Source of the DNA: Promethearchaeota archaeon
GTDB taxonomy: Archaea > Asgardarchaeota > Lokiarchaeia > Sigyniarchaeales > SOKP01
Assembly: GCA_029838195.1 (NCBI GenBank)
Contig: JALGVJ010000044.1
Location: forward strand, 1 to 27,515
Direction of reading: 5' to 3'
Length of the DNA stretch: 27,515 bases
Within the stretch, counting starts at the first letter, position 1; every line of letters starts with the position of its first letter. Below, piece by piece: positions 1 to 27,515 of the stretch. The notes under the pieces are model-generated. The model was not told the DNA's origin. It did no database searches and worked only from the letters and a program-made list of their open reading frames with translations. A program made the translations under genes and the position numbers.

Positions 1-432
1 GGAAGGAAGCGACAACATCTGATCGGTACGGTGGACCCCTTAGACGGGCGAGTGATCGTGGCATTTTCAGAGGGCTTGAAGAGCGTACAATTTCAACAGT
101 ATCTGGAGGGCCTTCTTTCTCGCTATCCTCCCGATAAAAAACTCCTCCTTGTTTTGGATAATGCCCGTGCGCATCACGCTAAAGCTTTAACTCCGTTTTT
201 AGAAGCTAATGAACACCGCTTGGAATTGATTTTTTTACCCCCATATTCTCCCGATATGAATCCAATGGAGTGGTTTTGGAAGTTTTTACGTAAAAAAGTC
301 ACCCATGATACTTTTTTTAGCACGTTTAAGGAATTTCAACGGGCAATTTTTAAATTTATTAGAAAATATAAATATACATCCACGGAAATTAAAACGCTGT
401 GCAATTTTACGAAGTTATTTAGTGCATCATAA
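1..432 (+). mobile_element. IS630-family transposase, C-terminal DDE part (5' end cut by the window)
   Basis: The frame is open from base 1 (GRKRQHLIGTVDPLDG...). It carries the IS630/Tc1 DDE_3 motifs LVLDNARAH and FLPPYSPDMNPMEWFW. Confidence 0.9.
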
Positions 433-496
433 ATATACATCCACGGAAATTAAAACGCTGTGCAATTTTACGAAGTTATTTAGTGCATCATAAATA
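368..496 (+). repeat. Perfect 61-bp tandem duplication of the transposase 3' end
   Basis: 368-428 equals 429-489. ATAAATA occurs at 368, 429 and 490, giving a 7-bp microhomology at the junctions. Confidence 0.95.
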
Positions 497-801
497 GTTA
501 TTTTTTTTTTTACAATATTATAAATATTTTAAATTTTAATTACTACATGCATTAATTCTTATAATTTTTTTTAATGGAACTAGGGGTCAGTTTTAAGTTA
601 GATTGGAACTGATGATATGAACTTCCTCAATCCTTTTCAAGCATTAAAGCTAACCAAGCATATTTTGGCATGAATGAGAAATTATCATTGAACAATAAAG
701 ATAAATAATAATAAAAACATCTACTTACATATTATAAATCGATATCTTTTAAAGAGTCATGCATTATTTAATATTAAAAAAGAGGCCATGTTTAAATTTT
801 A

Positions 802-1014
802 ATGGAACAACAAAAATGTAACCTTTGTGGGAAATTTTTTGAAAAAAAAGACCTCACTTGCTTTTCTGAACAAATTCAGCTATGTAATTCTTGTAAGGAA
901 CATTATTATTTAGTAGAATCCGTAGAGCGTCTTGAGATCAAATTTTTAAATGATGGCATGCCTGCAATCGTTGTTCCTTCCAATATTTTCGTAATTAGGC
1001 GGATTCGAATATAA
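802..1014 (+). CDS. Small putative zinc-binding protein (CxxC-x18-CxxC)
   Basis: 70-aa ORF with CNLC and CNSC and an ATG start. Confidence 0.55.
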   Translation: MEQQKCNLCGKFFEKKDLTCFSEQIQLCNSCKEHYYLVESVERLEIKFLNDGMPAIVVPSNIFVIRRIRI

Positions 1015-1155
1015 AGAATCAAGGAAATTCAAAAGAGCATTACAAATTTACAAGAAATAAAAAAAATTAATTCATAATCCGATAAGAACTAGTTCTCCAT
1101 ACTTTGCTCCTACACGTGCGATTTATGATGAATTCATGCAACCTTAATGGGAGAT

Positions 1156-1605
1156 TTAATCCTCATCCTCAAAATCCACAATCATTCTCTTTTTGTCCGA
1201 GCGTTCTACTACAAAGGTTCCATGCTTGCTCAACTGTTCTTCTTTCGGAATGTCCACTTGAGAAAACATGGCACTCATCAAATCCATTTCTCCTTCGGAA
1301 AATTCCGGAAGTCCCTCTCCAAACATATTTTTTAAGGTTGCATCGTCCATGTTCATGCGTTTAGCTAAAAATGACTGAAACCGTGATTCTGCGCTTTTTC
1401 TAATTTTATTAATCATTTTTTTAAATGTGGAGGGCTTTTTATCTGAATTTTTTTTCCTTGCTTCTTTTTTCCTTAAAATTAATTCTTGTTGAATGTAATA
1501 GCTCCATTCTTCTCGTGGAATTCCCATTTCAGGTAATTTTTTCTTTAATTCCCGAATGATCTGTCTTTCTTCATCTGAAAATGTATATTTCTTAGCCTTT
1601 TTCAT
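1156..1605 (-). CDS. Hypothetical protein with a basic N-terminal half and an acidic C-terminal half
   Basis: 149-aa ORF co-oriented with tbp and 77 bp downstream of it. No family recognised. Confidence 0.75.
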   Translation of the reverse strand: MKKAKKYTFSDEERQIIRELKKKLPEMGIPREEWSYYIQQELILRKKEARKKNSDKKPSTFKKMINKIRKSAESRFQSFLAKRMNMDDATLKNMFGEGLPEFSEGEMDLMSAMFSQVDIPKEEQLSKHGTFVVERSDKKRMIVDFEDED

Positions 1606-1682
1606 AATATTTTTAAAAACCCTAAATTGAATTATAAATATGGACGATTTACTCTGGATTAAAAATTAATGAGGGAAAAAAA

Positions 1683-2300
1683 TTAAATAAAAGTCAAATC
1701 TTGAAATTCTTCTTCATATTCTCCTCTCTTGGTAAGATTCAAATCTTGAATTTGTTTATATAATTTTAAAACCGCTCGTTTCGCTGTCTCTTCATCCTTT
1801 ACTCCCGTGCATACTATCTTTCCCGTGGAGAAAATCAAGAAGACGGACTTGGGGTCTTGAATGCGGTATATTAATCCTGGGAACACTTCTGGTTCATACA
1901 TTGCATATTCCATCAAAATGGTCGCTGCATTCAAGTCGATAGCAACATGAAGGTCTCCAGATGCCACGATGTTCACGATTTTTACTTGAGGATTAGAAAT
2001 TTTAATGCCTGCCCCTTTAATTTTTTTAACTGCTTTAGCTACGGCTTTTTCAGCTTCAATAGCTTTTCTTAATCCCGTAATCACCATTTTTCCCGTGGAG
2101 AATATTAGAAAAGTGGCTTTAGGCTTATCAATTCTCAATATAATACCGGGAAATCGTTCCGGATTATATTCTACATCGGGGAGATTTTTAGCAATTTTGA
2201 CAAGATCGAGTCGTCCTTCAATATCCACAGTTACTGTTCCTACTACATTTTCTATTTTGAAATCCAAATCAGGTGCTTCATCCTTTTTGTTTTCTGACAT
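1683..2300 (-). CDS. tbp: TATA-box binding protein
   Basis: Two internal repeats (IENVVGT...YNPERFPG...LIFSTGKMVITG and IVNIVAS...YEPEVFPG...LIFSTGKIVCTG), plus the acidic C-terminal tail typical of archaeal TBP. Confidence 0.98.
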   Translation of the reverse strand: MSENKKDEAPDLDFKIENVVGTVTVDIEGRLDLVKIAKNLPDVEYNPERFPGIILRIDKPKATFLIFSTGKMVITGLRKAIEAEKAVAKAVKKIKGAGIKISNPQVKIVNIVASGDLHVAIDLNAATILMEYAMYEPEVFPGLIYRIQDPKSVFLIFSTGKIVCTGVKDEETAKRAVLKLYKQIQDLNLTKRGEYEEEFQDLTFI

Positions 2301-2896
2301 TTTTATCCTGTATTAATGTTCTTTTTAAATAAAATTCATTTTAATTTAAAATTATTTTGAAAATAAATAATTACCTTTATATTACTTTGATGATGTTTTA
2401 GAAACATTTTCATCATTAATTATTGAAGACAACTTCAAAAATTATAATGATATTTTTTGATAAGTTAATAAAAAGAAATAAGATATATAAGCTATTATTT
2501 TTAATTGATCAAGTTATGAACTATCTTTGAAGTAAGATTTCAATAGAATAGATTTTGAATGATAGTAGGAATATAATTTGTCATATTCTTGATCAAATTT
2601 CAACTACGAACTATCATGTATTATGTTATAAAGCATGAACATTATTCTTTGATGAGGAAAGAGATTTTATTAAAGCTATAGGGGAATAGAACACCGTACA
2701 AATAAATTGAGCTTATCTCCCCTTTGGATTTACTGATCTAATCAGCTAGAATTAAAGGGAAACGAAGTAATTGCACTTTTTTTTAAAAAAAAAATCTCAA
2801 CTTGAAGAAAAAAATAAAATTTCAATAGATTTTCTTAATTTTTTAGACTTGTTTGAATAAGTATAATGATTGAATTAAATCGTTAGAAGAGTGTAA

Positions 2897-4495
2897 ATGA
2901 AGAAGCCCTCATTTAATTGGAAATTTCCGTATCCTTCCCAAAGAATGCCTGTTTTAGCAAAGAACGTGGTATGTACATCACAACCTCTTGCTTCTCAAGC
3001 GGGGATTCGCATGCTCTTAAAAGGAGGGAATGCCATGGATGCGATTTTAGCATCCGCAATTGCGCTAACAGTAGTAGAACCTACGAGTAATGGATTAGGA
3101 TCTGATGCCTTCGCATTATTTTGGGATGGAAATAAATTAAAGGGATTAAATGCCTCCGGAAGATCTCCATCATCTTGGACACCCGATTATTTTTCCAAGC
3201 ATGAGCAAATGCCTTTGATGGGATGGGATGCCTCAACGATTCCGGGAGCAGTTTCTGCTTGGGTACAATTATGGAAGGAGCATGGAACCCTTGAATTTAA
3301 AGAATTATTCGAACCCGCAATAGATTATGCTCGGAACGGTTACATAGTTTCACCCATAACAGCTTGGGCATGGAAGATGGTATCATATCAATATAAGAAA
3401 TATCCCGATTGGGTAAATACGTTCTTGTTTAAGGGGAGAGCTCCAAAAGCCGGCCAATTCATCAAGCTTCCTTATCATGCTGATACATTGAAATTGATCG
3501 CCGAATCCGAAGGGGAAGAATTTTATAGAGGAATCATAGCAGAAAAGATTGAAGAACATGCGAAAAATACGGGAGGAACAATTACAAGAGAAGATTTAAA
3601 AAATCATAAAGCTAATTGGGTAGAACCATTAGAAATGGAATATCAAGGGGTCATGCTTCATGAAATTCCTCCAAATGGTCAAGGAATAGCAGCCCTCATG
3701 ATGCTTGGAATATTAAAATATCATGACATTAGCTCATTTGCTCCGGATTCTCCAGAGAGCATTCATCTTCAATTGGAAGCCATGAAATTGGCGTTTGCGG
3801 ATGCTCATCGACACGTGGCTGACCCCAGGTACATGAAATTAGATCCTAAAAAGCTCTTAGAGCCGGATTACTTGAAGGAACGGTCGAAATTGATAAATCC
3901 TAATAAAGCACAAGTATATGGACCCGGATGGCCGAATTTGAATAGGATGGAAGACACCGTCTACTTAACAGCGGCAGATCAAAATGGCATGATGGTTTCT
4001 TATATTCAATCAAATTTTTGGGCATTTGGATCAGGTATCGTGATTCCAAAAACAGGAATTAGTTTACAAAACCGGGGAGCAGGATTTACCCTGGAGGAAG
4101 GGCATCCTAATCAAGTAGGACCTAATAAACGTCCATTCCACACGATCATTCCTGCGTTCGTCACGGTAAATGGAGAACCTTTAATGTCCTTTGGAGTAAT
4201 GGGAGGGCCGATGCAGCCCCAAGGTCATGCTCAAATGATGATTCGGATTTTTCAGTACAAGCAAAATCCACAAGCAGCCTCAGATGCCCCCAGATGGAGA
4301 GTAATGAAGGGCCTTAAAGCTTTAATTGAAACAGGATTTAAGGAAGAAACACGTGTTACATTAGAAAAAAAGGGACATGTTTTAACTAAAAGTCAATATT
4401 TTGAATTTGGAGGAGCTCAAATAATTTATAAATTAGCGGATGGATATTGTGCGGCCTCAGACCATAGAAAAGACGGACAAGCAGTTGGATATTAA
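2897..4495 (+). CDS. ggt: Gamma-glutamyltransferase family protein (YwrD/HpxW-like subgroup)
   Basis: Motifs SQPLAS, GGNAMDA, VVEPTSNGLGSD, the autoprocessing Thr in DTVYL, LQNRG, KRPFHTIIP, GVMGGPMQPQGH and C-terminal SDHRKDG. Confidence 0.93.
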   Translation: MKKPSFNWKFPYPSQRMPVLAKNVVCTSQPLASQAGIRMLLKGGNAMDAILASAIALTVVEPTSNGLGSDAFALFWDGNKLKGLNASGRSPSSWTPDYFSKHEQMPLMGWDASTIPGAVSAWVQLWKEHGTLEFKELFEPAIDYARNGYIVSPITAWAWKMVSYQYKKYPDWVNTFLFKGRAPKAGQFIKLPYHADTLKLIAESEGEEFYRGIIAEKIEEHAKNTGGTITREDLKNHKANWVEPLEMEYQGVMLHEIPPNGQGIAALMMLGILKYHDISSFAPDSPESIHLQLEAMKLAFADAHRHVADPRYMKLDPKKLLEPDYLKERSKLINPNKAQVYGPGWPNLNRMEDTVYLTAADQNGMMVSYIQSNFWAFGSGIVIPKTGISLQNRGAGFTLEEGHPNQVGPNKRPFHTIIPAFVTVNGEPLMSFGVMGGPMQPQGHAQMMIRIFQYKQNPQAASDAPRWRVMKGLKALIETGFKEETRVTLEKKGHVLTKSQYFEFGGAQIIYKLADGYCAASDHRKDGQAVGY

Positions 4496-4527
4496 AATAA
4501 AAAAATATGAATAAATGAATTAACCTT

Positions 4528-4959
4528 ATGAAATTAAAAGAATTAGAAGAATTTAGAGCAAATCCAACCGTTCAAACAGCAATGAACTTAGGAAAAACCA
4601 TCACTTTATTGAATATTTCAATTGAGGAAAAGAGAGAATTTTTTTTCCAAGCTTTCCAGATTTCCAACTTTCAAGAACCGATAGAATCAATTTTATCCAT
4701 GTGGGCCACGGCCTCAATGTTAGAAGATGTCATTCCCCCTACAGAAAAAATTCTTGCGGTTCGGGGATTTTTGCATAATCCAAATTTAGCACCAATTTGG
4801 ATTGAGGAATGGACAAGGGTCGTATATAGTGTTCATCGGGCCTCTAAGGATATCTTGGATTTTATTGCGATTGATATTAGAAATCATGAAGGCCTCTCAA
4901 TAGAACTTCGAAAGATGCTTGGACATCCCAATCCAGATCATCCTTTCAAAAATAGATAA
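4528..4959 (+). CDS. Hypothetical protein
   Basis: 143-aa ORF 32 bp after ggt on the same strand. Confidence 0.75.
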   Translation: MKLKELEEFRANPTVQTAMNLGKTITLLNISIEEKREFFFQAFQISNFQEPIESILSMWATASMLEDVIPPTEKILAVRGFLHNPNLAPIWIEEWTRVVYSVHRASKDILDFIAIDIRNHEGLSIELRKMLGHPNPDHPFKNR

Positions 4960-5060
4960 TGAATTGTAAAAAACGGTATTGTATTTAATCGAGCCGAATT
5001 TTTCCATCTTCCATGGCATGGAATTACGAGTAATAAAGGTATCTTTTAACACCTCCCATA

Positions 5061-6578
5061 TTAAACTAATGATTTCCCCACAACACTCTGATGTGGTTGC
5101 TCTCCTAGTAAATGAAGTAATGTAGGGACGATATCCGTGGTTTTGCAATATTTAACATGAAGTTCAGGAATATTTGGATTTCCTCCAATCAAGAGTGGGA
5201 CGGTCATGGATTCTTTTAAAGCAATATCATGAGAATACACGTGCGGTTCCATGGTTTTTCCATGTTCATAGCTAAAGCAATATTCTCCGCACGTTGAGAT
5301 CATAATATCACAAGAGCGAGGGTTTTTAAAGGTACGAGGTAATTGGTCAATGAACATGGGAAAATCGATGTGATGAGTAGCTGCTAACCACTCATCTATA
5401 TCATGGAATTTTCCGTCTAACAGTTTACTTGCAGATTCATTTTGAGAATATCCAAACAATTCTTCGGATTCATGGACATATTTCGTGGTTTGGTTTCGTC
5501 CATGCCCTCTATATTCGATCATGCCATGATGGATCTTGTTAGATTTACTATCTTTATATTCCAAATGAATAATGCCTTTATCGGGGGTATTATCATCATC
5601 TCTATAATACAAATATTTTACTCCTGGGATGTTCCATAATACATCAAAGAGATTTAATTCCTTATTTTTAGAAAGAGTTGCTTGAAAATGTTTTAATTGA
5701 TCGATAGTTGGATGGTCATGCCATGTATTTCCTCTAAAATTAAATGTTCCAACTGAGCCAATAGCGCAATCAAAATCTCCCGTTCCTTTTTTCGGATTAT
5801 ATTGAACTAATCCTATTTGATTAAAATAAGGTTCTAAATCAAACATTTTTTTAGCTTCATAATTTCCATGATCCGATGTAATGCATATTGCTGTTGAATC
5901 GAGATATCCCGCCCTTTCCAGATAATTAATTAATTTTCCTAAATACTCATCGCATCTTATTATTTCATTAATATAATCTTCATGATTAAACCCTTTTTCA
6001 TGCATGAGGCTATCCGTGGCAGGAACATACCCCACGGTGATGCGTGGTGCTTCATTGGTTTCAAAAAATTTCTTCGGATTTTCAAATCCTTCTTGAATGG
6101 TTTTAAAAACGCCTTCCGTATTAAATTGGGGTGGAACTGCAAAATGAGAGCCTCTATTCACAATGTTTAAAGCGCTTAGATGGTTTCCCTCTTTCCTATC
6201 CTGTTCAAAGATGGTTTTTACCGTAGTGCCCAGATCATTACCGATATTCATTATTCCTTTTCTTTCATTGTAATTCCGAATGAAGGGAAACTTATCATCA
6301 TGTTGGGGAGTATCCGTTCGATTAACCCAATGATAAGCCGGTATGCCGCTCCCTTCTTTGGGAAAATATCCGGAATATGCTCCGGTGATTACGTTGGGAT
6401 AACAAGGAAAAGTCACGCTATAGAAAGAAGTAATGCAATTTTTAGAAAATATACCATCTTCCATTATTTTTTTCATGGTGGGAAGTTTCCCGTCTTCAAT
6501 CAAGCCGAAAAGATGAGAAGAACGGACGTCATCTAATAAGATGAGAATGATTTGATTAATTTTTGAGATGTGAGCCAT
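5061..6578 (-). CDS. Alkaline phosphatase superfamily protein (nucleotide pyrophosphatase/phosphodiesterase-like)
   Basis: Motifs ILILLDD, SVTFP (Thr nucleophile), DSLMH, ITSDHG and a C-terminal SHD...VPL...DIVPTLL. Confidence 0.88.
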   Translation of the reverse strand: MAHISKINQIILILLDDVRSSHLFGLIEDGKLPTMKKIMEDGIFSKNCITSFYSVTFPCYPNVITGAYSGYFPKEGSGIPAYHWVNRTDTPQHDDKFPFIRNYNERKGIMNIGNDLGTTVKTIFEQDRKEGNHLSALNIVNRGSHFAVPPQFNTEGVFKTIQEGFENPKKFFETNEAPRITVGYVPATDSLMHEKGFNHEDYINEIIRCDEYLGKLINYLERAGYLDSTAICITSDHGNYEAKKMFDLEPYFNQIGLVQYNPKKGTGDFDCAIGSVGTFNFRGNTWHDHPTIDQLKHFQATLSKNKELNLFDVLWNIPGVKYLYYRDDDNTPDKGIIHLEYKDSKSNKIHHGMIEYRGHGRNQTTKYVHESEELFGYSQNESASKLLDGKFHDIDEWLAATHHIDFPMFIDQLPRTFKNPRSCDIMISTCGEYCFSYEHGKTMEPHVYSHDIALKESMTVPLLIGGNPNIPELHVKYCKTTDIVPTLLHLLGEQPHQSVVGKSLV

Positions 6579-6743
6579 TTTGCTATATTGTTCTCATTTA
6601 TATTATTATTATAATAAAATTATAATGAGAGAAAATATTTCATGGTTTTTAATACATGAAGTTATATTTTGGAAAAAATGAAAAGAAGATTTAATTACTA
6701 AGAATTCTTTAGTTTTTTTGCGGTGTAAAAAGATCAAGATTAG

Positions 6744-9416
6744 TCATTTCTCTTGAAGCTTGGCTCTTAAAATAGAGGGAAGAATACCTTTATTTCTATA
6801 ATATTCGAGTTCGACGGGGGTATCCAAGCGAGCTTTAACTGAAAATGTTAATGTCTTGCCTGTTTCCGAGAGAGCATGAACAATTAATTCTTTTCCAGGA
6901 GTAAGATTTGGCAAACCTAAAATGTCATAGGTTTCCGTACCATCAAGATTTAATGTCTGGATGTTTTCTCCTTGTTTAAATTGAAGAGGTAAGACACCCA
7001 TGCCAATCAAATTACTTCGATGTATTCTTTCATAAGATTCTGCGATAATAGCTTTTATTCCTAATAACTGTGTCCCTTTGGCAGCCCAATCCCTTGAACT
7101 TCCCATTCCATAATCTTTTCCGGCAAGAATAATTAGAGGGATATTTTGTTTCTGGTAATTCATGGCAGCTTCATAAATCGACATGATTTCTCCCGTTAGA
7201 TGATATTTTGTCCAGCCTCCTTCCTTATTTACTAAATGATTTTTAAGACGAATATTCGCAAAAGTGCCTCTCATCATGATCTCATGATTACCACGTCGAG
7301 AACCAAAGGTATTAAAATCTTCCGGTTTTATTCCTCTTGAAATTAAATATTGTCCTGCGAGGGAGTCTTTGAGAATAGCTCCTGCTGGAGAAATATGATC
7401 AGTCGTCACGCTATCTCCTAATACGGCTAAAACTCGAGCATTTTTAACGTCGCTTAAAGGAGGAATTTCAAGCGAAAAATCTTGGAAAAAGGGTGGCTCA
7501 CGAATATAAGTGGAATTTTCTTCCCATTGATAAATTTCTGTTAATAGAGGATTTAATTCATTCCACTTGGTCCAACCTTGAAAGACATTCGCATATTCTT
7601 TTTGAAATATTTCTTTAGTGAGATATTTATTCATGATTTCAAGAATTTCTTTTTTAGTTGGCCAAATATCTCGCAAATAAACAGGCTTACCCTCTTTATC
7701 TTCTCCTAGTGGATCTTTTTCTAAATTTATCGCAATGGTACCCGCTATGGCATGAGCAATTACTAATGGCGGAGAAGCAAGATAATTGGCTTTCACGTTA
7801 GAATTGATTCTACCCTCGAAATTTCGATTACCGCTGAGAACAGCTGACACGATTAAATCCTTCTCTCTAATCTCTTGAATGAGAACCTCATCAATCGGGC
7901 CGCTATTTCCTATGCACGTAGTACATCCATAAGCAACCACGTGAAAGCCTAAATCTTCAAGATACTTCATTAAACCAGATTTTATTAAATAGGTGGTAAC
8001 AGTGCGAGAGCCCGGTGCAAGGCTCGTTTTTACGTGGTTTTTAACCTTTAATCCTTTTTCTACTGCTTTTTTCGCTAATAATCCCGCCCCAATCATGACA
8101 TGAGGATTAGAAGTATTTGTACAAGACGTAATAGCGGCGATCACGACGGCGCCATGACCCAATTCCTTGCCATCCGATAAGTTTTTAACCCCATTAGGTT
8201 TATTGAAGGTTGTTTTTAAATGATCGATAAACTCTTGTTTCATGTCTCTTAATAGCACTCTTTCTTGAGGACGTTTTGGACCCGCCATGCTTGGATGAAT
8301 CTCATTTAAATTAATTTCGATAATTTCGTTATATTCTGGTGGAAAGGTGTCTTGATCATGAAATACTCCCATGTTTTTTAGAATAATTTCTATAGCATTC
8401 ACCTGACTAACCTCTCTTCCCGTTTTTATCAAATATTTAATGGTCTCCTTATCCGTGGGAAAAAATCCCATGGTAGCCCCATATTCGGGCGCCATGTTCG
8501 CAATGGTCGCTCTATCTTCCAGAGATAATTCTTTTAATGCGGGGCCAAAAAATTCCACAATTTTTCCCACGACTCCGTGGTCACGGAGTATTCGGGTTAT
8601 AGTTAAGACGACATCTGTTGCAGTAATATTTTCTTGCATTTTTCCGGTAAGTCTAACTCCTACTATTTTAGGAACGAGCATGTAATAAGGTTGATTTAAC
8701 ATGACGGCTTCGGCTTCAATTCCTCCAACACCCCATCCTACAATGCCTAAACTATTTATCATTGTAGTGTGGGAGTCCGTGCCAAGTAAAGTATCAGGAA
8801 AAGCAATGAGTTCCTCCTTAATTTTTTTCAGATGGATAACTTTAGCAAGATATTCTAAATTAATCTGATGACAAATCCCTTTACCGGTAGGGATCAATCG
8901 GAAATTTTCAAAAGCATTTTGCGCCCATTTTAAAAAAGTATATCTCTCTTTATTTCGATCCATTTCCATTTTTTCATTTTTTTCCATTGCGTCCTTCGAG
9001 CCAAAAAAATCGACTTGAACGGAATGATCGATGATTAAATCGACAGGCATGCTGGGATTTATTTTAGAGGGATCCCCATTCCATCGAGCCATGGCACTTC
9101 TCAAGGCCGCAAGATCGACCATAACAGGAATGCCTGTAAAATCTTGAAGTAAAATTCGAGATGGTATGAATGGAATTTCTTTTTCCTCTATGGACTCAGA
9201 ATCCCACTTTGATATAGTGAAAACATGCTCACTCGCTATTCGTTTACCATCCAGATTTCTGATGACATTCTCTAGCAAGATTCTTAAAGAATAGGGGTAT
9301 TTTCCAATGGGTCCCATCCCTATATCTTCAACTTTTCGTAGATTATAAAAAGAGACAAGTTCATTTCCAATTTTTATTGTTTCTTTAATCTTCTGCTGGA
9401 TAGCTCTTTCTTCCAT
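6744..9416 (-). CDS. acnA: Aconitate hydratase A
   Basis: Motifs LQDFTG, IDHSVQVD, GTDSHT, AAITSCTNTSNP, GCTTCIGNSG, SGNRNFEGR, TTDHISPAG and GSSRDWAAKG; 890 aa. Confidence 0.97.
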   Translation of the reverse strand: MEERAIQQKIKETIKIGNELVSFYNLRKVEDIGMGPIGKYPYSLRILLENVIRNLDGKRIASEHVFTISKWDSESIEEKEIPFIPSRILLQDFTGIPVMVDLAALRSAMARWNGDPSKINPSMPVDLIIDHSVQVDFFGSKDAMEKNEKMEMDRNKERYTFLKWAQNAFENFRLIPTGKGICHQINLEYLAKVIHLKKIKEELIAFPDTLLGTDSHTTMINSLGIVGWGVGGIEAEAVMLNQPYYMLVPKIVGVRLTGKMQENITATDVVLTITRILRDHGVVGKIVEFFGPALKELSLEDRATIANMAPEYGATMGFFPTDKETIKYLIKTGREVSQVNAIEIILKNMGVFHDQDTFPPEYNEIIEINLNEIHPSMAGPKRPQERVLLRDMKQEFIDHLKTTFNKPNGVKNLSDGKELGHGAVVIAAITSCTNTSNPHVMIGAGLLAKKAVEKGLKVKNHVKTSLAPGSRTVTTYLIKSGLMKYLEDLGFHVVAYGCTTCIGNSGPIDEVLIQEIREKDLIVSAVLSGNRNFEGRINSNVKANYLASPPLVIAHAIAGTIAINLEKDPLGEDKEGKPVYLRDIWPTKKEILEIMNKYLTKEIFQKEYANVFQGWTKWNELNPLLTEIYQWEENSTYIREPPFFQDFSLEIPPLSDVKNARVLAVLGDSVTTDHISPAGAILKDSLAGQYLISRGIKPEDFNTFGSRRGNHEIMMRGTFANIRLKNHLVNKEGGWTKYHLTGEIMSIYEAAMNYQKQNIPLIILAGKDYGMGSSRDWAAKGTQLLGIKAIIAESYERIHRSNLIGMGVLPLQFKQGENIQTLNLDGTETYDILGLPNLTPGKELIVHALSETGKTLTFSVKARLDTPVELEYYRNKGILPSILRAKLQEK

Positions 9417-9660
9417 GAATTAAATACTCCCACTTTTTTACTATATTTTATAAAATCCTCATTCCTTCATTAATTTTTAGAATATAAAAGACATGGGGCA
9501 TGGTTAATTTGATTTTCAATAAAATAGCGCCATATTATTAATCTTATAGACCATTAACAAATTAAATAACGGGAAAAATCACGTGTTTTAGAATAAGGAT
9601 TCCGAAACTCTTGATAAAGAATTTAGGTAATTAGCGATGATTAGTATTTAGGTACTTCTG

Positions 9661-11067
9661 TTACATCTCTTCTTTTTTTATCATGTTTTTAGGATCTAAT
9701 ATTTCATCAAGATTTTTATCAAATGTTAATCCTTCTTCTAAAATTATTTCTTTAATTGTTTTTCCTTCCTCGTGAGCTTTTGTAGCTATTTCAGCACATT
9801 TATCATAACCTAAATAGGGAGTTAAATTTGTCACTAACATTAGCGTGCGTTCTAACTGTTCTTGAATCTGTTTTAGATTTGGGCGAATTCCATTTAAACA
9901 ATTTTTGAGAAAAGAACGCATGCCATTACCTAAGATTTGAATTGAATCAAGTAAATTGTAGATCATTACCGGTTTACAAATGTTTAAGTCCAAAATGCTG
10001 CCATGAATTTCAGAAGAATTAATGACCAGATCATTACCTATAACTTGAAGGCATGCTTGTATTAAGGCTTCAGATTGTGTAGGATTGATTTTTCCGGGCA
10101 TTATTGAGGATCCCGGCTCATTTGGAGGCAGTTGTAATTCTGCTAATCCTGCCCGAGGACCACTTGCCATCCATCTGATATCATTTGCCATTTTTATTAG
10201 AGAAAGTGCAAGGGATCTTAAAATACTGCTCACATGAGCAAGGGTATTATGGGAAGCTATCCCTTCTGCTTTCACGGGATTGGATTTAAGAGAAAATCCC
10301 GTAATTTTTGATAAATGAGAGATGGCTAGTTTAGGAAAATCTTCATGACAATTAATGCCCGTTCCTACGGCAGTACCTCCCAAGGGTAAAAATAATAATT
10401 CCTCTATTGCATTTTTAATTCTTCCTTCATTAATCTTGATTTGTTGCAAATAGACTTTAAATTCTAAGGAAAGGGGCATGGGTACTGCATCTTGTAAATG
10501 AGTCCTTCCCACCTTGATGATATCTTTAAATTCCTTTATTTTTCCTTCTAAGGCATCCTTTAATTCTTGAATGGAAGGAAGAAGAAACTGATGAATTGCT
10601 TTTAAAGTTGATAAATGCATTGCTGTTGGGATGACATCATTAGAGGATTGCCCTTTATTCACGTGGTCATTAGGATGCACGGGATATTTTTTACCACGTT
10701 TATGTCCTAAGAGTTCATTTGCCCTATTCGCTAAAACTTCATTCATGTTCATGTTTATTTGAGTACCCGACCCTGTTTGATAAATATCAATTGGAAATTG
10801 GTCTAAATATTTGTCATGGAATAATATTTCATTTAATGCTTCCAAAATTGCATTTCCTAATTCATTATTAATTAATCCTAATTCTAGGTTTGACATTAAG
10901 CAAGCTTTTTTAATTTCTGCCAAGGATTTGATAAAAATCACGGGAAATTTCTTTCCACTAATTTGAAAATTCAGTAAGGCTCTTTGAGTATTTATTCCAT
11001 AATAAACATCTTTAGGGACCCTTAATTCCCCTAAAACATCTTTTTCAACGCGAAATTCTTTCTTCAT
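9661..11067 (-). CDS. fumC: Class II fumarate hydratase
   Basis: Motifs QTGSGTQINMNMNEV, HPNDHVNKGQSSND, GRTHLQDA and the signature GSSIMPGKINPTQSE. An SD-like AGGTGGT lies upstream. Confidence 0.93.
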   Translation of the reverse strand: MKKEFRVEKDVLGELRVPKDVYYGINTQRALLNFQISGKKFPVIFIKSLAEIKKACLMSNLELGLINNELGNAILEALNEILFHDKYLDQFPIDIYQTGSGTQINMNMNEVLANRANELLGHKRGKKYPVHPNDHVNKGQSSNDVIPTAMHLSTLKAIHQFLLPSIQELKDALEGKIKEFKDIIKVGRTHLQDAVPMPLSLEFKVYLQQIKINEGRIKNAIEELLFLPLGGTAVGTGINCHEDFPKLAISHLSKITGFSLKSNPVKAEGIASHNTLAHVSSILRSLALSLIKMANDIRWMASGPRAGLAELQLPPNEPGSSIMPGKINPTQSEALIQACLQVIGNDLVINSSEIHGSILDLNICKPVMIYNLLDSIQILGNGMRSFLKNCLNGIRPNLKQIQEQLERTLMLVTNLTPYLGYDKCAEIATKAHEEGKTIKEIILEEGLTFDKNLDEILDPKNMIKKEEM

Positions 11068-11283
11068 TTAATTATTACCACCTTTTCTTTCTTTCATTAT
11101 TAATAATTAGAAAAAAATAAAAAAGATGCTGGTCTTCGCCAAAATGCCATATTTATTCTTATTCTAAATTAATTTCTATATAGTTTGCATCTACAAATTT
11201 CGATACGTCTATTAAGAAGATTGTTTTTAATAAGTAATTGAAAAAGTGAATTGTAAAAAAATGAGTAAATTATACAAGCCTTC

Positions 11284-12483
11284 TCACGTGTTAAGTTGGT
11301 ATTGATTCCACGTTGTTAATAAATTGGGATCTTGCATGGTTTCCATGAGATAATTAATAAATTGTTCCCCTGTTGCTCCATTGTCTCTTCCCGTGATTTC
11401 TCGCTTTCGTTCATAAATTCCGCAGATATCCAATGCCATTTCTAATTTTCTTGCTTTTTCCACGTACCCCACGTGGTTTAATAGCATGACACTAGCTCTT
11501 AATAGGCTAGAAGGGTCTGCATATTTAGCTCGCCCTTCTTCCACCATTCGGGGGGCAGATCCATGAATCGCTTCAAACATGGCATAACGTTTCCCTATAT
11601 TTGCACTACCTGCCGTTCCAACTCCTCCTTGCAACTGCGCTGCTTCGTCCGTAATGATATCGCCATAAAGATTAGGTGCTACCAATACTTTAAAATCTCG
11701 TTGTCGGGCAGAATCGATTAATTTAGCTGTCATGATATCAATATACCAATCATCCCATTCAATTTCAGGATACTCCTTGGCAACTTTTTCCGCAATTGAT
11801 AAAAATTTTCCATCCGTCGTCTTTATGACATTTGCCTTAGTGATAATGGTGATTTTATCGAGATTATTTTTTTTGGCATGCTCAAATGCCAGTCGGATTA
11901 TTCTTTCTGCTCCTTGCGTGGTTATCACCTTGAAATCAACTGCTAAATCATCCGTGACATTTATGCCTTTCGATCCTAAAATGTACGCACCTTCAGTATT
12001 TTCTCTAAAAAAAATCCAATCAATATTTTTTTCCGGAATCTTAATCGGACGAACATTTGCAAATAAATCCAATTCCCGTCGCAACGCAACATTAGCACTT
12101 TCTATGTTTGGCCATTTATCTCCTTTTCTCGGAGTAGTGGTGGGACCTTTTAATAATACATGGCAAGCTTTAATTTCGTCTAACACATCGGGGGGAATCG
12201 CCTTGCCTTGTTTAGCTCGATTTTCGATGGTTAAGCCTTCAATAACTTTAAACTCGATTGTCCCGCTTTCAAGCTCTTCTTTAAGAAGAAAACTCAGTAC
12301 TTTTCTGGCATGTTCTGATATAAATGGTCCAATACCATCTCCTCCAATGAACCCTATTTTTAAGGGTTTAAGGTGAGAATAATTGATCCAATCTCCTTCT
12401 TTTTTTAACCTATCAATGCGTTCTAATTGTTCTTCAAGGAGTTGACCAAATTTTTCTTTTGCTTTCTCTACTTCTTCCATCAA
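11284..12483 (-). CDS. Isocitrate/isopropylmalate dehydrogenase family protein (probably isocitrate dehydrogenase)
   Basis: Motifs GGDGIGP, LKGPTTTP, SANVALRRELDLFANVRP, RENTEG, NLYGDIITD and FEAIHGSAP. It is clustered with fumC and acnA. Confidence 0.88.
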   Translation of the reverse strand: MMEEVEKAKEKFGQLLEEQLERIDRLKKEGDWINYSHLKPLKIGFIGGDGIGPFISEHARKVLSFLLKEELESGTIEFKVIEGLTIENRAKQGKAIPPDVLDEIKACHVLLKGPTTTPRKGDKWPNIESANVALRRELDLFANVRPIKIPEKNIDWIFFRENTEGAYILGSKGINVTDDLAVDFKVITTQGAERIIRLAFEHAKKNNLDKITIITKANVIKTTDGKFLSIAEKVAKEYPEIEWDDWYIDIMTAKLIDSARQRDFKVLVAPNLYGDIITDEAAQLQGGVGTAGSANIGKRYAMFEAIHGSAPRMVEEGRAKYADPSSLLRASVMLLNHVGYVEKARKLEMALDICGIYERKREITGRDNGATGEQFINYLMETMQDPNLLTTWNQYQLNT

Positions 12484-12730
12484 GCAAAAACCCTCGCAAA
12501 TTTATTGTATAAGATTTATACGGCATTAAAATTTTCCATTCTTTTAACTAAAATATTTAAAAAGAGTAAATTATTAGAATATTTAAAAATTTTTGACTTT
12601 TCAAGTAAGGAGGAAATCTTAAAATAGAACATACAATCCCAGATTAGTTTTTAAAGGTTTGGGGAAACATTTAATAATTCTCATTCAACATTGATTTAAT
12701 GGAAAGAGATAGCTTGATGAGAGGAAAATC

Positions 12731-14275
12731 TTGAATATTAAATTTGAACACCGTGATAATTATTTGCTCTTTAATCGCCAGCATCTAAAAAGTTATTTAA
12801 TTGCCCTTGGAATTCTATTTGGAATCATAGGATTATATTACTTAAGTTGCTTTTTACTTTTAATTTTTTTCGGCCCCACCATCTTTTCCGAATTTTTTAA
12901 TCCTTTCAGCCCCATCCCTCTCATGGGCATGCCTCCATTTTTTAGAAGCTTCCAGATAGGTTTTCCATTTTCAATTTTTCAAGAAGGATTTGTTATCTGG
13001 CCATTTTGGAGTACTTTTGCCTTACCCTCCTTATTAGAGTGCTTAATATTCATGATAATTCTAATCGGATTCATGCTCATCTTAAAGATCCTTCAAAAAA
13101 AGAGATTAATTTCTTCAAATATCTTAGTTTTAATAATCATTGGAATTGTTCTCATCATTGCTTCGAACATGATAAAGGGGTGGAATATTGGAGTGGAGCG
13201 CACATTATTAGCTTATTCATGGAAAGACGCAACTCAGATCTCAAATGTTTTAGAATTTATCAGAAATTATGAACACGCCCAACCCGATCTGAATATTCAC
13301 GCACGATCGCATCCACCCGGCTCGCTCCTCGTAGTTTATATTTTTTATTTGCTCTTAAAAACGCCCGGAATGGCGGCTATAGGAATGTGCGTGATCTCTT
13401 CTTTATTTTCAGCTTTTTTTTTAAACAGAATCTTAAGAAGATATTTTGATATTGAACTTTCAAATTACATGACGTTTTTATATCTCTTGGTTCCCGCTGT
13501 TCAAGTGTATTATCTAGCAAATATTTACTCCATCGTAGCCACGCTCATTCTTGGGGTGTTTTATTTCTATTTTCATCCAAAACAAAATATGGGTATGATA
13601 GGCTCGATTATTTGTCTTTTTTCATGTTTTTTCATCACTTTCATGTCCGTTTTTGTTTTAGCTTGTTTATTCATTTTTGAACTATTAGATGGGAGGAATA
13701 AACAAATATTCAAGAAAGAAATAATTTTAAATAAAATTGGAATTCGTGATTTATTGATTCATTTTAGAAAAATAATCGTTCTATTTTTTTCTTTAGTAAT
13801 TAGCTATGGATTAGTATATTTGATTTTGGGCTATAATTACCTCAATTCATTCCATATTGCGATACTCTCAGAAAATCCGGAAGGATTCATCATCATTTAT
13901 AAACCAATTAAATATGGTTTCACGCGTCTAAAAGATATCATGGATATTCTAATGTTTTTTGGACCTGTTTTGTTAGTCTTGCTCGTGAAAGGTTTTAAAA
14001 GTTTAAGAAAGAAATATGCTTCCGAAAAAAGCTTCTCTTTATTATTCACTCTTCCGATAGCCGGTATCTTTGCCCTTCTTATTTTATTTGCTACTGGAGC
14101 ATACGATCATGGAGAAACCGCTCGTGCAGCAATCTTTATATATCCTTTTTTGTTAATTCCTGTTGCTTTTTACCTACAAGAAATAAATATTTCCGAAAAG
14201 GAAAAGTATAAATTACTTTTTGTAGTCTTTTTTCAGGCTATTTTGATGCAATTAATAGGAAATTTTATCTGGTAA
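12731..14275 (+). CDS. Multi-pass membrane protein, GT-C/PMT-like glycosyltransferase candidate
   Basis: About 11-13 hydrophobic segments, a loop motif HARSHPPG and C-terminal GETAR...YPFL. TTG start after GAGAGGA. Confidence 0.65.
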   Translation: MNIKFEHRDNYLLFNRQHLKSYLIALGILFGIIGLYYLSCFLLLIFFGPTIFSEFFNPFSPIPLMGMPPFFRSFQIGFPFSIFQEGFVIWPFWSTFALPSLLECLIFMIILIGFMLILKILQKKRLISSNILVLIIIGIVLIIASNMIKGWNIGVERTLLAYSWKDATQISNVLEFIRNYEHAQPDLNIHARSHPPGSLLVVYIFYLLLKTPGMAAIGMCVISSLFSAFFLNRILRRYFDIELSNYMTFLYLLVPAVQVYYLANIYSIVATLILGVFYFYFHPKQNMGMIGSIICLFSCFFITFMSVFVLACLFIFELLDGRNKQIFKKEIILNKIGIRDLLIHFRKIIVLFFSLVISYGLVYLILGYNYLNSFHIAILSENPEGFIIIYKPIKYGFTRLKDIMDILMFFGPVLLVLLVKGFKSLRKKYASEKSFSLLFTLPIAGIFALLILFATGAYDHGETARAAIFIYPFLLIPVAFYLQEINISEKEKYKLLFVVFFQAILMQLIGNFIW

Positions 14276-14570
14276 TTATTTAGATTAAATTAAAGCACGC
14301 CTTCCTTGCCATTAAAGAAATTGATAAAACAGAATTTCCCTTGAAAAAATTAATAAATTATTACTGAACAAAATGCCCCTTTATATTACATTCTTTAATT
14401 TATCTTAGTAAAACATTAATTTTTTTTAGCGTTATATTATCAAATCTGAGAGCTTTAAGAACGAATAACTCTATTATCAATCATCCTATATCATGAAATT
14501 CCATTTAACGTAGCAAAATAATATTTCTCATGAGAATTTAAATTCAATCATTTCTATTTTTAGTTAGGAA

Positions 14571-15167
14571 ATGATAATTTATAAAATAGGTCCACGGGGC
14601 GGTTTAAGCAAAATAAGGAAAGGGACGTTCAATAATGATGAGATCTTCTTGGTGGATGATTATAAGACTCTTTATTTATGGTATGGAAATAATACTTCTG
14701 AGAAAGCGAGGGAAATAGCATTTAAAAAAGCAGAAAAGTTAAGAAAAGAGCGGAAACTATCTTCTCCGATTCAAGTCAATCATCAATCGAAAGAATACGG
14801 GTCGTTTTTAGTTATTAAAGATCTTTTGGAAAAAGGAACGCCCGTGAATCAAATAAAAAAAGAACGGGGTGAATTAGAAATTCAAATAGAAGATACATTA
14901 GAATTCATGGAAGCGGGATTAGAATTAGATTTAGAGGGAATGATTACGTTGAAAGCTCACGAGCTGTTTCAGGAAGGGAAATCGTATGAAGAGCTATGTA
15001 CGCTTCTTGCTCAACTACAATTGTTTTTATTAAAAGGAAAAGCTACTGAAAAAGAGATAAGAGAAAAGGCGAGAGAAATTCTCAAATCTTCTGCGACCTA
15101 TGAGGAACTATGTTGGTTGATTTCCGAGATTAAAATTTTGTCGGAAAAAAACAAACATGAATTTTAG
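14571..15167 (+). CDS. Gelsolin-domain protein with a two-repeat helical C-terminal domain
   Basis: The N-terminus FNNDEIFLVDDYKTLYLWYG...QSKEYGSF matches the gelsolin repeat pattern. The C-terminal repeats are AHELFQEGKSYEELCTLL and AREILKSSATYEELCWLI. Confidence 0.82.
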   Translation: MIIYKIGPRGGLSKIRKGTFNNDEIFLVDDYKTLYLWYGNNTSEKAREIAFKKAEKLRKERKLSSPIQVNHQSKEYGSFLVIKDLLEKGTPVNQIKKERGELEIQIEDTLEFMEAGLELDLEGMITLKAHELFQEGKSYEELCTLLAQLQLFLLKGKATEKEIREKAREILKSSATYEELCWLISEIKILSEKNKHEF

Positions 15168-15217
15168 ACCTTTTCAAAGCAAGGACTTTTTAAGAGTTAA
15201 GAGCAAAAAGCGTGTAT

Positions 15218-16066
15218 TTAAATTCCTTTGGAAATTTTCCTCAAGATATTTTGCTTGCGTAGAGGACCAATTTCTAAATTAGGGCGCCTTTCAATGACAA
15301 GATTTAAATATTCAATCAATTTTTCGGCAAAATAATTAAATGAAAAATGAAAATCTTCATTTCGGTTATAATATTCTCTCAAAAATAGATTAATAAGCTC
15401 GATTTTATGGTAGGGTTCAGGGATCTCAAAAATTCCGGGCGAGGTGTCCAATAACGAGCAACAAATCCATGCAAGGTCTTCAATATGATTTCCTACATGC
15501 GCTTCTTCAAAATCCACGCCATAGATGGTATTTCGTTTTTCATTGAAAATGAAATCCCTTAATCGGGTATCGCCTTTATTTAAAACTAAAATTTCAGAAA
15601 TGTTGCGTTTTTCAATTAAATTTATCGCATGAAAAGTAGCCATCCAGCCAGCGAGATTTTTTACTGCACGTATTACATTATCTTTCACTTCTTGATTCAA
15701 ATCATTTAGTTGGTTAGCCTCAACTAGAATGCCGTTAATGAAATCGCATAAATTTACCCCTTCCACTTTTTCTAAAAGGAGATAGGGATCTTCGTGATAT
15801 AGAATTTTAGGAACTAATAGATTCTGAGTGTGCAATTTCTTTAAAATATCATGTTCATTTTTGGAGTAGCCGGTTCTAAACAGTTTTATTATCAAGTTTT
15901 TGGGCGCGTTTTTTGGTTTTTTTTCAAAATTAATTTCATATACTAAATTTTTTCTGCTTTTTAATTGAGTAATGGAAAAAGAAAATTGACTTTCTTGAAG
16001 TTCTGGAATATAAGTGGCTAAATCATTAACAATTTGGTTTTTAATTCTACGTAAATTCATGTTCAT
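15218..16066 (-). CDS. Protein-kinase-like phosphotransferase (APH/RIO/Bud32-like fold)
   Basis: SRKNLVY, IIKLF (catalytic Lys), NE helix, VPKIL, LLLEKVEG hinge, KGDTRLRD loop, GVDFE and EDLA. Confidence 0.8.
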   Translation of the reverse strand: MNMNLRRIKNQIVNDLATYIPELQESQFSFSITQLKSRKNLVYEINFEKKPKNAPKNLIIKLFRTGYSKNEHDILKKLHTQNLLVPKILYHEDPYLLLEKVEGVNLCDFINGILVEANQLNDLNQEVKDNVIRAVKNLAGWMATFHAINLIEKRNISEILVLNKGDTRLRDFIFNEKRNTIYGVDFEEAHVGNHIEDLAWICCSLLDTSPGIFEIPEPYHKIELINLFLREYYNRNEDFHFSFNYFAEKLIEYLNLVIERRPNLEIGPLRKQNILRKISKGI

Positions 16067-16335
16067 GTAAATTGTAACCCTTTAAGATGAGGAAACTGAG
16101 ACCTTTAATTTATTTTTCTAATATATTTATATCACATGAGATTTTTTAGTTAACTTTTTTCATTTCTAATAAGATCGGGGAAGGAGGAAAGGAGCTCATA
16201 ACAAGAGTATATAATCGTTTAAACATCTCAGATTTTTCCTTGAACATGTTCGTAAAAAGAGTTATTTCTTTTCAAAATATAAAAATAATAAATATAAAGA
16301 ATAAAAATATAAGAGTAATGAGGAAGGGATAAATA

Positions 16336-17205
16336 ATGTACACATTAGGGATATTTTACGGAATTGAAGAAGATGTGGAAGATTTAACCAAAAAATTTGT
16401 TGGCCATTTAATTAATGATGAAAAATTTTGTACTGCATGTGAAAATCTTGAACAAAATGTGAAATGTGATCATTGCCGTGAAACCTTAAAAAGCCAAGCA
16501 AATTCCATATATTTTTATGAAAAAATAGGAGAAAACGTTCCTAACTTTATAGAAGAACCCGAACAATTTTTACCTAAAAATATTCCCACCGTGGATTTTT
16601 TACTCGTCGTCGGAATTCATCAAGATCTTCTCATGGGCCTCCCCGAATATCTTAAGAAGAGAGAGATTAAAGCTGTTGTTGTTCCTGTTGAGAATCCTAA
16701 TTGGGTACCTCCAGGATTACAAGTTCAAGTCTTAGAAGAATTTGAAAAAGTTGGCATTCAAGCTGCTTTTCCCAAGCCCTTCTGTTCATTGAGCACTACT
16801 ATAAATGAATATAATCAAGTAGGATTCCATCTTACTAAACAACATGATTTGATCCACGAGTTCATCAAATATTTTAAAATTGGCGAACCGATCGTGTCTT
16901 TTTTACTGAGTAAAGATAAAAAGAGCATAGAAGATACGTGCGTGATTCAGAGCGCACCATGTGGCTCTACTTACTATATTGTACAACAATTAAAAGCAAA
17001 ATGGATCGATAATCAAGATATGAGCTTAAATGAGAGAATTAGCAAGGCTCATCATTCTTATCCTTGCAATGCTTCCATGAATCAAGATCCTATATTAAAA
17101 GATTCGATTCTTCACGTGGGAGGATACATGATACGAAATGCCATAAGAAAAGAATTAGGCCTTGATATTGAAGAATCTACTAAATTAAATTATATTATTA
17201 AATAA
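16336..17205 (+). CDS. DUF166 family protein
   Basis: Motifs PKPFCSL, SAPCGST and HHSYPCNASM...DSILH, plus an N-terminal CxxC-x7-CxxC. Confidence 0.75.
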   Translation: MYTLGIFYGIEEDVEDLTKKFVGHLINDEKFCTACENLEQNVKCDHCRETLKSQANSIYFYEKIGENVPNFIEEPEQFLPKNIPTVDFLLVVGIHQDLLMGLPEYLKKREIKAVVVPVENPNWVPPGLQVQVLEEFEKVGIQAAFPKPFCSLSTTINEYNQVGFHLTKQHDLIHEFIKYFKIGEPIVSFLLSKDKKSIEDTCVIQSAPCGSTYYIVQQLKAKWIDNQDMSLNERISKAHHSYPCNASMNQDPILKDSILHVGGYMIRNAIRKELGLDIEESTKLNYIIK

Positions 17206-17434
17206 TTTTTTCCTAAGCTTCCTCATTTTTCTAAGCTAATCATGCTTTCAAAATTATTATAAATGAAATCTATTATTAATAAATGTTTTTTTAATAGCTA
17301 GTTTTTCTATATAATTATCTTCTTATTCGTTCGATGATTTTAAATTCTTAAAAGTTTTTTGGTTTTGATGCATTCTTTAATGTAAATCAAATTAATTAGT
17401 TTCCTCATGAGAAACAATATCTCATTTCTGCCTC

Positions 17435-17519
17435 GCGGGAATTGCCGAGTTTGGCCAAAGGCGCTGGACTCAGAATCCAGTCCCGAAGGGGTTCGGGAGT
17501 TCGAATCTCCCTTCCCGCA
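17435..17519 (+). tRNA. tRNA-Leu (anticodon CAG), no intron, CCA not encoded
   Basis: Acceptor stem GCGGGAA/TTCCCGC with discriminator A. D arm GCC...GGC, anticodon stem CTGGA/TCCAG with loop CTCAGAA, long variable arm CCCGAAGGG, T arm GGGAG-TTCGAAT-CTCCC. Confidence 0.97.
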
Positions 17520-17722
17520 TGCTTTTCTCTGTTAAAAAAATAGTTAAGTAATTTTCTCATTTTATTCAAGAAAAAGATTTAAAAAACCATGAGATATATT
17601 ATTCAATAGAAACCAAAATTTAATACCTAAAGATTTTAATAGAATTCCCATTCTTTATAATTTATAAAAACGTATTTCTAACTAGAGAATAAATGGAAGA
17701 TTTCATTTAATGGAGTATTCCC

Positions 17723-18475
17723 ATGAGTAAAAATGATCAAGCTTCAGAGGAAGAAAAAAGTGCGCAAGAAAAAGAGAAGATCACGGGATTAATCACGCCC
17801 GAAAAAGAAGTAGAAAAAATGCTTGTTTTTCAATTCAATGACCAAAGAGATGAATTTCAGGAACTCGAATTTAAAGAAGACATGCCCTTATATGAACTTT
17901 TTGACCCCGAATTCATTCTGCTATTTATAGATCCAAAAAGATACAGGGTGTGGATTTGGCATGGAAGCAATACCACCACGCGGGCTAAATTTGTTGCGGC
18001 TAAATTAGCACCAAAAATAAGAGATAGGTTTGGAATTGCCTATAAAATTACGACTGTTGATGAGGGAGATGAAACGTTAGGTTTCAAGATTGCTGTTGGT
18101 TTAGAAGAAGAAATGGATTACGAACAAATAGAAAAGGGACCTACCTACATAGGAACAGAAGAAGACCTTGAATTGCTCGAAGAATTGTCACGAGAAAAAA
18201 TTTTATTGCTTTTAGAAAAAATGGGCGTTCCGGAAGGGTATGAAAGAAAGTTAGTTATCGTGAAAAATAAAATATTTCGATATCGAGAATATAATCGAAC
18301 GTACATGGGAGAAGTCATAAAAGAAAAGCAACTATTTGAATTAGAAGAAGATGTAGAAGATGGACCTTATTTAGCTAAAGGATTAACCCCCCGAATGCTA
18401 TTTTCCTTTAATAAAATTGTTCTTACGGAACTTTTAAAAAAAGTTGATGAAGAAGATAAAATAGAACCCCAATAG
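17723..18475 (+). CDS. Gelsolin-like domain protein with an acidic linker and an uncharacterised C-terminal domain
   Basis: ILLFIDPKRYRVWIWHGSNTTTRAKF...TVDEGDETLGF fits a gelsolin repeat. The C-terminal domain runs PEGYER...PRMLF...ELLKK. Confidence 0.75.
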   Translation: MSKNDQASEEEKSAQEKEKITGLITPEKEVEKMLVFQFNDQRDEFQELEFKEDMPLYELFDPEFILLFIDPKRYRVWIWHGSNTTTRAKFVAAKLAPKIRDRFGIAYKITTVDEGDETLGFKIAVGLEEEMDYEQIEKGPTYIGTEEDLELLEELSREKILLLLEKMGVPEGYERKLVIVKNKIFRYREYNRTYMGEVIKEKQLFELEEDVEDGPYLAKGLTPRMLFSFNKIVLTELLKKVDEEDKIEPQ

Positions 18476-18481
18476 AGTCCG

Positions 18482-18508
18482 AAATTATTATTTTTTAAAT
18501 AATAATTT
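18482..18508. terminator. AT-only 12-bp inverted repeat between convergent genes
   Basis: AAATTATTATTT-ttt-AAATAATAATTT. A terminator role is inferred from position only. Confidence 0.3.
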
Positions 18509-18593
18509 TAAGCTTGATCGGAGAGTTCATTTTGGATTTGATGGCACGCGGACAAAGCTCAGTTTCAAGGTTATATTGATAATATCTCTAAAA

Positions 18594-18896
18594 CTATCCC
18601 TTAGAATATTTTTCAAGAATGTAATTTTGTAAGGACCACGTATATTTTTCTAAATTTAAAATTAAAATCTTTTGTTGAAGTTCTCGCAAATATGAGACCT
18701 CTAATCGATCGAATTGTTCTTTTAACTCATCAATGAGACGAAAAATTTCAACAATGGTACTCCAATCTCTTGCCCAATCATCATCTTGCATTTCCATTGA
18801 TTCCATCTCTTTCTGTTCCTCTTTTTGGCTGTTCGAATTTTTATTCATCAAGAAATATAATAAAAACTGGATTAATAAATCTTTAGAATCCTTCAA
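18594..18896 (-). CDS. Hypothetical helical protein (true start possibly the ATG at 18848)
   Basis: The C-terminal part looks coding (DDDWARDWSTIVEIF...LEKYTWSLQNYILEKY). The annotated TTG start is doubtful. Confidence 0.7.
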   Translation of the reverse strand: MKDSKDLLIQFLLYFLMNKNSNSQKEEQKEMESMEMQDDDWARDWSTIVEIFRLIDELKEQFDRLEVSYLRELQQKILILNLEKYTWSLQNYILEKYSKG

Positions 18897-18984
18897 TTTA
18901 TTAGAACTTAAAAGAAAATTAAACCATGAATAATGGAGAGATGATTAAAAGAAAAAAAAAATAGTTAAATGGATGAGGAGGGAT

Positions 18985-19584
18985 TTATCTTGTTTTAATA
19001 ACTACGGTTTTTGAAGCATTTTGCATGTATCTATATCTCTTTCTATCTACGGGCTCGTTAGAATTTGCCAAAAGACCAATTATCAAATCTAATAGTAAGA
19101 ACCAGGACGGTTTTAAAAGATTATTAATTACATGGCGGCCCACATTGGGAGGTTGAAATGTAGTTTCATCAACCGTCCTTATTTGAAGAGCTGCTTTACC
19201 GAGTGTTTGCCCGTGATTTATAGTTTCTAAACCCCAAAAATAAAGAAATCCAATTCCCCAATCCAGGAAAAAGCGAGGCCACCAATACCAACCACTATAA
19301 TTAAATGGAAATGAGATTAACCATCCAATTATAGAAATTATGATCATATCGATGATAAAAGCAACAAGGAGCTCCCAAAAATCGGCATATCTCACAGTTG
19401 AGGTGGTTTTTGGTATCACGAGTTCCGGAGATGGTTGGTAAGGAGTATAGGAAGAAGGAAAATCCACGTGCTGGACGGGAGGGGCTTCTTGAGTTTGATT
19501 TATTGTGAGCTGGCTCCCACAATAATTGCAGAATTTAGCATCGGCATCTATTCGATTACCACATTTTGGACAAAATTTAGCCAT
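18985..19584 (-). CDS. Zinc-ribbon plus RDD-family membrane protein
   Basis: N-terminal CPKCG...CNYCG, a Pro-rich linker, and RDD motifs YADFW..VAFIID and GQTLGK. An SD-like GAGGT lies upstream. Confidence 0.88.
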   Translation of the reverse strand: MAKFCPKCGNRIDADAKFCNYCGSQLTINQTQEAPPVQHVDFPSSYTPYQPSPELVIPKTTSTVRYADFWELLVAFIIDMIIISIIGWLISFPFNYSGWYWWPRFFLDWGIGFLYFWGLETINHGQTLGKAALQIRTVDETTFQPPNVGRHVINNLLKPSWFLLLDLIIGLLANSNEPVDRKRYRYMQNASKTVVIKTR

Positions 19585-19816
19585 TTATATTACCTCTTTA
19601 TTTTGGTTTTTTAGTTATCAATATTTATTAATGGTACTAAATCAGAATTAGTTAATAAAAGATCCATAGTCCTATTTTCACATTATTACCCTCCAATCTA
19701 AAAAAAAAAGAAAATAGAGGAGAATTTAGAAAAAATAAATCTATAAATATAACTCTTACTCTAATCTAGATTAGATAAAATGTAAAAGCATCGATAAAAG
19801 GCTATAAGTTTCTGAG

Positions 19817-19974
19817 ATGAAAAAACAAGAAAAAGACATGATTTATCCTTCAATAATCCATTGGTCTTATGGCATTGGAGGGTTTCTTACTAATTTTACG
19901 AACACTGCTTAAGCAACTTGACCAAGGAAAAAGTTGAAAAAAACCACAAGATCTTGTTAGAATTAGGACTATGA
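19817..19974 (+). pseudogene. Internally deleted MFS (GPH/MelB-like) transporter remnant
   Basis: 19817-19912 reads MKKQEKDMIYPSIIHWSYGIGGFLTNFTNTA*, like an MFS first helix. 19915-19974 in another frame reads NLTKEKVEKNHKILLELGL*, like a GPH-transporter C-terminus. Confidence 0.6.
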
Positions 19975-20125
19975 AAGAAAAGGTGCGTCATCACCCAGAT
20001 CAGGGTTCATGAAGCCCGATCTTCATAAAAAAGCCATTTTCCTTTCTACTTTTTTCACGATTTTTAAATATTTTATTTGGATGGTATTGAAATGAAAACT
20101 ATATTTAATTAATTTAATCAAGATC

Positions 20126-20142
20126 AATAAAAATTTAAATTA
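20126..20142 (+). promoter_or_regulatory. Putative BRE/TATA promoter for the leader-cimA transcript
   Basis: An A-rich AATAAAAA is followed by TTTAAATT (20134-20141), ending 23 nt before the ATG at 20165. This predicts a start site at or near that ATG (leaderless mRNA). Confidence 0.5.
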
Positions 20143-20164
20143 TGAAATGCATTAATCATTATAA

Positions 20165-20239
20165 ATGAATGAAAATATAATAATTCCTAGAATCATTAGC
20201 ATCATTATTTGTATTATAGGGATTATTAAAATTCATTAA
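20165..20239 (+). CDS. Isoleucine-rich leader peptide (MNENIIIPRIISIIICIIGIIKIH), putative attenuator uORF of cimA
   Basis: ATG at 20165 to TAA at 20237-20239. 13 of 24 codons are Ile (8 ATT, 3 ATA, 2 ATC), with no Leu, Val or Phe. It ends about 100 nt upstream of citramalate synthase. Confidence 0.8.
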   Translation: MNENIIIPRIISIIICIIGIIKIH

Positions 20240-20307
20240 GAGAATTTTAACCTCTTTTTCCCTTTCTCATGAGATTCTCATGCCTTTTTGGGTTAAAATT
20301 TTCTTTT
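20218..20307 (+). promoter_or_regulatory. Attenuator-like RNA with alternative stems
   Basis: 20226-20234 can pair with 20242-20250 (9 bp). Alternatively 20238-20252 can pair with 20291-20305 (15 bp, one G-U). There is an inner hairpin at 20268-20282 and pyrimidine/U tracts at 20253-20267, 20283-20289 and 20299-20307. Confidence 0.65.
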
Positions 20308-20340
20308 ACAAAATAAATAACATTATATCAAAATATAAGG

Positions 20341-21951
20341 TTGAAAAGCATGATGGATGAAAACGTGTTGATATATGATTCCACCCTTCGAGAAGGATGC
20401 CAAAAATCGGGTATAACGTTTTCAGTGGATGATAAATTAAGAATTTTGGAGAGATTAATTGAAGACCTTCAGATTCCCATGATCGAATTGGGGTGGCCAG
20501 GATCGAATCCTAAGGATCTTAGCCTTTATAAAAAGATTGACAACATGAACCTTGGAAAATCGAAGATTTTTGCTTTTGGAAGCACGAGAAGAAAAAATAT
20601 TGACGTAAAAGAAGATAAGTACATCCAAGCATTAGTTGCCTTAGGAATTAAACACGCAACGATTTTTGGAAAAAGTTGGGATTTACATGTCACGGACGCC
20701 TTGGAAACTACATTAGAAGAAAATCTCAACATGATTGAAGATACCATTCTATACTTAACTAAAAATGGCGTTGAGGTCATCTATGACGCAGAACATTTTT
20801 TTGATGGCTTCAAGCATAATAAAAAATATGCATTAGAAACCATTTCTTGCGCAATAAATGCTGGTGCCTCTTGGATTGTATTATGTGATACGAACGGTGG
20901 CTTACTCCCTCATGAGATACCCCCCATTTTCAAGGAAGTACGAGAACACCTGGGAAAAGTCCCATTAGGTATTCATGCTCATAATGATTCTGGCATGGCA
21001 AATGCAATTGCAATAGAAGCATTTTTAAATGGTGCTCGAATGATTCAAGGTACCATGAATGGTTTTGGAGAACGATGCGGAAATACAGACTTAACAACCA
21101 TTCTTCCTATCCTTAAATTGAAGATGGGAGTAAATTGCATATCAGAGGATTCCCTTAGGAATCTAACAAAGGTTTCTGGATTCATTTATGAACAAGCGAA
21201 TTTACCACACGTCGATGATCAACCTTTTGTGGGAAAGAATGCTTTTGCTCACAAGGGTGGGGTGCATGTTTCCGCCATATTAAAAAATGTGAAGACATAT
21301 GAACACATAGATCCTGAACTTGTTGGAAATAGACGCAACATGAAAATCTCCGAATTGTCAGGAAAAGCCTCCATTTTAAATTATGCGAAAAAATTTGGAA
21401 TTCCTTTAACGGAGGATAATCCGAAAATTCCTGCCATTCTTGAAGTAATTAAAGAAAAAGAACGCTTAGGTTATTCCTATGAAGGAGCAGAAGGCTCTCT
21501 AGAGATCATCATGCGAAGCATGGATATGAACATCCAAGATCCCGATTATTACCGTAAAAAATTTTTTGAACTGGAAGGTTTTAGAGTATTCACGGAAATG
21601 TACAAGGATAACTTGTTATCGGAGGCAACCATAAAAGTGAAAGTGAGTGGGGAAGAACACCATACAGTAGCGGAGGGAAATGGCCCAGTTCATGCATTAG
21701 ATAATGCCCTTAAAAAGGCTCTGCTTCATTTTTATCCCAGTTTAAATGAAATTAGTTTAACAGATTTTAAGGTACGAATTACGAATCAAGCGGGGACTGC
21801 TTCCGTTGTGAAGGTATTAGTTGAGACGGAAGATAAAGAGGCGAAATGGGGCACTGTAGGAACGCATGAGAATATAATTGTTGCTTCCTGGTATGGATTA
21901 GTAGATTCCTATATTTATAAGTTATTGAAAGATAAAATTCGATCAACGTAA
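20341..21951 (+). CDS. cimA: Citramalate synthase (bacterial-type CimA of the LeuA/DRE-TIM family); start probably the ATG at 20350 or 20353
   Basis: DSTLREGCQ, GWPGSNPKD, FGSTRR, GKSWDLHV, YDAEHFFDG, LCDTNGG, HAHND, GFGERCGN, AFAHKGGVH and SELSGK, plus a LeuA-type allosteric C-terminal domain (EGNGPVHALD). The GKSW/DAEHFFDG/AHKGG set marks the CimA clade rather than 2-isopropylmalate synthase. Confidence 0.88.
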   Translation: MKSMMDENVLIYDSTLREGCQKSGITFSVDDKLRILERLIEDLQIPMIELGWPGSNPKDLSLYKKIDNMNLGKSKIFAFGSTRRKNIDVKEDKYIQALVALGIKHATIFGKSWDLHVTDALETTLEENLNMIEDTILYLTKNGVEVIYDAEHFFDGFKHNKKYALETISCAINAGASWIVLCDTNGGLLPHEIPPIFKEVREHLGKVPLGIHAHNDSGMANAIAIEAFLNGARMIQGTMNGFGERCGNTDLTTILPILKLKMGVNCISEDSLRNLTKVSGFIYEQANLPHVDDQPFVGKNAFAHKGGVHVSAILKNVKTYEHIDPELVGNRRNMKISELSGKASILNYAKKFGIPLTEDNPKIPAILEVIKEKERLGYSYEGAEGSLEIIMRSMDMNIQDPDYYRKKFFELEGFRVFTEMYKDNLLSEATIKVKVSGEEHHTVAEGNGPVHALDNALKKALLHFYPSLNEISLTDFKVRITNQAGTASVVKVLVETEDKEAKWGTVGTHENIIVASWYGLVDSYIYKLLKDKIRST

Positions 21952-22032
21952 AGGAGATTCAAGATTTCATTTTTTTAAATTGCGAAACTTTCTTTTTTAA
22001 TTTCGTATTAGTAGATCATGGTTTTTTATTTT

Positions 22033-22515
22033 TTAAGAGATTGTATCTAAATCTCTTAATTCAATAGGAGAACCTCCAAATATCGTATAAATCAAGTACT
22101 TTGCCGATTCATTTTCAAAATCTGCTCCCCGCTTGTAAACCATAAAGTCCATACTGTCACCATGGCCTAATCGAACAATATAGCCTTGTTTTCTTAAATC
22201 TGAATATATATATTTATACCACAATCTATCATCAAATTGGGTAAAGTAGGACAACAAGCTCTCGAAGTCGTGTTGTTTTTTATTTTTATCATTATTTTCC
22301 AATAAAAGGATTCTTTTTCTCTCGCATAAGAGCAAGACCTTAATTGGTTCCAATATTAATACTTATTTACTTTTATCTCTTTGTTCAAGAGTTCCAATAT
22401 AAAAATTTTTATAAAACTCGTCAATTCCCTTCTTATCGTAAATTATAACTTTATCTTTTTCAATTATTCCTTTAATTTGAGTTTTTTCAAGTTTTACTTC
22501 CGAATTCCCACTCAT
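22033..22515 (-). pseudogene. endA: tRNA-splicing endonuclease (EndA-like) pseudogene
   Basis: The ATG at 22515 (MSGNSEVK...EFYKNFYIGTL) is in frame with the 22353 ORF but interrupted by TAA at 22365-22363. It has EndA-like LEPIKVLLL, YIYSDLRKQGYIVRLG, DFMVYKRG and AKYLI, and stops early after ELRDLDTIS. Confidence 0.75.
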
Positions 22516-22784
22516 TTTCTTATATATTAATATACTTTCTAACTAATGAATTTAGTACTAATCTTTCCTTTTAATTCTTGCTTGATATTTATTGCGAACT
22601 ATAGTCTTTAAAGCTGGAATGTATATACCTTAATTCATGACGCTTTAAATTTCAATTAAAAAAAGAAAAATATAAATAATCAATATTATGAATTAATTTT
22701 ATAACAAATTTTAAACTCTGAAGAAATAAATAAAAAATGTACCATTGAAATCCTCAAACAAAAAATACACGGGGTCATGAATGG

Positions 22785-23678
22785 ATGAATGAAAGTTCAT
22801 CATATTTATTAGGAGTGTTTTTAGCAATAATTTCAGGTAGTATAAATAACATTGGTCTTGTATTTCAGAAAAAAGTGGTAAATGAAGTATCAGAAGATGA
22901 AAAATTTTTTAGGAGTTTGATGAAAAAACCACTTTGGGTCATGGGATTATTGATGGAACTAATATTTGGGTCGACTTTTTTAATGATCGCTCAAATTTAT
23001 ATCGGTCCTGCACTCATTCCAGGGCTCATGGCCTTTGGTCTAGTCTTTTTAGCAATTGGCTCTGCGAGAATCGTGAGAGAGTCTCTAAAAAAAGAGGAAA
23101 TAACGGGAATTCTATTGATGATAATAGCAATATTTTTTTTAGGGTTTTCAGAATTAAGAATAGATATAGGTAAAATTAACATGCTTCAACCAGCACTAAT
23201 AATTAATATAACACTCTTTACTCTTAGCTTGTATTTAGGCACTGTAACATGCGAATTTCTTCAGAAAAAAAGTAAGAAATTTAAAGGGATTTTATTATCA
23301 TTATCCTCTGGTTTTCAATTTTCTCTTACAAATTTTTGGATAGCCCCTCTAATGGCTTTCTTTACAGCAATCTTTAACGGTACTGCGAGTCTTGGAGGGT
23401 TAATCTTTTTCATTTTTACTTCAGCAATATTAATTATTTCAAGTATTATTGGTATAGCAAAAATACAACAAGCGTTTCAAGTAGCAAATGCCAGTAGAAT
23501 GATCCCCATTCAACAAGTTCCCATTCAAATTACACCTATTTTGGTATATTTTTTAGTATTTTCCCTAATAGCACCCAACATTTTTTCAATTCTTTTCATG
23601 TTAATTGGCATTTTTTTCATTATCATTAGTTCTTTTTTACTTGCTAAACGTCAAGCTCAATTAGAGACAATAAAATAA
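22785..23678 (+). CDS. DMT-superfamily transporter (NIPA/EamA-like)
   Basis: About 9 hydrophobic segments. The GLVFQKK...KKPLWVMGLL...GPALIPGL pattern resembles NIPA-type DMT proteins. Confidence 0.75.
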   Translation: MNESSSYLLGVFLAIISGSINNIGLVFQKKVVNEVSEDEKFFRSLMKKPLWVMGLLMELIFGSTFLMIAQIYIGPALIPGLMAFGLVFLAIGSARIVRESLKKEEITGILLMIIAIFFLGFSELRIDIGKINMLQPALIINITLFTLSLYLGTVTCEFLQKKSKKFKGILLSLSSGFQFSLTNFWIAPLMAFFTAIFNGTASLGGLIFFIFTSAILIISSIIGIAKIQQAFQVANASRMIPIQQVPIQITPILVYFLVFSLIAPNIFSILFMLIGIFFIIISSFLLAKRQAQLETIK

Positions 23679-23691
23679 AGGAATATTATAA

Positions 23692-24492
23692 ATGCTTAAA
23701 ATTATTTTTTTCCAACCCCATCCAGATGATTTAGAATTCAATTGTGCTCATTTAATGCATTATTTAGCAACAAAAAGTAAAAAGAAATACGAGATAAAGG
23801 TGGCATCTATTACATTGGGAGAATATGGACTTCCTGGAGCGCAATATGATAAATTTAAGGGGAATTTTCTTGCTAAAATCCGAGCCCAAGAATTGCAAAA
23901 TGCTCTTAGCATTCATGGCATCTCGCCTAAAAATATTCACTATTTTGGATATAGAGATGGTTTTGTTCCTTTTAATCGAGAAATTATTTTCAAGTTCGCG
24001 GAATATTTGAAAAAAGAAAAACCAGAGATAATATTTGGCCCAGAGCCCATCTATACATCCTATTATCATATGGATCATGTAAATACCGGAAGAGCTCTAT
24101 ATTATTGCTTGTACCATAATTTAATTAATTGTAAGCCTCTCCTTTATTTTTATTCAACATTAAGTCCTAATTTTTATTTTGGGTTTAAAAAAAAAGATTT
24201 TTTATTAATAGATCAATTATTTGCCTGTCATAAAACTCAATTCTGGTTAATTAATAAATTAAAATGGATATATCGACTAAAAACAATTATAGCAGTCCTA
24301 AAATTACGGGGATGGAAGCATGCGGAAAGTTACAGAAGGGTTTTTTTTAATTATAAAAATTTTGAAAAAAATAAACCGGGATTTAGAGTAAAAATTTTAA
24401 GTCATTGGTATTCCAGCATGCCTTGGTTTCAAGTAAAATATCCTAAATCTATAATAATAGAACTTAAAACAAAAAAGAAACATCACCTATAG
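23692..24492 (+). CDS. PIG-L/LmbE family de-N-acetylase
   Basis: Motifs PHPDDLE, TLGEYG, RAQE, YRDG and HMDH. Confidence 0.9.
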   Translation: MLKIIFFQPHPDDLEFNCAHLMHYLATKSKKKYEIKVASITLGEYGLPGAQYDKFKGNFLAKIRAQELQNALSIHGISPKNIHYFGYRDGFVPFNREIIFKFAEYLKKEKPEIIFGPEPIYTSYYHMDHVNTGRALYYCLYHNLINCKPLLYFYSTLSPNFYFGFKKKDFLLIDQLFACHKTQFWLINKLKWIYRLKTIIAVLKLRGWKHAESYRRVFFNYKNFEKNKPGFRVKILSHWYSSMPWFQVKYPKSIIIELKTKKKHHL

Positions 24493-24661
24493 AAAATTTT
24501 AAAGAAAAAAGATAATGGATTATTCTACTTTATTTATATTTGGAAAAATTACTACTGAAAATGTACTTATAAAGTTAAAAATGAAAGTTTTATTAATCTT
24601 ATTTAAAAATTATTAATTAAAATAAAATCAATATAATAAAAAATTACTCATGCTATAAAAA

Positions 24662-25012
24662 GTGAAGGAAATGGCAACTCCAGAAGAATTAAAAAATCAG
24701 TTAACTAAATGGGTTAAAAAATTTGAAAATCCAGAATTAGCTGCAGAATTTAAAGGTTTTAATAAGACCATGCAATTCACGTTTCCTGATATTGATTATA
24801 AAATAAAAATGATTATAAAAAACAAATCAGCCCGCTTAGAGGAAGGTTTTGATGATAATGCGGCAATGGGGTTAGAAGTAAATTCAGATCTTTTTTTAGG
24901 AATTTTAACGGACGAAATAGACCCCATGGAGGCGTTTATGGAAGGTGAATTAAAGGTAAAGGGCGATATGAATGCCCTTCAGAAACTTGAATTTCTCATG
25001 GATAATGATTAA
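24662..25012 (+). CDS. SCP2 sterol/lipid-binding domain protein (start perhaps the ATG at 24671)
   Basis: The SCP2 C-terminal signature DPMEAFMEGELKVKGDMNAL. Confidence 0.9.
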   Translation: MKEMATPEELKNQLTKWVKKFENPELAAEFKGFNKTMQFTFPDIDYKIKMIIKNKSARLEEGFDDNAAMGLEVNSDLFLGILTDEIDPMEAFMEGELKVKGDMNALQKLEFLMDND

Positions 25013-25033
25013 TATTAATAATTTTAGTAAAAA

Positions 25034-26158
25034 ATGAATCCTATTGGCTTTAATAAGGAAAAAGCTTCAAATATTTTAAAAGCACATGATATAGATATAT
25101 TGATTGCCGCTACTCCGGTTAATGTGTTCTATTTAACAGGTTTACCTACGCTACATGTGGCCTCTAATCCAATTTTATATGTATTATACAATCAATTTCC
25201 AAGTTTAGCCTTGCTTAGAAATGACGGAGAAGAAAGTTTAATTACTTGGATTAATTATAGAAGTGTCGATAAATTTTCATGGGTGCAAGATGTTAATGGT
25301 ATTGGCTCGCCCAAGGCAGCAATGACTGCGCTTTCCGATAAAATTAAAGAATGGAATGGAGCGGGTAAAAACATCGGATATGAATCCCTCATGCCTTCTT
25401 ATCAATCAGAATTCATGAGAAAGGAATTTCCAAATGCCACCTTTATTAACGCAGATCAAGCTTTTTTAGAGATGCGTTTAATTAAAACTGAAAAAGAAGT
25501 ACAACGCATAAAAAAATCAACAGAAATTTCTGAAAAAGCAATTCAAGCGATGATTGAGGAAACTCATGAAGGAATTACGGATAAAGAGCTACTACAGATT
25601 GCTCGCTTAACCATTATTAAAGAAGGAGCGGAAGGGTGGGATCATTTAACCATAGGGATTGGCTCTTCGGATCCTGAGGCTCCAGGGACAGGTGTGGAAA
25701 TGAAACAAGGAGATATCGGAAGATTCGATATTGGAACAATATGGCAAGGATATGTTTCAGATGTGAGTAGAGAAGTTGTAATCAAACCAATTCCTGAAGG
25801 CGCTGAAGAGGTCATGAATAACATGATTAAAGTTCAGGAATACTGCGTGAATAACATCGAACCCGGAGTGAACATGAAAGAATTATATAATAATGCTAAT
25901 CGTTTTTATAAAACCTTAGTTAAACGGGGAAGATGTTTTATTACAGGACATAGCATAGGATTAGAATGTGAAGAAACTCATTTATTCAGTCCATTAAAAC
26001 AACTTGATAGAATGTTTGAAGAAAATATGGTTCTTGATATTGAAGTTTGGCAAAATTTTAAGAAACAAGGATTAATTGGAATTGAAGATTGTTATAGAAT
26101 TACATCATCGGGTTGTGAACGACTTTCAAGTCTTGATAAGAAAATGGTCGTTAAATAG
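25034..26158 (+). CDS. M24-family (Xaa-Pro peptidase/creatinase-like) hydrolase
   Basis: N-domain NVFYLTG, then MRLIKTEKE and metal ligands RFDIG, YVSDVSR, GHSIGL, IEV and IEDC. Confidence 0.88.
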   Translation: MNPIGFNKEKASNILKAHDIDILIAATPVNVFYLTGLPTLHVASNPILYVLYNQFPSLALLRNDGEESLITWINYRSVDKFSWVQDVNGIGSPKAAMTALSDKIKEWNGAGKNIGYESLMPSYQSEFMRKEFPNATFINADQAFLEMRLIKTEKEVQRIKKSTEISEKAIQAMIEETHEGITDKELLQIARLTIIKEGAEGWDHLTIGIGSSDPEAPGTGVEMKQGDIGRFDIGTIWQGYVSDVSREVVIKPIPEGAEEVMNNMIKVQEYCVNNIEPGVNMKELYNNANRFYKTLVKRGRCFITGHSIGLECEETHLFSPLKQLDRMFEENMVLDIEVWQNFKKQGLIGIEDCYRITSSGCERLSSLDKKMVVK

Positions 26159-26227
26159 GAAAAATTAACAATAAAATTATTCTAATGGGCTTAAATTAAA
26201 TTAAATTTCATGAAATGAGGGAGCAGA

Positions 26228-27355
26228 TTGAATAAACATGTTAAATTTGGAATAATAGGAGCCGGAGGAGCTTGGAGATTCCATAAATTAGGAGCTAAAA
26301 ATCATCCGATAATTAAATTCATTTCTGCCCATGATATTAATGAAAAGACACTCCAAAAAACCGAAAAATATTCAAAATTAAAAACATACACTAATTTAAA
26401 TGAGTTTTTGAAAAGCGATATCGATGCAGTTCTTATAATGGCCCCCCATTATATTCATAAGGACTTAGTCATTGCTGCTGCAGAAGCCGGAAAGCATGTT
26501 CTCTGTGAAAAACCTATGGGGCCTACGCTGGAAGATTGTGATGAAATGATTTCTGCAACGAGAAAAGCAGGAGTATTATTTATGATTGCAGAAAATCATC
26601 GCTTTTTACCGGCTCATCAATACATGAAGAATTTATTGGAGCGAGATTTCATTGGCAAAGTCTTTTTAGGAAGGACTTATGAAGGAGCGTATGCAATACC
26701 ACAATTTCTTGATCAAAATCACTGGAATTTTACTTTTGATAAAGCCGGGGGAGGTGTTGTAATGGATCAAGGCGTACATAAGTTTACAATGTTAAATTGG
26801 TTTCTTGGTGAAGTTGATTCAGCACAATGCTGGTTAAGTAAAACATTAAATTCTCCTAGTAATAAAGCAGAAGATACGGCAATCATTTTATTGCGTTATA
26901 AAGGAGGTGCGATTGTTACCATTGACATTTCTTCTAGTACCGTCCATCCTCTTACAAATAGAACGGAATTACATGGAACTAAGGGCACAATTTTAGAAGA
27001 TCATTCTTGGAATGACCCTGTTCAAATTTTTTCTTCTCATCCTGAAGCAGAGATAAAGGGTGAGTTTTATGGTCCTAAAATTGAACACGGTCCTTTTCCA
27101 GAGTATTATAAGATATCCATGGGGCATGAAGATGCTCATTTCGCTGAATGCATATTGGCAGATAAAAAACCAGAATTTACGCCGGAAGAGGCAAGAGAAG
27201 GAGTAGCCGTGGTATTATTAGCATATCTTTCAGCAAAAAATGGAAGAAGAACGTCAATGGAAGAATTGATAAAACTTTATAAAACAGAAGGAACAAAAAC
27301 TATTATCAAGGGCTTAGAAAATGAAATACAACAAAATTATAGGAAAATGAATTAG
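26228..27355 (+). CDS. Gfo/Idh/MocA family oxidoreductase
   Basis: Motifs GIIGAG, AGKHVLCEKPM, AENHRF and GGGVVMDQGVH; TTG start after GAGGGAG. Confidence 0.93.
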   Translation: MNKHVKFGIIGAGGAWRFHKLGAKNHPIIKFISAHDINEKTLQKTEKYSKLKTYTNLNEFLKSDIDAVLIMAPHYIHKDLVIAAAEAGKHVLCEKPMGPTLEDCDEMISATRKAGVLFMIAENHRFLPAHQYMKNLLERDFIGKVFLGRTYEGAYAIPQFLDQNHWNFTFDKAGGGVVMDQGVHKFTMLNWFLGEVDSAQCWLSKTLNSPSNKAEDTAIILLRYKGGAIVTIDISSSTVHPLTNRTELHGTKGTILEDHSWNDPVQIFSSHPEAEIKGEFYGPKIEHGPFPEYYKISMGHEDAHFAECILADKKPEFTPEEAREGVAVVLLAYLSAKNGRRTSMEELIKLYKTEGTKTIIKGLENEIQQNYRKMN

Positions 27356-27515
27356 GATTAATCAATTTTTTATATTTTATGAGTTTGTTTTAATTTTTTT
27401 TTATACATCTATAGAGACGCATCATTAAAATATATTTTGCGTTAGAAGAAATGTTCATCTCAATGACTTATTTTTGCTCAAAACCTTCATGAATTCTCTT
27501 TATCTGAGTAATACT

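Follow-up and report, generated by a model that had tools for sequence, protein, structure and literature searches.

An isoleucine-rich leader ORF upstream of citramalate synthase in Promethearchaeota is conserved and best read as an isoleucine-sensing leader peptide

The window analysed here, by which we mean the whole 27,515-nt stretch of DNA, makes up one complete contig and carries a gene for citramalate synthase (cimA), with which isoleucine synthesis begins in this archaeon, preceded on the same strand by a short upstream ORF (uORF) rich in Ile codons. The features that surround the two are as follows.

17435-17519, + strand: tRNA-Leu(CAG), the only tRNA in the window
18985-19584, - strand: RDD/zinc-ribbon gene
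20126-20141, + strand: promoter-like block made up of a BRE-like stretch rich in A and the TATA-like TTTAAATT at 20134-20141, with 23 nt left to the ATG of the uORF
20165-20239, + strand: leader uORF of 24 sense codons and a TAA stop, peptide MNENIIIPRIISIIICIIGIIKIH, the proposed sensor of charged tRNA-Ile
20335-20345, + strand: Shine-Dalgarno-like AAGGTTGA, preceding cimA
20350-21951, + strand: cimA, citramalate synthase

The product of the downstream gene scored 686.9 bits against the NCBIfam equivalog TIGR00977 (cut-off 450), all NCBIfam leuA models stayed under their cut-offs on 20350-21951, and Pfam assigns HMGL-like and LeuA_dimer domains to it, so that the identification as cimA made in the original prediction holds. 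According to the ORF map the neighbouring gene downstream is on the opposite strand and cimA is thus monocistronic here; it is the gene that we propose to be regulated by the leader. The original prediction had also pointed to an unannotated 24-codon ORF with 13 Ile codons, drawn from all three synonyms and free of Leu, Val, Phe and Tyr, about 100 nt upstream of cimA. Such an ORF is indeed found at 20165-20239 on the + strand, with 13 Ile among its 24 codons (eight ATT, three ATA and two ATC) and none of the four other residues; its place upstream of cimA was confirmed as well, the actual gap between its stop and the cimA ATG at 20350 being 110 nt. On its other side, the leader is separated from the RDD/zinc-ribbon gene by an unusually long divergent spacer (19585-20130, about 545 nt) that contains a GC-richer patch (about 19960-20030) and a 31-codon ORF of coding-like composition (19817-19912), and in which no Rfam match was found.

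To judge the Ile content we used the genome (4.5 Mb, 33% GC) as its own null, binomial probabilities being computed on its intergenic frequencies. Among all 37,236 ATG ORFs of 15-60 codons, only three contain at least 10 Ile making up at least 40% of their residues: one is the cimA uORF, and the remaining two lie within coding genes as out-of-frame or antisense readings of AAT (Asn-repeat) stretches, the cimA uORF being the top Ile-rich intergenic short ORF of the genome. Stop-free windows of 20 codons with at least 13 Ile occur at three loci in the six frames of the 4.5 Mb, and of the 8,274 short ORFs that precede genes the uORF (p = 2.6e-7) was second in single-residue enrichment. Measured against this background, chance is ruled out. 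Nevertheless, the leader region is of low complexity (local GC 19%, with recurring ATT-like triplets) and its antisense strand also harbours an Ile-rich frame (10 of 20 codons), and statistics from a single genome are for this reason insufficient to settle significance.

Comparison with relatives provided the missing support. Orthologues of cimA are present in 24 of 41 related genomes, and 10 further loci of the same family have an Ile-rich uORF that lies 104-133 nt ahead of cimA; an eleventh locus of the family (L007) keeps the leader without its stop, and five additional family genomes have a leader before cimA, giving 17 leaders from at least eight genera of this family of Promethearchaeota. 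The conservation that the original prediction demanded is thereby met. The peptides, 17-26 residues long and strongly hydrophobic, usually follow the pattern M-K-K-I-I-P...I-I-I-G-I-I at their ends. A covariance model of the leader (R1), run on this genome and the 41 relatives, matched this genome exactly once and 13 of the 41 relatives in one copy each, all of them cimA-bearing and with the match directly 5' of cimA, with the exception of one genome (G022) in which the leader and a 5'-truncated cimA fragment are on separate contigs. No R1 match was obtained in the 11 genomes of the family that lack cimA. The leader genomes are related to one another, and counts across them are not independent. 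In a second family (L022, L023 and L024, from G036, G040 and G035), cimA directly follows leuA and a longer Ile-rich uORF of 35-36 codons is found between the two, its start lying no more than about 12 nt from the stop of leuA, its end being IILNLIIC (IIIIISIILNLIIC) and followed by a GC-containing hairpin; this uORF would be an internal attenuator within an operon. No Ile leader was found before the cimA orthologues in f3, f4 and f11, families of higher GC content, nor at two of the five f2 cimA loci.

The same-genome screen that placed the cimA uORF near its top also returned there two of the cognate leaders that the original prediction had suggested looking for: a TrpB2 gene is preceded by a Trp-rich uORF (ending in SWRWQWQWR), and leuA by a uORF with a Leu run (ending in LLNSLLLLLLL). 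Together with a Phe-containing candidate they are located as follows.

G000, contig C38 (locus L025), 3059-2967, - strand: Trp-rich uORF MIFYFQYFKIWFKYMSTLLINSWRWQWQWR, ending 174 nt before trpB2 (2792-1380)
G000, contig C19 (locus L143), 1205-1324: Leu leader MPQRITIFKRSLVLRKDSSIKRLLGSLILLNSLLLLLLL, ending (TTA)7 TAA, with leuA from about 1411
G000, contig C70, about 18887-18770, - strand: Phe uORF MCSFIFLDNKFFKGFNLPRE, 20 codons with 5 Phe, upstream of pheS (from 18602), with GGTGA preceding

Both the Trp and the Leu leader are conserved. A GGCGUU-AGAG-AACGCC hairpin spans the stop of the Trp uORF at L025, whose downstream gene was identified as TrpB2 by NF009057 (643 bits), and uORFs ending in WxWxW precede trpB2 at about 22 of 30 related loci. 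Similarly, Leu-run uORFs precede leuA at 17 of 26 loci, with a strong hairpin 1-6 nt past each stop; at L143 this hairpin is GC-rich (CCCCCTCC...GGGGGGG), lies directly 3' of the leader and is followed by T5. At the Phe uORF, a perfect 13-bp hairpin (GCCAAGGGAATAA...TTATTCCCTTGGC) takes its 5' arm from the last codons and the stop, and TGCGGG and T6 come after it. The Leu and Trp leaders share no sequence with the Ile leader, each having its own cognate codon runs. Lower-ranked uORFs with runs of His, Thr, Tyr, Phe, Leu or Trp codons (p of about 1e-5 to 2e-4) were dropped as noise, as the genes downstream of them are non-cognate (TFIIB, DHH, AMP-binding enzyme, oxidoreductase, prenyl synthase, amidohydrolase, sulfotransferase, hydrolase, AsnC-type regulator and Ftr). 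That these candidates precede unrelated genes indicates that the cognate matches are not an artefact of screening many candidates. In the same genome a crude screen revealed no I/L/V-rich leader before ilvC or ilvD. For annotation, the amino acid of the leader can help to separate cimA-type from leuA-type paralogues.

When the 17 leaders were aligned on the ATG of the uORF, an A-run and a TATA-like octamer were seen at about -33 to -26 in all of them, the octamer ending 22-25 nt before the ATG in the leaders for which the spacing was counted, and no Shine-Dalgarno sequence was found before the uORF in this alignment. Such spacing, along with the lack of a Shine-Dalgarno sequence, is compatible with a uORF that would be read from a leaderless or near-leaderless mRNA; a leaderless transcript would fit the position of the promoter-like block, with no 5' end data at hand. 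For cimA itself, GGAGG, GGTGG or GAGGT-like motifs occur 6-12 nt 5' of the start in most aligned orthologues, which suggests that it is translated from a leadered mRNA. No conserved TATA-like block was detected between hairpin P2 (see below) and cimA in the orthologue alignment, and co-transcription of cimA from the uORF promoter is inferred, in the absence of RNA data, the listed sequencing runs that contain this DNA being DNA metagenomes only, with small shares of it.

The leader RNA is predicted to fold into two helices, P1 and P2, with a third pairing that competes with both.

20168-20237, + strand: helix P1, enclosing the whole uORF (MFE fold)
20168-20173 (AATGAA) with 20232-20237 (TTCATT), + strand: outer helix of P1 (MFE fold)
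20178-20193 (I-I-P codons) with 20213-20228 (G-I-I codons), + strand: inner helix of P1 (MFE fold)
20218-20263, + strand: candidate antiterminator 2:3, TTAAAATTC (20226-20234) with GAATTTTAA (20242-20250) and AGGGA (20218-20222) with TCCCT (20259-20263)
20238-20253 with 20290-20305, + strand: hairpin P2, 16 bp (fold), the proposed OFF (terminator) element, with the tail TTTTCTTTT
20268-20282, + strand: inner hairpin of P2 (fold)
20255-20259 and 20285-20289, + strand: T5 runs in the pyrimidine-rich loop of P2

In this genome the stop codon of the uORF falls partly within the 5' arm of P2, and the inner hairpin of P2 together with T5 was classed as terminator-like in the scan for such sites. P1 is conserved in the relatives as two pairings, that of UUAUGAA in the start-codon region with UUCAUAA after the stop and that of AAUAAUUCC with GGAAUUAUU, and P2 as a hairpin of 13-16 bp in which AGAAAUUUUAAAC pairs with GUUUAAAAUUUCU around a pyrimidine-rich loop with runs of U4-U7. 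The RNAalifold consensus recovers 9 bp of the inner P1 helix and 12 bp of P2. In the 17 sequences, 96.7% of P1 cells are paired, the pairs tolerating changes from U-A to U-G and C-G, and 91% of P2 cells, with G.U-compatible and compensatory changes; for P1 and P2 combined the value is 93.5%, compared to 33-65% when the partners were slid. Compensatory changes were seen at five pairs, and several A-to-G changes opposite U keep the pairing in the sense RNA only. It should be borne in mind that this alignment of 17 sequences had been fitted to the covariance model. The duplex between the start and post-stop regions is worth -5 to -9.6 kcal/mol in 14 of the 17 leaders, and P1 has been rebuilt in one lineage, g11, as CCAATAAT:ATTATTGG (CCAAUAAU:AUUAUUGG), with the Pro codon on the opposite side.

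The third pairing, 2:3, consists here of the 9-bp UUAAAAUUC:GAAUUUUAA and of AGGGA:UCCCU, is mutually exclusive with P1 and P2, and is the MFE structure of the nascent segment as long as the 3' arm of P2 is left out (L001, this genome). A textbook set of 1:2 (P1), 2:3 and 3:4 (P2 with its U-runs) is thus predicted in this genome, whereas the antiterminator is weak or shifts in register in the relatives. Its equivalent there amounts to only -1 to -5.4 kcal/mol (-1 to -1.5 in 8 of 17), the best partner of the post-stop segment is the start region or the last Ile codons, and the 5' strand of P2 pairs in varying register with its own U-rich loop (-4 to -8.5 kcal/mol), these alternative partners giving modest z-scores of -2.9 to +0.5 against shuffled loops. 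The U-run after P2 is not conserved either, the tails of relatives including TTTCGAGATTA and TTTATCTAAAT, and hairpin-plus-T sites are not enriched in the contig (10 found and 11.8 expected).

Taken together our comparisons across genomes show a conserved, Ile-specific uORF that is kept in frame, two conserved helices, a promoter-like block, strict linkage to cimA, and parallel leaders for Leu and Trp. In light of these results we hold it highly probable that the uORF serves as a leader peptide that senses isoleucine and exerts control in cis over cimA, a conclusion drawn from sequence data, the response to Ile being untested. The mechanism that we envisage would operate as follows. Transcription would start at or just before the uORF ATG, and a ribosome would load onto the leaderless 5' end with RNA polymerase still in the leader, its speed through the 9-13 Ile codons reporting the supply of charged tRNA-Ile. 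If the ribosome reached the stop, or if none loaded, P1 would close over the uORF and P2 would form directly downstream with its U-rich loop and tail, such that the transcript would be ended or silenced before cimA. If the ribosome stalled within the uORF, P1 would stay open, and the freed post-stop segment (in this genome also the ribosome itself) would interfere with the 5' strand of P2, allowing the polymerase to read into cimA. The sign of this response is inferred. Overall, an Ile-sensing leader with hairpin P2 ending or silencing the transcript before cimA is the best explanation and, in our judgement, a likely one.

The original prediction, that a ribosome stalling on Ile codons controls cimA expression, is upheld by the comparative evidence as far as the sensor is concerned; the output is not well supported. 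Once sensor and control in cis are granted, the balance tips only slightly towards premature termination, which is inferred without RNA data. Archaeal termination has been reported to need a U-tract and not a hairpin (PMC7515710), and it is therefore uncertain whether P2 can act as a terminator of the bacterial type. Hairpin-dependent premature termination is still ranked first, with the variant open that the pairing hides the U-rich loop from the termination machinery or exposes it. Two other ideas about how the ribosome might act on the output were not retained. That a ribosome positioned on the final Ile codon masks P2 directly fits the geometry of this genome and fails in most relatives, in which P2 begins 7-9 nt past the stop, so that the ribosome only abuts it; and a coupled ribosome that pushes the polymerase through the U-tract was set aside for having the wrong sign for a biosynthetic gene.

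The alternative that survives best keeps the sensor and replaces the output: without any intrinsic terminator of the hairpin type, the leader would act on translation initiation of cimA, on mRNA processing or stability, or on the access of aCPSF1/FttA to the U-rich loop of P2. We regard this as unlikely, though deserving of serious attention, because several features speak for it: not only is there no conserved U-run after P2, but termination by U-tracts and aCPSF1 cleavage does not require a hairpin (PMC7515710), the loop of P2 is conserved as pyrimidine-rich with its U4-U7 runs and can pair with the purine-rich segment before P2, and mycobacterial leaderless poly-Cys sORFs act on translation (10.1101/834739). 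However, the complementarity between leader segments and the cimA ribosome-binding region was no better than that of shuffled sequences in the 10 species analysed (z of -1.8 to +1.6), P2 ends 40-50 nt before the Shine-Dalgarno sequence of cimA, and for aCPSF1 there are no data in this lineage.

A different question is whether the uORF is read as codons at all. The leader could instead be a structured regulatory RNA (a riboswitch, a protein-binding site or an sRNA) with the open frame as an untranslated by-product of AU-rich helices, as the conservation of P1 and P2 at the level of nucleotides and the Ile-rich antisense frame would allow; moreover, the I-I-P and G-I-I codons are themselves the arms of P1, and part of the Ile content is to that extent structural. 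The unconserved spacer between the arms argues strongly in the other direction. The arms are fixed in frame in the family leaders (AUA-AUU-CCN and GGN-AUU-AUU), the spacer has lengths of 22, 25, 28, 31, 34 and 37 nt, all equal to 1 modulo 3 and hence differing by multiples of three, and the reading frame is in this sense conserved through indels. Within the spacer 91 of 163 in-frame codons (56%) encode Ile and none is a stop, while the two other frames have 9 of 163 and 4 of 146 Ile codons together with 13 and 18 stops. The ATG and the stop are retained in 16 of the 17 leaders, the Leu and Trp counterparts carry runs of their own cognate codons despite being unrelated in sequence, and no known RNA family accounts for the element: in the window no Rfam leader or attenuator model, those of the Thr, Trp, Leu, His and Phe leaders included, matched at gathering thresholds, and an E-value search of 19550-20400 returned as its sole match a chance-level pntA (E = 0.32). 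We consequently give the structured-RNA explanation very little weight; translation of the uORF itself is inferred, there being no RNA data. Even less credible is a hydrophobic micropeptide with a function of its own, such as a membrane peptide, co-expressed with cimA. The conserved and strongly hydrophobic nature of the 17-26 residues would suit such a function, but the hydrophobic positions are nearly all Ile (in the 11 orthologous peptides 117 Ile compared to 5 Leu, 7 Val and 3 Phe, i.e. 15 others), excluding the generic hydrophobic helix with Leu/Val substitutions that had been named as a refutation; in addition, length and sequence vary outside the RNA arms, the stop-less leader at L007 reads on for 57 codons, and paralogous enzymes have leaders that match their products, Leu for leuA and Ile for cimA. 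Finally, a chance ORF in AT-rich, low-complexity intergenic DNA, compatible with the base composition and ATT-like triplets of the region, is refuted by conservation, as this genome-wide outlier has been kept in 17 genomes with cimA proteins of 68-79% identity and an otherwise unalignable spacer.

The stop-less leader mentioned above (L007, in G004) is a natural variant in which TAA has become CAA, such that the 57-codon uORF runs through P2 nearly to cimA with P1 and P2 intact; it could serve to separate the role of the position of the stop from the roles of the helices.

Leader-peptide attenuation is the textbook case of the ribosome as a metabolite sensor, as exemplified by the enterobacterial leaders ilvL (ilvGMEDA), ivbL (ilvBN), leuL, thrL, trpL, hisL and pheL. 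A quantitative model of attenuation in enterobacteria is available (PMC1183508). The cimA leader resembles these systems in that a biosynthetic gene is preceded by a short ORF which is rich in codons for the product of the pathway and lies within competing RNA helices (1:2, 2:3 and 3:4 with U-runs, as predicted in this window), and in that its logic requires coupled transcription and translation. It differs from them in its host, an archaeon, whose polymerase resembles RNA polymerase II, whose promoter is of the TATA/BRE type and whose termination relies on U-tracts and aCPSF1; with a polymerase of this eukaryotic type, a hairpin terminator in the bacterial style should not be expected to function as it does in bacteria. 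Unlike the enterobacterial leaders, moreover, the cimA uORF is apparently leaderless, its regulatory codons continue right up to the stop, the whole uORF with its start codon lies inside a single helix, the antiterminator is weak or variable in the relatives, the hairpin is almost purely A-U without a conserved U-tail, and no Rfam leader family matches it.

Akin to the leaderless poly-cysteine sORF attenuators of the mycobacterial 'Cys ribulon' (Canestrari et al., bioRxiv 10.1101/834739), the leader is, apparently, a leaderless short ORF as first cistron with a run of one cognate codon, and one sensing principle recurs at several loci, here for Ile, Leu, Trp and perhaps Phe. In the Cys ribulon, however, the ribosome-binding site downstream is sequestered in a duplex, which the stalled ribosome opens; the cimA leader lacks such complementarity, and its conserved hairpin is 40-50 nt upstream of the Shine-Dalgarno sequence. 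The three-hairpin attenuator of Corynebacterium ilvBNC (PMC10272879, PMC11857589) likewise combines a conserved uORF in a branched-chain amino-acid leader with hairpins that do not behave as the simple textbook scheme would have it, and differs from the cimA leader in being bacterial, in having a mixed Ile/Val/Leu peptide, and in controlling ilvB. In a search of the full-text literature we found no description of leader-peptide attenuation in archaea, only in bacteria, which agrees with the earlier remark that no well-characterised attenuator of this kind was known in Asgard archaea. The cimA leader is real and conserved, and is best read as an Ile-sensing leader peptide, a device undescribed in Archaea, its regulation and output being unproven.

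Beyond cimA, we think it rather probable that Promethearchaeota (Asgard archaea) possess a set of ribosome-sensed leaders, Ile/cimA, Leu/leuA, Trp/trpB2 and probably Phe/pheS (conservation untested), which would constitute the first ribosome-mediated attenuation in Archaea and would combine leaderless uORFs enclosed by helices with termination of the U-tract/aCPSF1 type in place of a bacterial intrinsic terminator. If the mechanism is correct, it would imply that the prokaryotes most closely related to eukaryotes couple transcription and translation functionally. The leader would offer a concrete cis-element for studying termination and coupling in archaea, and would add to the few instances of gene regulation known from organisms that are extremely difficult to culture.

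The distribution of the leader also bears on the physiology of its hosts. In the set of 41 genomes, the genera of the family either have both cimA and leuA or lack both, neither gene being found in g2, g8, g9, g11 and g12, and the Ile leader vanishes along with cimA. This joint loss suggests branched-chain amino-acid auxotrophy in those lineages, and the concomitant absence of leader, cimA and leuA may be used to mark lineages that are likely auxotrophic. Outside the archaea, short ORFs with Ile runs (containing ISNIIIIINAAG and ITIIISGLLIIGG, respectively) were noticed upstream of two bacterial cimA loci, L128 and L090, from Thermodesulfobacteriota and Syntrophales MAGs, whose cimA is about 50% identical to the archaeal one; these ORFs may be bacterial counterparts of the leader.

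Follow-up and report, generated by a model that had tools for sequence, protein, structure and literature searches.

The isoleucine-rich open reading frame situated immediately upstream of the citramalate synthase gene cimA in the 27,515-bp stretch of contig JALGVJ010000044.1 of an Asgard archaeon (Promethearchaeota) analysed here (hereafter the window) very probably acts as an isoleucine sensor that is read by the ribosome, i.e., as a ribosome-gated attenuator of cimA, judging from its codon content and from a leader RNA that is predicted to consist of three conserved helices (P0, P1, and P2; Table 1). As the best explanation overall, and with moderate confidence, the interval around the leader stop codon is regarded as the expression platform of this isoleucine-sensing leader-peptide attenuator. 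That its output is the formation of transcript 3' ends, and not translation or decay, is likewise slightly favoured, whereas the polarity, in which the closed fold would lead to premature 3' ends and a stalled ribosome to read-through, is assigned by analogy and only tentatively.

Table 1. Features of the cimA leader region and of two further leader open reading frames (ORFs) in the same genome; positions refer to the window unless a contig is given.
Feature	Position	Strand	Remarks
Putative promoter	20126..20141	+	A-rich BRE-like run and TATA-like TTTAAATT (20134-41)
Leader ORF	20165..20239	+	24 codons, MNENIIIPRIISIIICIIGIIKIH; 13 Ile codons
P0 5' arm	20165..20170	+	AUGAAU; start codon and probably RNA 5' end; pairs with 20231-36 (RNAalifold)
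P1 5' arm	20179..20187	+	AAUAAUUCC; Ile-Ile-Pro codons; pairs with 20219-27 (RNAalifold)
P1 3' arm	20219..20227	+	GGGAUUAUU; Gly-Ile-Ile codons (GGRAUUAUU); overlaps AGGGA and the start of segment 1
Segment 1	20226..20234	+	UUAAAAUUC; common to P1/P0 and the alternative 1:2 hairpin
P0 3' arm	20231..20236	+	AUUCAU; ends one base 5' of the stop codon of the window (RNAalifold)
P2 5' arm (segment 2, alias S3)	20238..20253	+	overlaps leader stop codon TAA (20237-39); RNAalifold
P2 loop	20254..20289	+	pyrimidine-rich; U5 at 20255-59 and U5 at 20285-89; window-specific hairpin at 20268-82
P2 3' arm (segment 3, alias S4)	20290..20305	+	U-rich 3' half continues into T4-C-T4 (20299-20307)
Shine-Dalgarno-like motif of cimA	20337..20344	+	AAGGUUGA; GGUG/GAGG/GGAGG-like motifs at the same place in most orthologues
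cimA, citramalate synthase	20350..21951	+	TIGR00977 equivalog, 686.9 bits (cut-off 450)
Trp-rich short ORF	G000:C38:2967-3059 (locus L026:2967-3059)	-	…MSTLLINSWRWQWQWR; 174 nt upstream of a TrpB-like enzyme (NF009057, 643 bits)
Leu leader ORF	G000:C19 ~6920-7052 (L192 ~1193-1325)	+	seven terminal Leu codons (TTA x7, TAA)

With respect to single-residue enrichment, the leader ORF ranks second among 3588 intergenic short open reading frames (sORFs) with a downstream gene (binomial 1.5e-7), and only 6 of the 43,380 sORFs in the genome contain at least 50% Ile. An Ile leader was found at all 27 cimA loci of the family for which sufficient upstream DNA exists. Across relatives its length is 17-24 codons and its form is M-K/N-x-I-I-P ... 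I-I-G-I-I-stop, with the Pro and Gly codons spaced by 7, 8, 9 or 10 codons in the first twelve loci and with every length difference in frame. The pooled peptides of the 27 leaders are composed of 53.8% Ile as against 4% Leu, 3% Val, and 1% Phe, which points to a codon signal and not to general hydrophobicity. In genome G004 (L008 / L094), the stop codon of the cimA leader is lost via a net insertion of 3 nt, and the frame stays open over 57 codons through P2, ending 5 nt before the cimA start; this open frame may reflect either a changeover to translational coupling or an error in the assembly.

An A-run and a TATA-like octamer occupy roughly positions -34 to -23 relative to the leader ATG in most of the 27 orthologous loci, and a T is common at position -1. 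In the window, the TATA-like TTTAAATT ends 23 nt 5' of this ATG; together with the similar spacing in most relatives, this distance suggests a leaderless mRNA, such that the cimA leader transcript is probably leaderless or nearly so, with its 5' end at the leader AUG.

The gene cimA, whose product catalyses step 1 of the pyruvate route to isoleucine, starts 110 nt 3' of the leader ORF in a genome with a G+C content of 33.5%. It is patchily distributed, being carried by 30 of the 135 genomes of the family, and its nearest homologues outside Promethearchaeota records are almost all bacterial (46-53% identity), which suggests that the cimA type of this Asgard family was acquired by transfer. Convergent with cimA, an ORF of 106 amino acids (22033-22353, minus strand) exhibits a weak match to the tRNA-intron lyase EndA (35.7 bits; cut-off 59.6), of which it is a short or partial copy.

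Helix P2 corresponds to the 2:3 stem of an initial annotation of this DNA, in which AAGAGAATTTTAACC (20238-52) was paired with GGTTAAAATTTTCTT (20291-305). This pairing was recovered with 15 bp including one G-U, and the stem does begin within the TAA as claimed, namely at the second base of the stop codon. It ranks first among the 33 inverted repeats of the whole window. The RNA from 20165 to 20350 folds with -37.6 kcal/mol, compared with -25.4 +/- 3.5 kcal/mol for 200 shuffled sequences (z = -3.47), none of which was as good; its minimum-energy fold includes the long 2:3 stem and a second long hairpin across the leader ORF, and the 1:2 hairpin of the initial annotation is absent from it.

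P2 is kept in all 28 orthologous leaders, with compensatory substitutions as well as insertions; matched insertions in both arms are found in four genomes, and a change to UUCU paired with AGAA in one genome. Its predicted energies range from -8 to -20 kcal/mol. According to the duplex predictions, between 7 and 41 nt lie between the arm ends across orthologues, and this variable spacing fits an RNA helix and not a dimeric DNA operator. All three helices (P0, P1, and P2) were also predicted by RNAalifold on an unfitted MAFFT alignment. In the 28 sequences aligned to the covariance model, 93.1% of the cells are paired, as compared with 31-58% when partners are slid. Double changes occur at eight pairs (19 cells), and the covariation score was reached by none of 500 shuffles; this alignment was fitted to the model and all of its sequences are related members of one family, so that covariation is limited in extent and the sequences cannot be counted as independent. 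The covariance model (R1) matched 28 of the 151 genomes of the order, all of them with cimA, once each and in every case directly upstream of this gene; no match was found in other families or upstream of other genes of these 151 genomes. A search of Rfam with 19900-20500 revealed no match near the gathering score of any family.

Concerning the helices that enclose the leader ORF, P0 (consensus AUGAAN with NUUCAU) is 94% paired in the 28 sequences, and its sixth pair covaries (A-U/U-A/U-G). The equivalent UUCAU is situated directly 3' of the stop codon in most orthologues; TTCAT is invariant in sequence sets A1 and A3, with TTCAA in two sequences of the larger set. In P1, the facing third-codon positions are invariant or covarying (U-A 17, U-G 7, A-U 2, C-G 1). 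Both helices use segment 1 and thereby compete with the 1:2 pairing. A ribosome on the leader ORF, whether translating or stalled, must open P0 and P1. The initial annotation had rightly stated that the ribosome position must change the fold of the leader RNA; however, it took 1:2 as the competitor under ribosome control and overlooked P0 and P1, which the ribosome certainly controls. It also remarked, and we agree, that the sequence alone cannot tell which of the folds is on and which is off.

In the window itself, TTAAAATTC (20226-34) is the exact reverse complement of GAATTTTAA (20242-50), and the resulting 1:2 hairpin of 9 bp reaches z = -3.9 against shuffled partner segments. Its described extension by AGGGA (20218-22) with TCCCT (20259-63) exists as well, but in this window only. 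In the other 27 orthologues, z is near 0 (mean over all 28, window included, +0.2). The relatives possess a 6-bp core AAUUUC:GAAAUU in a different register, complete in 17 of the 28, with predicted energies of -1 to -4 kcal/mol as against -8 to -20 kcal/mol for P2. Across orthologues 1:2 is 90% pairable without any covariation, and the sole polymorphic base of segment 1 covaries with its partner in P0 and not with segment 2. Mutually exclusive 1:2 and 2:3 pairings as the switch thus find no comparative backing outside the window, and 1:2 was rejected as a robust conserved antiterminator given its z near 0 in the other 27, its other register, and its zero covariation. Segment 1 is foremost the 3' arm of P0/P1, as follows from the same observations and from the polymorphic base that follows P0, and 1:2 is a possible third partnership for it. 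Set beside the four-segment attenuators, with their mutually exclusive 1:2, 2:3, and 3:4 helices and conserved antiterminator, the equivalents of 1:2 (P0/P1) and of 3:4 (P2) are conserved with compensatory changes, and the antiterminator equivalent, i.e., the 1:2 hairpin of the initial annotation, is pairable without covariation.

The loop of P2 exhibits a mean pyrimidine content of 0.76 in the 28 orthologues, whereas random upstream windows of 37 nt in the host genome have 0.49 +/- 0.11 and only 0.4% of them reach 0.76. A run of at least four T within 12 nt after the P2 5' arm is found in 20 of 28 loci (background 18%); a run of at least five T at or after the 3' arm is found in only 6 of 28 orthologues. 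These counts, together with the leader of a sister family described below, place the best-conserved U-tracts inside the helix and not after it. The pyrimidine and U tracts that the initial annotation saw enclosed by 2:3 are thus conserved across orthologues far above background. The small hairpin CATGAG-att-CTCATG is present where it was reported (20268-82), but only in this window; followed by CCTTTTT, it was also the sole terminator-like match in a scan for bacterial-type promoters and terminators. A GC-rich hairpin directly followed by a U-run, which defines the bacterial-type intrinsic terminator, is not found here, P2 being AU-rich. The constituents of the archaeal U-tract signal are present, i.e., U4-U5 tracts in the nascent RNA (U5 20255-59, U5 20285-89, and T4-C-T4 20299-307 in the window) and a factor gene in the genome. 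The claim that termination would here proceed via U-tracts and aCPSF1/FttA accords with an archaeal genome in which the factor is encoded at full length (TIGR03675, 887.8 bits; cut-off 580.2; G000:C54:50252-52135); a KH-less beta-CASP paralogue is encoded in addition (263.6 bits, model positions 172-627). As a general claim, however, the hiding of U-tracts by 2:3 does not hold: P2 can have no effect on intrinsic termination at tracts that are made before segment 3. Since the U-tracts of the loop are transcribed before segment 3, shielding by P2 could matter only to a factor that acts behind the polymerase.

When the early Ile codons were masked in ribosome-constrained folds, P2 was still part of the minimum-energy structure of 11 of the 12 orthologues as soon as its 3' arm had been made, so that the 2:3 stem, presented in the initial annotation as one of two alternatives, looks nearly constitutive. 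The last Ile codon lies about 10 nt before P2 in most orthologues, and a ribosome stalled on this codon was therefore rejected as a means of sterically masking P2 in most of them; in the window, it is partly possible that a stalled ribosome covers a portion of the P2 5' arm.

Leader-peptide attenuation is a textbook bacterial mechanism that needs coupling of transcription and translation as well as hairpin terminators, and archaeal termination proceeds via U-tracts and a homologue of CPSF73. As in classical attenuators, a short ORF of cognate codons is situated immediately upstream of the biosynthetic gene, and this linkage is conserved across relatives. In the reading preferred here, a pioneer ribosome would load on the leaderless mRNA before P0 forms, after which the start codon would be closed off by P0. 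As long as a ribosome is on any part of the leader, it would hold P0 and P1 open, and both would shut only once it is done; the number of slow Ile codons would then set the time for which the helices stay open while the polymerase crosses the U-tracts. With plentiful isoleucine, or without translation, P0/P1 and P2 would be closed and premature 3' ends would arise at the U-tracts in and just after P2. With a ribosome stalled on the early Ile codons, segment 1 would be free to hold the P2 5' arm (1:2), and in the window the stalled ribosome would also cover part of this arm directly. If P2 is delayed by either effect, the polymerase would proceed into cimA. Whether in such a scheme the translating ribosome gates the access of aCPSF1/FttA, a CPSF73-type nuclease, to the U-tracts between the conserved helix arms is doubtful, although possible.

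Several points count against the attenuator of this polarity: the antiterminator-like 1:2 pairing is weak and does not covary outside the window, P2 persists with masked early codons in 11 of 12 orthologues, the better-conserved U-tracts, located in the loop, are already transcribed by the time P2 is able to form, and, with about 10 nt between the last Ile codon and P2, a stalled ribosome does not cover P2 in most orthologues. We know of no need for hairpins in archaeal termination. Because 1:2 is weak and the U-tracts are located within the loop, the opposite polarity stays in play. In it, the loop U-tracts would be aCPSF1/FttA sites and P2 an anti-terminator that locks the flanking RNA, including the cleavage zone in its 3' arm, and termination would take place when the P2 5' arm is occupied, whether by segment 1 or by a ribosome that has reached the stop codon. 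This polarity would account for conserved U-tracts that are enclosed by P2 instead of following it, as are the two U5 runs in the loop of the sister family, and the overlap of the leader stop codon with the P2 5' arm in the window fits it, too. The encoded aCPSF1 belongs to a factor that binds U-tracts through its KH domains and cleaves downstream of them (PMC8716108). Yet segment 1 would be freed by an early stall, i.e., under starvation, and cimA would then be turned off, a response opposite to that expected of a biosynthetic gene; a ribosome that has arrived at the stop codon reaches, in most orthologues, just the first bases of the P2 arm, and 1:2 is not conserved as a stable helix, such that this opposite polarity appears rather unlikely.

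A post-transcriptional output, by which a stalled ribosome as opposed to closed P0/P1/P2 would alter the lifetime of the mRNA or the translation of cimA, is judged less likely still. The pairing of the very 5' end and start codon in P0, the KH-less beta-CASP paralogue, and the leader frame of G004, which reaches to 5 nt before the cimA start and suggests translational coupling, would agree with it, and the cimA ribosome-binding site is predicted to become slightly less accessible (from 0.54 to 0.46) when P2 is blocked. This accessibility, however, is insensitive to the position of the ribosome on the leader (0.54, 0.52, and 0.50), on which ground a translational switch was rejected; a specific pairing of the loop with the Shine-Dalgarno motif was discarded as well, with cognate pairs (-10.0 kcal/mol) no better than non-cognate (-10.3), reversed (-10.6), or shuffled (-11.1 kcal/mol) controls, and the 5' end would be shielded in both states. 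It is very improbable that no sensor exists at all and that the region instead comprises a small hydrophobic peptide with a terminator-like hairpin of its own, protein-binding DNA palindromes, or an RNA that binds a ligand or tRNA directly. The peptide is indeed hydrophobic, and the P2 arms are AT-rich palindromic motifs with a common AAUU core; but its hydrophobic residues are almost only Ile (54% vs 4% Leu, 3% Val, and 1% Phe), synonymous positions that take part in pairing are under constraint, the arm spacing of 7 to 41 nt is unlike that of a dimeric DNA operator, the RNA element is associated one-to-one with cimA and has no Rfam match, and the genome also has a Trp leader ahead of a Trp gene and a Leu leader ahead of a Leu gene.

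Among known systems, the leaders ilvL (of ilvGMEDA), ivbL, leuL, and thrL share with the cimA leader an ORF of end-product codons just upstream of the first biosynthetic gene and RNA segments with alternative partners, the fold being picked by the progress of the ribosome. Despite this general similarity, the cimA leader differs from them in being archaeal, in its probably leaderless mRNA, and in a start codon that lies in a helix. It possesses no GC-rich hairpin with a U-run as terminator; instead, a long AU-rich helix encloses, and does not precede, the best-conserved U-tracts, the equivalent of the antiterminator is weak, and there is no similarity in sequence or covariance model. With tnaC of E. 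coli (Rho) and the Salmonella leaders of mgtA and mgtCBR it has in common that the leader ORF ends beside an unstructured, purine-poor tract on which a factor could load, access to this tract being possibly gated by ribosome position or by an alternative fold. The factor at the cimA leader, however, would be aCPSF1/FttA, a CPSF73-type nuclease, and not Rho, and whereas tnaC senses free Trp via the nascent peptide and turns a catabolic operon on, sensing of starvation at the codon level is expected for cimA. The U4-U5 tracts in nascent RNA and the encoded factor gene are shared with the aCPSF1 (FttA) terminators of Methanococcus maripaludis and Thermococcus kodakarensis; to our knowledge, the known sites of this factor mark the ends of transcription units, and we know of none at which a translated leader or flanking helices act as a gate. 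In the ermC and ermA leaders of Bacillus and Staphylococcus, too, the stalling of a ribosome within a short 5' ORF changes the folding of a hairpin further downstream, and the stalled ribosome stabilises the mRNA and can protect it from 5'-to-3' decay. There, the stall is induced by a drug and exposes a ribosome-binding site, whereas the predicted accessibility of this site is unchanged at the cimA leader.

A full-text literature search for leader-peptide attenuators in archaea found bacterial examples only, and the cimA leader very probably gauges amino-acid supply in a way that has so far been described for bacteria alone. New are the two ORF-enclosing helices P0 and P1, the finding that conservation extends to 2:3 but not to 1:2, and the conserved U-tract and pyrimidine loop of P2. 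Gating of FttA, if true, would give Archaea their first case of regulated premature termination that responds to an amino acid; the lineage concerned is the one closest to eukaryotes, and the design would have arisen independently of the hairpin terminators of bacteria. The three-helix leader constitutes a mutable system for the question of whether ribosome-polymerase coupling regulates archaeal genes; it also bears on the modulation of U-tract or FttA termination by RNA structure and on the sensing of amino-acid supply in Asgard archaea. The arms of P0, P1, and P2 and the U-tracts are direct targets for compensatory mutagenesis.

Differently sequenced leaders are found elsewhere. In GC-rich Asgard families with cimA, no leader was found. 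In a sister family (L023, L024, L106, L025), an Ile-rich leader of 35-37 codons (…GLIIIIISIILNLIIC / …GLGLIIIIISIILNLIIC) precedes cimA; the first Ile codons are the pairing partner of its start codon, and two U5 runs are enclosed by a helix adjacent to the stop codon. The L106 genome consists of a single contig of 6.04 Mb. Within the host genome, the Leu leader is located around 175 nt upstream of a match to a leuA-like gene. Beginning at its stop codon, CCCCCTCCTT pairs with AAGGGGGGG around 45 nt further on, followed by ATTCTTTTT; this helix is GC-rich with a long loop and is followed by U5, and a nearer GAGGG constitutes an alternative partner. A Thr/Ala-rich sORF, MILQAFAAFTTPTTAAITTATLFL (G000:C93:15799-15873, minus strand, locus L027), is situated 129 nt upstream of a gene of 320 amino acids for which no NCBIfam match was found.

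The Trp-rich sORF upstream of trpB2, ending in WRWQWQWR-stop, is the third most enriched intergenic sORF of the genome and is conserved in relatives, the orthologous trpB2 loci L034-L056 mostly possessing leaders of the form W-x-W-x-W-x-W. Visual inspection of these loci suggests a helix with strong covariation between the nucleotides immediately preceding the ATG and those immediately following the stop codon, often with T6-T8 after it. Furthermore, a conserved near-palindrome, TATTGAATTCCAATA, flanked by GTGCA…ACAC, is situated around 60 nt before the trpB2 start at L033-L056; it is present even at trpB2 loci that lack a Trp leader and could be an RNA hairpin or an operator.
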